From the IMG/VR virus record IMGVR_UViG_3300021959_004274, positions 28,188 through 92,187 of that record: a stretch of 64,000 bases of DNA, one strand, 5' to 3'. Positions 1 through 64,000 of this stretch are shown piece after piece. The notes under the pieces were generated by a model. The model did no database searches. It saw nothing but the letters and a program-made list of their open reading frames with translations, and was not told the origin of the DNA. Positions within the stretch are counted from its first letter, which is position 1; every line of letters starts with the position of its first letter. A program made the position numbers and the translations under genes. Origin of the DNA: a virus.

Positions 1-160
1 CAGCTGTACCTTCAACTGCCGCGATTGTTCCGCCTTCGTTCTGGATTTCTTTACATGCGGCTTCAACTGTTGCTAAACCTGTATTTACTGTACATACGTA
101 AGTAGTTGGGCCTAGACCTTGTGATGCTGAAACTGATGCGTTATTTGATAAAACTGCCAT
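1..160 (-). CDS. Partial hypothetical protein (runs off window start), MAVLSNNASVSASQGLGPTTY...
   Basis: Manual translation; AAGGAG RBS and CTAAATA late-like box upstream; open to position 1. Confidence 0.7.
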   Translation of the reverse strand, partial: MAVLSNNASVSASQGLGPTTYVCTVNTGLATVEAACKEIQNEGGTIAAVEGTA

Positions 161-240
161 AATAATATCTCCTTAATGTGTGGGAAATAATTTCTTCCCT
201 AAACTTATTTAGTCCAATTTGATCGTATTTAAAGCGTAGT

Positions 241-489
241 TTATTTGATTTTTCTAGGTTTGATTCGATCTACTGAAGGTCTAATAGGTATGTCTATGCA
301 GTTTGTAGGTGCTACAAACATATTGTATTCACCGTCTATGTATCTTAGCTCGTAATTGATTATACTGGTTTGTAGAATAGAGTGTACTTCGCAGGCTATT
401 TGTGATGTAAAGTCAGGAACAAATGTTTGATCTTCGCATAGTTGTTCGCCATTGACAATGACGCAAATGCCAATTAAGTACCCCCACAT
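241..489 (-). CDS. Hypothetical small protein with hydrophobic N-terminus
   Basis: ORF coupled to upstream stop (TAATG). Confidence 0.55.
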   Translation of the reverse strand: MWGYLIGICVIVNGEQLCEDQTFVPDFTSQIACEVHSILQTSIINYELRYIDGEYNMFVAPTNCIDIPIRPSVDRIKPRKIK

Positions 490-1064
490 TATTCAGTGCC
501 AGGACTTACCTTACTTACTTTTTGTAACAGCATGTATAAGTCTGTGTTGACAGGACGTCTAACAGTTTGTAGTACACGCATTATAACTTGATTACGATCT
601 GATTTGCTAATACGTTTATGCCAATCCTGTACTAATCTACGTAGCCACATCTGATCGCTAGTTACCACTCGTCCAAATCTTCTGTATAAAATCATTAACA
701 ATTGGTCGTAGTCTCTTTCATCTAACTGACCATCTGCTACTGCTCTGATAACACGTTTTAGTCTTAGTTCAGGAATAATGATATCCCAATTATTAAATAG
801 TTTATCTGCATACTGCCTTTGTTGCATTACTAATGTAAGTAGGTTGTACATGTCTGTCATTGACTGCCTAAAGCCAGTAAAGTTTTGTTGTTTAATAGTA
901 TCTTTAGCATATCTAACTGCTGACTTTTTATCAAGATAATAAACAACACGTAGCATTAACATATGGTCATAGACAAGTCCTGCCAAAGTGTTAACGTCTG
1001 TACCTTTGACTTGTTCAAGTCTACGATACATTCTTGACTCAATGATGCTTTTGATAAATTCCAT
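489..1064 (-). CDS. Hypothetical protein, probable head-packaged (MEFIKSIIE N-terminus)
   Basis: ORF, TAATG coupling, N-terminus resembling a capsid-targeting sequence (CTS). Confidence 0.65.
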   Translation of the reverse strand: MEFIKSIIESRMYRRLEQVKGTDVNTLAGLVYDHMLMLRVVYYLDKKSAVRYAKDTIKQQNFTGFRQSMTDMYNLLTLVMQQRQYADKLFNNWDIIIPELRLKRVIRAVADGQLDERDYDQLLMILYRRFGRVVTSDQMWLRRLVQDWHKRISKSDRNQVIMRVLQTVRRPVNTDLYMLLQKVSKVSPGTE

Positions 1065-2866
1065 TATTTTATATTCTTTGCAAAGTTTGATTTTGAAAAT
1101 CTTAAACGATCAACATACTTAAGGCCACCTGCTACATAACCTTCGTGTCCTGATTCTCCATCTATTGTAGCACTAATGCCGCCACCTTGTTGATCTAATG
1201 CTCTAACTATCTGTGTTTTAATAACAGCAATAGCATTGAATATGTTAAAAATTAATTCAACAACTTTTATATTCTCGCCTACATAGTTAGCAAGTCTTTC
1301 ACCTTTGCCTTGTGAAACTTTAGTTATTGCCCAATTAGCAAAGCTGTTGGCCATATTATTAAAGTTACCTTCTCTAACTTTAAAGTTAGCAAACTGTTTC
1401 ATTAATTGTGGCAAGTCTGATAGTTGTAATTCTCTTAATTTTCCTGGCATAAAGAAACGATCAATAGCTCTACTATTTGACAAAATCTTAGATTCAATTT
1501 GATCTAGTTTATCTGTTGGAACATCTACCTTAGGTGTTTCTTTCATTTTAGGGCCTACAAATAAGATAGGACCTGTAGGTAATTTTTCTATAGCATGGAA
1601 AGGTTGTCCTGCATCTTCTGGACCTGTTAAGAATGTGTGTATAGCAACACCTGCTTTACTTGCACCTATTTGTTTGCCTAGGTCAGTGTCTGCGTCAACT
1701 GAATATGTTACTGTGTTTGGCGTAAACACAAACTTACTACCTTGTTTTGCTGGTCTACCTGCATAGAGTAAATCGCCTTTAAAGAAACCTTGAAGGCCTT
1801 TAGGTGTTTGTGCTTCTAATGGTGCCCAAAGAGCTTTATACATATTAATTAATTCAGTACGATCGCCACCACGCATCAGCATAATTTTTTCTAGTTCTTC
1901 TGGACTTGTTGCTAGTCCAGAGTATGACTTAGCAGTAAAGCCTGACTTGTCTGTTAATATAAACTTACCGTTGCTGTCTCGGCCAAATATAATTGCTGGC
2001 TTGCCATCCCATTTAATTGTAATGTCTTGTGCTGAATTTGGCAACCATTTTAGATCTCTTATAGCACCTAGAGCACCGTGACTAGCATCATTGAATATCA
2101 TATCTTCTGGATGTTCAATTCTTGCCGCTTCTGTAATAACTTTCATTCCTAGGTTAACTAATCTATCTCTTGTATGTGCAATCCAATTAACTTCTGTTGA
2201 TTCAAACTGTAGTCCATCTTTTTCAAATGACTCTCTAGCATCTGCTACCAATGATTCGTATTCAGGGTCTTTACGTGCTTGTGCTAGTATACTTTCCACA
2301 CTGGCTAAATCTTTACGTGAGCCACCAATTAGCATTTTAGCAATTTCGTCTGGCTTGTTTGATATAACTTTGTTTGTTTCTCTTGACACTAGTCCATACT
2401 TGTATGACCACTTCATACCTCTAGCTTTAGCAATACTGGCTAATAAGATAGCACGGTGTACACCTTTGTATTCTGAATCTGGTGATGCGTTTAACGCAAA
2501 CTGTTGCCATTTAGGATCACCAAACATAAAGTCTACTTGTACATAGCCGTCTTGTGGATCACCGTTGATAGGACATTTATAGTGTACTGAGTCACCTGAC
2601 TTAGCAACGTCAGTGCTATTAACACCTTTTGATATTAGTTTATTATATAATTCGTCTTTGGTATGCTTACTAGCATCAACTGCTAGATCTAAATCACCTG
2701 ACGTAGGCTTCTTACCTGTTGAACCTAGCATGTTATCTAGTAAAGGTAATCCTGTTAGTGATTCAAGATATTTTACAGTTGGCTTAACATCAACAAGATT
2801 AATTCTTTGTGTTAAAGGATTGCCTTGTTGATCTTTAAATACGTTGCCGCCCTCAAATAGTTCCAT
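1064..2866 (-). CDS. Fusion of Pol-beta-type nucleotidyltransferase and ATP-dependent ligase-like (DUF6267-like) domain
   Basis: LGSTGKKPTSGDLDLAVD...VQVDF; HPED...KWDG, KGDLLY, EGYV, LKYV. Confidence 0.7.
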   Translation of the reverse strand: MELFEGGNVFKDQQGNPLTQRINLVDVKPTVKYLESLTGLPLLDNMLGSTGKKPTSGDLDLAVDASKHTKDELYNKLISKGVNSTDVAKSGDSVHYKCPINGDPQDGYVQVDFMFGDPKWQQFALNASPDSEYKGVHRAILLASIAKARGMKWSYKYGLVSRETNKVISNKPDEIAKMLIGGSRKDLASVESILAQARKDPEYESLVADARESFEKDGLQFESTEVNWIAHTRDRLVNLGMKVITEAARIEHPEDMIFNDASHGALGAIRDLKWLPNSAQDITIKWDGKPAIIFGRDSNGKFILTDKSGFTAKSYSGLATSPEELEKIMLMRGGDRTELINMYKALWAPLEAQTPKGLQGFFKGDLLYAGRPAKQGSKFVFTPNTVTYSVDADTDLGKQIGASKAGVAIHTFLTGPEDAGQPFHAIEKLPTGPILFVGPKMKETPKVDVPTDKLDQIESKILSNSRAIDRFFMPGKLRELQLSDLPQLMKQFANFKVREGNFNNMANSFANWAITKVSQGKGERLANYVGENIKVVELIFNIFNAIAVIKTQIVRALDQQGGGISATIDGESGHEGYVAGGLKYVDRLRFSKSNFAKNIK

Positions 2867-3423
2867 TATGCCTGGCCCTGAGCTTTTAGTAATTTTTCTA
2901 GATCTCTATAGGTTTGAGAATTTCTATCAACTTCTTGTCCGCACACTGTAATTTTACCAGCATTTGTAGATACTTTACAATCCTGCTGTGGTGCTAGAGT
3001 TGATCTCTGATTGTCTGTTGATGCTGTACCATCTAATTCGTCTTGTCCACTACGTGCTTGTGACACTGCTAATAGACCTGCCACTGCTTTTTGTACTAGA
3101 GCTTTGTCTCTTGGGTTTTGTACTAATGGATCAACTAAGTTTTGATACATGGCTTTAATATCTTGCGGAGCACTTTGTACAGTATATGGTTGTAGTACAG
3201 TAGCATCAAACCATTTTTGTAACGCACTCTTAACTTGTGCTGGGTTTAATTCTTCGTAGCCATTTTTGGCTTCTGATTGATTAAGATAATTGATCCAGGC
3301 TGGAACTGCTTTTTTAGCAAACGTAGCAATAAAGTTTGCATTTTGGTTTTTTCCTATAGCATTTTTTAATTTTCCAAAAATGCCTGGTGCTTCTTGTACT
3401 TGGATTATTTCATTAATCTTCAT
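2866..3423 (-). CDS. Hypothetical protein (MKINEII N-terminus)
   Basis: ORF, operon coupling. Confidence 0.65.
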   Translation of the reverse strand: MKINEIIQVQEAPGIFGKLKNAIGKNQNANFIATFAKKAVPAWINYLNQSEAKNGYEELNPAQVKSALQKWFDATVLQPYTVQSAPQDIKAMYQNLVDPLVQNPRDKALVQKAVAGLLAVSQARSGQDELDGTASTDNQRSTLAPQQDCKVSTNAGKITVCGQEVDRNSQTYRDLEKLLKAQGQA

Positions 3424-3658
3424 CTTTACGTCTCACTGACCGAGCAAATTTTTTAGGGTCTCTTGATTTGATGGCGTTAACAAACTTACGCTGTAAATCT
3501 TCTGCTTGTTCTCGAGTGTAAAGATTATCGATTTGTTCAAAAATATTGATAGCAGACTGGATTATGTTATTAGCACGACTCTCAACTAGGTGATTTTTGT
3601 CTTTGCTAATGTGCATTGAGCTCAATTCATCTAAAATACTTTTTGTTTTACGTTGCAT
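3413..3658 (-). CDS. Hypothetical protein
   Basis: ORF downstream of late-promoter box. Confidence 0.65.
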   Translation of the reverse strand: MQRKTKSILDELSSMHISKDKNHLVESRANNIIQSAINIFEQIDNLYTREQAEDLQRKFVNAIKSRDPKKFARSVRRKDED

Positions 3659-3678
3659 AAGTTAAGTTTCCGTTAGTG

Positions 3679-3690
3679 ATAGTATTTATC
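3679..3690 (-). promoter_or_regulatory. T4-like late promoter (GATAAATACTAT)
   Basis: Matches T4 late TATAAATA-type box; intergenic; recurs upstream of structural genes. Confidence 0.65.
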
Positions 3691-3692
3691 AC

Positions 3693-5096
3693 TTAACTTG
3701 ATTTTAGATTAGAAAGCATCTGCTTGAGCTTGTTGCCTTGTACATCTGCTGTAACTTTGGCTGACTCGCCCTCTGGTTCTGTTACTGTTTTTTCACCAAC
3801 TGTGGTAGTTGTTTTGATAGATTTCATTAGTTCACTAGGATTTGTTTGAGTGTATGCTGACTGTTGATCCTCTGCTAGATCTGTAATACGCAAACTTTCT
3901 ACATTAAACTCTAAGTCTACTTTACTGCCTACACCACTAGAACTTCTAGTTTTCATTAACTGTATTTGATAACGACCACGCTCACGCATAGCTCTCGATG
4001 TAAATATACCAAACACATTATCAGCAGTATTAATTTTACTCAAGCCACCTGCAATATGACTATGATCAAATTCTACTTCTTCAACTGCCGCTCTGTTTAA
4101 CTGCGATGCTGTAACAAAGATAATGTCTAGTTCTTTTGCTAGGTTACGTAACTCTTCACTTACATATTTGTCTTTAACAAACAAATCGTTTGGTGACACT
4201 TTAGCACTCACAGGCATAATCAAATCTAAATAGTCAACACAAAGGAAGTCTACTTTAGTTTTTGTTTGTATTTCTAATTCTTTTAAGTATGCTCTAATGT
4301 CATTAACGTTTGACTGTGCAGGCATATATTTGATTCTAAGTTTACCTGACTTCTTGCCTACAAGTTTAACTTTCATTTCAACATCTTCAAGTTTCTTAAA
4401 GATTTCTTTTGAACTAGTGTTAGTCATCATACTATCAAGTCGCATAGCACACAATCCTTCACTAAGTTCTAGTGTAATGTAAGCACCGTTAAGTCCTAGT
4501 TGGCTCCAGTTCACTGCCAAGTTCTGCATAAACAAACTTTTACCCGAACCAGATCCGCCTGCAAATATCTGTAGTTCACCTCTGTTGAATCCACCATACA
4601 ACGGTCTATCTAATGCTGACCAGCCCGACGACACTTGTCCGTTTTTACTTTTTAATAGTTCAAGTCTGCCTTTAGGATCCTCAAAGTAATCTGTACCCAT
4701 GTCTTTGGTTAACGATATTTGTACAGCATCTTTGATTAATTTTTCTACAGGATTGTAGTTGCCTTTTTCTAACATGTCTGCTGACTTAAGAATAGCACGT
4801 TCTAGTTCTTGACGTCTAGTAAACGACTCAAACTCTTCCATAAACCAACTGTAATGATCATCTGTTAAGTCAGGAAGATGTTGTAGTTTAGTTTTACTAA
4901 CTGCTTGTACTTGCTCAAACGTAGGAATAGCCTTGTGCTTGTCCACATGCTCTTTAATAAATTTGGCCGCTTCTTGTAGACTACGATCAAAGTTTTCTGG
5001 ATTGTAGATATTCTGCACACGGATATAGCTCTGAGCATCCTGTAGCATCATTTCTAAAAATAGTTTTTGTACTTCTAATGTATATTCTGTTGCCAT
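3693..5096 (-). CDS. gp41: DnaB-like replicative helicase
   Basis: Walker A GGSGSGKS, YITLEL, VDYLD, TASQLNR, MKTR. Confidence 0.93.
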   Translation of the reverse strand: MATEYTLEVQKLFLEMMLQDAQSYIRVQNIYNPENFDRSLQEAAKFIKEHVDKHKAIPTFEQVQAVSKTKLQHLPDLTDDHYSWFMEEFESFTRRQELERAILKSADMLEKGNYNPVEKLIKDAVQISLTKDMGTDYFEDPKGRLELLKSKNGQVSSGWSALDRPLYGGFNRGELQIFAGGSGSGKSLFMQNLAVNWSQLGLNGAYITLELSEGLCAMRLDSMMTNTSSKEIFKKLEDVEMKVKLVGKKSGKLRIKYMPAQSNVNDIRAYLKELEIQTKTKVDFLCVDYLDLIMPVSAKVSPNDLFVKDKYVSEELRNLAKELDIIFVTASQLNRAAVEEVEFDHSHIAGGLSKINTADNVFGIFTSRAMRERGRYQIQLMKTRSSSGVGSKVDLEFNVESLRITDLAEDQQSAYTQTNPSELMKSIKTTTTVGEKTVTEPEGESAKVTADVQGNKLKQMLSNLKSS

Positions 5097-5110
5097 GTGT
5101 ATATTATACG

Positions 5111-6082
5111 TTACCTAATAGTTTTAACAAGTCTGCGTTTTGCCAATTCTATCTTGATTTTACTAGTTTCACGACTGTTCATAATAGTTATCAAGGTTCC
5201 TAATCTACCATAATGTTTTACAGCATCGTTAACATCTTTAACATGCTCGGGCCAGTCTGGTATTGATACTGCCCAGCCTAGTTCTACTGCACGATCAATT
5301 AATTTTAGTCCAGCTTCGTCTTGATCAGGCACTACTGTTATCTGTTTGTGCTGTTGTTTTAATATTTGTGCTTGTTTATCACTGACTGTATTGTGTAAAA
5401 CTGCTACTGCGTTAATGCTTAATGCGTCAAACAATCCTTCTACTACCACTAACTGTGTCCAATGTTCTTGTTGTAGATCTAATCCAAACACATAGCCTGC
5501 TTGTTGTTCATTGATATACTTTGGTGTACGATCATCTAAGTAACGTGCTGACCAACCTACTACATCACCTTGATAAGTGTAAGGAACTACAATACGTTTT
5601 GCGTTACGTCCATCAACCTCAGGCGATATCATATAAGGATAGTCTTCCCAATCTATTCCTCTGTTGCGTAAGTATTCTATAAACTCTGCATCACCTGTTT
5701 CTAGTAAGCGTAGTTCTTCAGGTAAGTCCTTATGTTCAAACTCTACTTTAACTTCTACTTCACGCTGTTGTTCTACTAGTTGTGCTATATCCTTATGCTT
5801 AAGACTTTCTAAATTTAACCCTGCTATTGTATTTTGATCTAAGCCCATCCACGATAACAGTTTACGTGCTTTATAACTTAGTGTACGTCCTAGTTTAAAA
5901 CTTGCTTTGAAACCACAGTTAAAACAATGATAACTCCAATCTTCGCCGTTTTGTTTGATACCACCACGTTGTCTTTTATCCTGTCTTTCACCGTTGTGTT
6001 CACAGCAGACAGCATTAAACGATACCCAGCCACTGGAAGTACGTTTATGTTTTGCAGGAATAACAGTCGTAATATCTAACAT
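5111..6082 (-). CDS. gp61: DNA primase (Zn finger + TOPRIM)
   Basis: YHCFNCG, VVEGLFDA, PDQDEAG, KDVND; adjacent to helicase. Confidence 0.9.
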   Translation of the reverse strand: MLDITTVIPAKHKRTSSGWVSFNAVCCEHNGERQDKRQRGGIKQNGEDWSYHCFNCGFKASFKLGRTLSYKARKLLSWMGLDQNTIAGLNLESLKHKDIAQLVEQQREVEVKVEFEHKDLPEELRLLETGDAEFIEYLRNRGIDWEDYPYMISPEVDGRNAKRIVVPYTYQGDVVGWSARYLDDRTPKYINEQQAGYVFGLDLQQEHWTQLVVVEGLFDALSINAVAVLHNTVSDKQAQILKQQHKQITVVPDQDEAGLKLIDRAVELGWAVSIPDWPEHVKDVNDAVKHYGRLGTLITIMNSRETSKIKIELAKRRLVKTIR

Positions 6083-6798
6083 TAAGTTAGTATAACATCA
6101 TTTATTTGAGAATACAACATTTCTGATAAAATTTGGTGACCTTTTTCATTTGGATGATGTCCGGGTGCGTGTATTTGTTTTGTATCTGTACGTGCTTGTA
6201 GTATGTCTTGTAAGTTTTGGTCAGGCCATTCTAGTGTATCTGTATACTCTACCAGAGTTCCAGGATTATATAAGTTAAATTGCATCAACGGAATATTTTT
6301 AGTTTTACTGATACCATCAAAAAAATAAACTGCTTGTTGATAGTTTAGTTTTGATAGCTCATCGCAGTGGCTTAGTGTTAGGTATTGTTTACCAAATTGT
6401 TGCCATTCTTTAGGAATAACATCACTACCAAAGTTTACCCAAGTAGAATGTACATATTTGTTCCACGCTGGATCATTTGAATAACTTACATGTTCTGGAT
6501 TATACCAAGTTTGTCTATCTGGTGCAGTTAGTCCTACTAAACAAAGAGTATCTGACCAATCTGTATTTTCTAAAAACCAAAGGAAGTTCCACATTGTACT
6601 TTGTAGGCTGGCACCTGGGTGTCCATAATTTTCGTAAGGTACACCAAGTTTATCTGCTATGAGTCCTGAAAAGCAATGACTAAGCCTGTAGTCATCATTT
6701 TGTGTAAAGCAACACTCCCATTCAGGATGCGAGGGATCTACTAGTTCATCACCGTAAATCCAACTATCGCCAAATACGGCTAGTTTTTTAATGTTCAA
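6082..6798 (-). CDS. SGNH/GDSL hydrolase-like protein
   Basis: FGDSW block I, NYGHPGAS block II, C-terminal HHPNEKGH. Confidence 0.7.
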   Translation of the reverse strand: MNIKKLAVFGDSWIYGDELVDPSHPEWECCFTQNDDYRLSHCFSGLIADKLGVPYENYGHPGASLQSTMWNFLWFLENTDWSDTLCLVGLTAPDRQTWYNPEHVSYSNDPAWNKYVHSTWVNFGSDVIPKEWQQFGKQYLTLSHCDELSKLNYQQAVYFFDGISKTKNIPLMQFNLYNPGTLVEYTDTLEWPDQNLQDILQARTDTKQIHAPGHHPNEKGHQILSEMLYSQINDVILT

Positions 6799-7551
6799 CT
6801 ATCTAATTTTTACGTCTGTTATACTACCAGATGTTTTCTCAATGGTTAATCTTAAGTAAGGATGAAACCCATTGATATTTATATAGCCTGTAGTTGATGA
6901 GGCAGATAATGCTACAGCAGATCCTATGTCGTACCATGGACCACTAGTGTCAACAGTACCTTCTACTTTTATATTACCTGTAAATGTACTTGGAGTATAT
7001 TGTAATGTTTGTAAGCCTTGATCATTACTGGTCCAAGTTGATGAATTAAATGTTGATACGTTACCATGATTAGGAATAGTAATTGAACGACTTGCTGTGT
7101 GAGCAGGCATAACAGAATCTAAGATTTCAACAACGCCACGGGCACCGGCATTGTCATCTACAAATCCAGGATTGTATATTGCACTTGAACTTTGTTTACG
7201 TTCAAGCGTATAGTATCCTGTCTGTGCTGATACTATATCAAGTTCAGCTTCTGTTATTGTAACCTTAGCTCGACCTTTGACTAGGTCAATGGCTTCTAGG
7301 TCTTTACTTAGAATTAATTCATCACCGTTACTGTGAATTAATCTAAATGTTACTGTTGTATCTGTTAGCGATACTGGCTTCTGATCTTGATTAACGAATC
7401 TAAACGTTAATACATTGTCAGTGCCTTTATGAAGTTTTAAATCTTTTGCGTACACGGGTGCCCACCTCACTGAAGTTATGTTCGTGTTGGAATAATCATT
7501 TAATATTACCAACTGGTCCTGATTATATAAATAGACTTGAGTATTATACAT
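6799..7551 (-). CDS. Probable structural protein (BppU-like Ig fold N-terminus)
   Basis: Beta-rich, KGTDNVLTFRFVNQDQKPV; late box upstream. Confidence 0.5.
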   Translation of the reverse strand: MYNTQVYLYNQDQLVILNDYSNTNITSVRWAPVYAKDLKLHKGTDNVLTFRFVNQDQKPVSLTDTTVTFRLIHSNGDELILSKDLEAIDLVKGRAKVTITEAELDIVSAQTGYYTLERKQSSSAIYNPGFVDDNAGARGVVEILDSVMPAHTASRSITIPNHGNVSTFNSSTWTSNDQGLQTLQYTPSTFTGNIKVEGTVDTSGPWYDIGSAVALSASSTTGYININGFHPYLRLTIEKTSGSITDVKIR

Positions 7552-7568
7552 ATAACATATTTATCAAC

Positions 7569-7946
7569 ATGTCAAACGATTTTTTTAAACAACTGTCAGA
7601 GAAGTATCCATTTATCACTGTGGTGATGTATGGCAATGCAGAGTACGTAGGTATTGTGCAGAATCGTGATCACCTAGTGACCACAATGTATGACTTTGGG
7701 CGTATCATTGACATTGAAATGAAACAAAGATTCTTAGAATTAGCAGAAACTTGGTGGTGGGAATCAAACAGATCAATTCCAATTAATATTTTCTTACGTG
7801 AAGAATGGGCTCAGTTTAAACCATTCCTACAAACATTTATTAATAAAGATTTAGAAATATTATACGGTCCTGCCACTTCATTAACAGACCTTGCTAAAAA
7901 GCGTACTAAGAAAAAATCAATTACACTTGTACGCCGAGTAGACTAA
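7569..7946 (+). CDS. Hypothetical protein
   Basis: ORF (likely ATG 7569), WWWESNRSIPINIFL; divergent from 7551 gene. Confidence 0.7.
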   Translation: MSNDFFKQLSEKYPFITVVMYGNAEYVGIVQNRDHLVTTMYDFGRIIDIEMKQRFLELAETWWWESNRSIPINIFLREEWAQFKPFLQTFINKDLEILYGPATSLTDLAKKRTKKKSITLVRRVD

Positions 7947-8515
7947 ACCAATTCACTTAACAAATTCATATGTAAGGCAACCAGTACTGCGTAACTAACT
8001 GCGTGTGCTTTCTTAAAATAATAACTATCATCATCTGGCACCGTCCAAATATCTTCTGCAATAGTTTTCCAGTCTTTGCCTAGCAAGTGTCTTTTGCCTG
8101 GACGTATTAAAGCCAAAAACATAGCCATCCTGGGTATTGAATTTACTTCCATGTTTTTAATAAGATCATAATGATTACCAATGTGTATAATCTTTTCTAC
8201 AAATGATTGATCTTTAAGTAATTCCCAACGAGGTTCTTGATTAAGCATTTGATCATAGTGCTGTTGATCACGAATTAGTTTGTAAACATTAACATTCAAA
8301 AAGTCAATCTTAACATAGCCACGTTCTTCTGCTGACTCATAGTCAATACTAGCACAGTCATTGATTGGATCATAAGGTATTTCAGTTACATACACACCGG
8401 AGTTGTGTCTGCGTACTCCATCCTCACGATCTTGACGAGCAGAAGTATGCTCAATTAGTTTGAGTATATCCTCTCTATCTGCAAAATCAATATCAATGTC
8501 TGACTTAAACTTCAT
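7943..8515 (-). CDS. dnaE: Miniature DNA polymerase III alpha (DnaE/family C) catalytic-core protein
   Basis: SDIDIDF, HNSGVYV, VKIDFLN, ALIRPG, YFKKAHAVSYA in canonical order. Confidence 0.8.
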   Translation of the reverse strand: MKFKSDIDIDFADREDILKLIEHTSARQDREDGVRRHNSGVYVTEIPYDPINDCASIDYESAEERGYVKIDFLNVNVYKLIRDQQHYDQMLNQEPRWELLKDQSFVEKIIHIGNHYDLIKNMEVNSIPRMAMFLALIRPGKRHLLGKDWKTIAEDIWTVPDDDSYYFKKAHAVSYAVLVALHMNLLSELV

Positions 8516-9216
8516 TACCAACCTGCCTGCTTTAACATTTCTCTAAGATATTCTGTATCACCTGGATAATCTTTTAATTTTTTATGCCAACGTTCTGGAT
8601 CAATGAAATCATACACAATAGCTAGTTGTTCTTGTGTTAGGTTTTCTAAAAACTCGTGCCCCGAATCACAGTTAAAAATAGTCCAGCCTGTAATCCGTCC
8701 TGCGGTGATTAAATGACATATCTTGTTTGAGTTACCATACCGTAAAAAATGTTCTGTAGGATTGTTTGTGTCGTATGCCCAAGCAACACCTGTTTCTAAT
8801 GCACGTGTTAGTGCATCTGTTGCTGGTTCTTTGTATACCCATTCTTTTAAGAACTCATCATACAGTTTGTCAGTTCCCCAATAGTCTATACGTTTATTTC
8901 CCTTTAATAACCAATCAGCAAAACGTTCTGCGTTAACCACACGTGCATTAACACAATAGTTGCCAAACTTAATAAATGCTTTATAGTATGCAGATGTAGC
9001 AAAGTCGTCAAATGTTTTTTGTTTTGCTGAGCCTTGTGTTAGTTCATAAAAGCGTATAAAGTTTGTAAAGCCAATCCGACTTGCTGGTGTATCTTTATCT
9101 TGGAAACGTTTCTTTTGTTCGCAGACATGCACAGACAGTGTAGACTCTCTGGCAAATGATCTTTCACAATACTTACATTTATAAGTCAGCTTTAATTCGC
9201 TTGTCGTCCCAGCCAT
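8515..9216 (-). CDS. Zinc-finger (C2H2-like) replication-associated protein
   Basis: YKCKYCERSFARESTLSVHVC. Confidence 0.65.
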   Translation of the reverse strand: MAGTTSELKLTYKCKYCERSFARESTLSVHVCEQKKRFQDKDTPASRIGFTNFIRFYELTQGSAKQKTFDDFATSAYYKAFIKFGNYCVNARVVNAERFADWLLKGNKRIDYWGTDKLYDEFLKEWVYKEPATDALTRALETGVAWAYDTNNPTEHFLRYGNSNKICHLITAGRITGWTIFNCDSGHEFLENLTQEQLAIVYDFIDPERWHKKLKDYPGDTEYLREMLKQAGW

Positions 9217-9658
9217 GTTCTTTTGCTAGTTCCTTAATATCTTTTGTTGTTAATAATGACAGTTGTAAATCAAGTTCATCTGATTTCATATTTGGATACA
9301 GTTCACTTAAAAACTTTCTTGCTTTATTGTTTGACGTGCCTTCTTTCTTTTTGGCCGCTAACCAATAATGAAACTGATTACCCATCTTAGGACTTACCAC
9401 AGTACACATTAACCATTGTAGTTTTGGATGCTTGTTTAAGTCAAAGAAGTACTTGTTAACTGCCTCGTTAGTTGCTTGTAAATAATATGATTGTAAGTCT
9501 GCACGTCCGCCAACACTGGCTCCGTACCTTAACATTAGGTAAGTAGAAAATTGTTTACGCTCTTCGTCTGTAAACTTATCATAATAGTTTCGATCTTTAC
9601 GATCAAACGCCGCCATTTCATTACCAATGTATAATGGACTTGTTTTATCTGCTGGCAT
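9179..9658 (-). CDS. gp62: Clamp loader small subunit-like
   Basis: Size, FHYWLAAKKK...SLLTTKDIKEL pattern, replication context. Confidence 0.6.
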   Translation of the reverse strand: MPADKTSPLYIGNEMAAFDRKDRNYYDKFTDEERKQFSTYLMLRYGASVGGRADLQSYYLQATNEAVNKYFFDLNKHPKLQWLMCTVVSPKMGNQFHYWLAAKKKEGTSNNKARKFLSELYPNMKSDELDLQLSLLTTKDIKELAKEHGWDDKRIKADL

Positions 9659-10158
9659 TAGAATACCTTATCGTATTGTACTACTTCACAGTTACGTGAT
9701 ATATCCTTAACAAAATATATACATTCAGGTTCTTTTTCGTCCCCTAATGGTATAGTTAATAGTTGTCCGTTTTTAAGTTTAGGACAATACCAATTAACAT
9801 CATTATACACGTCAACAATTTCTATGTCAAGGAATGTGCTTCTGAATCCTGTTAATGGATTAAACTGAAATGCTTTAAATCCTCTGTCGTTAATTGATGT
9901 TAATGGTAATACTTCTAAATTACCACAGTCAGGCTCACCAATTAATATTTGCCAATCCACTGGCATTTTAATTTCGTAATTACCTATGCGTAATACTAGT
10001 GCAGGACTGTTAAATGATTCTAAAAAGATCAATGGTATCCAATGATGATCTGGGTTGGCTGGATCTGAATTGTCCAGTACACTAAAACGCATATCATCAA
10101 CTTCTTCGGGCAGTTGATCTAATTCATATCTTATGTTATCTAAAGTTAATATTCTCAT
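9658..10158 (-). CDS. Hypothetical beta-rich protein
   Basis: ORF with sigma70 promoter immediately upstream. Confidence 0.7.
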   Translation of the reverse strand: MRILTLDNIRYELDQLPEEVDDMRFSVLDNSDPANPDHHWIPLIFLESFNSPALVLRIGNYEIKMPVDWQILIGEPDCGNLEVLPLTSINDRGFKAFQFNPLTGFRSTFLDIEIVDVYNDVNWYCPKLKNGQLLTIPLGDEKEPECIYFVKDISRNCEVVQYDKVF

Positions 10159-10164
10159 ACTGTT

Positions 10165-10193
10165 ATTGTATAGTCCTGTTTAAGTTTTGTCAA
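10165..10193 (-). promoter_or_regulatory. sigma70-type promoter TTGACA-17-TACAAT
   Basis: Near-consensus boxes, 17-nt spacer, 6 nt before ATG. Confidence 0.75.
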
Positions 10194-11650
10194 TCTTGCC
10201 ACTCCGTTTTTTCTACCGTAAATGGATAGTTTGCTTCTCGATAAAATTGTTTACGTTTAGTTAAATGCCTTTTAGCAAATTTACAGGTTGATGTTATATC
10301 CCAAATTTGCACAAAATCTTTATCCTCAGCCTTTCTAATGCCTCGACCAATACTCTGAATAACCCGTACAAAACTTTTACCAGGCTCCACAAGCACCAAA
10401 TTGAAAATCCGAGGAATGTTAATACCAACAGCGGCAACACCATAAGTAGCAACAATAACTCTATCGTCCATTGTGGCCACTTCGTCATAGGATTCCTTTC
10501 TATCATTTGCTTTAGTTCCTCCTGAAACAAACACTGATCCAGGTATAAGTTCTGTTAAACGTTTACCTGGTGCTATACGATCTACAAGAATAAGTGTATT
10601 GCCTGACTCTTTAATTGAGTTAATTAGCCCAGCAATATACTTCATGCGGTCTTCTGTTTCTAGTAGATAACGTAATTCACTTTGATAATCTCTGTATTCA
10701 ACGTGATCAACTAACTGTACAATATTAACATGACAGTTTGCCAACACTCCTTCTTGCTGTAGTTCATTTGCACTCAGTCTACCAATAACCTCACCTAAAC
10801 TACATTTCAAACTCATAAACTCATATTCTTCTTTGGGTACTGTACCAGTTAATCCCCAACGTATAGGAACATGTGACATTGGTCCTGTTAATAATGTTCT
10901 AAGTGCATCCGCTTTGGCCATGTGTACTTCATCTACCATGACACAGACTACGTCATGTAAAAACTCATCTATTGTGATATCAATATCTTTAGCACGAGTT
11001 TTCTTCATCATAATGTTTAGACTCTGCCAAGTACAAATAGTATGTGTCTTGCCAAACTCTTTACGATCACCAAAGAACACACCTACGTCTAATCCCATGT
11101 TAATGTAATCTTCTTCAGTTTGCGTGACTAGACTTTTATTTGGAACAATAACTATTGTACGACCATGTGCTTCACATCTATGACTTAGCACAGCAGTGAT
11201 TAAAGTTTTACCTGCACCTGTGGCTACTTCTTGTATGCACTGTGGATTTTCTAAGAACTTATTAACTATCTCAACTTGATAGTCACGTAACATGATTGGT
11301 TGGCCTTTAGCAGGATGGTTAGGTGGCCAAACATAGTCTGCATAACTATCTTCTTTAACTTTTTCAAATCCATAGTTAGTTGAATAGTCACGGATGTCTT
11401 CTAGTTCAATATCATAATTAAACTCTTCTAATACAGGAATAATATCTGGCAATAGGTTAACATAAGTTGATCCACCTAGTTGAAAGAACCCTACCTTACC
11501 ATCCCATCGTCCTAGTCTCACTGCTGGCATATATCTAGCACCTGGGACTTCGTATTTGAATTTATTGGTCAGCGTTTTACGAGCGTCAAGTTCAAGACCT
11601 TCAATCTTTACATTAACTTCATCACGGACTATGATTTTACAATTTCGCAT
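10190..11650 (-). CDS. uvsW: SF2 DNA helicase UvsW
   Basis: LRDYQ, ATGAGKT, DEVH, GLTGT, QSIGRGIR. Confidence 0.92.
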   Translation of the reverse strand: MRNCKIIVRDEVNVKIEGLELDARKTLTNKFKYEVPGARYMPAVRLGRWDGKVGFFQLGGSTYVNLLPDIIPVLEEFNYDIELEDIRDYSTNYGFEKVKEDSYADYVWPPNHPAKGQPIMLRDYQVEIVNKFLENPQCIQEVATGAGKTLITAVLSHRCEAHGRTIVIVPNKSLVTQTEEDYINMGLDVGVFFGDRKEFGKTHTICTWQSLNIMMKKTRAKDIDITIDEFLHDVVCVMVDEVHMAKADALRTLLTGPMSHVPIRWGLTGTVPKEEYEFMSLKCSLGEVIGRLSANELQQEGVLANCHVNIVQLVDHVEYRDYQSELRYLLETEDRMKYIAGLINSIKESGNTLILVDRIAPGKRLTELIPGSVFVSGGTKANDRKESYDEVATMDDRVIVATYGVAAVGINIPRIFNLVLVEPGKSFVRVIQSIGRGIRKAEDKDFVQIWDITSTCKFAKRHLTKRKQFYREANYPFTVEKTEWQD

Positions 11651-11669
11651 ATTATATATTATATAGTAT

Positions 11670-11709
11670 AAAAGGTGAAAGGCACACTATTTTGGTAATG
11701 TGCCTTTCC
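11670..11709 (-). terminator. Rho-independent terminator
   Basis: GAAAGGCACA/TGTGCCTTTC stem followed by CCTTTT. Confidence 0.7.
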
Positions 11710-11710
11710 A

Positions 11711-11750
11711 TAGTCAGTTAGAAAGTGTTAGGAGCGAAACTAACTGACTA
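11711..11750 (-). ncRNA. Putative 3'-UTR hairpin with anti-RBS loop
   Basis: Perfect 11-bp stem; loop TTTCGCTCCTAA is complementary to the RBS at 13474-13485 and partly to 12569-12577. Confidence 0.5.
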
Positions 11751-11754
11751 AAAA

Positions 11755-12567
11755 CTATGCCGCCCTGCGTTTCATACAAGTTACTTCTGCCATCTCACGC
11801 CAGTTGTTTTGTGATACCTTGCGTAAGTCAGCAACTTTAAGGGCCATACGTAAACTTACTTCATTTAACTTCTCGCAGTTTTCTGTTAAGAAGTCTAAGA
11901 TTTCTTCTTGCTGTATACCTGATAAATCATAATCTTTAAACAGAGCACCAGTACCAGCAATCTGTTTAATACGTAATAGTTTATCACGCATAGTGTCTAA
12001 TGTCAAGTCTAAGTAGTGACATCTTGATTGAACTGCTTCTAAATGGTCTTGTAACTTTTTACTTTTAACATTGTTAAATTTAACGTTAGTGATAAAAATT
12101 GCTGAACCTTCAAAGTTAAATGTGTCAGGAACACCTTCGTTGCGTAGTTTGTATGAATCTGTGTTCCAGCATATCTTACGTGTCTTCTTACTATCAAGTG
12201 CGGCCTTAATAATGTTCAATGATAATTCATCTTGTAACACTGAGTCGCAGTCGTCAAACACTAAAACATTATCTTTTTCTTTGTAGTTGAATAGTTTACA
12301 GTATAGACCAATAGCACTCATAGCACCTTTAACAACATCATATGGCTTTGGCCTAGATCCTAGTTCGCTGTATATTCCAGCTTTTTCTAACTGCTGTTCA
12401 ACACCATATGATTTACCAACTCCTGGAGGGCCTACTACAATCATAGCTCTGATATCACCGTTGATGCAGGCTTTGGTCATTTCGTCTAGGATGTTGAATC
12501 TTTTGGAAATACGTTCGATGATTTGCTCATCTGTTTCTTTTGTAAATTTTATTGTCTTTGCTGACAT
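11755..12567 (-). CDS. AAA-family P-loop ATPase
   Basis: GPPGVGKS, VFDDCD, FITN, SR. Confidence 0.85.
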   Translation of the reverse strand: MSAKTIKFTKETDEQIIERISKRFNILDEMTKACINGDIRAMIVVGPPGVGKSYGVEQQLEKAGIYSELGSRPKPYDVVKGAMSAIGLYCKLFNYKEKDNVLVFDDCDSVLQDELSLNIIKAALDSKKTRKICWNTDSYKLRNEGVPDTFNFEGSAIFITNVKFNNVKSKKLQDHLEAVQSRCHYLDLTLDTMRDKLLRIKQIAGTGALFKDYDLSGIQQEEILDFLTENCEKLNEVSLRMALKVADLRKVSQNNWREMAEVTCMKRRAA

Positions 12568-12568
12568 A

Positions 12569-12594
12569 TTCGCTCCTTAATATGTTTACCTAAC
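12569..12594 (-). repeat. Conserved early leader, copy 2 (GTTAGGTAAACATATTAAGGAGCGAA)
   Basis: 25/26 identity to 13475-13500. Confidence 0.85.
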
Positions 12595-12600
12595 TTTAAT

Positions 12601-12629
12601 AGTATAAGATCTTAGTAATTAATTGTCAA
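12601..12629 (-). promoter_or_regulatory. sigma70 promoter TTGACA-17-TATACT
   Basis: Near-consensus boxes and spacing. Confidence 0.8.
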
Positions 12630-12798
12630 CCGTTTTCATTACTTTTTCTTTAATTAGATCTAATATATCTTCTAGATCGTTAGCATCAATGCTGATACCC
12701 ATTTGAGTTAACTGTTGATCTAACTTGGTAATATTATCTATGGACACTTCTTCAACTTGTGCCCATAGATTTTGATTTATATATTCTTCGTAACTCAT
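12619..12798 (-). CDS. Small acidic hypothetical protein (MSYEEYINQ...)
   Basis: Likely ATG at 12798 directly after upstream stop. Confidence 0.6.
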   Translation of the reverse strand: MSYEEYINQNLWAQVEEVSIDNITKLDQQLTQMGISIDANDLEDILDLIKEKVMKTVDN

Positions 12799-12799
12799 A

Positions 12800-13150
12800 C
12801 TACCACCATGAATTGTAATAAACTTTTCTGCCACCAGCAAGTTCACCCCTGGCTTCTGCAATAAAAGCCAAGTCTTGATCTTTGTAGTATTCGTCTGCTG
12901 GACCGCCAAAGAAGAAGCCTTGTGTTTCTGGAAGATCACGCATTAGAACAGAGTTCTCTAACAACTCAAGATCGTCAAGTGTTAGTTCAACTTCAACACA
13001 ATTAAAACTATCTTCTGTGTTGCCAGTTTTAGCTCTCCATAACTTTTCCATAAAGCCATGTAAGTTAGGATGCTTTCTCCAGTAACTAATTTCTCTAGAT
13101 TTTTTACTAGTTGTTTTTGCTCGACTGTATGCTGTCATATCTAAACCCAT
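12800..13150 (-). CDS. Conserved phage hypothetical protein (MGLDM...YWRKHPNLHG...FFFG...YYNSWW)
   Basis: Recognisable phage family motifs; AAGGAG RBS. Confidence 0.8.
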   Translation of the reverse strand: MGLDMTAYSRAKTTSKKSREISYWRKHPNLHGFMEKLWRAKTGNTEDSFNCVEVELTLDDLELLENSVLMRDLPETQGFFFGGPADEYYKDQDLAFIAEARGELAGGRKVYYNSWW

Positions 13151-13160
13151 AACTGTCTCC

Positions 13161-13472
13161 TTATCTATATAAGTGGCCTGAACCACAATTATTTTCTAAG
13201 TAATCAATGTCTTTATACAAGTTAAATCTAACCCCTTTTGCTGGTGCATTCCAACCTGCTGGTTTGTAAACGTCGCCTGTTGTTTTTTCAATAAAAGCAA
13301 CAACGCTACGTGATTCAAGTTCGCCGTTATCTTCAACATAACCGTCAACTATTTTAATATACTTGCGACCTTCTTGTGCGGCAAATCCTCTTTTTACGTG
13401 AGTGAGTCCTTGACTATCAAAGTCACGTTGTAAACCTGCTATGTATCTGTCAATTAATTTGTTTAAGTCCAC
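13161..13472 (-). CDS. Conserved phage early protein (GRKYIKIV...GDVYKPAGWNAPAKGVR)
   Basis: Family motif; GTG start with AGGAG RBS. Confidence 0.8.
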   Translation of the reverse strand: MDLNKLIDRYIAGLQRDFDSQGLTHVKRGFAAQEGRKYIKIVDGYVEDNGELESRSVVAFIEKTTGDVYKPAGWNAPAKGVRFNLYKDIDYLENNCGSGHLYR

Positions 13473-13474
13473 GT

Positions 13475-13500
13475 TTCGCTCCTAAATATGTTTACCTAAC
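13475..13500 (-). repeat. Conserved early leader, copy 1 (GTTAGGTAAACATATTTAGGAGCGAA)
   Basis: Near-identical to 12569-12594; both begin 6 nt after a -10 box. Confidence 0.85.
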
Positions 13501-13506
13501 AATAAT

Positions 13507-13535
13507 ACTATAGCAAATTTGGATTTTTTGGTCAA
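13507..13535 (-). promoter_or_regulatory. sigma70 promoter TTGACC-17-TATAGT
   Basis: Near-consensus boxes and spacing. Confidence 0.7.
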
Positions 13536-13669
13536 CCAAAATATAGGTGATATACTAGTGTACCCACAGTAAAATAAACGCCAACTATTGCACAGATAAG
13601 TCCGTGTTCTAATGTATTAAATTTTTGTATTAAACGCTCGTATGCTACTTGGTCTGCTGTTTTCTTCAT
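13532..13669 (-). CDS. 45-aa single-pass membrane protein (not in ORF track)
   Basis: MKKTADQVAYERLIQKFNTLEHGLICAIVGVYFTVGTLVYHLYFG; AAGGAG RBS; consensus promoter upstream. Confidence 0.75.
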   Translation of the reverse strand: MKKTADQVAYERLIQKFNTLEHGLICAIVGVYFTVGTLVYHLYFG

Positions 13670-13702
13670 AGGTTCTCCTTAATTTATTAGTTTATATCCA
13701 TA

Positions 13703-13731
13703 ATTATAGACTATTCTGTATTTTTTGTCAA
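13703..13731 (-). promoter_or_regulatory. sigma70 promoter TTGACA-17-TATAAT
   Basis: Perfect consensus. Confidence 0.85.
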
Positions 13732-13773
13732 GAGAAAAGACTATATATTGTGTGTTTAAGGGGTAATATTCAT

Positions 13774-13801
13774 AAAAAAAGCACTACATTTAGTAGTGCT
13801 T
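13774..13801 (-). terminator. Rho-independent terminator
   Basis: AGCACTAC/GTAGTGCT stem + T run. Confidence 0.8.
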
Positions 13802-13841
13802 CTTCTATTTTAGCTCAGTGGTAGAGTTTGTTACGGATAAA

Positions 13842-14504
13842 TTAAAAAGCTGGATCGTATGCCCAAGTTGGAATAGTTAAATTGGCTGTCATTGTTAATG
13901 TTTCGCCATTACCAACTATTGGCCACATACCTTCAGGTGTTACATCATATGCTTCACCGTTAAGTTGACCATTCGATAAAGTTTTATCTACTCGCATAAA
14001 GTGAGTTAAATCTTCACCTTCTTCTTCGTTAGCAACCATAATTACTGGTGCGTCTACTGTTGGTTGTGATGTACCTGCTAATAATTTATTATAAACTTCA
14101 GTACCTAATCTTGTTTCTCCAACAGTGTTAGCGATGTATGCTTGATCTTCTGCCGAAAATGGTACTGACCAGTCATCACCGTTTGCTTTTGCTTTGTCAA
14201 GAAAGTAACTTAATGGAATAGTAACATTTGGATGTCCTACACCATTACATTCTAATTTACCTAATCCTAAATCAGCTGTATCATCTGTGCCTGTAACTGT
14301 AACTTCCCAGGATGTATCGCCTGATACTGCTTCGTCTAACTCAAACGAAAATAATTCGTTTTCAGGTTTGTCGCCATCTGTGTGTGCGTCAGTATCTGCA
14401 GTTACCGCGCCATTATAGACTTCGACTCCTCCTACTGTGACCACTACATTTAGTGATCCGGATGCGTCATGAGCACATCCATATTGTTTAAAAGTTCTTG
14501 CCAT
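13842..14504 (-). CDS. Hypothetical acidic, beta-rich late protein (probably virion)
   Basis: GATAAATA upstream, GGAG RBS, own terminator. Confidence 0.7.
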   Translation of the reverse strand: MARTFKQYGCAHDASGSLNVVVTVGGVEVYNGAVTADTDAHTDGDKPENELFSFELDEAVSGDTSWEVTVTGTDDTADLGLGKLECNGVGHPNVTIPLSYFLDKAKANGDDWSVPFSAEDQAYIANTVGETRLGTEVYNKLLAGTSQPTVDAPVIMVANEEEGEDLTHFMRVDKTLSNGQLNGEAYDVTPEGMWPIVGNGETLTMTANLTIPTWAYDPAF

Positions 14505-14540
14505 TTTTTAATCTCCGTATTTAAGCATGCCTTGCTACGT

Positions 14541-15260
14541 TTATTTATCTTTCTGCCAGTATTCAATTAAATTATTGTTTATTTCGTGTGGTTTAGGATC
14601 TCCGTGAAATACTACAATACTGGTATCAACATCTAACTTAATATCTATTTCGTCTTTGTGTGGATATCCTCTTGTTTTAACATCTATTCCTCCATGTAAT
14701 ACTTGCCAGCGATACGATTTTATTTTGTTTTCAGGTAGTTGTCTTTTAGTTTCAACTATTTCAGTATCAATATAATTCTGATCACCGTGATATTGAAACA
14801 TTATTCGATCTGAATTATCTTTAAATTTAGTCCAGACATGTTCATAGTTAGTAGTATCAAACACCATAACACTAGAATTAATGGCTCGTCTATGAGGTTT
14901 CCATATACATTTAAAGTCTCTAACAGCCCAGAAGTTTTGCATTGACAGTTTACTCATCCAGTCTAGGTTACCTGTAATAATAACATCAAGGTCCATATAG
15001 ATAATAGGACCTGCGTACAGTTTAGGATTGAATAATTGTGTTTTGTACCACCAGGCCTTTTTTGGACCTTCGCTGTTCTGTGATGTTAGTGTGTGTTTTA
15101 TATATTTGTTAGGAACATCACGTTCTTGTTCTGTCCAAACATGAAAGCGTATGGGATTAGAAACATTACGTTGAATACTGTCGTGCAGTATATCAACATA
15201 GTCCCAACTATAATAATTGCCGTGTATTAAACAGCCAAAGTCTATTACTCTATCGCCCAT
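14541..15260 (-). CDS. Glycosyltransferase, GT8-like (GT-A)
   Basis: YMDLD, NSSVM, HGDQ, VFHGDPKP. Confidence 0.8.
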   Translation of the reverse strand: MGDRVIDFGCLIHGNYYSWDYVDILHDSIQRNVSNPIRFHVWTEQERDVPNKYIKHTLTSQNSEGPKKAWWYKTQLFNPKLYAGPIIYMDLDVIITGNLDWMSKLSMQNFWAVRDFKCIWKPHRRAINSSVMVFDTTNYEHVWTKFKDNSDRIMFQYHGDQNYIDTEIVETKRQLPENKIKSYRWQVLHGGIDVKTRGYPHKDEIDIKLDVDTSIVVFHGDPKPHEINNNLIEYWQKDK

Positions 15261-16096
15261 TGTAGTCTATTGTACCAAACACCATTTTTAATTTCATCCA
15301 CTGTATATTCTGTATGTGCTATTTCAACGTACCATTGTGTTCTATCTGGAATAACAGGATCGTCTAAGTCAGTGTACTTATTACTACATGGATAGGCTAG
15401 ACTAGTTTCATCAACAATAACTGGACAGCCCTGTATCAAACTTTGTACAGCAGGTCCTGCTGAATTATAGTTTACTGTTGCCCAATAGTTAAATTTAAGA
15501 TCAAAGTCATCATAGGTATCGGATAATTTTTGAGGTGTTTCAAATTGATAATCTAAAAACTCTGTTCTATCAAACACTGATCTAGGATGTGGCCTAATAA
15601 CCATGGGTCTATCTGTGTGCTGTTCAATTGTTTGTATTTCTTCTTGTAACCAATGTTCTATACCGTGTAGTTCGCTTACTTGTTCACTTTTAGCGTGTTG
15701 TAGACAAATTAGTATAGGTTCTTTAGCATAGTGTCTACGCTGTGGTGCTAGTTCCGGTAAGCCTAGTTTCTTTGGTCTATCCCAATCTAAATTAACAGTA
15801 TGTCCGTAATGACCTTGTGCTGTGATGTGGTTTACGGCTACTTTCCAGGTAAAGTTGCGTTGTAGGGCGCCTACTTCAAGGATTAGACATGGTTTATTAA
15901 GGTTTTTGAAGTGCTGATAAACATCATAGTTGCCACGCATACGACCTGCCCATAAGCAAGACCATATAACGGCTATGTCTGCATTTAAATCGTTTTCAAC
16001 TATTCTGTAATGTTTCTTTGCACTCTCTAAGAATGCTTCTATGACCGGCTTTGAGTTTAAACTACAATAGTCCGGAAAATACGTAAGTGTTTTCAT
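15245..16096 (-). CDS. KpsS/capsule-synthesis-like GT-B glycosyltransferase
   Basis: LQ...RPHP...NYNSA...GCPV. Confidence 0.65.
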   Translation of the reverse strand: MKTLTYFPDYCSLNSKPVIEAFLESAKKHYRIVENDLNADIAVIWSCLWAGRMRGNYDVYQHFKNLNKPCLILEVGALQRNFTWKVAVNHITAQGHYGHTVNLDWDRPKKLGLPELAPQRRHYAKEPILICLQHAKSEQVSELHGIEHWLQEEIQTIEQHTDRPMVIRPHPRSVFDRTEFLDYQFETPQKLSDTYDDFDLKFNYWATVNYNSAGPAVQSLIQGCPVIVDETSLAYPCSNKYTDLDDPVIPDRTQWYVEIAHTEYTVDEIKNGVWYNRLQWAIE

Positions 16097-16114
16097 ATGT
16101 GTGTAAATACTTAT

Positions 16115-16954
16115 ATGAGATATGCTGTCATCACTACATTTCACCCACCAGGATTAACACAATACGCACAAACAATGATTGACACGTTTGAGCAATATTG
16201 GCCAGACACGGTGGACTTATACTGCTATGCAGAAGACTGCAAACCCATAACTACTAAACCTAATGTACACATCTTTGATTTGCATCAACGTTGCCTTGAT
16301 CTGGTTAACTTTAAGAATAAATTTAAAAATGTTCCGTGGGCTAATGGACTGCAGATGAAAGAGTCTGGCCTGCCATTTAAAGACAATAACTTTAAGTGGG
16401 ATGCCGTTAGATTTAGTAATAAAGTATTTACCGTAATTGATGCTTGTACCACACTAGATTATGACTGGGTAATATGGTTAGATGCTGACTCAAAAACGTT
16501 TGCACCTGTAACTGAATCATTCTTAGCAGAAGTATGTCCTAGTAGCAATTTTGTTAGTTACCTAGGTCGTAGAGCCAAATATCATAGCGAATGTGGCTGG
16601 GTAGCATATAACACAAAACATCGTGACTGTCAGGACTTTATGTCTTCTTGGAAAGACTTATATGTTAACGAAGGTATATTTAATTTAAAAGAGTTTCATG
16701 ACAGTTATGTATTTGATGTACTACGTCAGCAATATCAGCAAACAAAAAATACAGAATTCTTTAACCTGTCGCCCGAGCTACAAGGCAAAGGTCCAGGGCA
16801 TCCTTTTATTGCTAGTAAGTTAGGAACAGTAATGGATCATATGAAAGGCACCAGGCGTAAAGAGCTAGGACACAGTTTATCTGATGATGTTACTATAAAA
16901 AATCAAGGAATAAATCAAAACGTTGATTACTGGAAATCAGTTATTAAGACTTAG
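16115..16954 (+). CDS. GT-A glycosyltransferase
   Basis: WDAVRFSNK, WLDAD, SECG, HDSYVFD, DHMKG. Confidence 0.75.
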   Translation: MRYAVITTFHPPGLTQYAQTMIDTFEQYWPDTVDLYCYAEDCKPITTKPNVHIFDLHQRCLDLVNFKNKFKNVPWANGLQMKESGLPFKDNNFKWDAVRFSNKVFTVIDACTTLDYDWVIWLDADSKTFAPVTESFLAEVCPSSNFVSYLGRRAKYHSECGWVAYNTKHRDCQDFMSSWKDLYVNEGIFNLKEFHDSYVFDVLRQQYQQTKNTEFFNLSPELQGKGPGHPFIASKLGTVMDHMKGTRRKELGHSLSDDVTIKNQGINQNVDYWKSVIKT

Positions 16955-17876
16955 GTAATCTTTCTCTCATAAAATGCCAGGCACTGCCACGAGTAACTTC
17001 ATCTGTAGACCAATGGCATTGACTTAGTCTATGATAGAAATCATTTCTATCAAACAATTCAGGATTTTCTATGTTGTTAAGATCAGTATTACAAATAGGA
17101 TAACACTGACTACGTTTAGGAACAGGATCTGTAACAAATACAGGAACCCCAGACATTATACTTGCTACTCCAGGAGAACTGTTGTACGTTACAGTAGCAT
17201 GAGTACGTTTTAGTTGTTCTGTTATGTTAATGTCTAAGGGACGTTGTTTTCTAATATTAGTCCAGGGAGATATATCAAGTTGATCTAGTGTAAGTAGGTC
17301 ACCTGGGTGGCCTCTAACAATAATATCTCTCTGTGTTTTTGTTCTAATATGATTAATAGTTTGAGTTGCCCACTCAATGACATTAGCGCCATTCATTGAC
17401 CAACCACCGTTGCGTTGTAGACATAACAATATTTCAGGACCAGTATGCCAATCAACATCTACAAATTTATAGTTTCTTTTAATTTTATTCCAGCGAGTTA
17501 GATCTCTGTCTTGATCAAAATACCAAGCATCGTTGGCAAATATTCCATCTAATCCATACCGTTGATACTTGTTAATATCTGACATATCTAAAAATTGAAA
17601 CAAATTGCTATCAATAATTAAACTATGTTTACCATGCTGACGTTGATGATCTATTGCGTTTTTTCTAATCATTAAATGAGGTGCTTGTTTACTACCTTCA
17701 TGAACATAACCCTGAATAACAGCAACATCACAATTAGGAATAACACGATTATCCTCAACTACAATAACCTGATCTCCAGCAAGTGCAACACCTTGAGCCC
17801 AACTATTTAAAATCATTTTTTTAAATTCGTTTTTACTCAGTCGAGGTATGCCCGATAGATAAACTGCTACTCTCAC
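16944..17876 (-). CDS. KpsS/capsule-synthesis-like GT-B glycosyltransferase
   Basis: LQR...RGHP...TYNSS...GVPV. Confidence 0.65.
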   Translation of the reverse strand: MRVAVYLSGIPRLSKNEFKKMILNSWAQGVALAGDQVIVVEDNRVIPNCDVAVIQGYVHEGSKQAPHLMIRKNAIDHQRQHGKHSLIIDSNLFQFLDMSDINKYQRYGLDGIFANDAWYFDQDRDLTRWNKIKRNYKFVDVDWHTGPEILLCLQRNGGWSMNGANVIEWATQTINHIRTKTQRDIIVRGHPGDLLTLDQLDISPWTNIRKQRPLDINITEQLKRTHATVTYNSSPGVASIMSGVPVFVTDPVPKRSQCYPICNTDLNNIENPELFDRNDFYHRLSQCHWSTDEVTRGSAWHFMRERLPKS

Positions 17877-19621
17877 TTACTATACCACTCCTGTAATAAT
17901 CTCCAGGCTGTACCGTCCTGAAGTTCACCTTGCGTAAATTGATGATAGGCAAGATTACAAAGTAGATAGTATACTTCATCTTCTGTTGGTATAACTGGTG
18001 TTTCTAATAAACTAAGATCGTTTGAACACAACGGCGAGGCCGCATTTTGTCCTAATACAAAAGCAGGCTTACCTTCCATTAAAGATTCAACAGCGGCTAT
18101 TGAATTATAAGTTACTGTACAATGTACGTCATCCAGGAGAGCTTTTTGTATGGTATCTTCAAGCACACGTTCCTTTCTTGTTTTCTTTAAACGTATCTCA
18201 ATGGGCCTATCTGTATATTTTTCAATTTCTTTTATAGTTGTTTCCATCCAGACATCTAAATCTTCACCATAAAAGCTCATAGCTTTATCACTAGGAGGTA
18301 CTACTAATATCTTACTGCCTGATGTAAACTTTTTAGTATATCCGTTTGCTTTAGTAAAACGGTCACTGGGCACATCTCTTAACTCTCCGCAATACTGTAA
18401 ACTATTTTTAGTTACTCTATGCCATAGTTTTGATTTACCGTTGCCATAGTAGCCAGTATCAACAAAATAAAAGTCTCTATTCTTTTCTCGGCACCAATCA
18501 AAGATGTGTCGTTTGGTTATACCTCTAAACACAATAGGTCTAGTATCCTGATCAGCATGTCCTTCGTAAACTGTTTTCCAATCAGTCAAACTTCCGCCTG
18601 CGCCTGTAGTAAAAAAATCTACTACTTTGTCCCACTTATAACCTTTTTTAATCAATGATTCACTTAATTCTTCCATATCGCTTATTCCTAATACTGAATC
18701 TGTTTTGTGATGATTTTTTAATCTATTAACAAAGTCTGCTAACTTAGGTGTATCATCATATACATGATGTACATCGTCTAATATTTTTTTAAGATCTGTA
18801 AAATACTTTTTATATTCTATAGAATATTGAAGTTGATCTACTCCAACTATTCTTTTTAAGTCTTGTTCTTGCTGTTGGTTATATTCGTCTAAATACTCTA
18901 ACCAAAGATCACCATACTGTACTTGACTCCAACTGCCTATGCCTGCTAGTTGATATTCTTTAGGTAAGGTATTGTCGTCAAACCAAGGACCGCCATCTGT
19001 ATAATGTATGGCACCAGGTTTACCCCAATCCTTTTCTTCATAATAACCTGACAACCAGTTCCAAGTTGGTTGTAAAAATCTTATATTAGATTCTTTTGTC
19101 CATTCAAATCTATGTAAGTAACTTAGCGGTTGTTTATTAATATTATCTAAACTCAGTCTACGACAATCTCTATGCTCACAATTAAATACCATCATCGACG
19201 ACCAATTCTTTTTAGGATACACAGACTGTGTTTTACCGTCCATTTTTAATTTTGTTTTTGGACTGTATCCATAATTTTCATGAGGAACTACAGAAACAGA
19301 ATTGCCAAACTCATCAATATTGTCGTAAACTTCTTTAATATCTTGTGTCCATAAAAAATCACAGTCACAAAATATTGCTTTACCTTGATAGTTCATTAAG
19401 TAAGGAACTAAAAATCTTGTGTAAGTAAATTCTGTTGATGCTGTATGTTCACGCTTACGTGTTATTATCTTGTCACGTTCTAGCTCATCTAGTTTGAGGT
19501 AATGTATTTTAACAGGAGCAGAAGCGTGTTTTAATATGCTGTAGGCACAAACATCTGCGGCTATGGGTTCACGTGAATCCCATCCTATAAAAACATTGAT
19601 TACTGTATGAGGTATTGACAT
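17873..19621 (-). CDS. Bifunctional glycosyltransferase: GT8-like + KpsS-like
   Basis: GWDSRE, STEFTYTRF, CDCDF, KNWSS, HYTDGGPW; C-terminal TYNSIAAVE..GKP. Confidence 0.75.
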   Translation of the reverse strand: MSIPHTVINVFIGWDSREPIAADVCAYSILKHASAPVKIHYLKLDELERDKIITRKREHTASTEFTYTRFLVPYLMNYQGKAIFCDCDFLWTQDIKEVYDNIDEFGNSVSVVPHENYGYSPKTKLKMDGKTQSVYPKKNWSSMMVFNCEHRDCRRLSLDNINKQPLSYLHRFEWTKESNIRFLQPTWNWLSGYYEEKDWGKPGAIHYTDGGPWFDDNTLPKEYQLAGIGSWSQVQYGDLWLEYLDEYNQQQEQDLKRIVGVDQLQYSIEYKKYFTDLKKILDDVHHVYDDTPKLADFVNRLKNHHKTDSVLGISDMEELSESLIKKGYKWDKVVDFFTTGAGGSLTDWKTVYEGHADQDTRPIVFRGITKRHIFDWCREKNRDFYFVDTGYYGNGKSKLWHRVTKNSLQYCGELRDVPSDRFTKANGYTKKFTSGSKILVVPPSDKAMSFYGEDLDVWMETTIKEIEKYTDRPIEIRLKKTRKERVLEDTIQKALLDDVHCTVTYNSIAAVESLMEGKPAFVLGQNAASPLCSNDLSLLETPVIPTEDEVYYLLCNLAYHQFTQGELQDGTAWRLLQEWYSK

Positions 19622-19655
19622 TAAACTTAATAATTAACTACTAAGTTTATATTTA

Positions 19656-20423
19656 TTAGTATGTGCGGAAGTCTCTTATGCTTTTGTCTAACCACATAAG
19701 CACTAGATCTTGTTGACTAACATAGTTGCGTTGATTAAGACTTTTTACTGCTGATTCAGGAATAAGATTTTGTTCTGCTAAATCAAACCAGGTAGCAGTT
19801 TTATAATCTAATTTTTTAAAATTAGGTTGTTTGTAGACAATGGCGTGTATCCAAGGATCGTTACGATCTTTTTTAAAGAAACCACCACTACAATCCCAAC
19901 CATTTATTGCTAACTGGTGTATTAGACCTACTAATGTCCAGTGATAGTATTCATTTGAATATTGGTCAGAAATAATTTTAGTTCTTTCTACACAGGTGGT
20001 TTCAGGTACACTAACGATTAACATACCATTATCTCTACACAGGTCATACCAATGTCCTAGTGTTTGCAAAGGATTAATTGCATATTGAAGTATATTAGGT
20101 GCGTTAATAACATCAAATGAATTTGGTTTAAGGCCTGTGTTTTCCATGTCAGCCTCAACTATTTCTACAATATTGTGATGTTTTAGATCTTTATCAAATC
20201 TATTTTTAATATCAACACCGGTACATTTGATATTCAATGGTATTTGACGTTCATTTTCATCTTCAACTGTACGTGTTGCCCACCAATACATGTCATGGCC
20301 AAGTCCACAACCTATGTCTAGCATAGTACCTATAGACTCCATAAAGTCTGGGTGTTGGTCTAGTAACTCTAACGTTTCTAAACTCAGTTGATGTGCTTCT
20401 TTGTCAAATAACTGTTTATACAC
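19656..20423 (-). CDS. Class I SAM-dependent methyltransferase
   Basis: LDIGCGLG, GVD, FDVI. Confidence 0.8.
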   Translation of the reverse strand: MYKQLFDKEAHQLSLETLELLDQHPDFMESIGTMLDIGCGLGHDMYWWATRTVEDENERQIPLNIKCTGVDIKNRFDKDLKHHNIVEIVEADMENTGLKPNSFDVINAPNILQYAINPLQTLGHWYDLCRDNGMLIVSVPETTCVERTKIISDQYSNEYYHWTLVGLIHQLAINGWDCSGGFFKKDRNDPWIHAIVYKQPNFKKLDYKTATWFDLAEQNLIPESAVKSLNQRNYVSQQDLVLMWLDKSIRDFRTY

Positions 20424-20871
20424 TAATATCTTCCATGCCTGATGTTCTTAAGCGAACAACATGACCTAGCATAAAGTTTTTGCTTTCAAAGCCTTTTAGT
20501 ATGCCTAGCCATTTGTTTCTAAGTAAAGCAACATCATTGATCAGTGTTTCAAAGTCAATAACTTCATCCTCGCCATCTACATACTTTTCTGCATCACGTG
20601 ATGTCAATGCTCTTTGATATGCTTCTAAATACTTCTGAAAGTGCTTACGTCTAATCTTACGTAACTGTATATTTAGATAGTTTAAAATTGCTTCAATTTC
20701 TTGTAATTGATTAAAACGATGTTCTGTGATGCCAGGTAAGTCTCTAATGTTCTTTTCTACATTACCGTATATTGAGCATTCCTGTTTTGCTTTAATTAAT
20801 TCATTTTCATAATGTAATAACATGTCAGGAATTTTTGAAATGTCTTTTGTAACATCACTATACCAACTCAT
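20416..20871 (-). CDS. uvsY: Recombination mediator UvsY
   Basis: Helical, KYVDGEDEV, next to UvsX. Confidence 0.8.
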   Translation of the reverse strand: MSWYSDVTKDISKIPDMLLHYENELIKAKQECSIYGNVEKNIRDLPGITEHRFNQLQEIEAILNYLNIQLRKIRRKHFQKYLEAYQRALTSRDAEKYVDGEDEVIDFETLINDVALLRNKWLGILKGFESKNFMLGHVVRLRTSGMEDISV

Positions 20872-21140
20872 TAATAATCCTCGCCTTCATTGTCGTCTTC
20901 TTCATACTCATCGCCCCAAGGATCTAAACCATCATCATCGTCGTCGAGAGTTTCGTCATAATCTAATAGTGCATCTTTGATGTCATCATCCTCATATAGA
21001 TTTGATTCTTTAATTTCTTTTGGGCTGACACCTTGTACATCTACTAGAGTATGTACTAGATCAATAGCGGCCTCTTTATAGTGACTTTCATTGATATGGC
21101 CTTTAAGTGTTTCAAAAATATCAGCGATTGCGTTCAGCAT
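20871..21140 (-). CDS. Hypothetical protein with Asp/Glu-rich tail
   Basis: Coupled ORF between uvsX and uvsY. Confidence 0.7.
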   Translation of the reverse strand: MLNAIADIFETLKGHINESHYKEAAIDLVHTLVDVQGVSPKEIKESNLYEDDDIKDALLDYDETLDDDDDGLDPWGDEYEEDDNEGEDY

Positions 21141-21141
21141 T

Positions 21142-22275
21142 TTATTCCTCTGTCTCCTCTGTTTGAACTGCTTCGGCTTCGTCTATTGCTTTCATTTCCA
21201 TTTCTGTAGCAACATCGATACTTGCCTCTACATCTGCTATATTTACTTCTTTTGATTGATTTTTGAGGTGTTCCATAACCTTATCTAAACAACCTTGTTC
21301 GTTTGATTCCCAGGCTTTACGGAACTGTTTAATTTCACCAGCACTGTCTGGTTCACCAAAACGTAGTCTATTACCATCTTTAACTAGTAAGCCTGCTTTT
21401 TCAGCCATATCAACTAATCCTGAATATGGGTTCATACCTGTTTCATATGGAATCTTAACCTGTACTGATTCAAATGGTTTAGCATAACGAGTCTTCATAA
21501 TTTTACATGCGGCTCTAATACCCATAACATCTGATACTTTGTTACCATCTTCGTCTTCTTTTAGTTTTAGTTTACGCATAGCAACAACAATACTTGAAGC
21601 ATAGATAAAGCCTTGTCCACCTGATATTTTATCATCTGGATCAAACATGTCCTGACTTGCGTAAGTGTGGTTAGTACATACCATGCCAACGTTAGCAGAA
21701 CCAAACATGTTAACGCAGTTACGAACTAAGGCTGTTAGTGCTTTAGGCTTACGTCCCATATCACCTTTTAAGTCACCTTTTTGGAACTGATCAACATCTG
21801 TAGGAGTTAGTAACATACCTAAACTGTCAATAACAAATAGTACCTTAGGACGATCTTCTTCTGCCATAGCACGATATTCACCCATAAAGTCGTTGATAGT
21901 TTTTGCTACATCATCAATCATGGCCATGTTGAGTTTAAGTAGCTTATCTTCAGATGTATCAACATCCAATGCCTGTAACCAATTTTCATCTAAGGCGTTT
22001 TCACTATCAATTAAGACAACAAAGATGCCTTGCTTTTGTGCTTCTTTAACAATGTTACCTGAACAGATATAACTTTTACCCGCACCTGATTCACCAGCAA
22101 ACACAGTTACTTTGCCTAGCGGAATACCTTTAGTAAAGTCTCCCGAAATCAAATAATTAAGGGCATAATTACCTGTTGATACCCAGTCTGTTGGATCGTT
22201 AAATCCTATTGATAGTCCTGCAATGCTTTTGCTGATACTCTTTCTAAACTTACTTACATCAAATGGTTTGGCCAT
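21142..22275 (-). CDS. uvsX: RecA-like recombinase UvsX
   Basis: GESGAGKS, IDSE, VIDSLG, NHTY, SGG, KTR. Confidence 0.93.
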   Translation of the reverse strand: MAKPFDVSKFRKSISKSIAGLSIGFNDPTDWVSTGNYALNYLISGDFTKGIPLGKVTVFAGESGAGKSYICSGNIVKEAQKQGIFVVLIDSENALDENWLQALDVDTSEDKLLKLNMAMIDDVAKTINDFMGEYRAMAEEDRPKVLFVIDSLGMLLTPTDVDQFQKGDLKGDMGRKPKALTALVRNCVNMFGSANVGMVCTNHTYASQDMFDPDDKISGGQGFIYASSIVVAMRKLKLKEDEDGNKVSDVMGIRAACKIMKTRYAKPFESVQVKIPYETGMNPYSGLVDMAEKAGLLVKDGNRLRFGEPDSAGEIKQFRKAWESNEQGCLDKVMEHLKNQSKEVNIADVEASIDVATEMEMKAIDEAEAVQTEETEE

Positions 22276-22276
22276 G

Positions 22277-23296
22277 CTATTCTCCTAGTTCTATGTCAAA
22301 GTAGTCTTGGTAACTTATACCACGCAGTTTATCCTGCTCTGTTACAAAGTCCACTAGTTCTTTTGTGTTATTATAACTTGATGCTACTAAATGTTCAAGT
22401 TGTTTGAGCAACAATATGTCCGTTTTTTGGAAAAGTTCTTTTGCTCGTAGTGTAAATGGGTTTGTGGCTTTTATGCTTAGTTGTTCAGGAAACTCTAGTA
22501 ATCCATAACTAAAAGGTATTCCTACAGAGTCTGCATAACGCAACATATTTTCCAAATCACAGATAGTAAACACATTCAGAGTACTCCAAAATCCTAGTTC
22601 TATTAAGTTACTAGTGTCTGCTAATTGTTTATACTCTTTTACCACCTGGTCCCATTTTTTCCAACTTACAGGCCACCGTGCATATTCATTAACCTGTTCA
22701 GTACCATCAAAACTTAAAGTAATTGTAACTTTAATCTTACGTTCTAACAGCATTTTTACTTCCGGTATTACCGTTGTGCCGTTAGTGTTTATTCTAACTA
22801 TTTTAACATTAGGTGGTAAGTTGTTTAACAACCGTTTATAGTTTTTACTATAACTTGGTTCGCCACCGTTTATATCTAATTCTACTATACGATCTTGTGG
22901 TAGGCTATCAAAAGCAGTAACGTTTTCTAATTTAATAATGTTTTTCTTTAAACTGCCTATAGTAGTTGACAATCCTTCATAACAAAACTGACAAGCAGAG
23001 TTACAAACATTATCTAGCACCCCACCTACAATTAAGTAATCACTGTGGAATTTTTTAAGTAACGTATGTCTACTTTGTGTGTCTAATCTAATACTTTGTT
23101 TGGCTGTTTGTTCAGTTATTTGACAGCGTACACATTCATTAGGATGTGTTTCGGCCTGTTTTAATTTCTGAGCCCAGTCACTGGATTCCATTTCTTCATA
23201 GGAATTAAAGCGTGGAGCATCAACCATATGTCCACAACGACTAACTGTGCCGTCTTCGTTCAATCTAGCAAAGTGGTTAAATCTTGGGCAAAACAT
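22277..23296 (-). CDS. Radical SAM protein with N-terminal Cys (twitch/SPASM-like) domain
   Basis: CNSACQFC, GGEP, NTNG; N-terminal C..C..CxxC. Confidence 0.85.
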   Translation of the reverse strand: MFCPRFNHFARLNEDGTVSRCGHMVDAPRFNSYEEMESSDWAQKLKQAETHPNECVRCQITEQTAKQSIRLDTQSRHTLLKKFHSDYLIVGGVLDNVCNSACQFCYEGLSTTIGSLKKNIIKLENVTAFDSLPQDRIVELDINGGEPSYSKNYKRLLNNLPPNVKIVRINTNGTTVIPEVKMLLERKIKVTITLSFDGTEQVNEYARWPVSWKKWDQVVKEYKQLADTSNLIELGFWSTLNVFTICDLENMLRYADSVGIPFSYGLLEFPEQLSIKATNPFTLRAKELFQKTDILLLKQLEHLVASSYNNTKELVDFVTEQDKLRGISYQDYFDIELGE

Positions 23297-23909
23297 GATA
23301 TGCCTTTCCTATCAGAGTTGAGTATTCTGTTGGACATCTTTCATTAAGATGATTAAACATTTCTTTAACTGTCCAGCTTTGTCCAGTTAATTCATCTAAA
23401 ATAATCTGATCTATAGTAAATGCTGTTGCCAGTCCCGGACTATTAACAACATCTAACAAATCAATGTCTGTGTTTTTATCTTTAACAATATTGATATTTT
23501 GACAATACTGATTCATCATATTAATATTATGAAAATAAATTTTTGCATCTGTATCTAAGTATCTTGCAAGATTAATTATCCATTGATATTGATGTGCAAA
23601 ATGCCTATCCAATATTATACCTTGCTTAAGATAGTGCTTAACAGTATCCACATTGAGATGGGTATTGTTATACAGATATGTTTGTACTCCACTAATATAG
23701 CGTTCTTTTGGATTTCTAATAAACACATCTACAACACTAAGTTTCCTAATTTGCTCATTGATTATTTTTTTAAAATTTTTGTCCTGAGCAATAGCATCCA
23801 TTGATGTGCTACCACATTTAAAGATAGGATAAAAAAACTTATTAATTTCATGAAAGTCGTAGACTTCAACTCTATTTGGAAACAGTATGTCATCTAACCG
23901 TGTAAGCAT
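23277..23909 (-). CDS. Sulfotransferase family 2-like protein
   Basis: PIFKCGSTS, RNPKERYISG, DRHFAHQ. Confidence 0.6.
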   Translation of the reverse strand: MLTRLDDILFPNRVEVYDFHEINKFFYPIFKCGSTSMDAIAQDKNFKKIINEQIRKLSVVDVFIRNPKERYISGVQTYLYNNTHLNVDTVKHYLKQGIILDRHFAHQYQWIINLARYLDTDAKIYFHNINMMNQYCQNINIVKDKNTDIDLLDVVNSPGLATAFTIDQIILDELTGQSWTVKEMFNHLNERCPTEYSTLIGKAYHVLPKI

Positions 23910-25042
23910 TTATACATTTCCTTAAAGAGTTGTTTGCTGTGTAGTTTTCTAAGTTGATCTAATCTTTTTAAGTATGTTAATAAAATATCTTTTTTCTTTT
24001 CAAATGGTCTATCTAAGAAATTTAACATATTACGATAACTGTCTTCTAATAGGTATCCTGGATTAGCATCAATTTTTTCTTGTAATAAGTCTTTGAGATA
24101 GGTCAATGTAGAATCGGGTAAATTTCTTATATCAAAAAATACTGGTGATTCAATTGGATTAACAATAAAACTGTTGTTATGAAATCCTAGCTTTTGTAAA
24201 AACTTAATACAATCAAATATTGAAAGATAGTTTAAAGGAATCCATAACATATTAAAACTTACTTTATGATCTAAGTTTCTTATTATTTCTAAGTTGTCTA
24301 AAAAGTCTTGCCACTTACCACCATATCTAATATACTCAAACTGATCTTCCATTGATTCTACACTTATTGTCCAATGTACATTTTTAAATTGACATATTAA
24401 GTCAAACACAGGTGTGCCTGTTTTACTTAAATTAGTGTTTATTCTTAAATTAACATCAGGGTTTACTTCTAATAATAATTTAAGTAGTTCTTCATTTTCT
24501 TTCATTAATAATGGTTCACCGCCAGCCATGTATACATGTTTTAGTTGATGTGCATTACTAAAAACAAATTGTTTAAGTTCTTCTACACGTTCAGCTGGAA
24601 CCTGTGGCTTTTCAAGTTTTAATTCAGCTACCCATTTACTTGAATATTCTGGACCACAATATACGCAGGAAAAGTTACATGAATTTGACCATCTTATATC
24701 AATTTTGTGTAAGTCAAATTGATCTGTAGTTTTATATGTGTCCAACGATGTGTTACGTAGTTCTTTAAGATAAAATACTCTATCACTAACAATATCAAAA
24801 CTTTTTTTACCTGCCTCTAATTGATAACACCCTTGACATCCTTGCCCAGGTTTGTTATCTAACATTGTTTGTTTTATTTCAGTATTCTGATCTAGTATTT
24901 CTTTTAATGTATTATCTTTTAAATTGCCAATGGGTAAACGATTACGAATACAATTTTGCACTGTTCCGTCCCCATTGTACATAAATCCAGTCCATGGAAT
25001 AGGACAAAAGTTTTTATTTGTTAGGTAAGTTTTACTGTCCAT
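23894..25042 (-). CDS. Radical SAM protein with twitch/SPASM-like domain
   Basis: CPIPW..C..CQGC; CNFSCVYC, GGEPL, NTN. Confidence 0.88.
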   Translation of the reverse strand: MDSKTYLTNKNFCPIPWTGFMYNGDGTVQNCIRNRLPIGNLKDNTLKEILDQNTEIKQTMLDNKPGQGCQGCYQLEAGKKSFDIVSDRVFYLKELRNTSLDTYKTTDQFDLHKIDIRWSNSCNFSCVYCGPEYSSKWVAELKLEKPQVPAERVEELKQFVFSNAHQLKHVYMAGGEPLLMKENEELLKLLLEVNPDVNLRINTNLSKTGTPVFDLICQFKNVHWTISVESMEDQFEYIRYGGKWQDFLDNLEIIRNLDHKVSFNMLWIPLNYLSIFDCIKFLQKLGFHNNSFIVNPIESPVFFDIRNLPDSTLTYLKDLLQEKIDANPGYLLEDSYRNMLNFLDRPFEKKKDILLTYLKRLDQLRKLHSKQLFKEMYKCLHG

Positions 25043-25568
25043 AATCTACACCAAGTGCAAATTCATATACTCGTAGTCCGGGTTTAACTGATTCAATAAT
25101 GTTAATCATTGACTCTGCCCAGGCATCTACATCACAGGCTTGAGTGCTACTGTGTGGTCCTGTATTAACTTCTCCAGGTCTAATTAATGTAATTTTAGGC
25201 CACAGTGTGGATAATGCTAATTGCAAACTAGCATTTTCTAATGCAACCTTCTGTGAGTAATATGGAATATGCTCATCACAATCAGGACCTGACATAGTCA
25301 TCATAGTACTAATAACTATAATTTCTTTACCTTCCTGACCTTTCCATCTATTGTGTATTTCAAACAATAAATCTGTTTGTGCAAAGCCTTGCTGTGCATT
25401 GTTAATAAACATATCACACGATTCAATTTGATCTGCTACACGATTTATATTACGTATATCATTTCCATCTCGCTTGGAAAGACCTATAACGGTATGTCCA
25501 CGCTGTTTATATTGACGTGTTAGTGCTTGGCCAATGCCAGAAGAGTGTCCTGTAATTGCTATTTTCAT
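25032..25568 (-). CDS. Short-chain dehydrogenase/reductase
   Basis: TGHSSGIG, NNA, YYSQK (YxxxK). Confidence 0.85.
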   Translation of the reverse strand: MKIAITGHSSGIGQALTRQYKQRGHTVIGLSKRDGNDIRNINRVADQIESCDMFINNAQQGFAQTDLLFEIHNRWKGQEGKEIIVISTMMTMSGPDCDEHIPYYSQKVALENASLQLALSTLWPKITLIRPGEVNTGPHSSTQACDVDAWAESMINIIESVKPGLRVYEFALGVDYGQ

Positions 25569-25580
25569 AATAATAGTTAT

Positions 25581-25619
25581 AAAGAAAGATTGAGCGGTAA
25601 AATTAAATTACCGCCCAAT
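25581..25619 (-). terminator. Terminator after gp32
   Basis: GCGGTAA/TTACCGC stem extended, CTTTCTTT tail. Confidence 0.65.
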
Positions 25620-25633
25620 ATCACAACTACTTA

Positions 25634-26644
25634 TTATGATTTTCTTGCACGGATCATAGCAAGAATATCTTCTGCTTTAGATCCACCTGCAGGTGCCGCC
25701 GCTGTTTCTGCTACTGGCTCTGGAGCCGGTGCTGTTTCAACTGCTGGTGCAGGAGCAACTGTTGGTTCAGGAGTAGCCGCTGGTGCTGTTTCCTGTACAG
25801 GAGTTGCTGTTGGTGCTGGTGTAACACTAACTGATGGTGCGTTTTGTGGAACCTGCATGCCTGATGGTCTGTAGTAAGCACCCCAACGCTCTGCGTCATA
25901 TGGTCTGCCATCTACTGATGCTTCAAACATTTCTTTCATAACTTTAAGTTCTTGCTCACTAGGCTTCTTAGGTAAGAAGTCAGCAAGTGTGTATAAGCCG
26001 TGTTCGTTAACTGCGGCTTGTTCTGCTTCTGTTAATGCAGACTCTTTTCTTGCCCATTGTGATGTTGTATAATCAGCATAACCACCTTTTTGTGTTTTAG
26101 TTACACGGAAGTCTAAACCATTTGTATAATCTGTTGGTAGTTCTTCCATATCTGGATCCATTAAACTTGACTTAATAAGAGTAAAGATTTGAGGACTCAT
26201 AATAAAACGTCTAATAGGATTAGCTGGTGTTGTGTCATCTTCTAAAGGATTTTGTCTAACAAAACCTTGGAATACGTAGGATTTCTTTTTCCAATACTTA
26301 CGACCCATTTCTTCTAATGAACTGTCCTTAAACCATGTTCTAACTTCTGCTAGAATAGGACACGAATCACCCCACATTTCTACACATGGTACTTGAACTA
26401 ATACGTTCTTATTATCCATTTCGCCTTTAACGCCGTTAAATGGTAAACGGATCATGTTACGTTCTACCCAAAAGAATGTGTTGTTTGGATCTGCGTCTGG
26501 AAGGAATCTGATTGTTGCTGATTCGCCTTCTTTGATGTTCCAGTGTGGATAAATTGCGTTATCACCGGTGTATGATTGGTTGTTGCCTTGACTGCGTGAT
26601 TCTGCCGCCTGTAATTTTGCTCTAATATCTGCTAAACTTGCCAT
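25634..26644 (-). CDS. gp32: Single-stranded DNA-binding protein
   Basis: IRFLP, CP, GYADY; T4 gp32-like layout. Confidence 0.88.
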   Translation of the reverse strand: MASLADIRAKLQAAESRSQGNNQSYTGDNAIYPHWNIKEGESATIRFLPDADPNNTFFWVERNMIRLPFNGVKGEMDNKNVLVQVPCVEMWGDSCPILAEVRTWFKDSSLEEMGRKYWKKKSYVFQGFVRQNPLEDDTTPANPIRRFIMSPQIFTLIKSSLMDPDMEELPTDYTNGLDFRVTKTQKGGYADYTTSQWARKESALTEAEQAAVNEHGLYTLADFLPKKPSEQELKVMKEMFEASVDGRPYDAERWGAYYRPSGMQVPQNAPSVSVTPAPTATPVQETAPAATPEPTVAPAPAVETAPAPEPVAETAAAPAGGSKAEDILAMIRARKS

Positions 26645-26712
26645 AATGTATTTCTCCTTTATGTGCCATAATAATTTGCCTTAATGTGTGCCTAATAAAA
26701 CACTACCTTAAT

Positions 26713-26741
26713 AGTGTAATATAATTTATTTATGCTGTCAA
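26713..26741 (-). promoter_or_regulatory. sigma70 promoter TTGACA-17-TACACT with nested ATAAATA late box
   Basis: Direct reading of sequence. Confidence 0.7.
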
Positions 26742-26774
26742 CAATAATATTGGTATATTTTACCAAATGGTCAT

Positions 26775-26806
26775 AAAAAAAGCACATAAACTAAATTATG
26801 TGCTTT
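26775..26806 (-). terminator. Rho-independent terminator
   Basis: AAAGCACATAA/TTATGTGCTTT stem + T run. Confidence 0.8.
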
Positions 26807-26831
26807 CTTTGAGGGTTTGTCAAAAACTACA

Positions 26832-28637
26832 TTACCAATTGATTAATGTTTTTAATCTCTCAACGTAGTTTTCTTCTACTTTATATATTTTACCATCTAC
26901 TTCAAACTCTTTTTTGCCATCACGTTTAGCGTTAGCAAGTGCTAATGAAAATTCATTACCTTCGTCTACATCATCTTCGTTAACTGCGTCAGGTTGTACA
27001 TTTGAAATAGCAGTTCTTAACAGTTTACCAGTTTCAGTTCTAAACTCAACTGCTTCGTCTGTTACTGTTTCAACTGTACCTTTAGTACCTTTGACTGTAA
27101 CAATTTGATCACCTACTGATGGTGTGTATTCTTCTGTTACTGTATCTTCAGCCGCTAATACACCTGCCAGGTCTTTCATTTTACCAATATATGCTGGTTT
27201 GTCTGGATCCTGGTTTAAGCCTGGAGTTTTAACTTCTTCCCAATCTGACTTTTTACTTTGATACTTTTTCTCAAACTCTTCGTCTGATAGTTCTTCTAAG
27301 TCTAGGTGTAGCTCTTTCATTTTACCTTCTTCAAGTTCTACATCTTCCATTGGCACATCAGCGTCTCTTGCGTCCCACTCTGCGTCTGCATCTTCTTGAG
27401 CCGCTTCTAATGCTTCGTTGTGTAACTCGCCGCCTGGCTGTACCATTTGTGTACACCATTCGTCTGTTAGTTTATTGTTGCCGTCACCGTTACACCAAGC
27501 ATTTAATGATTTAGGATCTACAAATGCTTTATTTTGTTCTTTATCAACAACTACTGTGTAGCGTACACCACCGTAGCCTGGTTCACCATCATCACCAGCA
27601 AATTCCCATTCCATTTCGCTTTCCCATGAATCTGGATCAAAACCTTCGTTTACATCGTATGACATTTCTTCTGCCCACGATTCAAATTCTTTAATTTCTT
27701 TCATTGACTTACCCTCTAGTTCAAGTTTAGCCAACACTGGTATTGCTGACTCTACTCTTTGATCTAATAATCTTTCAGTAAATAATTCACGCACACGTTC
27801 CACTACTTCTTGTTGTGGTTGTTCACTGCTGTTGTATTCTTCAAATGCTTTATGATATCCACGTTTACCAATCATTGATTTAACTTTACGTTTAATATCC
27901 CCAAAGTGTCTAAGGCCACGTTCTGCAAGTTCTGTTGATTCAGAGTCTTGCCAGTCCTTACCACGTGCATATCTAGTAAAAGCACCTAGTGTTTCAATAT
28001 CACTAACCAGTTCACAAATGTACTGACCAAATGAGTCATATGGATTACCACCTTCACTTACATGTCTTGCCATAGCACGACCACCATATAGTTTATTAAA
28101 TGGTAGTTTGAAACGTTCGCCATCTGATGTTTCAACGTAAAGTGCGGCTACATTTCTGTATCGCTGATCACCTTGTTCTTCATCAATTGGTCTTGAATGT
28201 ACTATTTTAAGTTTTGCTTCTTTAGTAGGTCTTGTGTATGATGTCTTTTTAAATCCGTAGTATTTTGATTCAGTGACTTGTGCCATTGTTTGCATAGCAA
28301 ATTTTAGTTTATTCATATGTTTTAGACTAAACTCTAACATGTTACGTTTAGCAAAGTGGCGTAATTGATATAAAAAGTCATACCAATCTTTTTTATCTTC
28401 TGAATCCATACCTTTACCAAGCACATCACCATAGTAAACTTCTAACTCGCCTTTAGGGTTAATAGTAACTACTACTGTGCCGTAGTTTTGTTCTCCAACT
28501 TTATAGCTAAATGAGAATAAGTCTGCCTGTGTAGCATCAGATGTTTCTTTGCCTTTTGCGTCACGAGTGGTTAACTCAAAACTCTTAGCAACAAGTAGGT
28601 CAAACAGTTTCTGTCTTGTGTCTTCTAATGATATCAT
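26832..28637 (-). CDS. Large late protein, probable head-associated multi-domain protein
   Basis: Late box; acidic C-terminal half with many (V/L)xE sites. Confidence 0.65.
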   Translation of the reverse strand: MISLEDTRQKLFDLLVAKSFELTTRDAKGKETSDATQADLFSFSYKVGEQNYGTVVVTINPKGELEVYYGDVLGKGMDSEDKKDWYDFLYQLRHFAKRNMLEFSLKHMNKLKFAMQTMAQVTESKYYGFKKTSYTRPTKEAKLKIVHSRPIDEEQGDQRYRNVAALYVETSDGERFKLPFNKLYGGRAMARHVSEGGNPYDSFGQYICELVSDIETLGAFTRYARGKDWQDSESTELAERGLRHFGDIKRKVKSMIGKRGYHKAFEEYNSSEQPQQEVVERVRELFTERLLDQRVESAIPVLAKLELEGKSMKEIKEFESWAEEMSYDVNEGFDPDSWESEMEWEFAGDDGEPGYGGVRYTVVVDKEQNKAFVDPKSLNAWCNGDGNNKLTDEWCTQMVQPGGELHNEALEAAQEDADAEWDARDADVPMEDVELEEGKMKELHLDLEELSDEEFEKKYQSKKSDWEEVKTPGLNQDPDKPAYIGKMKDLAGVLAAEDTVTEEYTPSVGDQIVTVKGTKGTVETVTDEAVEFRTETGKLLRTAISNVQPDAVNEDDVDEGNEFSLALANAKRDGKKEFEVDGKIYKVEENYVERLKTLINW

Positions 28638-28659
28638 AAGTGTATTTATCTAATCATAA

Positions 28660-30225
28660 TTAAATCATTATGAATGGAAGTGGCTCCACAATATCATCAT
28701 TGTGATCACGTAAGTTGTCACCAATGTTTTTATGATATTCCTGTAGTTGTTGCATCATACGCACACCCAATACTGTTGCCATAACTAAGTCGTCATGCTC
28801 ACCTGGTTTAGCCGCATAACTTGTGCCGTGTGCTACAAAGTTTTTAAGTTCACTGACTAAAGGTCTTGATTTAATTTTTAGTTTATTTGATTCAATTAAA
28901 TTTTTAAGTTTAGCACAGGCAGATATTTTTGACTTGTTTGTGGTATTAAAACCTTTACGATAACGTCTACCATTGCCCATTGTTTTTGTTTCACTTAAGA
29001 ATATGCCAGGAATGTTTTCCTCACCAAACTCTGCTAGACTTATCAATGCCGCTTCACCTAGAGTGTTGTTTTCTACCGAATAGTATATTGAGTTTTGATC
29101 TTCTAAGGTTTCGTTTAAGTGTCTAATAATATCAACAAACACACGAACCTGTTCAGGTATAGTTGTTCTATTATGTTTCCATTCTGCTACTTGTTCTGTT
29201 GTTGTAGCATTAATAACCTGCATAGCGGAGTAATCGCCACCTGTTCCTAAACTTGGATCCCAGGCCACTACATAGATATCACCCTTTTCAGGTTTACTGT
29301 ACCATCGTACTTGTCCCATTTGCCGTATAGGATCAATACCCTGAAGATCTATTAACTTAGTAGGTGCAATCAATGTTTCATCATTGATAATAAATTCACA
29401 ATCCATTTCACGTCTAAAACGTTCATCTCCTAGTTTAGCACGTTCTTCTTTAGCCCATTGCTCATCTCTATCTGGATGTTCATTCCAATATGATCTATAT
29501 GCTCTAAATCCGTTAACACCTAGGTCAGTTGGGTTGCCATGTTCGTCTTCTGTTTTGTTTGCTTGTTTCCATAGTAAAGCAAACTGATCTTCATCTGAGT
29601 TAGGTGTTGATGTAATAATCGCTTTACCACCAGTGGTAAGTGTGGGTGAGATTGAAGTCCAGAACTCTCGGGCAATAGTAGGTCTCACAAAAGCAAACTC
29701 GTCACAGTATAGCATTGAAATGGACATACCTCGTCCAGTGTTTTCAGTTGTTGTTTGTGCTACTATACGACTGCCGTTGTCAAATTCTATACTACCTTTA
29801 TTATAACTAACAGCACCTGCTCTGATATGATCTGGACATGACTCATAAGCATATCTAACACGTTGCATAATTTCTTGTGCGCCTGCGTATTTGTGTGCGG
29901 CTACTAGCACAGTTGAATCTGGAACAAACATAGCATACCATAACAAGTAGCCAGCGGCTGATGTTGACTTGCCTGTTTGCCTAGGCATCATTGATATACT
30001 AAATCTATTATCGTGGTAAGTATTGATTAATCTTTCTTGATATTCGTAAGGTTTATACTTCATATTACCATGTATAGGATGCTGTATGGTAAAGAAGTTA
30101 CTCATAAAATACATTGGGCCAGATTTAGGATCAGCACATTTTTTAAATTCTTGTAACTGTGCTGTTGTGAATTCTGTTTTCTTGTGTGCTTTTTTAATTA
30201 ATACGCCGTCTAGTGATTTAGCCAT
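28660..30225 (-). CDS. gp17: Terminase large subunit
   Basis: PRQTGKS, YCDEFAF, STPN, WDPSLGTGGDYS, HDDLV. Confidence 0.95.
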   Translation of the reverse strand: MAKSLDGVLIKKAHKKTEFTTAQLQEFKKCADPKSGPMYFMSNFFTIQHPIHGNMKYKPYEYQERLINTYHDNRFSISMMPRQTGKSTSAAGYLLWYAMFVPDSTVLVAAHKYAGAQEIMQRVRYAYESCPDHIRAGAVSYNKGSIEFDNGSRIVAQTTTENTGRGMSISMLYCDEFAFVRPTIAREFWTSISPTLTTGGKAIITSTPNSDEDQFALLWKQANKTEDEHGNPTDLGVNGFRAYRSYWNEHPDRDEQWAKEERAKLGDERFRREMDCEFIINDETLIAPTKLIDLQGIDPIRQMGQVRWYSKPEKGDIYVVAWDPSLGTGGDYSAMQVINATTTEQVAEWKHNRTTIPEQVRVFVDIIRHLNETLEDQNSIYYSVENNTLGEAALISLAEFGEENIPGIFLSETKTMGNGRRYRKGFNTTNKSKISACAKLKNLIESNKLKIKSRPLVSELKNFVAHGTSYAAKPGEHDDLVMATVLGVRMMQQLQEYHKNIGDNLRDHNDDIVEPLPFIMI

Positions 30226-30226
30226 A

Positions 30227-30421
30227 TCACTTCCTTGGCATTGGATTTTCACCAGTTAGATGGGGTTGTGCAAACCATAACTTAAACCATTCAGGTGTAC
30301 CTGGCTGTATATTATGTTTTTTCATATACTCGCTTTTCTCGGTGGCAGTGTAACTCATATTTTCTCCCATAGTAGGAGTTGAGTTTACACCTGCCAAGTG
30401 TTTAAGCTCTTCTATATTCAT
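30227..30421 (-). CDS. Small late protein (LKHLAGV; PGTPEWFKLWF)
   Basis: ORF with late box upstream. Confidence 0.7.
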   Translation of the reverse strand: MNIEELKHLAGVNSTPTMGENMSYTATEKSEYMKKHNIQPGTPEWFKLWFAQPHLTGENPMPRK

Positions 30422-30425
30422 ACTA

Positions 30426-31076
30426 CTATTTAACGTCTATTGGTCTCTTTTTAACTGCTACTATGCCGTATGCTTTTTCTGCAAACGTTTGTTCTGTTGC
30501 TTTATCTAGTGCTTGTGATTCTAAGGTATTTGTTATTTCAATATCAAACCCTGCTTTAACTATTAGATTCATTAGCATACGATCTGTCATTACAGAATAG
30601 TTGTTTGGATGTGCTTCGTGGTTTCTTACATTATGTGGTTGTGCTGTTTCTATATACAACTTACCTTTTTGTTTTAACACTCTATTAAATTCTAACAATG
30701 TAATATAAGGAAATGGTGATTTTTCTAAATCACGTCTACAGTAAATAAAGTCAACACTTTCGTCCTTATCTGACAAAAAACTAGTATGTTCGTAACGAAC
30801 TTTGTGCCCTTTATCTTGACAAAGCTGAACTTCATCTTTAAATGATGTAATGCCTGTAACATTTTTATATTTTTCTTTTTTTGCTACATCTAAAAAGTAA
30901 CCTGCTGAGCAACCTATATCTAATATTGTTGCTGTTTTTTTAATTTTAAGAGGTTTAATCATAAGATTATAAACTTCTTCTGTTGTTATTTTATTGAATT
31001 CATTTTCAGGTTCAGCTATACGCTGTGTTTGAATAAATTCATTATAGAGCTTAAATTTTACTGTGTCGAACTTCAT
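30426..31076 (-). CDS. Class I SAM-dependent methyltransferase
   Basis: LDIGCSAG, EFNRVLKQKG. Confidence 0.8.
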   Translation of the reverse strand: MKFDTVKFKLYNEFIQTQRIAEPENEFNKITTEEVYNLMIKPLKIKKTATILDIGCSAGYFLDVAKKEKYKNVTGITSFKDEVQLCQDKGHKVRYEHTSFLSDKDESVDFIYCRRDLEKSPFPYITLLEFNRVLKQKGKLYIETAQPHNVRNHEAHPNNYSVMTDRMLMNLIVKAGFDIEITNTLESQALDKATEQTFAEKAYGIVAVKKRPIDVK

Positions 31077-31107
31077 GATATTTCCTTAAAAGTGTTTGTA
31101 TTACTTA

Positions 31108-31800
31108 TTAGTTGTTTCGATAGTGAATAAATTTTGTTGAATTGATTATAGCGTAGTCAGGTTCGAGCATTCGTTTCACCTGAGCTTTATACTCCTCAGA
31201 TGCCAAGGTTTGCTTAATTAGGTCTTGTATTTGACTCATAATTGGATCTTGCTGACTAGTTACATTACTATTTTTATAAACATTGTCAGACGGTTCATTT
31301 AGACCAAAATGAGTTTGTAAGTTGGGCTTTAAATGATAAGGGTGCCACCAAAAGTAGTTTCTAGGTAATTCTGGAAGTATTGATTGATAAAAATAATATT
31401 GTGGCCAAGTATGATCATCAAACCAACAGACCTGATCTGCCATTATTCTTTCTACTATAGGCCAATATGTTCTTAAATCATCTATAGTAAATGCCTTAGA
31501 ATTTTCTGACCAGGGAGGAAACATGATATTAGATTGTAAATATTGTGCAAACCCAGATACTAGTCTAAGAAGTGGATCTCTAAGAATAACTGTAATTGAT
31601 TGTAACTTAGTTTTAGTTTGTGGGATGTCTCTATAATTAAAAGTGGTCCAGCCATTTTCAACTAGCCAACTGTTAGTAAAACTACTGGCGTTCTTAGGAA
31701 TGTTAACATAAAAAGTAGCACCATCAGGGCTTAATAAACCGCCGCCCCACTTTTGTGAAAATAACGATTTAGTTAAATGTCTTGCTAATTGTTCGTACAT
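31108..31800 (-). CDS. Sulfotransferase family 2-like protein
   Basis: NIPKNASS, RDPLLRLVSG, DDHTWPQ. Confidence 0.65.
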   Translation of the reverse strand: MYEQLARHLTKSLFSQKWGGGLLSPDGATFYVNIPKNASSFTNSWLVENGWTTFNYRDIPQTKTKLQSITVILRDPLLRLVSGFAQYLQSNIMFPPWSENSKAFTIDDLRTYWPIVERIMADQVCWFDDHTWPQYYFYQSILPELPRNYFWWHPYHLKPNLQTHFGLNEPSDNVYKNSNVTSQQDPIMSQIQDLIKQTLASEEYKAQVKRMLEPDYAIINSTKFIHYRNN

Positions 31801-32417
31801 TATATTGCCTTTTCTGTGTATTCACTCTTGTTCCATCCTAGCAAATATTTAGCCTTCCAGTCGTTTTGTGTAAACCCTTTAAGGTGTTGCCATTCATCTC
31901 TTTCACGCCATATCTGTCTTGCTGAGTCTTCAAAGTCCAACCGATTTATTTTATCTTCAAACGCATATAGTTTATCTCTAAACTCATTAAAGTCGTTGAA
32001 GTCACATTCAACATGTAGTACTTCAAAAACTTCCCCGTCATCTCTAACATAGTCTATGTCAAAGTCCCAACCCCATTGTTGACGTGTGCGTAACAGTAAG
32101 TCTGCTTGTGGAATAGTTTTTTGTAGTTCTAACAGTTGTTCTCTGGCTTGGTCAGCAAAACTAGCACGGTGTAAAATCATTGCGTGATCTAACAAGAGTC
32201 TAGGATGATCTAAAGTTAGCCATTGTTCTTGCCATAGTCTATGATTGAGTATTGGTTGATCTAAAGGATGACCTTCTGCTTCATAATAGCGTTGTTCTGC
32301 TTGAGTTAACTCAAAGCCATCTTTATCGTAATAGTGGAAATCTTTATTGGTGAGTTGCTCCACTGCTAGTGTACAAAGGGGGTTTTGTACTAGTGGAACA
32401 TTAACTCGTTGAAACAT
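31800..32417 (-). CDS. Hypothetical protein
   Basis: Coupled ORF. Confidence 0.7.
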   Translation of the reverse strand: MFQRVNVPLVQNPLCTLAVEQLTNKDFHYYDKDGFELTQAEQRYYEAEGHPLDQPILNHRLWQEQWLTLDHPRLLLDHAMILHRASFADQAREQLLELQKTIPQADLLLRTRQQWGWDFDIDYVRDDGEVFEVLHVECDFNDFNEFRDKLYAFEDKINRLDFEDSARQIWRERDEWQHLKGFTQNDWKAKYLLGWNKSEYTEKAI

Positions 32418-32418
32418 G

Positions 32419-32994
32419 TTAACCGCGTGATTGCTTAGGGCCTTGGCGACACTTCCACTTTTTATCTGTAGAGCAGTAGTATTTGCCGTGTTTGCAATTA
32501 TCTAAGTTTTCTTCTTTAACGCAACTGCCTGGTTCGCCACGCTTCTTGCCTGGAACTTTTTTATAACCTTTCCAGCATTTGTCATAGACTTTGCTGTTAG
32601 GATGAGCTTCGTGCATACCAAAGTTGCCTGATGTAGAAGCTTGTTTAATGCCTTTTTCTTCTGCGTAGGCGTCTACTGACATAGCAAGTTGGAAATCAAG
32701 TACTGTAAGACCCTTAACGTCAAACGTAGACGTCTTTACTTTAACTTCTGTAACGTCTTGTGTTACTTCTGCAAAGTGATCCATTTTCTCAGATAGGTCA
32801 TTAATAAAGCCTATCATTTCTTCTGCTTGTCTGTGATCTTGGCAAACATACATTGTTTGTATTTCTCGATGATCTAACATTTCCCAGTCTGGTAAGAACT
32901 TATTTTTAATCTTATCAAGTTGCTCGTGACTAGGAACAAACTCTTCTACATCGTTTGCTCTAAATTGACCTTCTCGGAATTCTTCAAATCTCAT
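32419..32994 (-). CDS. Pterin-4a-carbinolamine dehydratase-like domain plus C-terminal Cys modules
   Basis: LPDW...MDHFAEV...STFDVKGLTVLDFQLA; CWKGYKK...CVKE. Confidence 0.7.
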   Translation of the reverse strand: MRFEEFREGQFRANDVEEFVPSHEQLDKIKNKFLPDWEMLDHREIQTMYVCQDHRQAEEMIGFINDLSEKMDHFAEVTQDVTEVKVKTSTFDVKGLTVLDFQLAMSVDAYAEEKGIKQASTSGNFGMHEAHPNSKVYDKCWKGYKKVPGKKRGEPGSCVKEENLDNCKHGKYYCSTDKKWKCRQGPKQSRG

Positions 32995-33407
32995 AACTTG
33001 ACCTTGCCTTCTCGCAATAGCTTTTCTCTATTGGCCATGTGTTTGATCTGTATCTCTTCTTTTGAGCCACCAAAGTAAGCAACAGCATGTCCTTCTTCTA
33101 CCAAGACGTCTGTTACCATACGTCCATCATTTGTAGTAAAGTCACCTAGAATACGACCAAACTTGCCTTTTGAATCATATTCTTTACATTTAAGTATAGA
33201 CTTCTTACCTAATAGTTGTTTGAGTCTGTCTTTAGCGGCCAGTCCAAACTTCTTTTCTGTTAAATCTCTTGTTCTTGATTCTGGAGTATCAATACCCATG
33301 ATGCGTACACGTTCGTCCTTTAGCATCACGCCAAATCCTAAATCAATATCTATGTCAACTGTATCGCCGTCAACTACACGTTTAATTACTGCTTGATACT
33401 CGTACAT
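32991..33407 (-). CDS. Thermonuclease (SNase-like)
   Basis: VVDGDTVD, RIMGIDTPE, GKFGRILG. Confidence 0.88.
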   Translation of the reverse strand: MYEYQAVIKRVVDGDTVDIDIDLGFGVMLKDERVRIMGIDTPESRTRDLTEKKFGLAAKDRLKQLLGKKSILKCKEYDSKGKFGRILGDFTTNDGRMVTDVLVEEGHAVAYFGGSKEEIQIKHMANREKLLREGKVKL

Positions 33408-33551
33408 TTAATCCCTCACGTCTGCTGTTGTTATATTTGTGGGCTCTTCATCATCGCTATCGCAGTCTTTACAATAGCAATCTGGGCACTCCCAACATTC
33501 TGTGCATGATTGTCCACAGTGTGCGGAACAACCACAGTGTTCACATTTCAT
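33408..33551 (-). CDS. 47-aa Cys-rich metallothionein-like protein (not in ORF track)
   Basis: MKCEHCGCSAHCGQSCTECWECPDCYCKDCDSDDEEPTNITTADVRD; ATGA overlap upstream, TAAATG junction downstream. Confidence 0.75.
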   Translation of the reverse strand: MKCEHCGCSAHCGQSCTECWECPDCYCKDCDSDDEEPTNITTADVRD

Positions 33552-33904
33552 CGAGGATATCCTTTAAAAGGTTGAACGGTTGATTGTTTGTTTGTGTCTT
33601 CAGGTTCACTACTAGGACCTTTAATCATGTCCTGCACTGGAATACCTAATGCTTTACATGCTTCTCGATACATTTCTGCTTCTTCTTCGGTATATGTACC
33701 AATGTACATTTTGTTACCCATGGCTGATTCAATATCAATGTCATCTAATGCCTCTGGATAGCGACCCATTAGCATACTGGCACGATATAGGCCATAATAT
33801 CTATCTGCATTTGTAGAAGTCAACGCACCCGGTGATGCGGCATCATGCGTAGGTATTATTTTACCTTTATGATTTTTTTCTGTAATAAACTGTTTAGCTC
33901 TCAT
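33548..33904 (-). CDS. Hypothetical, probable head-packaged (MRAKQFITE)
   Basis: CTS-like N-terminus. Confidence 0.7.
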   Translation of the reverse strand: MRAKQFITEKNHKGKIIPTHDAASPGALTSTNADRYYGLYRASMLMGRYPEALDDIDIESAMGNKMYIGTYTEEEAEMYREACKALGIPVQDMIKGPSSEPEDTNKQSTVQPFKGYPR

Positions 33905-34182
33905 TCTTCTTCAATAATCTCTAAAACTAATTCACCTTGACCTTTTATTAGTCTGTGATATTGTTCACTAGCAATAAAATATGTTTCATTCTCTTCTAGT
34001 TCAACCGGCAATTCGTTATCAAACTGTAATTGCCAACCTTGTCCTTCTATTACTTTTATCTGTCTGTCATTAGCATCACGATGCCAGGCTAAATCTGTTT
34101 CTTCAACAGTTCCTTCAAACCGTCTGTAGATAGTATTATCTAAACGTGTTTCAAAGTATGGTTTGTTACCACCACTGACCAC
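33901..34182 (-). CDS. Cupin-like small protein
   Basis: WHRD...YHRLIKG. Confidence 0.6.
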   Translation of the reverse strand: MVSGGNKPYFETRLDNTIYRRFEGTVEETDLAWHRDANDRQIKVIEGQGWQLQFDNELPVELEENETYFIASEQYHRLIKGQGELVLEIIEEE

Positions 34183-34729
34183 CTTTAACTCCTAAACTTT
34201 TATATCTTGGTGTACGACAAGCCCAATAGCCTGCTTTAGTTTTATCATTCTTTTGTTTACAGTTGTGTCTAGCAACAAATGATTTTACTCTTTCTGGATT
34301 ACCCGACTTAACTGATAAGCCAGTTGTGTCGCCCCAACTAACTTTTTTAACTTTACCTGTTTTAGGATTTTTAACGTAGACATAAAACTTCTTAGATCCA
34401 CCACGTTTAGGTTTATTAAGTTCTACTTTCTTACCTTGGTATTCTGCTTCAGATATAGCATCATCTGCAAATGGTTGATCTAACGGTACTTTGTATCCGT
34501 TTTTAAGAGTAACAACTTGGCCAATATCTGATTCTAATAAGTCCTGATCTTCCCAGTCTGGTGTGTAGTTACCTTCTTTGATCTGCTGTCTAGCATAGTT
34601 AAACAACGCAAAGTAATTATCGCTACCAGGGCGAAATATATTCTCCCTGATAGGAATATTTTTGTCAATGTGATACTGGAACGCTTGTTCTATTGTGTTA
34701 GGTCGTTCTAATACTTCACGAACAAGCAT
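34166..34729 (-). CDS. DUF6321-like T4-like phage protein
   Basis: AEYQGKKVELNKP...KFYVYVKNPKTG...SFVARHNC...YWAC. Confidence 0.65.
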   Translation of the reverse strand: MLVREVLERPNTIEQAFQYHIDKNIPIRENIFRPGSDNYFALFNYARQQIKEGNYTPDWEDQDLLESDIGQVVTLKNGYKVPLDQPFADDAISEAEYQGKKVELNKPKRGGSKKFYVYVKNPKTGKVKKVSWGDTTGLSVKSGNPERVKSFVARHNCKQKNDKTKAGYWACRTPRYKSLGVKGGQWW

Positions 34730-34733
34730 GGTA

Positions 34734-36053
34734 TTAACCTTTGTATTCTTTGTATAAGTCTAAAAGGCTTTCTTCTAACTCTTTGCTGTCGTGTAGTTTA
34801 ACACTGTCACCACGTAGTGCTGACTTGTCTTTAGGACCATTTAAACCACCTGACTGTTTGTTTAACTGTGTGTCAACATCAGCATATTTAGGATCAGGTG
34901 AATTAGCAAGTTCTTCTCCTACTTCCTCGTGTTCTTCTTCTGGTTTATATTCTTTATAACCATCTGAACGCATACCCGATAGTGCTAATAGTTGTTTAAC
35001 CATATCAACGTGATCGCCCTGAGCATTAATGTTTACTGACTCATTGCCTTGATCATCAATTGATTGTGTTAGTTGTACACTTTCATTAATTTGTGTTGCT
35101 TCTGTAACTACTTCTTCTGCAGGAAGTAAATCAGCAAGTTTTGATTCAAATTGTCTTGTTAATTCATCTACTTCTACTTCTTCAATACCTTCCTTCTTAG
35201 GACGACCACGCTCTCTCTTAGGTGCATCTGGGTCAACTATTGCATCTACTGGTTCCAATGATGTAACTTTAGTACCTTTTTGTGTATAGTGATAGTGTCT
35301 ACGTGAACCATCTTTAAATGTAACAGTAAAACCTGCTTCATCATCTTTGTATGGATCCATTTCAACTTCATGACCATTTGCTTCATGCTTTTTAATAATG
35401 TCAGATACATGATTTGGATCATAGTATTCTAAAATGCTTTCATCTGCTTCTACTGATTCTTCAATACCACACGCCGCCATAAATCTTTCTTTGTCAAAGC
35501 GTGGATTTTGTTTAGCAAAAACATCTGCGTGATGTTGTGCTAGTTCTGCTTTCTTAGCTGGTTCAGCATTTTTAATTAAGTCTGCTACCATTTGAAAATC
35601 TTTACGTGTTGGGCCTTCAGAAATTACTTCTTCTTCTTGTGCATCATCTTCATGCACATCAATTGACTCTTCTACTTCTTCTTTGTCCTCGTCCTCGTCC
35701 TCGTCTTTATCTTCTGTTTTGCCTTTTTTAGCATCTAACATTTTCTGAAAAGCCGCTTTCTGTGCTGGACTTTGTGCTTCTGTAATTGATTCTTCTTCAG
35801 CTTCTACTGACTCGTTAGTAGGCTCAGTTTGTACTGCTAGTGTCGGAACACCTGCTAGTTTAGCATAGTCAGCTGGCTCACTTGGTGCATACTCTGTATA
35901 CACATTGTCACCAGTTACTGTTGTTTCAACTGCTTCAGCCGGAGCAGGTGCAGTTGTCATTGCTTCAGCAGACTTAATTGCCGCCTGTTGATCTTCTGTT
36001 GGGTTTTCAATTGCTTTTAATCTTTCTAAAACATCATACATTTCGTTTGCCAT
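34734..36053 (-). CDS. Acidic low-complexity prohead core/internal protein
   Basis: Very Glu-rich; many ITE/ISE/VTE/INE sites; RGRP motif. Confidence 0.6.
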   Translation of the reverse strand: MANEMYDVLERLKAIENPTEDQQAAIKSAEAMTTAPAPAEAVETTVTGDNVYTEYAPSEPADYAKLAGVPTLAVQTEPTNESVEAEEESITEAQSPAQKAAFQKMLDAKKGKTEDKDEDEDEDKEEVEESIDVHEDDAQEEEVISEGPTRKDFQMVADLIKNAEPAKKAELAQHHADVFAKQNPRFDKERFMAACGIEESVEADESILEYYDPNHVSDIIKKHEANGHEVEMDPYKDDEAGFTVTFKDGSRRHYHYTQKGTKVTSLEPVDAIVDPDAPKRERGRPKKEGIEEVEVDELTRQFESKLADLLPAEEVVTEATQINESVQLTQSIDDQGNESVNINAQGDHVDMVKQLLALSGMRSDGYKEYKPEEEHEEVGEELANSPDPKYADVDTQLNKQSGGLNGPKDKSALRGDSVKLHDSKELEESLLDLYKEYKG

Positions 36054-36065
36054 GGGTTTGTCCTC

Positions 36066-36659
36066 TTATCTAGCCGCTGACTTTACGTCAGGCTTTTTAT
36101 TTTTAGTACTACCCACTGGACTCTTATCGCCCTGAGGTAAGTCGTTAGTAGTTTCGGCTTTAGGGGTTGCGCCTCCTGCTACTTCAAATTTTGCGTCACC
36201 TGCATTTTCTATTGCATCTTCTGGCTTAGCGTGATTTTCTTTTGCTTCTTTTTGTTCTTTAGTTTCTTCAGGATACTCTTTTTCTAACAGTGGGCCTTCT
36301 TCTGGTTCACTGCCTTCATTGTTTTCCCAACTATCAGCAAAGTGTTTAGTGATAACTTTAATTTGTGACTTAGGTTTACGTGAGCATTCTTCAATTAATG
36401 CGTAAAGTTCATCTGCTGATGCTGGATAGTTTAGTTCAATTTCAAACATACAAACTTCCATGTTTTTTGTACCAGGAAAGTCTAATGGATCTTCCATTAC
36501 TGGAGTAGTCTTAGGCTCAGTCATTTTAATAATGTCATAACGGCTTAACTTTTCTTCCATGTGTTTGATACAGTCAGCATCACAGCCGCCTGCAACTTTA
36601 ATTTTATATGAGTACGTTTGTGTCGACTCTGTTAAATATTGTTTAAATGTTTTATTCAT
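36066..36659 (-). CDS. Hypothetical, probable head-packaged (MNKTFKQYLTE)
   Basis: Close match to T4 CTS MKTYQEFIAE; late box upstream. Confidence 0.7.
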   Translation of the reverse strand: MNKTFKQYLTESTQTYSYKIKVAGGCDADCIKHMEEKLSRYDIIKMTEPKTTPVMEDPLDFPGTKNMEVCMFEIELNYPASADELYALIEECSRKPKSQIKVITKHFADSWENNEGSEPEEGPLLEKEYPEETKEQKEAKENHAKPEDAIENAGDAKFEVAGGATPKAETTNDLPQGDKSPVGSTKNKKPDVKSAAR

Positions 36660-36697
36660 AATTTCATATTCCCCTATTGATAGTATTTATGCTACTA

Positions 36698-37204
36698 TTA
36701 CTCTTTTGGGTCATCTTTTCTAAGTAACTCTTTTAGTAATTCGTTACGATCAAGTATATGACCGTGCCCTTCTTCAACTTCTTCACCTTTTTTATGTGTA
36801 AGCTGTCTTTCTTTTTGATCTAGCTGTGCTTTTTTAAGTTGTAGATCAATCATACGTAACTTTTTGTTTAGTTTTGCTGTTTTTGCTGTGATAGCATGTC
36901 CTAATAGCCCACTAGCAACACCAAAAATCTCTGACGAAAAGCGACTATCCACATTCATACCCAAATCCATTAAGTCCTTGTACGATGATTTAGCAAGTTC
37001 AGCTAGTTCATCCATTTCGCCATCGCCGGCTTCTAGCCCTTTAACAGCAGGTAGTGCATCTTCAATTTTTTCTATATTTGAAAGTGTTTCTTGTGGAAGT
37101 TGTGGTTTGCCATTAGTCTCCTGAGGTAGAGGTTCAGTAACATCAATACTATCTTCCTTTTCGTTAGTATCTAAATTAAAAATTTCTTCTAGTTTTTTTG
37201 TCAT
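36698..37204 (-). CDS. gp16: Terminase small subunit-like
   Basis: Helical coiled coil, C-terminal DRNELLKEL; context. Confidence 0.6.
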   Translation of the reverse strand: MTKKLEEIFNLDTNEKEDSIDVTEPLPQETNGKPQLPQETLSNIEKIEDALPAVKGLEAGDGEMDELAELAKSSYKDLMDLGMNVDSRFSSEIFGVASGLLGHAITAKTAKLNKKLRMIDLQLKKAQLDQKERQLTHKKGEEVEEGHGHILDRNELLKELLRKDDPKE

Positions 37205-37638
37205 TATCTTGCACCACTTCTAAAAATATCTTCTTCTGTAACTACTCTAAAACGTAGTCCGTTTTGTTTACACCACTTAGCGGCCTGTTCCCATTTAGCA
37301 TGATTAATTGCTACAGTTTCTGCTAGTCTACGATTCTGGTTTTTACTTTCTATAATACTTTGATTCTTAGGCTTAATTTCTACCAGCTCTGTTATTAATT
37401 TACCTGTTTTGTCTTGGTACTGAACTAAAAAGTCAGGTATGTAGTTTGTCTGTTTACCTGTAAACGGGTGTATATAGGGGATTTTAACGCATTCACTAGC
37501 CCATTTGACTACACTAGGATGACTGTCACAAAATTGCATGAAAGCACTTTCCCAACTAGATCTGAATGTAGGCATTCTACTACCTACAAACTTTTCTGGG
37601 TTTTTTACAGTAAATTTGCCTTTGTGAAATTTGGCCAT
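37204..37638 (-). CDS. gp4: Head completion nuclease (TnsA-like)
   Basis: RSSWE, WASE, YIPDF, VEIKP, KWEQA, TE. Confidence 0.88.
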   Translation of the reverse strand: MAKFHKGKFTVKNPEKFVGSRMPTFRSSWESAFMQFCDSHPSVVKWASECVKIPYIHPFTGKQTNYIPDFLVQYQDKTGKLITELVEIKPKNQSIIESKNQNRRLAETVAINHAKWEQAAKWCKQNGLRFRVVTEEDIFRSGAR

Positions 37639-37641
37639 TTA

Positions 37642-38001
37642 CTATACCTGCACATTTCTGGCAGCATAGTAATTAGGTTGTTGAACTACACTGACACCAA
37701 TAAGAGTTGACTTTGATCTTAATCCATTAAGATAGTATGCTAGAGTAGCATTCACAGTAACGCCGTCTTGGCCTTTGAATTCTTCTAAAAGTTCTAGTGG
37801 TGGTTTTTCGTAACCTGTTGCAATTTGAAAAAACACTGCTGTAAAATCATCAGCAATTTTTGCATCACGAAATGTTTGTGCAAAGAATCCTCTAACAATA
37901 TCATATTCGTTAGGGTTTACTTTGATTTCTTTTTTATAAAAATTGTCAAAGATTAAATAAGATGAATCAGACGTTGATTTTTTTACGTTAACTGTTCCCA
38001 T
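37642..38001 (-). CDS. Hypothetical late protein
   Basis: ORF, late box. Confidence 0.65.
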   Translation of the reverse strand: MGTVNVKKSTSDSSYLIFDNFYKKEIKVNPNEYDIVRGFFAQTFRDAKIADDFTAVFFQIATGYEKPPLELLEEFKGQDGVTVNATLAYYLNGLRSKSTLIGVSVVQQPNYYAARNVQV

Positions 38002-38022
38002 GTTTATATTTAACCTTTAAAA

Positions 38023-39396
38023 TTATTGCCCTGTTATTTTAGTAGAGCTATCAACAAAAGTATCTTTTTCTGTTACTAGTGCGGCTACTTTTGGTTGATC
38101 TTGACCTACAACAGGATTGTTAACTGCTGTAGCTACGCCAACATTTTGACCGTTACTTGTTACATTGTCTGTAGTTTTTGGTGTTTGCGTTCCTCCTGGT
38201 GATGGGTTAGAACCAGTTTTTACACCTACTGTGGCCACTGTTGCTGGTTTTGTTTGTTTAATAGGAAACACTGTGCCGCCTGAAACAGGATTTCCTGTAG
38301 TTTTTTTAACAGTATTTCTTACTTCTTGATTGACTTCTTCTTTAAATGTGTCACCAGGACTATCCATATTTTTATAAGTGTAAATTGCACGTCCAGCTTT
38401 TGCCGCGGCTCCTAATAGGTTACCTGAACTTAAATCTTCAAATGCACCAACACCTGCATCTAGTAAACCGCCCTGGCCAAAGAAGGAGTTAGTAGAGCCT
38501 GGACGACTTAATGCACTTGGTTCGGTATCATAATGTTCTTGACTTCCAAAGCCTGGAACTTGACCTGTACCAATAGCACCACTACCGTACTTGACTGACT
38601 CATACTTGATCGACATTGAGTTAGTCATTGTATCGCCACCTGCTGAATAATCATAAGTGTCGTGTCTAAAGTCTGTAATAATAGGATTTACTAGTGTGTA
38701 CGAAACAAAACTGTGTTGGTTGAATCCATAAATTGTAATATCTTTAAAGAACTGTGGCTTATTACGGGCACCACTAACACCTTCGCCAATATAACCCCAG
38801 TCGTTACCAATTCTATCTGGAGCATAAATGTCTCTTGCATTTTGGTCTGCTGAGTTACCAGGGCCGCTAAATGCACTAGTTTCTCCCATTACTCTACCTA
38901 AGTCAATAGGTAAAAGCCCGTTTAAGAAGTTTGACATTGATGAACCTGCATTTGTATTTGTTGATTGTGTTGATTGATTACCACCATAGCCCTGACTAGG
39001 ATCTTTATAAAAGTAATTGTAGTAACTAAACCATAATGATCTTACTATATCACTGTTGTCATCATGAAATTCAATCTGTACTGGTTCGTAATTGATTTTT
39101 GTTTGTACGTTACGTTTTCTATTATATGAATTTAATGTATCAACATCAAACGTATAACTTGGTAATTGTACTGTTTTTGTAAGAACACTTATTCGTGAAC
39201 TATCTCTGGCACCAAAAAGTTTGGTTAACCCAGGTATTTCAGTTGTATTAATATTGAAATACACATGGAAGAGGAATTTGAGTCTAGGTGCGTTAGCATA
39301 GCCAGCTGACCTAAAGGTCTTGCTGGCGTGCCTGTAATCTTTTAAGTAGTCGCTACCCAGGAACCCCTTCAGAACGTTGTCGAAGAAGCCTGCCAT
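38023..39396 (-). CDS. Tail-tube-fold baseplate/tube initiator (gp48/gp54-like)
   Basis: VQLPSY..., YEPVQIEFHDD; follows tube gene. Confidence 0.6.
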   Translation of the reverse strand: MAGFFDNVLKGFLGSDYLKDYRHASKTFRSAGYANAPRLKFLFHVYFNINTTEIPGLTKLFGARDSSRISVLTKTVQLPSYTFDVDTLNSYNRKRNVQTKINYEPVQIEFHDDNSDIVRSLWFSYYNYFYKDPSQGYGGNQSTQSTNTNAGSSMSNFLNGLLPIDLGRVMGETSAFSGPGNSADQNARDIYAPDRIGNDWGYIGEGVSGARNKPQFFKDITIYGFNQHSFVSYTLVNPIITDFRHDTYDYSAGGDTMTNSMSIKYESVKYGSGAIGTGQVPGFGSQEHYDTEPSALSRPGSTNSFFGQGGLLDAGVGAFEDLSSGNLLGAAAKAGRAIYTYKNMDSPGDTFKEEVNQEVRNTVKKTTGNPVSGGTVFPIKQTKPATVATVGVKTGSNPSPGGTQTPKTTDNVTSNGQNVGVATAVNNPVVGQDQPKVAALVTEKDTFVDSSTKITGQ

Positions 39397-39401
39397 TTAT
39401 A

Positions 39402-40019
39402 TTAGCCTGTTACTACTGAACCTAGTGCTCTACCAACGCCAACACCTACGCCACTACCTAGTGGTGTTTGTACTGCGTTATCAAATCTAATGTTTAGTGT
39501 AACTGTTGCTGGTGCTGACTCACTGTATGATAAGTCATTATAGTTAACTGTTGTTAAATAGCAACCATATAGTTCCCATGTTTCTAAAACTACTGGTTCG
39601 TTAGCGCCATTACCACCGTCTAATACTTCGCAACGTGTTAGGAATTTATAGTCAATACCTGCTGAAGCAGAAGCTTGTTCCATAAAGTCATATTGTTTCT
39701 GTAATTGTTCGCCAACTAATTTAGCAACGTTACCGCCTGCATCATCACGTAAATTAACTGTTGCATCACCCCAAGTATGTTTACCAGCCATTCTCATTTT
39801 TGAGTTGTAAAGATCGATAGTGATATCGTCAAAACTAACTTCAGGTCTAGTAAAGTCAATAACTTGTTTTGTCATTTCAGTTCTTGGTGTTGATACACCA
39901 AAGTTTTCAAATACCGTTCTGAAGCGATATTTGAGTTTAGGCATTAATAAGCCTTGTGTACTAGCACTCTGATCACTCGCTAAAGGAACAGTCATTCTTG
40001 TTAAAGATGAAACCGCCAT
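39402..40019 (-). CDS. gp19: Tail tube protein
   Basis: YRFR, AGKHTW, WELYGC; follows sheath. Confidence 0.85.
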   Translation of the reverse strand: MAVSSLTRMTVPLASDQSASTQGLLMPKLKYRFRTVFENFGVSTPRTEMTKQVIDFTRPEVSFDDITIDLYNSKMRMAGKHTWGDATVNLRDDAGGNVAKLVGEQLQKQYDFMEQASASAGIDYKFLTRCEVLDGGNGANEPVVLETWELYGCYLTTVNYNDLSYSESAPATVTLNIRFDNAVQTPLGSGVGVGVGRALGSVVTG

Positions 40020-40068
40020 TTTTAAATCTCCTTCTTGGTTATGCTAATATTTATCATCTGACAATCAC

Positions 40069-40092
40069 AAAAAATGGCACCGAAGTGCCATT
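40069..40092 (-). terminator. Terminator with C(UUCG)G tetraloop after sheath
   Basis: AATGGCAC-TTCG-GTGCCATT-TTTT. Confidence 0.85.
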
Positions 40093-40119
40093 ATCTGCGT
40101 ATATAATGATTATACTATT

Positions 40120-43100
40120 TTATAAATTACCTGCTTCAATATCGCCAGTATTTTTAATTCTTACTGGAATATAAATAAACTCAACTGCTTTAGTTGGTTC
40201 AATAGCAATATCAATATAAAGTTCATTTCTATCAATACGTGCTGGTGTGTTGTTTGTTTCATCACAAACAACTAGGTAATCGTAAATACCACGTTTAGCA
40301 GTAACATCGTTTAATAGTTGCTCAATTGCACCTTTAACTTCATCACGTGTGATCTTGTCGTTTGGTTCAAACATCCAGTTTTTACCAACTGCTTCAAGTT
40401 TCTTACGTAAGTAAGCAACTAAACGTGACACGTTAATTCTGTCTAGTGCTGATGAAGCACCTGCAACAGTTTTGTTACCATAGTTAGTTAAACCACTACC
40501 TGGAATAAATGTTAGTGGATTAACTCTGTTTTCGTATAATGTATCTCTTGCTGATTCTCTGTTAGCAACTTGTACAAAGTCACCTGTTTGAGCGTCAACA
40601 TAACCTAATGCTGATACGTTATCAATTAAGCCACGTCTGTTACCAGCCGGTGCTAACCATGGATAACCAATTTCGTCATTTCTAATAATTGTTCTTAACA
40701 TCGCATGTGATGCTGGAACAACCACTGAGTTACCTGATAAGTCGTTTGCTCTACCTGATGGGTAAAACACAGCCGCATATGGATCGTTAGTAACCAAACC
40801 GTCTTCTGAATCAGTTCCTAAACCGCCTGCGTCTGTTGCCCAGTTAATTATTTCTTCTGAATTGTCTGACAATCTAAACGGTGTATCACCAACAACAAAA
40901 CCAGTGTTGTTTCTGTCGTTGTTTAATAGCACCATGTTTTGCATTAATTCAGGATAACCTGGACATGCTAATAAGTTAAAGTCTCTTTGTTCTTCACGGA
41001 TTGCTGTATTTGTGTCAATACCTGCTTTAAGAGCCGCTACAACTAATTGACGTTGTGCTTTTCTGCCCATGTATGGTGAACCATCTGCACGATTTCCTGA
41101 AACAGTTACCCATGCATCTTTCTGTGATGGTAATGTATCATCAGGGAATGTTGTGCTGTTAAAGTAGTTTACTTTATATTCTTTAACGTTGTAACCTGAA
41201 CGTCTTGTATTGAATAACAATGTACCTGCTGGATATAATGCTGGAGTTGGTGCATCAATATCTAAATAGTTACTTGTTGTTAACGCAGTAATTGTTGCTA
41301 TGTCGCCTGTAATAGGATCAACTGTACCTGCTGTTGACCAACGAGCATCTGCAAATACAATACCGTTTTCAGTTGTTTGATCAGCGTTATCAATAGTTAC
41401 CCATTGATCTGTACCATCAACAGCCTCCCAACGTTTAATTAATGGATAGTTTTCTAAATCTGAAGTATCTAACCATAAGTCACCGTATGCTAATGCTGTT
41501 TTAGCAGTATCGTTTTGTGTAGTAGGAGCACTTGCACCAACTTGGATACCTTTAGCATTGGTATTTGATAAATCAAACCCACGTACATCATTAGTTACGT
41601 TTCTATAACCTTTCCAGTTTGAACCATCATGTATCATAACATCTACTTCATCAATTGCTGAATAGTACCATTTTGTACCATTTGCTGGATCTTGTGTTGG
41701 TTCAGAACCTTTTGCTTCATATGTTAATGTATTCCAGTTTGAAATAATTACACTCAGAAGATCTGCTGATGATCTCATGTTGCCTGATAATTGTGAAATA
41801 CCAGTTACGCCATACGCATCCTGTGTTGGTGTACCAACTGTGTCTGTAATTTTAATTACTCCACCTTGTGTATGTTTGATTGTTAAGTAACCATCTGTTA
41901 CACTAGCAACTGTATTAGCAACGTTAGCCGCATTAAATGCCGCCGCATAGTCAGCAATAGTAGTACCTGATAGTGTAGCAGTTACTGGAGTTGACATTGT
42001 AGTTGAACCTTTAACACTTGCTGAAATAGTAAATGCGTCAGCGTTTGTCATTGTAGGACTTACTACAGTTGATGTGGCTACTGTGTCACCTGTTTGTGAA
42101 CGTACATGTAATTTTAATGTAGCAGTGTAGTTTTCTGACCAATCTAAGTAGCCGTATACAACACCTGCTGAAATGTTTCTACCGCCACCAGCGGCATCAA
42201 GTTCTTTGTTTGCTGTGGCATCATCAGCATATAAAGGAACTGTTAATGTAGCCCATGAGTCTGTGTTTACATCATATTGTTTAACAACAATGTTAGCACC
42301 TTGGTTAACTGAAGTTGTTTTCTGCCATAAAGATCCTGTTGGTCTTGGAGCAGTATCAGTTGTTTTCCAACGTGGTAATTCTGTGTGTTTTCCTTGTACA
42401 AATTCAGGAGCGTAATATGTTCCTGCTGTAATACCTAAATCTGTTAACAGTGTACCTGTACCGTTAGCAATAGTCCATGCGCCGTCTGCTGATGAACCTT
42501 CTGGAGTTACGTCTGAGTCAGCATAAATTTCTAACTTACCGTTAACAGCCGCGGCTGTTATACCTGTAATATTATTTGAATTAATTTCTGCCGCTAATGT
42601 TGTAACTGTAGTACCTGTTGAAGTAACAGTTGTGCCATTAATCACTAAAGTATGACCACCTGTTAACACTGGGTTTGTTGTACTACTTTGCACTGAGTAG
42701 TGAGCATTTTGCCAATCGTCTGAACCAACTAACACCCATGTGTTATCTGATTTTTTATAGTAGACAGGGTTTGATGCGTTTGTTGTAACAACAGCATAAT
42801 CACCAATTGCACCAACTGATGAGTTAGGCACACCTGCTGTTACATCATCTGTTGATGTAATAGCTATTGGTTTTTTGTTTGTAAATTTACCTGTTGTTTT
42901 GCTCCACTCAAATAGACCCCATTCTGTTTCTGTAGTGTCTAACCAATATGAGTTATCGTCTGCATCGCCTGCTGGACGAGTTAATCTTGCTGTTAAGCCT
43001 GCTAAGTCAATATCAACACGTTGAATATAAGCTCTGTTAGAAACACCTAACACTGAGTGAGCCGCTAATAAACCATATTCATTTAATTCATAACCGTTAA

Positions 43101-43350
43101 GCGGAGTACCACTTGTCGTTGAATAAAAGAATGGATTACCATATAGTGTTGCTAATTCTCTTTGGCTAGTAATTAATTGTACTTTGTTTGCGTTAGCCGC
43201 AGTTGTTGCTGAAGCTACGCCAGTTCCTGTACCACTTATCTTGTTTTGTGCTGTTGCGATAAGCATGTATGGAATCGAATTTGATGCGGAAGGTAAGTAT
43301 TGACTTTCGTCAACTATACTTACTTCTACGCCTGGGGATACTAATGCCAT
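40120..43350 (-). CDS. gp18: Tail sheath protein
   Basis: MALVSPGV, WLAPAGNRRG, RINVSRL, FEPND, CDETNN, EFIYIP. Confidence 0.95.
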   Translation of the reverse strand: MALVSPGVEVSIVDESQYLPSASNSIPYMLIATAQNKISGTGTGVASATTAANANKVQLITSQRELATLYGNPFFYSTTSGTPLNGYELNEYGLLAAHSVLGVSNRAYIQRVDIDLAGLTARLTRPAGDADDNSYWLDTTETEWGLFEWSKTTGKFTNKKPIAITSTDDVTAGVPNSSVGAIGDYAVVTTNASNPVYYKKSDNTWVLVGSDDWQNAHYSVQSSTTNPVLTGGHTLVINGTTVTSTGTTVTTLAAEINSNNITGITAAAVNGKLEIYADSDVTPEGSSADGAWTIANGTGTLLTDLGITAGTYYAPEFVQGKHTELPRWKTTDTAPRPTGSLWQKTTSVNQGANIVVKQYDVNTDSWATLTVPLYADDATANKELDAAGGGRNISAGVVYGYLDWSENYTATLKLHVRSQTGDTVATSTVVSPTMTNADAFTISASVKGSTTMSTPVTATLSGTTIADYAAAFNAANVANTVASVTDGYLTIKHTQGGVIKITDTVGTPTQDAYGVTGISQLSGNMRSSADLLSVIISNWNTLTYEAKGSEPTQDPANGTKWYYSAIDEVDVMIHDGSNWKGYRNVTNDVRGFDLSNTNAKGIQVGASAPTTQNDTAKTALAYGDLWLDTSDLENYPLIKRWEAVDGTDQWVTIDNADQTTENGIVFADARWSTAGTVDPITGDIATITALTTSNYLDIDAPTPALYPAGTLLFNTRRSGYNVKEYKVNYFNSTTFPDDTLPSQKDAWVTVSGNRADGSPYMGRKAQRQLVVAALKAGIDTNTAIREEQRDFNLLACPGYPELMQNMVLLNNDRNNTGFVVGDTPFRLSDNSEEIINWATDAGGLGTDSEDGLVTNDPYAAVFYPSGRANDLSGNSVVVPASHAMLRTIIRNDEIGYPWLAPAGNRRGLIDNVSALGYVDAQTGDFVQVANRESARDTLYENRVNPLTFIPGSGLTNYGNKTVAGASSALDRINVSRLVAYLRKKLEAVGKNWMFEPNDKITRDEVKGAIEQLLNDVTAKRGIYDYLVVCDETNNTPARIDRNELYIDIAIEPTKAVEFIYIPVRIKNTGDIEAGNL

Positions 43351-43465
43351 AATATTTTTCCTCTTGTATAAATCAGTTCTTTTAACTGTTACGAATATTT
43401 ATGCTATTAGCCCTAAAACTGCCTGTTTAAAGTGCCTTTGCAAAGGTTTTGCTATAAATACCTAC

Positions 43466-43813
43466 ATGAATCGCCCTATATGCAAGGCTTGTAACCATCA
43501 CCCAGCCGCTATTAACTATAAGAAGGAAGGTAAGACACATTACCGTAGCCGTTGTGCGATCTGCATAAACAAACATCGTAAAATTAAAACACCTACACCT
43601 AGGTGGTTAATCAAAGGATATAAGAAAAAATTAAACTGTGATATTTGTAGTTTTAGAGCAAAGCACGGTAGTCAAATACAAGTCTACCATATAGATGGAA
43701 ACTTAAACAATAACGAATTAATTAATTTAAGATCGGTTTGTTTAAATTGTGGTGTGATTATACAGAGGCAGGATTCAACATGGAAGCCTGGAGATCTTGC
43801 TCCAGATTCCTAA
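43466..43813 (+). CDS. Zn-binding HNH-like protein
   Basis: Four CxxC pairs; HIDGNLNNN...CLNC; TATAAATA upstream. Confidence 0.7.
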   Translation: MNRPICKACNHHPAAINYKKEGKTHYRSRCAICINKHRKIKTPTPRWLIKGYKKKLNCDICSFRAKHGSQIQVYHIDGNLNNNELINLRSVCLNCGVIIQRQDSTWKPGDLAPDS

Positions 43814-44444
43814 CAGACAATAGTTTTTCAATTTGAGCATACAAATCATCCATTGATCCATTATTATCTAAAGTAGCATCAAAGTCTGTACCAACCCAAT
43901 CGTATTCCGAACGGTGAATTTTATACACATGTTCTAAATTTTGTCTTGCGTTTGCTACTACTAATTTATCTGAAATGGTATTTGCTTTGATTGCTTCGGT
44001 ATACCAATTTGGTCTTTTACCTCTAACTACCTGGACGCAGACAGCACCTAAACTTTTTAGCATTTTAACTTCGTTTTTAAAACGTACATCGCTAATAACA
44101 ATATCATCATCTGTTTTACGTAGTTTGTTTTCTAAACTTGCTAACCACATATCATCGTGAAATTGTCCACGGATAACATCTGTTCCAACGTGCTGTAAAA
44201 TCCAACGTGGAGTTAGATGTGGAATGCCTAGCCGTTTTGCCCACCATTCATCTACTTGTTCTCTCCATTCGCGACTTGATTTGCTACGTCCTTCCAGCAT
44301 TTCACGGTCCCAACCAAATATTTCGCACATAGCATTTTTTAAGTTACCTGCAAAACTTTCTCTTCTAAACTCGTGTAAGTTAACAAGATAGTCTGCGACA
44401 GTATCTTTACCTGATCCTATAAGTCCGCTAATTGCTATGATCAT
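43758..44444 (-). CDS. gp1: Deoxynucleoside monophosphate kinase
   Basis: SGLIGSGKDT, SFA, PRWILQ, SDVRFKNE, HRSE. Confidence 0.9.
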   Translation of the reverse strand: MIIAISGLIGSGKDTVADYLVNLHEFRRESFAGNLKNAMCEIFGWDREMLEGRSKSSREWREQVDEWWAKRLGIPHLTPRWILQHVGTDVIRGQFHDDMWLASLENKLRKTDDDIVISDVRFKNEVKMLKSLGAVCVQVVRGKRPNWYTEAIKANTISDKLVVANARQNLEHVYKIHRSEYDWVGTDFDATLDNNGSMDDLYAQIEKLLSVRNLEQDLQASMLNPASV

Positions 44445-44965
44445 TTTAGTTTGTTTATCCCTAAGTGTTTGATACAGTCTTGTAGCATTGTAATTTGTCG
44501 TTTGCAATCATCTAGTGCATGATGACTAGCTGACTTGGGTTGAGGTAAATCTGGCCAAAGAGCATAAACAGTTCTAGCATCACGCACATGATAAAACTTC
44601 CACGGTAAAGGGATACCATGTTCTTTAAAAGCATGTTCTAATATGTTCATGTCAAAACAAATGCCATTTGCCCATATGCGATCACTTTGCCATATCAGTT
44701 TACCAAGTTCGTCTAAACAGTCGTGTAAATCTCTTCTACCTACTTCTTCAAACACTTCTCGCTGTGCTTCAGGTCCTTGTGTTGCCCACCATTCAATGGT
44801 AGTATCATCAACTTTACGATTTGGCTGACTATCTGTACTTACTCTAGCATAAAAGTGTCTGTCAGGCCATCCTGTAGATAATGGGTCAAATACCTGAGCC
44901 GCTATAGTCATAATCATAGCGTCTGGGCCTGTGCCTAGTGTTTCTATATCAATCATTAAATCCAT
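44441..44965 (-). CDS. DEDDh 3'-5' exonuclease (DexA/Rv2179c-like)
   Basis: DIETL, NGICFD, RDART, HHALDD. Confidence 0.85.
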   Translation of the reverse strand: MDLMIDIETLGTGPDAMIMTIAAQVFDPLSTGWPDRHFYARVSTDSQPNRKVDDTTIEWWATQGPEAQREVFEEVGRRDLHDCLDELGKLIWQSDRIWANGICFDMNILEHAFKEHGIPLPWKFYHVRDARTVYALWPDLPQPKSASHHALDDCKRQITMLQDCIKHLGINKLK

Positions 44966-44971
44966 ACTAGT

Positions 44972-45000
44972 ATTATACTACCAGTTGAATATTAAGTCAA
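44972..45000 (-). promoter_or_regulatory. sigma70 promoter TTGACT-17-TATAAT
   Basis: Near consensus; 6 nt before ATG. Confidence 0.8.
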
Positions 45001-45001
45001 C

Positions 45002-45412
45002 CTATTTAAACTTTTTTGGTTTACGTTGAGGACGTGTTGGACGTTTTGGATAAGAAGCACGTTTTTTAAACGGGTCTGTTGGTTTGCGTCTTTTTGATTG
45101 TGTGCGTTTTTGTAAGTCTCTACGATGAAACTGATTTAACGCCTGCATAATACGACTTGCTACATTTAGTTTTTTAGTTTTTTTAGCCCTACGTGCTTGT
45201 CTTACTTTAGTTCTGGCACGTGTTTTTTTCATTTGAGCACGTTTTTTTACATCAATGGCACCACCACAGTCTGATGGTTTGCCTACAATACGACCAGCTC
45301 TTGGACCAGTATCGCAACGCCATTTCATTTTAACCTTGGCTGAACCACCAGCACCACCTTTGCCTGTACGTGCAAAGATTTGGCCTTCACCAATAATTTC
45401 AAATATTTTCAT
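45002..45412 (-). CDS. Highly basic protein (MKIFEIIGE N-terminus)
   Basis: Lys/Arg-rich; coupled to gp13. Confidence 0.7.
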   Translation of the reverse strand: MKIFEIIGEGQIFARTGKGGAGGSAKVKMKWRCDTGPRAGRIVGKPSDCGGAIDVKKRAQMKKTRARTKVRQARRAKKTKKLNVASRIMQALNQFHRRDLQKRTQSKRRKPTDPFKKRASYPKRPTRPQRKPKKFK

Positions 45413-46167
45413 TAACCAATTACCCAAGTAAGTGGTTGTGAGTGGTCTGTGTATGTTGCTAGTTCGTCAATTAGTCTGTCCATTTCTGCTTGTGCTTCTG
45501 ATTTAAGTGCAGAACCATTTAAAGCAGTACCACCTTGTGGACCAGCAATTGAAGCAAATTTTTCTCTAGCTTCACCTATGATCATTTTACTTGCGGCAAA
45601 TGTATAATCTCTTAACCACTGCTTCATAGCATTGTCTTGTAGTAAAATAATTTCTGGTTTTAAGTTATATGTCCAAAGTAATATTTTTTCACCTGATGAT
45701 TTAGGATCCCTAACTAGATTTAATTGTTTTGTTACAGGATTAAATGTATAATTCATGTAGCCACCAAACATTCTTGCGGCCATTTCAACGTATTGAGTGT
45801 ACATATCATATGTTGCTAATCCGCCGCCATATGAATAGTTTAGCAAATAAACGTTTAATGTTGCAGAACTAAATGGGTCAAAACTTGATGAGTAAGGGCC
45901 TGTAGCGTCTCCCATAGTACGTCTAAACACTTGTCTAACTGAACTAACTTCTTGCGGAAGTGTGTAAGTGTTTTGATTTTCTTGCATTTCTAAAACAGCA
46001 TAACTTTCCTCATAGGCATTTTGAGCTCTTTGTCTGTAAGTAGTTAATGCTTTACTGTATGCTACTTCATAGTGATCAGGATCTAATTCAACGTCAACAA
46101 TACCGCCACCAAGGCGTTTCTCAACATAGTTGAATAGTTCATCTTTTAATGTAGTTAAATCTGCCAT
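45412..46167 (-). CDS. gp13: Neck protein
   Basis: RLGGGIVDVEL, WLRDY, GEAREKF, GG..LNG. Confidence 0.85.
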   Translation of the reverse strand: MADLTTLKDELFNYVEKRLGGGIVDVELDPDHYEVAYSKALTTYRQRAQNAYEESYAVLEMQENQNTYTLPQEVSSVRQVFRRTMGDATGPYSSSFDPFSSATLNVYLLNYSYGGGLATYDMYTQYVEMAARMFGGYMNYTFNPVTKQLNLVRDPKSSGEKILLWTYNLKPEIILLQDNAMKQWLRDYTFAASKMIIGEAREKFASIAGPQGGTALNGSALKSEAQAEMDRLIDELATYTDHSQPLTWVIG

Positions 46168-46213
46168 TTATAGTTCTCCGTTAATAGTATTTATCAACTC
46201 GGCAGAGTATTGA

Positions 46214-47353
46214 TTAAGTTGCTTTAATGATGATTAAGTTTTCGTTGAAACGACCGTTGACTGCTGTGCCTGTAGTTTTTAAATTATCAAACAATTTACG
46301 ACTATCTGGTTTGCCTGCCATACGCAACTCTTTTAAAAATTCTTGTGGCTTACGCAAGGTTTTTTGACTTGACTTGTTAGTGTCAAAGCCTAGGATACTT
46401 GTGCCTTTGACTGCAAACACTTTGGCGTATTCGTCAGCAACATAGTATTGTAGTTTACGATTTTTAACATTGTATACCCAAAGCTCACTTGCTTTAAGTA
46501 TTCTTGTTGGTTCAACAGTTTCTAATTTAAGCTCATCATATCTACGTAGGTGTTTTAATTTAGAAACTTGCTTCTCAGGACTTACAGGTTTTTTACGTCT
46601 AACGCCAGTCTTGGCCTTCTTACTCTGATGATATGCGTCTAATTCTGCTATAATCGCTGTACAGTACGAGATCATGTTCTTCTGCTGGGTCTTAGTATAA
46701 CAAGCATAGCCCTCGCTTAAATCAGCGTCTATGTCGGCTATAGCCTCCTCTAATTCTTTTTTCTGTCTAATCCACATATCTTTTATTATAGAAACGTGCT
46801 GTGCCAGAATATTATAACTGGCTAATATCTGTCTAATACCTTCAGGCTTTTCACTGGCTTTAATGGTACCTTCAAGATACTTGTCCCATATCTCGTCAAT
46901 TTCACCAGCGGCGTCATGTGCTTTGCCAATCATAATTTCTTGTATGTTTGGTCTATTGGGTTTTTCTTTTTCTGCGTCATCGTCAGCATCAGCTGATCGT
47001 TGACTGTTTACTATTGCGGCATGACTGGCCTTTAAGATGTGTTCTTTTTCGTGGTCTGTTAGTTCAAGGCCAACCATAGACATTCTTGAATACCATCCAC
47101 TGGTTATTGGTGTCCAAACGTCTTTAATTTTGCTAATAGATTTGGCTAAATCTTTATGCTTATTAAGCTCAAGCCATTCTACTAACCATTTCTTAGCTGT
47201 TTTTTTGTCTTGTGTGTAATTATACCAATAGGTTCTGCTACTGAGCTCAATATTTCTATTCTCAGGAGTGGGTTGAGCATCAAATAATCTTTCTTCGCCA
47301 TAATGCTTTTTATCTTCTATAGATACTTTTGCTTTCTTAATGGCTGTGTTCAA
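46214..47353 (-). CDS. Hypothetical early protein
   Basis: Long ORF in operon under sigma70 promoter. Confidence 0.75.
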   Translation of the reverse strand: MNTAIKKAKVSIEDKKHYGEERLFDAQPTPENRNIELSSRTYWYNYTQDKKTAKKWLVEWLELNKHKDLAKSISKIKDVWTPITSGWYSRMSMVGLELTDHEKEHILKASHAAIVNSQRSADADDDAEKEKPNRPNIQEIMIGKAHDAAGEIDEIWDKYLEGTIKASEKPEGIRQILASYNILAQHVSIIKDMWIRQKKELEEAIADIDADLSEGYACYTKTQQKNMISYCTAIIAELDAYHQSKKAKTGVRRKKPVSPEKQVSKLKHLRRYDELKLETVEPTRILKASELWVYNVKNRKLQYYVADEYAKVFAVKGTSILGFDTNKSSQKTLRKPQEFLKELRMAGKPDSRKLFDNLKTTGTAVNGRFNENLIIIKAT

Positions 47354-47613
47354 AGTAATGCTCCCATGGTTATCATTTTGTTAATGTCATTTATCATAAT
47401 ATTTGTTTCATCTAATTTTTCTAAAAAACGCTTGGTAGGTTTGTGTTGTCTACGGCATTCAATTTCTTCTATACTTAATTCAGTTATTAGTATATCTGCA
47501 TTTTTTAACATTATATATAAGTCTTCTCGAATTTTATAGTCAAAACCGTTGATTTTTTGTTCTAACTGCTGTCTTAGACGTTGCCAGTCCAACGATGATT
47601 GTATTTTATCCAT
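47350..47613 (-). CDS. Hypothetical coiled-coil protein
   Basis: ORF downstream of promoter. Confidence 0.65.
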   Translation of the reverse strand: MDKIQSSLDWQRLRQQLEQKINGFDYKIREDLYIMLKNADILITELSIEEIECRRQHKPTKRFLEKLDETNIMINDINKMITMGALL

Positions 47614-47641
47614 CTTGTTAGTGTATACTAAAATTTCTTAT

Positions 47642-47670
47642 ATTATAATACTTTTTGGATTTATTGTCAA
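47642..47670 (-). promoter_or_regulatory. sigma70 promoter TTGACA-17-TATAAT
   Basis: Perfect consensus; back-to-back with + strand GATAAATA at 47684-47691. Confidence 0.85.
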
Positions 47671-47711
47671 GGTGCTAAAAGACGATAAATAATACAAAAT
47701 AGGAAACAGAA

Positions 47712-48836
47712 ATGCCAAAATTAAGTCTGTATAGACCAAATAAAACAAATGATTACAAGTTCTTAGATAACACAATCAGAGAAATGTATACTGTTGGTGG
47801 ACTAGATTTGTATGTACACAAATACCTTGGTCCTAAAACTGTAGGTGATTCAGCAACTAGAGACAATGAAGATGCTACTAGACCGTTATATGATGAATCT
47901 AATCCACTGTTTATTGAAGATCTATTGTTTTTAGAAAATAGAGATCGTGAATATGATGATAGCATATACATCATGCGTGGCGTATATAATGCACAGGATA
48001 TTGATTTTGATCTTACACAGTTTGGTTTATTCTTAAACGGCGACACAGTATTTGTAACATTCCATTACAACGATATGGTTGACACCTTAGGTCGTAAACT
48101 TATGGCTGGCGACGTACTTGAGTTTCCTAACTTAAAAGATTATCATCCCTTAGACACATCGGGTCCTAAAGCACTACCACGATATTATGTAGTACAAGAT
48201 GCAAGTTTTGCATCTGAAGGTTTTTCACAAACTTGGCTACCACACTTATGGCGTGTTAAATTAACACCACTTACAGCAAGTCAAGAATACAATGATATTC
48301 TTAACAAGCCAATGGATCCAGACAATCCAAGTGCAGGTACCATTGAAGACTTTGTAAGTCAGAAGAAGAAAAATATTGAAATCAATGATGCTATTCTACA
48401 ACAAGCAGAAGCAGAAGTACCACAAAGTGGTTATGATAATTCAGGTTTTTATGTAGTTGGCACTAACGAAACTGACGAATCAGATGTTGATGCTACACCT
48501 AAAGCAGATGGTTACCTAGTAGGTTACTTAACAGGTAATAACATTCCGCCTAATGCACAATCAGTAACATCGGGTGTTGCGTTTCCTAGTAACCCAGACA
48601 CAGGTGATTACGCATTAAGACTAGACTACTTCCCTAATAGATTATTCCGTTATGATGGAGTGCGTTGGGTTAAAGTTGAAGATGGCGTTAGAACTGATCT
48701 TACTCCTGGTAGCGATAATAAAACACAGCGTAGTGGATTTGTTAATAACTCACAAAATATTACAACAACAGACAGAGGCACAGTTCCAAGTCGTCAATCA
48801 CTATCAGACTTGCTCAAGCCTACAAAGGATAACTAA
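47712..48836 (+). CDS. gp14: Neck/head-closure protein
   Basis: DLLFLEN, LTQFGLF, GDVLEFP; precedes gp15. Confidence 0.7.
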   Translation: MPKLSLYRPNKTNDYKFLDNTIREMYTVGGLDLYVHKYLGPKTVGDSATRDNEDATRPLYDESNPLFIEDLLFLENRDREYDDSIYIMRGVYNAQDIDFDLTQFGLFLNGDTVFVTFHYNDMVDTLGRKLMAGDVLEFPNLKDYHPLDTSGPKALPRYYVVQDASFASEGFSQTWLPHLWRVKLTPLTASQEYNDILNKPMDPDNPSAGTIEDFVSQKKKNIEINDAILQQAEAEVPQSGYDNSGFYVVGTNETDESDVDATPKADGYLVGYLTGNNIPPNAQSVTSGVAFPSNPDTGDYALRLDYFPNRLFRYDGVRWVKVEDGVRTDLTPGSDNKTQRSGFVNNSQNITTTDRGTVPSRQSLSDLLKPTKDN

Positions 48837-50215
48837 TGGCATTACAGAGTTTCTTTTATGATGAACAGATAAGAAGATTCTTATTACAATTTACAAGAAT
48901 CTTTAGTAACTTTCAAGTTGAGTATGGTCGAGATGAGTCAGGTGCACCTACTTATGCCAGAATACCTGTGCGTTATGGTGATGCTAGTAAACAGGCTAGT
49001 GTTATTATGTCTGATAACTCAGCAAATAAAATGCCTAATACACCAATGATGACATTCTATATTACAGCAATGGATTATGCTAGAGATAGAATGCAAGATC
49101 CCACTTTTGTAGATAAAAAAGTATTTAGACAGCGTACCTGGGATGACACCACACAAACATACGAACAAACACAGGGTAATGCGTTTACAGTAGAACGTAT
49201 TATGCCAGTACCATATAACCTAACAATTAATTTAGATATATGGACATCAAATACAACAATGAAACTACAAGTACTTGAACAAGTATTAACATTGTTTAAT
49301 CCAAGTTTAGAAATACAATCAACAGACAATTATATTGATTGGACATCATTATCAGTGGTTGAACTAACAGGCACTAACTGGAGTTCACGTTCAATACCAA
49401 TGAATACAGAAACTGCTATTGATATTACTACACTAACATTTAGTTTACCAATTTGGATTAGTCCTCCTGCTAGAGTTACTAAAATGGGTGTGGTTCATAA
49501 AATTATTGCATCAGTATTTGACTCTAACGGCGATGCCAGAGAGGCGTTAGTTAACGATGATTTACTATTAGGTACACGTCAAAAAATTACACCATTTGGG
49601 TATCAAGTTGTGCTAGTAAACAACCAATTACAGTTGCTTAAACACAATGATATTGAAGCCAACGAAGATACGCTAAACCCTGCCGAAATACAAACATCCA
49701 CAGCAGATTGGCCTAGTCTGGTTGATGTATATGGTGAACTACGTGCTGGTATTAGTCAAATTAGACTAACAATACCTGGTACAGAATCAGAAGTTGTAGG
49801 TACTGTAGCTTTCCATCCAAGTGATGATAGTATTTTATTATTCACTATTGACGCAGATACAACACCAACTAATACACTAACAGCAGTTACAGCAGTTATT
49901 GACCCACTCACAAGTGGTCCAGGTGCAGGACTTGCCGCGGCAGTAAGTGGACAACGTTATCTATTATTAGAAGCAATAGGTGATGCAACCAATACAGATG
50001 CTTCAGATGCCTGGGGTGATATTGTTGCTTCAGCCAACGACATCATTGAATATGATGGTTCAAATTGGGCAGTTTCTTTCGACGCCAGTGCTAACAACAC
50101 TAAACAATATGTAAGCAATTTAACAACGAGTATTCAATATAAATGGGATGGCACTAGTTGGACTAAAAGCTATCAAGGTTTATATCCGGGCGGCGAATGG
50201 AGTCTAGTACTATAA
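48836..50215 (+). CDS. gp15: Tail terminator / sheath stabiliser with C-terminal extension
   Basis: FFYDEQIRR, IPVRYG, PVPYNL, EQVLTLFNP. Confidence 0.85.
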   Translation: MALQSFFYDEQIRRFLLQFTRIFSNFQVEYGRDESGAPTYARIPVRYGDASKQASVIMSDNSANKMPNTPMMTFYITAMDYARDRMQDPTFVDKKVFRQRTWDDTTQTYEQTQGNAFTVERIMPVPYNLTINLDIWTSNTTMKLQVLEQVLTLFNPSLEIQSTDNYIDWTSLSVVELTGTNWSSRSIPMNTETAIDITTLTFSLPIWISPPARVTKMGVVHKIIASVFDSNGDAREALVNDDLLLGTRQKITPFGYQVVLVNNQLQLLKHNDIEANEDTLNPAEIQTSTADWPSLVDVYGELRAGISQIRLTIPGTESEVVGTVAFHPSDDSILLFTIDADTTPTNTLTAVTAVIDPLTSGPGAGLAAAVSGQRYLLLEAIGDATNTDASDAWGDIVASANDIIEYDGSNWAVSFDASANNTKQYVSNLTTSIQYKWDGTSWTKSYQGLYPGGEWSLVL

Positions 50216-50628
50216 ATGCTGTAGGCATTTGGCTTTACAGTAAATCAACAAACAGATATCTTTATCTACTAAGAAATGATCCTAAGCATCCAGGCACTTG
50301 GGGACTTCCTGGTGGCAAAGTAGAATCTGGTGAAAGCCTATTAGATGCTATTCAACGTGAGTGTCAAGAAGAACTTGGCAGTTATCCTGCTGTTGTTAAA
50401 CTAATACCTATAGAACATTTTACATCACCAGACAACAAGTTTGTCTATCATACATTCTTTGGATTATTAGAAGAAGAATTTATTCCTACCTTAAACAATG
50501 AACATTATGGTTATACTTGGATAACCTCAGGTGAAATACCTAAGCCTTTACATCCAGGTTTCTTTGCTACTATTAATGTTGATGAAATTCAGAGTAAAGT
50601 TAAAACTATCGAGTCTGGTCTAACTTAA
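50197..50628 (+). CDS. NUDIX hydrolase
   Basis: PGGKVESGESLLDAIQRECQEELG. Confidence 0.9.
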   Translation: MESSTINAVGIWLYSKSTNRYLYLLRNDPKHPGTWGLPGGKVESGESLLDAIQRECQEELGSYPAVVKLIPIEHFTSPDNKFVYHTFFGLLEEEFIPTLNNEHYGYTWITSGEIPKPLHPGFFATINVDEIQSKVKTIESGLT

Positions 50629-50632
50629 CTTA

Positions 50633-51655
50633 TTATAGGCCCCACTTGTTGCTCAAGTAGTTCTCGATGTTCTGTATCTCTGCGGAGGTCAATGCCTTCT
50701 TGAACAGTATGGCCTCCGCTATGTAGCCTTCCATACCTTTTACTCCGCCGCCGTTCTCGTTGCCTAGGTCAAATGTTGTCTGTGATGCGTTGGTTGTTGC
50801 ACCAACTGTGCCTGTGAATGATAATGTTTTAGCAGTCTTGTCTTTTCTATACGCCAATCTTGCGGCATTGCCAGTCTGACTACCGTCAAATGCCAATGTG
50901 TGTATAGCCCAATTAGTGTTGGCTTCACTGGCTACTGTGGCTGTTACTCCTTCCATACCCACTGTCATAGCCGTGCCGTCAGCAAACATTTTTAGGTCAC
51001 CGCTGTTAGTGTCTGTCAGGTGCTTGATGCCCGTGGTGTCGACAAACTTGCTGACTATAAACATAGTAAATCCTGGTTGGCTTTGTAAATCTGTAAATGG
51101 GTTAATAGTCAAGTGATCATTACCGTCAAACTCTAGATAGCCATAGCCGTTCAATGGAACAGTATTTTCATAACTTGGACGTCTGGTTGCACCACCGCTT
51201 GGGTTAGCGTTGTGTGCCAATACAGACTTGTCAGTCCATTGTGTTATGTCTTGTTCATCTGTCGCACTTGGAACAAATTGATCAGTGTCAGCACCGTCAT
51301 ACCAGAACTGCAAGGTTACAAATGTTGTTGGAGCAACCGCTTCTTCAGGGTTTTCTACTGGATCTGGCAACACGCCCAATGGGGCTGATCCCCATGGTCT
51401 TCCTAAGGTTAACACTCCGCCGTCCACTGTGTTGTCAACAACTGTGTTGCTGGAATACTTGGTTGGTAGGAGGTTGATGTTCTCGACATTCAATTGTCTA
51501 TAATAGTTTTGTGTGCTGTCCAGGCTACCCGTGATGGAGTAGGAACCAGCACTGGCAGTAACTGTTTTGCCTTGGCGTTTAGCTTCAGCGATCTCTAGTT
51601 TCTGCTCTTGCTTGAGTTGTTTTGTTGATTGTGTTGATATTCCGTTAAGTGCCAT
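50633..51655 (-). CDS. LamG/concanavalin-like virion protein
   Basis: WYDGAD, WTDKS, FDGND, GYIAEAILF..ALT..IENYLSNKWG. Confidence 0.75.
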   Translation of the reverse strand: MALNGISTQSTKQLKQEQKLEIAEAKRQGKTVTASAGSYSITGSLDSTQNYYRQLNVENINLLPTKYSSNTVVDNTVDGGVLTLGRPWGSAPLGVLPDPVENPEEAVAPTTFVTLQFWYDGADTDQFVPSATDEQDITQWTDKSVLAHNANPSGGATRRPSYENTVPLNGYGYLEFDGNDHLTINPFTDLQSQPGFTMFIVSKFVDTTGIKHLTDTNSGDLKMFADGTAMTVGMEGVTATVASEANTNWAIHTLAFDGSQTGNAARLAYRKDKTAKTLSFTGTVGATTNASQTTFDLGNENGGGVKGMEGYIAEAILFKKALTSAEIQNIENYLSNKWGL

Positions 51656-51679
51656 ATAACTATTTATCAAGTTATATGA

Positions 51680-52399
51680 TTATATGTCGCAGTAGCTGAT
51701 CCACTCTTGATATGTCATGCGATGGAAGTTTGGCCTATTGTGCCATTCTTCATAGGTGCGTTGTCCTGTGTTAACATGATAAAAGTCAACACCTGGATAT
51801 GTTTCCATAAGTTCTAGCATCTGTTGACGCATCTTATGATCTTCTACTGTGTTATGTTTGTTGGGATCGTCTTCTGAAATGTAGATATTGTTGTTATACC
51901 CTTCACAAAACTGTCCATCAAATCCTAGTAAAAATATTTCTTTGTGTCCATCAAAGCAGGCTAACCACGCCGCTACAACAGCAGTACGACCTTTCATTGA
52001 TTGTGGTACTAAAAAGAATTCACCTGGATGTTCAATACACTTTCTAGCTGATGTATACACTGTAGCACGTTCTGTGTATTTAGAATCAATACACTCTTGT
52101 AGTTTACGTTCATCAAATGTAATAAAAAAGTCTACCTGCATTTCGTTATGCAGTTCACCGGTACCATATGTTTGAAGTTTTTTACGACCTAGTAATCCAC
52201 CTCTGTGACGTTCTAGTTTTTTGATTGGAAATGTTGAGCGTGATTCACCACTGGCTATAACTGCGGCACGACCTGAGATGTGTTGATTTTCAATAGGATT
52301 GTCAACCCATTCTTTTTCACTAACACGTTTTCCATCTTTAATTTTTGTATTAAGAATAACGTATTCACCATCATAGTCTTTGCGGTATATTTCTTCCAT
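51680..52399 (-). CDS. DUF115/Maf-like (glycosyltransferase-related) protein
   Basis: VIASGES, KEIFLLGFD. Confidence 0.5.
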   Translation of the reverse strand: MEEIYRKDYDGEYVILNTKIKDGKRVSEKEWVDNPIENQHISGRAAVIASGESRSTFPIKKLERHRGGLLGRKKLQTYGTGELHNEMQVDFFITFDERKLQECIDSKYTERATVYTSARKCIEHPGEFFLVPQSMKGRTAVVAAWLACFDGHKEIFLLGFDGQFCEGYNNNIYISEDDPNKHNTVEDHKMRQQMLELMETYPGVDFYHVNTGQRTYEEWHNRPNFHRMTYQEWISYCDI

Positions 52400-52406
52400 T
52401 GTTATA

Positions 52407-52946
52407 TTATACTGCCCTCGCTAGAAATCCTGAAAGTCTTGTTGCGGAATTAGAATTACCATATATTCCAGTTGCTCCTCCTGTTTGATAAGCATACAAT
52501 TCCATATAATCAGTAGAACCATTTAAATAAACTAATATTGTCTGGCTTATAAATCCATCATCTAAACTTGCTGATGTATAAGCATCACCAAATTCTGTAA
52601 CTGCTGTTCCATTTTTAGATATTCTAACAAAGAAATTTTGTAAATTTCCACCAACGCCTCCATTCACAGCACCAGTAATAGAATAATATCCAGCAACTGT
52701 TGGAGTAAATTGATATGTTGATGTATTAAAACAACTAGCTGTATCAAAATCTTCTGATGATAAAGTTACTTTAGTCCATGTTGCAGATGAAATAGTTTGA
52801 TTAGAAGGTAAATAAGCACTAAACGCTGGTGCATCTGTTATGACCTGACCAACATCTGCATTACCTGTTGTAGTTAAGTTATTAGAACCTAAATCTACAG
52901 CACCACCAAATGTACTTGTGCCTGTGCCCTTGATTGTTGTTGCCAT
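52407..52946 (-). CDS. C1q-like receptor-binding tail fibre tip
   Basis: PAFSAY, FTPTVAGYY, YLNGSTDYMELY. Confidence 0.75.
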   Translation of the reverse strand: MATTIKGTGTSTFGGAVDLGSNNLTTTGNADVGQVITDAPAFSAYLPSNQTISSATWTKVTLSSEDFDTASCFNTSTYQFTPTVAGYYSITGAVNGGVGGNLQNFFVRISKNGTAVTEFGDAYTSASLDDGFISQTILVYLNGSTDYMELYAYQTGGATGIYGNSNSATRLSGFLARAV

Positions 52947-52947
52947 A

Positions 52948-53112
52948 TTATAATACTGTCCAAGTTGATCCATCACTGATAGTAATGGTTACACCATCAG
53001 CAATATCTACAGGACCTGCTGTGATAGCATTCTTGTTAATGCCTAAGGTGTAGTCAGTGTCTAATGTCACTGAGTTTTCTACAAATCCAACGCCGTTAAT
53101 TGTTATGCTCAT
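52948..53112 (-). CDS. 54-aa tail fibre adaptor peptide (not in ORF track)
   Basis: MSITINGVGFVENSVTLDTDYTLGINKNAITAGPVDIADGVTITISDGSTWTVL; GGAG RBS; paralog of C-terminus of 57667-57930. Confidence 0.75.
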   Translation of the reverse strand: MSITINGVGFVENSVTLDTDYTLGINKNAITAGPVDIADGVTITISDGSTWTVL

Positions 53113-53121
53113 ATGTTACTC

Positions 53122-54069
53122 CTAATTACCTTCTAGTGTTGCAACTCTTGCTTCTAATGCTTCTATCTTTGTGATAGCTTCTTGAAGTGCGGCTGTTAAT
53201 AATGGTACAAGTTTAGATTGGTCTATGCCTTGATAGTCAGGCACTTCTCTGGTTCCCATAACTGCTTCAGTCACTATATTACCATCATCGTCTAATACTG
53301 CTGGAGTAATTTCATACTCCTCTGTACGCATAGCATCTTTAGTTCCTGTCACTGCTTCAGGTACAACTGTCTGTGCTTCGTGTGCTAGGAATCCTTCACC
53401 ATGAGAACCATCTTGTGTCCATGACCATGTGCTTGGTTTAAGTTGTTTTAGTCTGTCTATGCTACCAGACATAGGTGCTACATTTTCTTTTAGACGATAG
53501 TCTGATGAGGTGTTATATGAAACTGCTGATGTTCCATTTTGTGCAATTTGTCCTATTATACTTCCGTTCCAAAAAAATCTTATGTATCCATATCCACTAC
53601 TAGCAGACGAAGGGTGTTTCACATCAACATAAGCCCCTGCTGTCATCCCTTGAAAATTTACTGTTGATTCTGCTGTATATCCTAAATTAAGATTTGAATA
53701 TTGGTCAATGGTCATAAGTGCATTACTGCCATAACCATTTCCCCAAAAATAAAATGCACCAGTGCCTTTAGTAGAAAGTGCTAAATTAATATTGGTATTT
53801 GTGCCAACTGTTTCTACCCTTCCAGTTCCACCACCACCTCTAATATTAATATAATCTGCTTGGTCAACCCCTAAAGAAGATATACCTGATACTGTTAGAG
53901 GACTTCCAGGACTACTTGTACCAACACCTACACGATTATTAGTAGCATCTACATGGAGTGTGCCTGAATCAATATCAACACTTCTGTCTGATTCTATAGT
54001 CAGTACATCACTTGCATTTAACTGAAGAGCTCCTGTGGTACTGGTAGGTGATTTGATACTAATAGTCAT
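53122..54069 (-). CDS. Tail fibre with peptidase S74 intramolecular chaperone
   Basis: NNRVGVGT repeat; SDYRLKEN, GFLAHE, DQSKLVPLL, coiled-coil end. Confidence 0.85.
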   Translation of the reverse strand: MTISIKSPTSTTGALQLNASDVLTIESDRSVDIDSGTLHVDATNNRVGVGTSSPGSPLTVSGISSLGVDQADYINIRGGGGTGRVETVGTNTNINLALSTKGTGAFYFWGNGYGSNALMTIDQYSNLNLGYTAESTVNFQGMTAGAYVDVKHPSSASSGYGYIRFFWNGSIIGQIAQNGTSAVSYNTSSDYRLKENVAPMSGSIDRLKQLKPSTWSWTQDGSHGEGFLAHEAQTVVPEAVTGTKDAMRTEEYEITPAVLDDDGNIVTEAVMGTREVPDYQGIDQSKLVPLLTAALQEAITKIEALEARVATLEGN

Positions 54070-54248
54070 TATGCTACTCCGTCAAGTTCTGCCTGTGTTG
54101 GTTGTGTTTCAGTAGGGTGATTCCATTCTTTGATGTAGTCACCTCGACCATCGCTATCATTTTGTAAAACGATTGTGCCTGTGTCAGGTGCAAAGTCGTC
54201 TGCTGTTAGGTTTGATCTTACTGCTAATATTTTATCGTATAGTGTCAT
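54069..54248 (-). CDS. XkdW-like tail fibre chaperone, 59 aa (not in ORF track)
   Basis: MTLYDKIL...LQNDSDGRGDYIKEWNHPTETQPTQAELDGVA. Confidence 0.75.
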   Translation of the reverse strand: MTLYDKILAVRSNLTADDFAPDTGTIVLQNDSDGRGDYIKEWNHPTETQPTQAELDGVA

Positions 54249-54258
54249 GTTTTTTCCC

Positions 54259-54867
54259 TTATGCTTGTTGTACTAAATAACCTTGAAATTTAGAACCGCT
54301 ATTAGATTGTCCCCAAAAGTAATCCACAAAACTACTTGTATGATTGCTTTGTACATATAATTCTACATAATCTGTAGAACCATTCATATAACACATAGTA
54401 GATATAGGTAATACTCCCCAGTTGCCAGTCACACCTAATCTTGATGCTCTACCTACTTCACTGCCATTTTTATATACAGCTACAAATATTGTATCTCCAG
54501 CAGTGCTACTATAATTTATTCTTATATGAGCTTGAAAATTATAATACCCAGCAACAGTTGGGGTAAAACGGTAGTTAGTTGCATTATCAAAACAATTAGC
54601 GGTATCAAATTCTTCTGTTCCTAATACAACTTTTGTCCAAGTGCTTGTAGAAAATGATTGGTCAACAGCCGCTTTTGCACTAAACGCTGGTGCATTGGTT
54701 GCTACATAACCATTACTATTAAATCGACCTACCTCTGTAGGATTATCAGCATTTCCTACACCAATCCTTAATGTACCATCAGGTGTAGCTGGTTGGTACA
54801 TAGTAAAGTTATTAGTACTTGTACTATCATAACCTATCTGAACTTTTTTTGATTTTATTGTACTCAT
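54259..54867 (-). CDS. C1q-like receptor-binding tail fibre tip
   Basis: PAFSA, FTPTVAGYY, YMNGSTDYVELY. Confidence 0.75.
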   Translation of the reverse strand: MSTIKSKKVQIGYDSTSTNNFTMYQPATPDGTLRIGVGNADNPTEVGRFNSNGYVATNAPAFSAKAAVDQSFSTSTWTKVVLGTEEFDTANCFDNATNYRFTPTVAGYYNFQAHIRINYSSTAGDTIFVAVYKNGSEVGRASRLGVTGNWGVLPISTMCYMNGSTDYVELYVQSNHTSSFVDYFWGQSNSGSKFQGYLVQQA

Positions 54868-55031
54868 TAATCTGCCTCTTCTGGTGTGTTACCTAGTGCT
54901 ACCCAAGCAAGATATTCTTGGTAGTCTGTGTTTGCTGGGTCTAGTGGGATAGATATTTTTGTATTATCTTCTTTTGTTAGTTCTATTGAACCAACATTTC
55001 CATAAGCATCATTTATTATTTTATATTGCAT
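54867..55031 (-). CDS. Tail fibre chaperone copy 3, 54 aa (not in ORF track)
   Basis: ...IPLDPANTDYQEYLAWVALGNTPEEAD. Confidence 0.8.
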   Translation of the reverse strand: MQYKIINDAYGNVGSIELTKEDNTKISIPLDPANTDYQEYLAWVALGNTPEEAD

Positions 55032-55033
55032 AT

Positions 55034-56278
55034 TTATAGTTCCGCACTAAAAGTTAATCTAGCACTAATTGTAGAATCAGCCGTTAATTGAATACATTTT
55101 CCACCACCCATACTAGCATTGGTTGCTGTTGTTGTATTAACAATTACTTTTGTATTATTTGAATCATTTGTAGCAATTGCCATAGCTGTAGCTTCTTGCC
55201 CTGTTACTCCAGGATAATGTAATCTCCAATCACCCACAGCACTATACCCAAGTGACGGAACGCTCCTCATAGTTTGTAATAAATGAATTAAAACATAAGT
55301 ATTCGTTGTGCTAAATGAAGTACCTTGCCCTACTGTTTCAGCTACATTGTTTCCACCAAAAGATTGAAAATACCTCTGACACCTAGCTAATTCCACGTCA
55401 TATGGTCTGTGTTCAAAGGGAGTAACGTTTTCACCTACTTCTAGTTGTACGCCTGTGATGTTGATGTAGTTAGAGGTAGAGTCTAAAAAATTAACTTGAT
55501 TGCTTGTAGAGGTTGCTGGAAAAGAGCTATTCCAAGTATTGTTTGTGCCTTGTCTATTTGCCGCATCAGCTAAAGGAAATGCTAATGCTAAACCTAGTCC
55601 ATTATCATTATCAATAACACCACCACTTGCTTGAATATTACTATCTGGAGTAATAGTAATTGTTTTCTTTTCCCATGTGTTTGCTGAATTAATAGTATAT
55701 TCTATTACATAGTCATATCTTGTTGCATCTATTTTTTGTGCCGCGACACAATAAGTTCCAGTCTTATTAGATTTAACCCAAAATGAAACTGTTATTTTTT
55801 TTGCATTTGATGTGCCATATTTTAGATGTTGAAGATGTTGACCTTCTATAAGATATGTTAAAATTCCAAATTCAGATGTTTCAATACTGGTATCTGCTGT
55901 TGTAACAGCAATTTTTAAAGATTTTGAAAATCCTTGTCCAGAAGGAGTATCTGTGTCTTGAGTTATAGCCACAACACCAGATATACCATTTTTTACATAT
56001 CTCCATCTATCTAAAGTAAAACCATTTGGGTCTGAAAATGAAGTTCCCCTTTGTGATATTTGCATATCACCATTGATGATAATGTTTCTAAATGAGGGTT
56101 GACTTGATAGGTAGTTGCCGCCCTGTACAGAAATATCACCTGCAAAACTAGCATTTTGATTAGTATCAAAAGTAACAGCAGTAGTGCCATTATTAGTCTG
56201 CAACTCTAGATTACCTGTGGTATCTGAAGTTTGTACTAAGCCGGTTGCTGTTGTTGTTCCTGATGATATTTTACTCAT
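55034..56278 (-). CDS. Tail fibre/RBP with NxIINGDM carbohydrate-binding-like domain, copy 3
   Basis: RNIIINGDMQISQRG...TGVQLEVG...FEHR..ELARCQRY. Confidence 0.8.
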   Translation of the reverse strand: MSKISSGTTTATGLVQTSDTTGNLELQTNNGTTAVTFDTNQNASFAGDISVQGGNYLSSQPSFRNIIINGDMQISQRGTSFSDPNGFTLDRWRYVKNGISGVVAITQDTDTPSGQGFSKSLKIAVTTADTSIETSEFGILTYLIEGQHLQHLKYGTSNAKKITVSFWVKSNKTGTYCVAAQKIDATRYDYVIEYTINSANTWEKKTITITPDSNIQASGGVIDNDNGLGLALAFPLADAANRQGTNNTWNSSFPATSTSNQVNFLDSTSNYINITGVQLEVGENVTPFEHRPYDVELARCQRYFQSFGGNNVAETVGQGTSFSTTNTYVLIHLLQTMRSVPSLGYSAVGDWRLHYPGVTGQEATAMAIATNDSNNTKVIVNTTTATNASMGGGKCIQLTADSTISARLTFSAEL

Positions 56279-56287
56279 GTGTTGTCC

Positions 56288-56461
56288 TTATTCGTCTGCC
56301 GGTTCTGGTGTGTTACCTAGTGCTACCCATTCTAAGTATTCTTGGTAGTCTGTGTTGTCTTGTGAAAATGGTATAAGCGTATATGTATCATCGCTAATTA
56401 TTTTTTTAACTTGATTTACTGTTTGTAATGCTTCATTTCTTACTAATTTATATGTAGCCAT
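56288..56461 (-). CDS. Tail fibre chaperone copy 2, 57 aa (not in ORF track)
   Basis: MATYKLV...NTDYQEYLEWVALGNTPEPADE. Confidence 0.8.
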   Translation of the reverse strand: MATYKLVRNEALQTVNQVKKIISDDTYTLIPFSQDNTDYQEYLEWVALGNTPEPADE

Positions 56462-56463
56462 AA

Positions 56464-57657
56464 TTATAACTCCGAGCTAAATGCTAATTTACAATCTGCA
56501 TTATTTGTGTCTATAAAACAAGCGTGACCTTGAGTTCTAGATAATCCTGATAAAGATATAAACTCGTTTGTTGTACCACCTTGACTCCAAATTGATACAC
56601 CTGTTGCATTGGAGAAACCATTACCCGCAAAGGCTCTAAAATTAGTTGCTGAAGCAACTTCAAGACTTGGGTCTGCTCTCATATTCACTGGAAATTTGAT
56701 GTTTGCATAAGCTACTGATGCTGTATACATAGCACCATTTGCTACTGCCCTTGAAGTTCCTTCACAATGTAAATAATAATACCTCTGACACATAGCTAAC
56801 TCTTGGCTATACATTCTGTGTTCAAAGTCACTAGCACCTTCTCCGACTTCGAGTTGGACGCCTGTGATGTTGATATAATTATTTACAGCGTCTGCGAGGT
56901 TAACTTGTCCAACAAATCTATTAGCTGGAGTATCAGTTCCCCATGTTGTTTGTAGTGTTCCAGAACTATTGTCTGTTCCAGCACATAAACCAAAAGTTAA
57001 ATCTAAACTTCTTCCATTGTCATTATCAAAAGCACTAACAGTATCTCCAACAAATGTCAATGTTTTCTTTTCCCAAGTGTCTGCTACGGTAATCGTATAT
57101 GATTTACATATCATTCTGGTATTATCAATATCTGATAATCGTATTATATATGTTCCAGTTTTATTAGATTTAACCCAAAAAGATACAGTTAAAGATTCAG
57201 CGTTTGCTGTGCCTTTTTTAAGATGTTGTAAGTTTTGTCCTTCTATACTTTGGTGCATTTGTAAAAAAGAATTAGCACTTAAACTAGCGTTAGCAGTAGT
57301 CCATAAAAATTTAATACTTTTATTAAAACCTTGTCCAGTAGGAACATCTGAGTCTTGAGATTGAGTAAATGTTCCAAATGTAGTTCCACCAATATCAAAT
57401 CTGTCTAATGTATAATATCCACTAGAAGTAATACTAGCTACACTCGTTGCCCTCTGTGCAATCCTCATATCACCATTGATGATAAGGTTACGGAAACTAC
57501 CACCACGAAGAGAGTTACCATTAGCATCTTGTAATCCGTTGGCTGTAACTTTGGCTTTGGTTACACCATCAGATTGTAATTCTATTTCGCCACTGGCATC
57601 AGCAGTATATTCAATACCACCTGTGCCTGTTGTCTTTGCGTTAATTGTTGATGCCAT
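56464..57657 (-). CDS. Tail fibre/RBP, copy 2
   Basis: RNLIINGDMRIAQR...TGVQLEVG...ELAMCQRY. Confidence 0.8.
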   Translation of the reverse strand: MASTINAKTTGTGGIEYTADASGEIELQSDGVTKAKVTANGLQDANGNSLRGGSFRNLIINGDMRIAQRATSVASITSSGYYTLDRFDIGGTTFGTFTQSQDSDVPTGQGFNKSIKFLWTTANASLSANSFLQMHQSIEGQNLQHLKKGTANAESLTVSFWVKSNKTGTYIIRLSDIDNTRMICKSYTITVADTWEKKTLTFVGDTVSAFDNDNGRSLDLTFGLCAGTDNSSGTLQTTWGTDTPANRFVGQVNLADAVNNYINITGVQLEVGEGASDFEHRMYSQELAMCQRYYYLHCEGTSRAVANGAMYTASVAYANIKFPVNMRADPSLEVASATNFRAFAGNGFSNATGVSIWSQGGTTNEFISLSGLSRTQGHACFIDTNNADCKLAFSSEL

Positions 57658-57666
57658 TTGCTATCC

Positions 57667-57930
57667 CTATAATACCACGTGTTTAGAACCTGAAGGTATT
57701 GTCAACGACACACCACTTTTTAATGTTAAAGGTCCTACCGTCATTATATTTTTACCTGTACCTACTGTGTAACTTTCAGACATTACCTGACTAGTTTCGT
57801 ATATTGCACCACCAGCAACCAGCCCTGGGTTTGCTACACGCACCCAAGCAGTTTTAGTTGAGTTGTATTGATACAACACACCATTTATTGTTGTTTGGTC
57901 ACCGTTACTTGGTGAAGTTGGAAATGCCAT
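57667..57930 (-). CDS. Small tail fibre adaptor
   Basis: FPTSPSNGD anchor + GKNIMTVGPLTL domain. Confidence 0.7.
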   Translation of the reverse strand: MAFPTSPSNGDQTTINGVLYQYNSTKTAWVRVANPGLVAGGAIYETSQVMSESYTVGTGKNIMTVGPLTLKSGVSLTIPSGSKHVVL

Positions 57931-57951
57931 AATATTAATCCTTTATTCTAT

Positions 57952-58125
57952 TTATTCGTCCGCTGGTTCTGGTGTATTACCTAGTGCTACCCAAGCAAGA
58001 TATTCTTGGTAGTCTGTGTTTGCTTCATCTACTGGAACACAAGCAACTTGCACTCCATTTTCTTTTTTAGAAAGCGATATTAAATCGTTATTAAACCCAA
58101 GTTGTTTTTGATATGTAATTGTCAT
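57952..58125 (-). CDS. Tail fibre chaperone copy 1, 57 aa (not in ORF track)
   Basis: MTITYQK...NTDYQEYLAWVALGNTPEPADE. Confidence 0.8.
   Translation of the reverse strand: MTITYQKQLGFNNDLISLSKKENGVQVACVPVDEANTDYQEYLAWVALGNTPEPADE
57967..58024. repeat. RBP cassette 3' border repeat (copies 54879-54936 and about 56288-56356)
   Basis: 57/58 identity to 54879-54936. Confidence 0.9.
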
Positions 58126-60549
58126 TTATAACTCCGCATTCGCTTGAAATGTTTGCCCAGAACCATTGTTAGTAATTACTACAGTCCCATGACCTTGTGT
58201 TAATCCTGATGCTACTCCAAAAGCAACCATGGCTGACATTGGGTTACCATAATTACTGGCAATAGAGGTTACTGCTAGACCACTACCAGCACTATTTAAT
58301 ACATATAAAGTTCCTGTGTAGGATAATGTTGGTTTTGCTCTCATCATTACAGGATATTGAATTGAAATTCTAGCTTCTGTTGATGATACATTGTAACCTG
58401 CACCAATAGTAGGATAAGTTGGAGCACCACCAAGATAAGAATCAGCAATATAAAAATACCTCTGACACATTGCTAACTCTGTACTATACATTCTGTGTTC
58501 AAAGGGGGTGGCTTGTGAACCTACTTCTAATTGCACACCTGTGATGTACAGTGTAGCACCATTTGTATTTACTAATCTATTTGCTGATGATGTTATAAAA
58601 TCATTAGTAGACTGCCAAGCACTAGCAGTGCCATTAAACTCACTACCACCACCTAACGCAAAACCTAATTCAGCTCCAACACTAGTGCCAGTCAACCATG
58701 TCCCACTTGTTGGTCCTGATATTGTTACAGTTTTATACTCCCATGTGTTAGCAGATGATATTGTATATTCAAATATATAAGATGTAGTATAAGAACCACC
58801 ATCTCTTAATGCACCAGCAAATGTACCAGTCAATGATGACTTCACCCAAAATGAAACTGTAACTGTTTTAGCACTAGCATTACCATAGTGTAAATGTTCT
58901 ATATTATTTCCTTCAAATCTATGTTGAACTAAAAAGTAATCTCCTGAAGCTTCTGTATAAGCAGATGAAGATGTAAATACTATTGAGTTTTTAAACCCTT
59001 GACCAGTAGGAACATCACTAGATTGTTGTGCTGTAAATTTACTAGATTGATTTGACACAATTCTCCATCTATCTACTGGAAAATTAGGACTACCAGAAAC
59101 TGCACTCGTCCCTCTCTGTGCAATCTTCATATCACCATTGATGATAAGGTTTCTAAATGAGGGTTGACTTGATAGATAGTTTCCGCCGGCTGATATACTA
59201 CCACTACTAATAACATTACCACCTGTAATATTACCAGTTGCTGAAATAGTTGAATCTGTAACAGTTACATTACCTGTTGCTACGTTACCACCGGCTGTTA
59301 AATTACCTGTAATAGCATAGTCGCCTGTTGTGCTGTCACCTGTTGAAGCACTTGTAGTATCTACCCAAACATTACTTGTTCCGTCATTGATGTATTCAAA
59401 TAATATTTCATCATCAGTGTCAAACCATTTGTCACCCACACTTGGCGATACAGGTGCTGTATTACCTGTTGTATATGTTGCACCACTGTCTGTGGCAACA
59501 TTACCAAAGTAGGTAACACCGTTACCATATGTTAACAGTGCTTGTCCTGTAGTACCATCTGTGCCGGTATAAGTTACATTGTCTACAGTGATAGTTGCGT
59601 CGCTAACAGTTACATTACCTGTTAATAAGTTACCACCTGTGATATTACCAGTAGCAGTAAACGGATATGACGCCAAAATATCATGTGTGCTTTCTCTAAT
59701 TGCTAGTGCGTCTGTCCAACTACTATCCCAAAATTGTAGTTTAATACCATCTGATGATACACCACCTCTAAGTGTTAAACTAGATGTGCTACTTAGACCA
59801 TGAGCACTTACTTCGCCTGTGGCAACTCTACCACTAACAGTAATTGAGCCTGCTGTTGAAATATTATTTGAACCAAGATTTGAAAGCAACGATGTTACAT
59901 TAGCATCAGTATAGCCTGCTGGTAGACCTGTCAGTTGGCTACCATCACCAATAAACGATCCAGAGGTTGTAATATTACCTGTAGCAGTGATAGTTGCGTC
60001 GTCAATAGTTACATTACCAGTTGTTAAGTTACCACCTGTAATGGTACCTGATAAGTTAATTGCTGTGTTGTTTACCCAAGCACTGCCATTGTATGTTAAT
60101 ATATCATTGCTTGATGTTGATGTAAGTGTAACGTCTGATAAGTTAGCAAACGAAGAACCCCCTGAGGAATGTTGTTCAAATGTTAATTCTGTAGTACCTA
60201 AAGTTACTGCACCATCAGTGGTTAATTTCCAAAATGTATCAGCATAAGATGTACCTTCGCTAACTATACATGTCATACCTGCTAATACTTCTTCATTTTG
60301 ATTAGCGTCTCGACTACGTACCCAGGTACCGTTAGAACCTGAACCCACCGAAGTTACTCGGTAGATGCCGTTTTCTGTTGCATCTGTTTGTGCTGTTACA
60401 AGGATTCTATCTTCTAAGGTAAGACTAACACCGTCAACGGTAGCTGGAGCGCCACCGCTGAGTGTTACGTTTGATGTTGTAACTACACGTACAGAGCTCT
60501 TTGCTGATTGTCCGGATAGTTGATGTGCCTTAGGCCTGGTTAAGGGCAT
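58126..60549 (-). CDS. Long tail fibre with C-terminal RBP domain, copy 1
   Basis: DGVSL..DRILV..Q...NGIY anchor; ATGNITGGN repeats; NLIINGDM domain. Confidence 0.85.
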   Translation of the reverse strand: MPLTRPKAHQLSGQSAKSSVRVVTTSNVTLSGGAPATVDGVSLTLEDRILVTAQTDATENGIYRVTSVGSGSNGTWVRSRDANQNEEVLAGMTCIVSEGTSYADTFWKLTTDGAVTLGTTELTFEQHSSGGSSFANLSDVTLTSTSSNDILTYNGSAWVNNTAINLSGTITGGNLTTGNVTIDDATITATGNITTSGSFIGDGSQLTGLPAGYTDANVTSLLSNLGSNNISTAGSITVSGRVATGEVSAHGLSSTSSLTLRGGVSSDGIKLQFWDSSWTDALAIRESTHDILASYPFTATGNITGGNLLTGNVTVSDATITVDNVTYTGTDGTTGQALLTYGNGVTYFGNVATDSGATYTTGNTAPVSPSVGDKWFDTDDEILFEYINDGTSNVWVDTTSASTGDSTTGDYAITGNLTAGGNVATGNVTVTDSTISATGNITGGNVISSGSISAGGNYLSSQPSFRNLIINGDMKIAQRGTSAVSGSPNFPVDRWRIVSNQSSKFTAQQSSDVPTGQGFKNSIVFTSSSAYTEASGDYFLVQHRFEGNNIEHLHYGNASAKTVTVSFWVKSSLTGTFAGALRDGGSYTTSYIFEYTISSANTWEYKTVTISGPTSGTWLTGTSVGAELGFALGGGSEFNGTASAWQSTNDFITSSANRLVNTNGATLYITGVQLEVGSQATPFEHRMYSTELAMCQRYFYIADSYLGGAPTYPTIGAGYNVSSTEARISIQYPVMMRAKPTLSYTGTLYVLNSAGSGLAVTSIASNYGNPMSAMVAFGVASGLTQGHGTVVITNNGSGQTFQANAEL
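59128..59187. repeat. RBP cassette 5' border repeat (copies 56063-56122 and, shorter, 57466-57489)
   Basis: 57/60 identity to 56063-56122; 24-nt exact match to 57466-57489. Confidence 0.9.
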
Positions 60550-60560
60550 TTACCTCTCCC

Positions 60561-62057
60561 TTAGACTATATTACCTATTGTGTCTGCGTTATATTCGAAT
60601 GCTCTCCAACTTGAACCAGCTTTTACAACAACATTTCCTGTAGTATTTGACACATTAATAGTTAAATTTGTGTCACTTGTTGGAGTACATGTTCCAACAA
60701 ACTGAATATGATATGATCCTACTTGATCAAATATTGTAGTTCCTGAAGAAACACCATTATAAAAAAGTGTATATGAAACGCCTGCACCTTGTTGTCCAGA
60801 AGTAATTGCTGAGAAGAATTCAGACATATCTCCCGCACTTTCTGTATACCCAACCTCAATATTACCTATTGATTGATTGTCAAGAATTAAGTGTCCCATA
60901 AATTCATAATGTTTACCAGCTTTTAATGCTATGCTTTGGCCAAACGCACTTGTAGGAGTACTTTGGATAACATTGCCGTCTGCTGTTTGCCAAATAACAT
61001 GTGGAACAAACGCTGTTGTTTGTGTTGATCCATCATTTAAAGTGATTCCGCTATCGCTAACACTTGTATTACCTGTTGTTGATTGGAAAGTAGTTGCTGT
61101 AACAGTGCCATTAGCAGTTACATTATAACAATCAATAACTGCTGAAGCGTTTGCTATTGATAAGTCTCCATCAACTTGTAGGTCAGTTAGTGTACCTACT
61201 CCAGTAACATTTGGTTGATCAGCTGTTTTTAATGTACCCCATACGTTGGTAGCAAGTACATCACCTGTAACATTAACATTTCCTGAAGCAGTAACAGTAG
61301 CAGTTGTTACATCACCTGCTGTTGTTAAGTTACCACCTGTTACATTACCTGTTGCTACAACTGTTGCGCCTTGGACTGTGGCTGTTGAAATAACAGCAGT
61401 TGTACCTAAAATGTAATCACCTGATATGTTGCCTGTTGCTGTAACATCACCACTTGTTACAACATTTGGTGTTGTAATATTTGATGTGTTAATAACCGTT
61501 GTAGTAGGACTTGGATCTTGATAGTTGTTGGCAAAAAATGTTATTGGACCATTTTGTGTTAATGATACCACTGAATTGCCGTTGTTAAGAACTGTACCTG
61601 ATGTTGTTGAGTTACCAGATAAAATTGCATTTGTTACACCATCAGACTGGTAAATTTCTAACATTGTATCTACTTCTTTAAGAACAAGATTGCCAATGTG
61701 TAACGAACCACCAGAAATAAATGCTTCTTTAAATGGTACAGCTGAGCTACCTAAATTATAGGTATTAGCACTAGTAGGAATAATATTTCCTGTAACTGTT
61801 GAGTTTAGTGATACTACACCATTTGCCTGCGTTGGGCCATTTAATATAATTGTACCAGTACCTGCTGGGTTTAAGTCAATATTGCCGTTAGTGTTTGTTG
61901 ATGCAATAGTATTATCTGAAATCTGTAAATTTGTACCTACTGGGCCAGCCGCATAGACTTCATCAAAGTTATCGTTTAACTTGTCAAAAGCCGTGCGTAA
62001 TGGATCGCCGGTATTGTCGTTGGCTGTTACGCCGATGTTAACTGTTTGTTTTGCCAT
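60561..62057 (-). CDS. Baseplate-anchored fibre with T4 gp9/gp10-like N-terminus
   Basis: MAKQTVNIGVTANDNTGDPLRTAFDKLNDNF; late box upstream. Confidence 0.75.
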   Translation of the reverse strand: MAKQTVNIGVTANDNTGDPLRTAFDKLNDNFDEVYAAGPVGTNLQISDNTIASTNTNGNIDLNPAGTGTIILNGPTQANGVVSLNSTVTGNIIPTSANTYNLGSSAVPFKEAFISGGSLHIGNLVLKEVDTMLEIYQSDGVTNAILSGNSTTSGTVLNNGNSVVSLTQNGPITFFANNYQDPSPTTTVINTSNITTPNVVTSGDVTATGNISGDYILGTTAVISTATVQGATVVATGNVTGGNLTTAGDVTTATVTASGNVNVTGDVLATNVWGTLKTADQPNVTGVGTLTDLQVDGDLSIANASAVIDCYNVTANGTVTATTFQSTTGNTSVSDSGITLNDGSTQTTAFVPHVIWQTADGNVIQSTPTSAFGQSIALKAGKHYEFMGHLILDNQSIGNIEVGYTESAGDMSEFFSAITSGQQGAGVSYTLFYNGVSSGTTIFDQVGSYHIQFVGTCTPTSDTNLTINVSNTTGNVVVKAGSSWRAFEYNADTIGNIV

Positions 62058-62124
62058 AGTCCAAAATCCTCTTTATTTGTATATTATTTATCACGAATTA
62101 AAAGTATTTAGATTTTAAGTCAAG

Positions 62125-62148
62125 AAAAAACCCGGACTAGCCGGGTTT
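62125..62148 (-). terminator. Rho-independent terminator
   Basis: AAACCCGG/CCGGGTTT + T run. Confidence 0.8.
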
Positions 62149-62167
62149 CTTCAAAAGGTTGTATAAC

Positions 62168-62893
62168 TTAGTGTTTAACCACTACTTCGATAACACCTTC
62201 GTCACCTTCATGTGCTTGTAAAGCCTTACCAATAACAGCACCCACTTTAGGATTTGCTTCAGCTTTAGCCATACCGTTACCAGCTGATACTAACATATCA
62301 CCTTTAGCAACTGGACCTTTAACTTTACATGGTACACGACCTTGTAGTGCAACCATTGCTGTGTGTTCTGCTTCTAGACCATCGTTCATTCTGTAGGCTG
62401 GTGCTGTTGAAACTACACCTGCTACTTTTGTACAATGTTCTTGATCACACATAGTAACTTCTTTTTCACCACCAAAGTGTAAAACTGTACCTGGCTCATA
62501 GTCAGCGTCTGCTTCATATTTTTCTGCCAAGTCAGCATACTCTGCTGATGATGCTGTACCGTAAATAGTACCAAACTTGTTAGCTGATGAACCAATATCA
62601 CCAACACCGTTAGTACCAGCTTTAGTAATAGTAGTAGTTGTAATACTAGCATTACCGCCGTCTGATGTTGTTGTTTTAGCGCCAACAATAGTAACGTTTC
62701 TTTCTAAGTTGTCTAAACGACGTAAGTCAGCTTTTGAACCTGTAACAACTAGTTCGTCTGCCGCTGGCTCCGCGTTAGCCGCTAACTCAACCAAGCTACC
62801 TGTTGAGTTATACTTGTATTTTTTTGTTCGATCAAATGAGAATGATGATGTTGTTGATCCTCCTGAGCGAACAAATCTTGCTGTATGTGACAT
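62168..62893 (-). CDS. Fibre protein with peptidase G2-like autocleaving chaperone domain
   Basis: YADLAEKY..DYEPGTV...GRVPCKV..KGDMLV..IGKAL; AGGAG before ATG 62893. Confidence 0.7.
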   Translation of the reverse strand: MSHTARFVRSGGSTTSSFSFDRTKKYKYNSTGSLVELAANAEPAADELVVTGSKADLRRLDNLERNVTIVGAKTTTSDGGNASITTTTITKAGTNGVGDIGSSANKFGTIYGTASSAEYADLAEKYEADADYEPGTVLHFGGEKEVTMCDQEHCTKVAGVVSTAPAYRMNDGLEAEHTAMVALQGRVPCKVKGPVAKGDMLVSAGNGMAKAEANPKVGAVIGKALQAHEGDEGVIEVVVKH

Positions 62894-62953
62894 TTTTAAA
62901 TCTCCTAAAAATAATAGTATGGGGGATGTCATCCCCCTATACTTCACTTACGA

Positions 62954-64000
62954 TTATGTTGCGAGGAACACTGCCTCAATTTCATCGTTTTCTGCAACTG
63001 TATCACTTGCAAATGTTATTGTACCGTTTGTTAAGTTAACAGTAATTTCTGCTGGTCTTAACAACTGTCTGTTCAAGAACACTTGATAGTAAGAAGCCTG
63101 TGTTAGGTCAAAACCTAATGTACCGGCTGTAAGAGCAAGTGTAGAACCTGTGTTATTAGTTGCGTTTGAACTTGTAACAACATAAACATTAGAATGGTTA
63201 TATTGTCCTAAGAAGTTCTGACCTGAGAATGTTAAGTTACCAGTAACAACAACGTCACCTGTAATTTCAACTTGTGTATCAGCACATTCAATAGTAACGT
63301 TACCTGCACCGTTTGCTAATGAAGCAACTGTTGAAGTTGTAGTAATTTGACGTACTTCAATCTTATCACCAGTTTCTGGAGCTTCAGTAAATGTCATTGC
63401 ATTGCCTGACACAGAGTAAGCAGTAGTTGGTAATTGAACCACACCGTTAATACTTACGATACATGATTGTGTAGTCTGATCACTGCCTAGTGTAAAGGCA
63501 GTTGTTGAACCATCACCGTCAAATGACTCTGACGCAATAACAGTAAATGATGGAACACCAAGTGCTTTAAACTCACTGTCTGTTACGTCCCATGCTTCAA
63601 CCTGGTCAGTTGATGAGTTGTAACGAATCATACCGGCTACACCAGATGGACGTTGTGCTGTTGTACCTACTGGAATTTTTATAGCATCAGTAGATTCAAT
63701 ACAAACTGTACAGTTAGCACTTGATGGAACACCACCAAAACCAACTGAGTTGATACCTGCATCAACATAAACTAGGTTAGCGTTTGATGTACCTTCAACA
63801 CGGAAGTCTACATCTTCAGCATCTTCGTTAACAATAACAGAACCATTACCTGTAAGGTTTAGTGTTGACAAATTACCGTCAACTGTACCTGCGTATACAG
63901 TGCCTGATGCTGTAACATTGGCCCCGTCAAAATCACGTGAACTTGAAATAGTAACAACGTTACCAACTAGATAATTATTGGAAGTATTAATATTACCTGT
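62954..64000 (-). CDS. Partial large tail/baseplate fibre protein (begins beyond window)
   Basis: PVGTTAQRP..GMIRYN, FDGDGSTTAF..INGVVQ repeats. Confidence 0.7.
   Translation of the reverse strand, partial: TGNINTSNNYLVGNVVTISSSRDFDGANVTASGTVYAGTVDGNLSTLNLTGNGSVIVNEDAEDVDFRVEGTSNANLVYVDAGINSVGFGGVPSSANCTVCIESTDAIKIPVGTTAQRPSGVAGMIRYNSSTDQVEAWDVTDSEFKALGVPSFTVIASESFDGDGSTTAFTLGSDQTTQSCIVSINGVVQLPTTAYSVSGNAMTFTEAPETGDKIEVRQITTTSTVASLANGAGNVTIECADTQVEITGDVVVTGNLTFSGQNFLGQYNHSNVYVVTSSNATNNTGSTLALTAGTLGFDLTQASYYQVFLNRQLLRPAEITVNLTNGTITFASDTVAENDEIEAVFLAT

What the first reader, a model, noticed from the sequence alone, without database searches (positions are those of the whole stretch)
7943..8515. 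~190-aa 'mini-DnaE' retaining all family-C catalytic motifs
Seen: DIDIDF, HNSG, KIDFL, ALIRPG and YFKKAHAVSY occur in order within about 175 aa. Established: DnaE is over 1000 aa and these motifs span roughly twice that distance. Here the thumb appears deleted (about 25 aa between DIDF and HxxG), and the PHP, clamp-binding and OB domains are missing, yet the three catalytic Asp remain. It is translationally coupled to Zn-finger and gp62-like genes near primase and helicase, whereas T4-like phages normally use a family-B polymerase. Inference: a minimal polymerase or primer-extender, or one part of a split enzyme, possibly completed by the neighbouring 8515-9216 protein.
Basis: partly seen in the sequence, partly recalled or inferred. 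Interest (0 to 1): 0.7.

Follow-up and report, generated by a model that had tools for sequence, protein, structure and literature searches.

The report
C-terminal half of split mini-DnaE
This 190-residue gene of an uncultured giant phage is real and strongly conserved, but it is only the metal- and template-binding half of a two-piece, stripped-down relative of the bacterial replicative polymerase DnaE, described from sequence in 2021; I found no bench test of it.

Summary
The ORF exists on the minus strand (ATG 8515, stop 7943-7945, 190 aa) and carries the five motifs in DnaE order. A profile of 83 homologues hits only Pol III alpha chains in the PDB (E 1e-5). An AlphaFold model (pLDDT 96.8) aligns over all 190 residues to E. 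coli DnaE 397-779, Taq Pol III alpha and PolC (Z 8.8-9.8; next unrelated fold Z 3.3). D6, D8, K69, D71, R138 and P139 are invariant, H171 is nearly so, and dN/dS is about 0.1. It is not a pseudogene.

It does not hold all catalytic motifs. The nucleotide-binding GS motif sits on a separate 168-182-aa protein encoded 31-108 kb away in relatives, and it is absent from this 92-kb fragment. The thumb and the basic index-finger segment are deleted.

This is the split minimal Pol III alpha of group 2.2 jumbo phages (Iyer et al. 2021, PMC7824862). Two near-complete uncultured relatives also carry a family B polymerase.

The neighbouring zinc-finger protein shows no detectable DnaE similarity by fold. 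The published partner is the distant N-half, and a further role for the neighbour is untested.

This scan has already reached the same verdict on other genomes. Already known; the activity appears untested.

The parts
7943..8515 (-). C-terminal (Mg2+- and template-binding) subunit of the split minimal Pol III alpha, 190 aa. Likely roles by alignment to E. coli DnaE: D6/D8/D71 catalytic; K69 primer-phosphate contact; R138-P139-G140 templating-base contact; Y165 and H171 base-stacking Tyr and steric-gate His.
   Evidence: (phrog_11778 E 6e-62); residue roles in E. coli from the 2026 preprint read
8515..9216 (-). Conserved upstream neighbour: 233-aa all-alpha protein with an invariant C14-C17-H30-C32 zinc finger. 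Its stop overlaps the start of the C-half (TAATG). Function unknown; no DnaE similarity detected.
   Evidence: phrog_11058; upstream on the same strand in 75/80 loci; abutting or overlapping in 38/75
7569..7946 (+). Conserved convergent 125-aa ORF (WWWESNR motif) whose 3' end meets the 3' end of the C-half gene. Function unknown.
   Evidence: same arrangement in 121Q, Paride, Phosso; 37-50% identity; 89 phage records
9179..10158 (-). Two further small genes of the same co-directional gene string (159 aa, phrog_11758; 166 aa, phrog_11279). Function unknown.
10190..11650 (-). UvsW-like SF2 helicase at the head of the gene string.
   Evidence: ResIII, DEAD, Helicase_C, UvsW_N
3693..6082 (-). DnaG-type primase (5111-6082) and DnaB-like helicase (3693-5096) downstream, giving the replication-module context.

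Best explanation
The gene encodes the C-terminal subunit of the two-piece minimal Pol III alpha of group 2.2 (RaK2/PA5oct/Atu_ph07-type) jumbo phages. Shown: it is homologous, in sequence and predicted fold, to the part of DnaE/PolC that runs from the DxD strand of the palm to the helix-loop-helix of the fingers, with the thumb and about 97 residues of the index finger removed. Shown: it keeps the residues that in E. coli Pol III alpha bind the two metals, the primer-terminal phosphate, the templating nucleotide and the incoming dNTP. These include the stacking Tyr and the His that excludes ribonucleotides. Shown in relatives: the preceding part of the palm, with the GS nucleotide-binding motif, is a separate small protein that stops where this one begins, with no intein. 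Inferred: the two chains associate non-covalently to rebuild one Pol-beta-like active site that adds dNTPs to a primer on a template. It would act as an accessory (repair, gap-filling or primer-extension) polymerase beside the phage's family B replicase.
For: Family and homology: phrog_11778 E 6e-62 and a weak DnaE profile match. The PDB profile search hits only Pol III alpha, aligning q53-139 to Eco 538-641 and q151-177 to Eco 740-767. Structure: AF2 pLDDT 96.8. Foldseek's top 14 hits are all Pol III alpha or PolC. VIA-align gives Z 8.8-9.8 over 184-189 residues to Eco 397-779, Taq 458-836 and PolC 968-1294. Conservation: D6, D8, K69, D71, R138 and P139 are 83/83, H171 is 82/83 and Y165 is 60/83. 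Selection and spread: dN/dS 0.09-0.13, 397 clusters at 50% identity that are nearly all 185-210 aa, and at least 599 IMG/VR loci of which 79 of the 80 fetched are intact. Partner: the N-half with GRGSS was found in 121Q, Paride, Phosso and four uncultured relatives, 31-108 kb from the C-half. Both halves give near-identical host-genus tallies across phage records. One 375-aa fused form is colinear with N-half plus C-half. Context: a family B polymerase is present in two near-complete relatives. Literature: Iyer et al. 2021 describe exactly this split minimal Pol III alpha (PMC7824862). Residue roles in E. coli come.
Against: No biochemical test of any member was found. The partner gene is not in this 92-kb fragment (about 25% of a genome), so its presence in this phage is assumed. 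The basic index-finger residues near the dNTP in E. coli (R709, K714, K715) and the DNA-gripping thumb are missing, so efficient templated synthesis is not assured. Physical association of the halves rests on co-occurrence and on a single fused sequence from one 2.4-kb contig. I had no access to the model coordinates, so clustering of the three Asp was not checked directly.
Confidence: 0.8

Rival explanations
1. The N-half/C-half pair is a Pol-beta-fold nucleotidyltransferase that is not a templated DNA polymerase. It might add untemplated nucleotides, modify DNA ends or make a nucleotide signal.
For: The thumb and the basic index-finger segment used by DnaE for DNA grip and triphosphate contacts are deleted. 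The phage already has a family B replicase in relatives. The Pol-beta superfamily contains many non-polymerase transferases (own knowledge).
Against: The residues that contact the templating nucleotide (R138-P139), stack on the incoming base (Y165) and gate against ribose (H171) are conserved. That would not be expected without a template and dNTP substrate. The gene lies in the primase/helicase module.
Confidence: 0.12
2. The 190-aa protein is a self-sufficient minimal polymerase or primer extender.
For: All three catalytic Asp and the finger motifs lie in one chain.
Against: The ORF starts 5 residues before the DxD strand. It therefore lacks palm strand 1 with the R-G-S motif, which lies within 4 A of the dNTP and whose R362A mutation abolishes activity in E. 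coli. That piece exists as a co-occurring separate gene.
Confidence: 0.04
3. It is a decaying or catalytically dead remnant of a DnaE gene, kept at most for a structural or regulatory role.
For: It is very short and gives no Pfam hit.
Against: dN/dS is 0.09-0.13. Catalytic residues are invariant in 83 diverse sequences. Length is constant across 397 clusters. 79 of 80 loci are intact.
Confidence: 0.03

Closest known systems
Split minimal DNA polymerase III alpha of group 2.2 jumbo phages, C-terminal unit (Iyer, Anantharaman, Krishnan, Burroughs, Aravind 2021, Viruses 13:63, PMC7824862; PHROG phrog_11778)
   Same: Same family: phrog_11778 E 6e-62, and 39-50% identity to the copies in 121Q, PA5oct-like phages, Atu_ph07 and Phosso. 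Same length and motifs. Same synteny between the UvsW-like helicase and the primase/DnaB genes. The N-terminal unit is encoded far away in relatives, and two near-complete uncultured relatives carry a family B polymerase.
   Different: This copy is from an uncultured phage fragment; the nearest sequences are 76-85% identical IMG/VR contigs. Its N-terminal partner and its family B polymerase lie outside the 92 kb available.
Bacterial DnaE / PolC (family C replicative polymerases; E. coli DnaE, Taq Pol III alpha 3E0D, G. kaustophilus PolC 3F2B)
   Same: Pol-beta-like palm with DxD plus a third Asp after K-x-D, the RPG templating-base contact, and the Y-x-F-x-K-S-H helix-loop-helix. Predicted fold Z is 8.8-9.8 over the whole protein.
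   Different: 190 aa against 1,160 aa. There is no PHP, thumb, ring or little finger, beta-clamp motif, OB fold or tau-binding domain. The segment equivalent to Eco 643-739 (with R709, K714, K715) is deleted. The GS-motif part of the palm is on another polypeptide.
Cyanobacterial split DnaE joined by a split intein (e.g. Npu/Ssp DnaE)
   Same: A family C polymerase encoded by two distant genes.
   Different: There the full-length enzyme is restored by protein trans-splicing. Here the N-half ends at ...EFL(K/R) and the C-half starts 5 residues before DxD, which leaves no room for intein halves. Any assembly must be non-covalent.

Membership tests
Split minimal Pol III alpha, C-terminal unit (Iyer 2021; phrog_11778) | Full-length sequence match to the family profile | tested here: met
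   phrog_11778 E 5.7e-62, residues 2-188 on profile positions 4-193 of 197.: 93 phage records cover at least 80% of the query.
Split minimal Pol III alpha, C-terminal unit (Iyer 2021; phrog_11778) | Mg2+-binding DxD plus third Asp, and template-binding finger motifs, conserved | tested here: met
   D6, D8, K69, D71, R138 and P139 invariant in 83 sequences; H171 in 82/83.
Split minimal Pol III alpha, C-terminal unit (Iyer 2021; phrog_11778) | A separate N-terminal NTP-binding unit encoded elsewhere in the same genome | tested here: inconclusive
   Found in 121Q, Paride, Phosso and 4 of 5 long IMG/VR relatives. Not found in this 92-kb, roughly 25%-complete fragment, where its expected distance of 31-108 kb puts it off the contig.
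Split minimal Pol III alpha, C-terminal unit (Iyer 2021; phrog_11778) | Co-resident family B polymerase in a T4-type replication module | tested here: inconclusive
   Relatives G001 and G002 have 886-893-aa family B frames. None is present in this fragment. The primase, DnaB-like and UvsW-like genes are present.
Family C DNA polymerase (DnaE/PolC) as a complete enzyme | Three catalytic Asp in a Pol-beta-like palm | tested here: met
Family C DNA polymerase (DnaE/PolC) as a complete enzyme | GS (R-G-S) nucleotide-binding motif in the same chain | tested here: not met
   The ORF begins 5 residues before DxD. No GRGS-type motif occurs in any frame of the contig.
Family C DNA polymerase (DnaE/PolC) as a complete enzyme | PHP domain, thumb, full fingers, clamp-binding and OB domains | tested here: not met
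   The model's 190 residues align within Eco 397-779 only. Eco 433-505 and 643-739 have no counterpart. The whole-contig search with the DnaE profiles finds nothing else.
Family C DNA polymerase (DnaE/PolC) as a complete enzyme | DNA polymerase activity | not testable with these tools
   No assay was found in the searched literature.

The most novel reading that the evidence does not exclude
The minimal Pol III alpha has more than two parts. The 233-aa C2HC zinc-finger protein would be a third subunit that supplies the DNA grip lost with the thumb and index finger. Its gene lies upstream of the C-half in 75 of 80 loci and overlaps its start in this window. The result would be a small primer-extending polymerase tied to the phage primosome.
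Probability: 0.12. Interest if true: 0.7.

Novelty: already known. Interest (0 to 1): 0.3.

Why it matters
A family C polymerase core of about 360 residues in two chains would be the smallest known version of the bacterial replicase fold. Iyer et al. proposed it as a model for the ancestral enzyme. Its role beside a family B replicase in giant phages is open. The value of this window is only as one more, environmentally derived, member. The open question is biochemical and can be addressed with cultured phages such as 121Q or PA5oct.

Tried and rejected
1. Pfam on the ORF gave nothing (only an Imm26 noise hit), and single-sequence phmmer against the PDB gave nothing. Homology needed a profile or a fold.

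2. A search of the 92-kb contig for other DnaE pieces and a family B polymerase found none. This covered PF07733, PF00136, phrog_405, three N-half proteins by tblastn and a GRGS motif scan. The fragment is too short for this to mean absence.

3. The neighbouring zinc-finger protein as the missing DnaE part: Foldseek PDB had no match at E <= 0.001. BFVD returned only an unnamed orthologue. VIA-align against 48,161 chains gave a best Z of 4.2, with Z of about 3 to AAA+ lid and clamp-loader delta helical domains, which is noise level.

4. Its phyletic pattern (93 records) and that of the convergent ORF (89) equal that of the C-half (96). Co-occurrence therefore only reflects the lineage core.

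5. 'gp62-like' neighbour: no Pfam or PHROG support.

6. Fused forms: one 375-aa protein from a single 2.4-kb ENA contig. The 'longer' search found none and it has no relative in IMG/VR.

8. Split intein: excluded by the lengths of the termini.

Full report
**Observation**

The window has a 190-codon ORF on the minus strand. Its ATG is at 8515-8513 and its stop at 7945-7943. The longer TTG start listed by the ORF finder is not supported, because homologues begin MKF(K/T)SD(I/V)DIDF.

| Motif | Residues |
|---|---|
| DIDIDF | 6-11 |
| HNSG | 37-40 |
| KIDFL | 69-73 |
| ALIRPG | 135-140 |
| YFKKAHAVSY | 166-175 |

I read the E. coli K-12 dnaE gene from the held genome. Its counterparts are D401/D403, H511-G514, K553/D555, R639-G641 and F756-Y764. 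They span about 365 residues there and 170 here. The upstream 233-aa gene ends in TAA overlapping the ATG (TAATG).

**Is it DnaE-like beyond chance?**

- Pfam gives nothing.
- PHROGs places the protein in phrog_11778 ('DNA polymerase', E 6e-62), with a weak match to a full-length DnaE profile.
- A full HMMER scan of 1.84 billion cluster representatives finds 397 relatives. Nearly all are 185-210 aa.
- A profile of 83 of them hits only Pol III alpha chains in the PDB (E 1e-5). It aligns residues 53-139 to E. coli 538-641 and residues 151-177 to 740-767.
- The AlphaFold model is very confident (pLDDT 96.8).
- Foldseek's top 14 PDB hits are all Pol III alpha or PolC.
- VIA-align aligns 184-189 of the 190 residues to E. 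coli DnaE 397-779, Taq 458-836 and PolC 968-1294 at Z 8.8-9.8. The next unrelated fold scores Z 3.3.

**What is kept and what is missing**

D6, D8, K69, D71, R138 and P139 are invariant in 83 diverse sequences. D10, H37, G40, K168 and H171 are above 90%. Y165 is Tyr in 60 sequences and Phe in 6.

A 2026 cryo-EM preprint on E. coli Pol III gives the roles of the equivalent residues:

| E. coli residue(s) | Role in E. coli | Here |
|---|---|---|
| D401/D403 | bind metal B | D6/D8 |
| K553 | salt bridge to the last primer phosphate; K553A is dead | K69 |
| R639-P640-G641 | within 4 A of the templating nucleotide | R138-P139-G140 |
| Y754 | stacks on the incoming base | Y165 |
| H760 | steric gate against rNTPs | H171 |

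All of these are retained. The following are not retained in this chain:

- The GS motif (R362-G363-S364), which is within 4 A of the dNTP; R362A is dead.
- The thumb, roughly E. coli 433-505, replaced here by a short beta-hairpin.
- E. coli 643-739, which carries R709, K714 and K715 near the dNTP.
- PHP, the outer fingers, the clamp-binding motif, OB and the tau-binding domain.

'All catalytic motifs' is therefore too strong.

**The partner**

Searching three complete cultured relatives with the DnaE profile found the C-half and a second small ORF. That ORF matches the profile region just upstream of the C-half's match. These ORFs are 169-180 aa. They end ...WG(L/V)GRGSSVASY...EFL(K/N). That is the E. 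coli GPGRGSGAGS...FERFLNPER segment, which stops exactly where the C-half starts.

| Genome | Distance between halves |
|---|---|
| 121Q | 31 kb |
| Paride | 44 kb |
| Phosso | 224 kb |
| Four long uncultured relatives | 43-108 kb (N-half 168-174 aa) |

The termini leave no room for split-intein halves. Across 50,697 phage records both halves give almost the same host-genus tallies: Escherichia 34/34, Salmonella 8/8, Erwinia 8/8, Xanthomonas 4/4, Yersinia 4/4 and Agrobacterium 2/2. The extra N-half hits are full-length phage DnaE genes.

One 375-aa metagenomic protein is colinear with N-half plus C-half. It comes from a single 2.4-kb contig and no other fused form was found. It is therefore weak support.

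In this window's own contig (92 kb, about 25% complete) the N-half is absent. There is no tblastn hit and no GRGS motif in any frame. That is expected given the distances seen elsewhere.

**Selection**

Against the closest IMG/VR copies (76-85% identity) dN/dS is 0.09-0.13. dS is 1.2-1.4, so the ratio is approximate but clearly far below 1. Of 80 fetched IMG/VR loci, 79 have an intact 184-210-aa ORF.

**Context**

The gene sits in a co-directional string: UvsW-like helicase, a 166-aa gene, a 159-aa gene, the 233-aa zinc-finger gene, then the C-half. A convergent 125-aa ORF follows, then a virion-type protein, a lipase-like ORF, DnaG-type primase and DnaB-like helicase. The same order occurs in 121Q, Paride and Phosso.

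Near-complete uncultured relatives carry an 886-893-aa family B polymerase. The PA5oct-like phage MIJ3 is reported to have a split family B polymerase. The mini-enzyme therefore accompanies the T4-type replicase rather than replacing it.

**The zinc-finger neighbour**

- It is very conserved: 686 relatives, with C14, C17, H30 and C32 invariant.
- It lies upstream on the same strand in 75 of 80 loci. It abuts or overlaps the C-half start in only 38 of those 75.
- Its model (pLDDT 88, all-alpha) has no convincing PDB or BFVD match. The best Z is 4.2, with noise-level resemblance to AAA+ lid and clamp-loader delta helical domains.
- Its distribution among phages is the same as that of the C-half and of the convergent ORF. 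This only shows that all three belong to the lineage core.

I found no evidence that it completes the polymerase. The idea remains untested.

**Comparison with what is known**

Iyer et al. [quoted passage not shown] The two parts are the N-terminal NTP-binding subdomain and the C-terminal Mg2+- and DNA-template-binding subdomain. They suggest it may cooperate with the family B enzyme in synthesis of one strand or in repair. That is exactly what is found here.

RefSeq and several submitters already label both halves 'DNA polymerase' or 'DNA polymerase III alpha'. I found no biochemical study. This scan has already reached the same conclusion on several other genomes.

**Verdict**

- The kind is already known, and this is one more environmental member.
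- Most likely mechanism (inferred): non-covalent N-half/C-half assembly into a Pol-beta-like active site that performs template-directed dNTP addition as an accessory polymerase. I put about 0.8 on the two-piece assembly and less on the specific activity.

Noticed in passing
window 7569-7946 (+): A convergent 125-aa ORF with a WWW(E/Q)SNR motif ends against the 3' end of the C-half gene. The same tail-to-tail arrangement and 37-50% identity are seen in 121Q, Paride and Phosso, and the ORF is found in 89 phage records. Function unknown.
   Followed up: partly
window 8515-9216 (-): The 233-aa protein has an invariant C2HC zinc finger and an all-alpha body, and is more conserved than the C-half (about 50% identity across hundreds of metagenomic relatives). 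It has no PDB fold match. Residues 40-126 give only noise-level hits (Z about 3) to AAA+ lid and clamp-loader delta domains.
   Followed up: partly
protein P0035 (ENA metagenome, 2,415-bp contig): A single 375-aa protein is colinear with N-half plus C-half, with a DnaE-like linker before DFDID. It may be a natural unsplit minimal Pol III alpha or an assembly chimera. Its DNA could not be fetched.
   Followed up: partly
L006-L008, just downstream of the N-half genes of Phosso, Paride and 121Q: A conserved 113-153-aa ORF (motif ...N(A/M)(R/K)GD(K/T)(I/L)G...) follows the N-half gene in all three cultured phages. It is a possible further partner.
   Followed up: no
window 6082-6798 (-): A 238-aa ORF with weak GDSL-lipase/acylhydrolase similarity (E 0.016) sits between the virion-type protein and the primase.
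   Followed up: no

Follow-up and report, generated by a model that had tools for sequence, protein, structure and literature searches.

Why should a phage mRNA carry, between a stop codon and its terminator, a hairpin whose loop is complementary to the ribosome-binding site (RBS) of the same mRNA? The question is raised by the gene of an NrdC.10-like ATPase in an uncultured T4-like phage. The window analysed here is a stretch of 64,000 nt from the record of this phage (92 kb, 25% complete). With moderate confidence, we regard the hairpin as a conserved cis-regulatory 3'-UTR element, which would limit translation by pairing of RBS and 3'-UTR in co-terminal early transcripts.

The hairpin and its putative targets in the window

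The features of the locus are listed in Table 1. The ATPase showed an identity of about 38% to T4 nrdC.10 and a weak match to AAA_16. Its stop codon is TAG (11755–11757, minus strand). The ATPase gene adjoins a uvsW-like helicase gene and keeps this position in the marine clades inspected. Both leaders begin 6 nt downstream of the -10 hexamer of a sigma-70-type promoter, and the first-pass annotation had correctly described them as a shared 26-nt sequence (25 of 26 positions identical) in the same placement. No terminator-like sites were found between 13500 and 11708.

Table 1. Features of the ATPase locus (positions in the window)
Feature	Position	Strand	Remarks
Intrinsic terminator, ATPase transcription unit	11677..11708	-	13-bp stem, then T-rich tail
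Anti-RBS hairpin	11711..11750	-	Perfect 11-bp stem, 18-nt loop; between ATPase stop codon and terminator
ATPase gene (NrdC.10-like P-loop, 270 aa)	11755..12567	-	phrog_1250, E 1.7e-86; carries motif-bearing RBS
ATPase RBS AGGAGCGAA	12569..12577	-	9-nt complement of loop UUCGCUCCU
Leader copy 1, 26 nt, ATPase mRNA	12569..12594	-	
Sigma-70-type promoter, ATPase gene	12601..12629	-	TTGACA-17-TATACT
Two small genes (116 aa, 59 aa) between both leaders	12619..13150	-	Ordinary RBSs; within the same transcription unit
DUF7717 gene (103 aa)	13161..13472	-	First cistron of longer co-terminal transcript
RBS region UUAGGAGCGAAAC of gene 13161–13472	13473..13485	-	13-nt complement of loop
Leader copy 2, 26 nt	13475..13500	-	Identity to copy 1: 25/26
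Sigma-70-type promoter, four-gene unit	13507..13535	-	TTGACC-17-TATAGT; unit shares ATPase terminator

The hairpin stem is formed on the minus strand by TAGTCAGTTAG (11750–11740) and CTAACTGACTA (11721–11711) and starts 4 nt past the ATPase stop codon. The loop reads TTTCGCTCCTAACACTTT, and its 5' part, UUUCGCUCCUAA (11739–11728), is the anti-RBS. The stem was retained in the minimum-energy fold, and the anti-RBS part had a P(unpaired) of 0.98. Coordinates and predicted fold therefore agree with the earlier description of an 11-bp stem and an 18-nt loop ahead of the terminator. A U-tract after the hairpin 11711–11750 is absent, so that it does not qualify as an intrinsic terminator; the terminator is a separate hairpin (11708–11677).

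The 13-mer TTAGGAGCGAAAC occurred exactly twice in the window, as the RBS at 13473–13485 (minus) and at 11728–11740 (plus), where it is the loop, antisense in the mRNA. The 13-nt exact complement to the RBS of gene 13161–13472 was reproduced in this way, as was the 9-nt complement between the ATPase RBS and the loop (TTCGCTCCT). In the whole 92-kb record, GGAGCGAA was found only three times, in the two RBSs and the loop. The "class of early genes" proposed in the first-pass annotation does not hold for this genome, where two RBSs alone carry the motif, that of the ATPase and that of one duplicated leader.

Among the 123 ORFs of the record, the ATPase had the longest complement between its own RBS and 3'-UTR. 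The predicted duplexes of the loop with the two leaders (-21.8 kcal/mol for the RBS region at 13473–13485 and -16.1 kcal/mol) ranked 1 and 3 of the 123 ORF starts, with a background mean of -7.0 kcal/mol (sd 3.3). Only duplex energies were computed because a loop that pairs with an RBS far away forms a pseudoknot, which lies beyond nearest-neighbour folding. Within the window alone, the 9-nt match had a shuffle p of about 0.02. The Rfam 15 covariance models gave no relevant match in the window (E up to 10) and none at the gathering score in nine related loci. At the ATPase locus, neither an antisense ORF nor an RNA feature was detected.

Conservation in related loci

Viral and metagenome contigs supplied 167 related, non-redundant loci for the survey. 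A complement of at least 7 nt that includes the Shine–Dalgarno sequence (SD) linked the ATPase RBS to the 3'-UTR of the same gene in 93 of the 167 loci, and one of at least 8 nt did so in 63. With dinucleotide-shuffled 3'-UTRs, 5.2 and 1.6 loci were expected, respectively. When leaders were compared with 3'-UTRs of other classes, the rates were 6.8% (at least 7 nt) and 1.8% (at least 8 nt). As the complement always contains the GGAG/CUCC core, information lies only in the 3–6 flanking positions. No complement of at least 7 nt was found within 200 nt in 74 of the 167 loci; the causes include inserted genes, loss of the element in one clade and, possibly, start codons called in the wrong place.

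One copy of the paired motif always overlapped the SD, 5–8 nt ahead of the start codon. The other copy was always located in the 3'-UTR of the transcribed strand, in a predicted single-stranded display: the mean P(unpaired) of the 3' motif was 0.76 vs 0.42 for the remainder of the same 3'-UTRs (Wilcoxon p 5e-16). In some loci, an extra gene follows the ATPase, and there the motif was located after that extra gene. A role of the motif as RBS of a plus-strand ORF was rejected: of 56 loci, just 3 had a suitably placed start codon and ORF on the antisense strand.

The cultured-phage collection gave no match at the nucleotide level, and the RBS/3'-UTR complement was absent in the cultured relatives T4, 44RR2.8t, Vibrio D533 and PVA23. 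Acj9 and PA5oct were without the GGAGCG/CGCUCC pair; an 8-nt match is present in PA5oct, a Pseudomonas phage with the closest homologue among cultured phages, but to a stem arm and not to a loop. A scan of viral contigs with a degenerate RBS pattern, which was too unspecific, placed 0 of 118 matches at an ATPase locus.

Covariation and differences between clades

The paired motifs differed between clades and covaried, with more than 12 sequence classes (RBS/3' motif): GGAGCGAA/UUCGCUCC, GGAGCUA/UAGCUCC, AGGAGUUCA/UGAACUCCU, GAGGGCA/UGCCCUC, GGAGAGAGA/UCUCUCUCC, AGGAGCUA/UAGCUCCU, UAGGAGUUCA/UGAACUCCUA, CAGGAGUUCA/UGAACUCCUG, UAGGGAGUA/UACUCCCUA, CGAGGGCA/UGCCCUCG, UGAGGGCA/UGCCCUCA, GAGGGCU/AGCCCUC, AGGGCACAC/GUGUGCCCU, GGAGGAGCAA/UUGCUCCUCC, UAACGGAGUG/CACUCCGUUA and AACGGAGUA/UACUCCGUU. 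Since RBS and loop sequences changed together across at least 12 variants, the complementarity is not a coincidence. The distinction of G-U from A-C among flanking mismatches, used as an RNA-sense test, had an outcome dominated by a few large clades.

Relatives at 63–68% ATPase identity share the extended RBS AAGGAGCGAAUU, and their hairpins, which occupy the same place, combine the loop core yCGCUCC with stems that differ. In close relatives, CGCTCCTAAC was kept and the 3' part of the loop varied. Coastal and estuarine metatranscriptomes have yielded assemblies of close relatives. The stem covaried in one subclade, where four stem pairs were changed on both sides and 90% of cells were paired vs 25–49% with the partner slid. 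Conversely, the clade with the RBS GGGGGUAA had neither hairpin nor complement, meaning that RBS variant and hairpin were lost together. The 13-nt match, present in the window and described in the first-pass annotation, turned out to be lineage-specific (9–10 nt or absent in relatives), and the conserved core of the pairing is 7–9 nt with the ATPase's own RBS.

In the AGGAGUUC class, the 8-mer was present in one 51-kb contig only as RBS and its 3' complement, and one 52-kb contig had one additional copy. A complete 383-kb genome had the motif as a loop only twice, both times right after the ATPase. In clades other than that of the window, the second anti-RBS loop lies inside the intrinsic terminator.

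A GC-richer freshwater clade used GGAGCGAA as a general early-gene RBS (9–20 copies per record vs 0–1 in the reversed control). Its loop GAUUCGCUCCC (11 nt) was invariant, and the ATPase RBS drifted at positions 8–9. This combination would fit better with a shared or trans target, or with a protein partner, than with strict self-pairing. The idea of a class of early genes therefore stands for this one clade, while in several others the ATPase alone is marked. GGAGCUA was rejected as a regulon-wide RBS in its clade, as its frequency was not above control.

For a putative function, the decisive evidence is comparative rather than the statistics of the window alone. Judged by sequence comparison, the complementarity is real, conserved and covarying, and lies in a segment predicted to be single-stranded; the hairpin in the window is, on this evidence, the local form of a widespread, conserved feature. 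The first-pass annotation had suggested looking for loop conservation and for loop/RBS covariation in relatives, and both were found across many related phages. They support its view of the loop as a probable functional anti-RBS that pairs with the leader RBS, in cis or as a 3'-UTR-derived RNA.

Proposed long-range pairing within the mRNA and its alternatives

A predicted pairing of RBS and 3'-UTR is strongly supported by these data, and we infer that it takes place in vivo, is mainly intramolecular and has a repressive effect. In the complete transcript, the unpaired anti-RBS would pair with the extended SD region at its own 5' end. In the phage of the window, it could also pair with the duplicated leader of the DUF7717 gene, the cistron that opens the longer co-terminal transcript. 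The pairing would occlude the ribosome-binding site once the transcript is complete, so that the mRNA would be translated mainly during its synthesis and would afterwards be closed and possibly destabilised. In B. subtilis, an RBS can be bound by anti-SD-like sequences that lie several hundred nt downstream, which blocks initiation and promotes decay (Gill et al. 2025, PMC12697547).

It is possible, if rather doubtful, that hairpin and terminator (about 75 nt, 11677–11750) outlast mRNA decay and accumulate as a small RNA, whose loop would kiss the RBSs of early mRNAs with the extended motif and shut them off in the course of infection. Action in trans and pairing in cis are compatible with each other. 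A small RNA would suit the GC-richer clade with its many GGAGCGAA early genes: neither of the two loops varies there while the RBS of the ATPase itself drifts, and some motif-bearing RBSs are distant from the loops or on the opposite strand, where pairing in cis is impossible. It would also suit the second loop, which lies inside the intrinsic terminator, typically the persisting part of an mRNA, and the best loop match of the window, which with its 13 nt concerns a gene that is not the ATPase. Against this, the extended RBS is essentially restricted to the ATPase in most clades, and the covariation tracks the ATPase's own RBS locus by locus. In the GC-richer clade, most motif-bearing genes are on the same strand as the loops and upstream of them, and as no clear terminator intervenes, the loops would be part of their co-terminal transcripts in cis.

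A broader version can be offered only tentatively. RNA would replace the nuclease as off-switch of early translation in RegB-less T4-like phages: one or two loops at the common 3' end of the early cluster, acting both in cis and in trans, would close every early mRNA with the phage's own extended RBS (for the freshwater clade, GGAGCGAA) as complete transcripts and stable 3' fragments accumulate. An anti-RBS copy 0–5 nt past the stop codon would be hidden under terminating ribosomes, and we propose that the switch would thereby be coupled to ongoing translation.

The same covariation would be seen if the 5'–3' pairing stabilised the mRNA, or shielded the GGAG of the RBS from nuclease, without repressing translation, which we consider unlikely. 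A precedent is the 5'/3'-UTR interaction of B. subtilis hbs (Braun et al. 2017, PMC5737220). Nuclease attack at the ATPase RBS is a real pressure in relatives, because the orthologous RBS of T4 matches the RegB consensus, but a search for RegB (PF10715) in four related records (one 90% complete) gave no match, as it did in the control genomes. Moreover, an SD covered by pairing should be closed to 30S binding, and distal anti-SD sequences experimentally reduced mRNA level and translation (PMC12697547). As to the direction of the effect, repression or protection, we infer repression.

A phage or host RNA-binding protein (translational repressor or processing enzyme) that binds the loop, with the RBS complementarity being incidental, is very improbable. 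In the GC-richer clade, the 11-nt loop with its closing CCG/CGG is conserved beyond the needs of an 8-bp pairing, but a protein operator predicts neither the joint change of loop and RBS flanks in more than 12 sequence classes nor the joint loss of RBS variant and hairpin. Finally, we give next to no credence to an inverted repeat in the DNA on either side of the ATPase gene, which would serve as a recombination or mobile-cassette site, or to chance complementarity of a CUCC loop and a GGAG RBS: inverted repeats covary too, and the 9-nt match of the window has, on its own, a shuffle p of only about 0.02, but the fixed SD overlap of one copy, the constant single-stranded display of the other in the transcribed 3'-UTR, the kept place of the gene, which in the inspected marine clades lies beside that of a uvsW-like helicase, the excess of 93 loci over about 5 expected and the absence of antisense ORFs all speak against both.

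Few natural long-range RBS-occluding interactions are known in bacterial mRNAs; Gill et al. 2025 (PMC12697547) list three reports. In the literature, we found none described for a phage. The comparative signature is unusually clean, with one gene family and one position in hundreds of marine and freshwater virome contigs. The many independent compensatory changes are natural "mutants" for studying distal anti-SD action. The pairing suggests that expression of the NrdC.10-like ATPase has to be kept within narrow limits, and T4 may set the same limit at the orthologous RBS by way of its RegB consensus. If the broader version is true, phage early genes would have a temporal switch made of RNA alone.

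Comparison with known systems

In icaR of Staphylococcus aureus, the 3'-UTR anti-SD UCCCCUG reportedly pairs with the SD in the 5'-UTR (Ruiz de los Mozos et al. 2013, as cited in PMC12697547). The phage element is similar in that a pyrimidine-rich 3'-UTR motif complements the SD of the same mRNA, with blocked initiation and decay as the proposed outcome. An anti-SD motif in the 3'-UTR was found in the window and in 93 of 167 related loci, and its SD complementarity exceeds chance (93 vs 5.2 expected, more than 12 classes). Unlike icaR, the element belongs to a lytic T4-like phage, its motif sits in a hairpin loop beside or inside the terminator, often in two copies, and the predicted pairing reaches SD-flanking bases that covary across many lineages.

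Enterobacterial 3'-UTR-derived sRNAs (CpxQ, SroC and similar) and antisense kissing loops have a terminator-proximal RNA with an anti-RBS seed. The phage hairpin likewise is a terminator-proximal piece with a seed against the RBS, but the seed is in a hairpin loop and not in a single-stranded 5' region, and the main target would be the parent mRNA. Candidate trans targets are present in one clade.

T4 RegB/S1 shuts off early mRNAs at GGAGAAUAAAA (Durand et al. 2006, PMC1702504). The RegB consensus GGAGRAYARAA consists of GGAG and an A-rich tract, with C avoided at position 5 (PMC1702504). The RBS of the T4 ortholog nrdC.10 has the exact consensus; the RBS of the window (GGAGCGAAU/A) has a C at position 5, which RegB disfavours, and departs from this consensus. 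As in T4, an extended early-gene RBS motif would be the handle for post-transcriptional control. The T4 effector is a protein endonuclease, whereas the partner in the phage studied here would be an RNA sequence.

Type I toxin mRNAs fold back by long-distance 5'–3' pairing that leaves the full-length mRNA inert (hok fbi/tac; H. pylori aapA1, PMC6733600), which resembles the proposed closure. In contrast to their extended 5'–3' helix, the phage pairing is a short contact of loop and RBS. The phage locus has no small toxic peptide, no cis antisense antitoxin RNA and no sign of activating 3' processing; the gene encodes a 270-aa P-loop ATPase.

The B. subtilis case is similar in that anti-SD-like 8-mers pair with an RBS hundreds of nt away, with repression as the result (Gill et al. 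2025, PMC12697547). There, the effect came from synthetic substitutions, and natural genes avoid such sequences (PMC12697547), whereas the phage anti-RBS is positively conserved in a fixed place.

Hairpin and leaders in the window

The genes surrounding the hairpin lie on the minus strand of a 92-kb IMG/VR viral record with an estimated completeness of 25%. All sequence elements described in the first-pass annotation were present. A perfect 11-bp stem with an 18-nt loop, UUUCGCUCCUAACACUUU, begins 4 nt past the ATPase stop codon; the intrinsic terminator is separate from this anti-RBS hairpin and downstream of it. The 13-mer UUAGGAGCGAAAC has only two sites in the window, the RBS of the DUF7717 gene and, in antisense, the loop, which is also complementary over 9 nt to the ATPase RBS, AGGAGCGAA. 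The duplicated leaders of the two genes are 25/26 identical and equally distant from strong sigma-70-type promoters. Only three copies of GGAGCGAA were found in the 92 kb, at the two RBSs and the loop.

When 123 ORFs were scanned without bias for complementarity between a gene's RBS region and the 3' flank of that gene, the ATPase gave the longest match. The predicted loop/leader duplexes (-21.8 and -16.1 kcal/mol) ranked first and third of all ORF starts, for which the mean was -7.0 (sd 3.3). No terminator-like site was found between the upstream promoter and the terminator, and hence both motif-bearing RBSs can be on RNAs ending with the loop.

Features around the ATPase gene
Feature	Position	Strand	Match
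UvsW-like helicase gene, next after ATPase	10190-11650	-	
Intrinsic terminator	11708-11677		
Anti-RBS hairpin	11711-11750	-	
P-loop ATPase gene, 270 aa	11755-12567	-	phrog_1250, E 1.7e-86
DUF7717 gene, upstream of ATPase	13161-13472	-	
Upstream promoter	13535-13507		
Two small ORFs, upstream of ATPase		-	

The window ATPase shares ~38% identity with T4 NrdC.10, and its nearest cultured protein relative is that of the Pseudomonas jumbo phage PA5oct (47%). Nucleotide searches of cultured phages gave no match.

The helicase gene has no Shine-Dalgarno (SD) sequence in the window (11648-11680, minus strand) or in the related loci L003, L011, L013 and L015. The helicase ATG is preceded by a TATAAT -10 box at a distance of 7-8 nt, and the repetition of this spacing in relatives suggests a leaderless mRNA. 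In the L031 clade, the helicase ATG directly follows the terminator T-run. Within the ATPase CDS, ~220 nt before the stop, there is a promoter-like site (TTGACA-17-TAAACT with TG; 11978-12006, minus strand), which could be a source of a short 3' RNA with the hairpin. Some relatives have tRNA genes inserted beside the ATPase gene (L019, 977-1090; L339, 306-469); in L019, a tRNA-like sequence occupies the place of the hairpin and terminator of other loci.

Conservation and covariation in relatives

Scanning viral contigs at the protein level yielded 52 loci with ATPase identities of 54-93%. Close relatives (88-93%) kept the hairpin, with CGCUCCUAAC invariant in the loop and the 3' part variable. 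At 63-68% identity, the ATPase was N-terminally extended, the RBS was AAGGAGCGAAUU and the hairpin stood in the same position with very different stems and a 7-9-nt loop (core yCGCUCC). Seven of these hairpins were aligned: four stem pairs had changes on both sides, and 90% of cells were paired vs 25-49% with the partner strand slid. The group that is sister to the window's clade (82-88%) had the RBS GGGGGUAA and neither hairpin nor complement, meaning that the RBS variant and the hairpin were lost together.

Two more viral scans and one metagenome scan led to 167 non-redundant loci with both gene ends. The paired sequences varied between lineages, with the RBS side and the 3'-UTR side changing in concert.

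Paired RBS regions and 3'-UTR motifs
RBS region	3'-UTR motif
GGAGCGAA	UUCGCUCC
AGGAGCUA	UAGCUCCU
AGGAGCUAGA	UCUAGCUCCU
UAGGAGUUCA	UGAACUCCUA
CAGGAGUUCA	UGAACUCCUG
UAGGGAGUA	UACUCCCUA
CGAGGGCA	UGCCCUCG
UGAGGGCA	UGCCCUCA
GAGGGCU	AGCCCUC
AGGGCACAC	GUGUGCCCU
GAAGGGCA	UGCCCUUC
GGAGAGAGA	UCUCUCUCC
GGAGGAGCAA	UUGCUCCUCC
UAACGGAGUG	CACUCCGUUA
AACGGAGUA	UACUCCGUU

An SD-containing complement of at least 7 nt was present in 93 of the 167 loci, and of at least 8 nt in 63. Dinucleotide-shuffled 3'-UTRs gave 5.2 (maximum 8) and 1.6 loci, and leaders set against 3'-UTRs of other sequence classes gave 6.8% and 1.8%, respectively. The classes tracked clades on the ATPase tree. The finding made in the window is real, and it is broader in the relatives than the first-pass annotation could see.

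In one lineage (L227/L229; L378), a 10-nt complement, CUGACACAGA/UCUGUGUCAG, lies just upstream of the SD without overlapping it; the terminator stem there is GGAGCGC/GCGCUCC. In PA5oct (L068, 1129-1158 and 2314-2366), the stretch just past the SD has an 8-nt complement, AGTAGCAT/ATGCTACT, in a post-stop hairpin, on its 3' arm; this may be due to chance, or the culturable phage may have an arrangement of a related kind.

Display and position of the motif

By prediction, the 3' motif was unpaired with a mean probability of 0.76, whereas the remainder of the same 3'-UTRs averaged 0.42 (Wilcoxon p 5e-16); the motif was placed in hairpin loops or inter-hairpin linkers. Half of the loci had at least two copies, and in several clades the intrinsic terminator's own loop was the second copy. 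The first copy began 0-5 nt past the stop codon in 25 of the 93 loci, where a terminating ribosome would cover it. In loci with an extra small gene after the ATPase, the motif came after the extra gene and is therefore a feature of the transcription unit's 3' end.

Number of candidate target genes

The extent of targeting varies from clade to clade. In the window's genome, the motif is limited to the ATPase RBS and the duplicated leader, and a 201-kb relative has a single GGAGCGAA copy, at the ATPase. In the AGGAGUUC class, the 8-mer occurs only as RBS and its 3' complement in a 51-kb contig and has one additional copy in a 52-kb contig. GGAGCUA was not enriched within its own clade.

In the GC-richer clade of freshwater relatives, nearly every early gene is headed by a sigma-70 promoter and a CA-rich leader, with GGAGCGAA(C) as its RBS. 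Each record had 9-20 copies of the RBS motif (0-1 for the reversed control), most of them clustered upstream of the ATPase on one strand. In a complete 383-kb genome, the loop motif occurred as a loop only twice, both directly after the ATPase, and the third copy was a plain RBS on the opposite strand. One early-gene cluster had ~23 strong promoters pointing at the ATPase and no clear terminator before it, so early transcripts could all end at the anti-RBS hairpins. Locus L398 (genome record G008, 1700-11500) is a very regular early-gene array: a 10-kb stretch holds ~23 sigma-70 promoters, near-perfect (matching at 11-12 of 12 positions) and all on the same strand, and a small ORF with RBS GGAGCGAA follows each of them.

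Alternative explanations

Covariation with the RBS would not be expected of a pure protein operator, but the invariant 11-nt loop of the GC-richer clade, GAUUCGCUCCC, hints at an extra constraint. A DNA-level inverted repeat flanking the ATPase gene does not explain why one copy always overlaps the SD, why the other is always predicted to be displayed single-stranded on the transcribed strand, or why, in those marine clades that were inspected, the gene stays beside that of the uvsW-like helicase. The loop as RBS of an antisense gene was rejected, with a correctly placed start codon and ORF in only 3 of 56 loci.

An Rfam search gave no matching family, and a RegB homologue search gave no match, a negative that carries no weight because the control genomes were silent too. 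The T4 RegB/S1 study (PMC1702504) gives the site as GGAGRAYARAA, with 24 efficiently cleaved sites and C disfavoured at position 5, where our motif has C. The T4 nrdC.10 RBS, GGAGAAUAAAAUG, matches this consensus exactly (in L394, AF158101.6, 464-496, GGAGAATAAAATG equals the published GGAGAAUAAAA) and has no 3' complement. Hence, T4 may shut off the orthologous RBS by nuclease.

Proposed mechanism and known systems

The ATPase transcription unit carries, at its 3' end, a conserved, covarying anti-RBS that is predicted to be single-stranded. Once transcription is complete, the anti-RBS would pair with the RBS; this would limit translation and perhaps promote mRNA decay. The element may act mainly intramolecularly or also in trans as a stable 3' fragment, and its effect may be repression or protection.

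Long-range RBS pairing has precedents, of which icaR is reportedly one. In B. subtilis, distal anti-SD-like sequences pair with the RBS, blocking initiation and promoting decay (PMC12697547); the hbs 5'/3'-UTR interaction (PMC5737220) and type I toxin mRNAs (PMC6733600) are further precedents. The proposed mechanism belongs to a known type rather than a novel one, and sequence comparison places the element as a new, phage-borne, phylogenetically well-supported form of predicted long-range 3'-UTR/RBS pairing.
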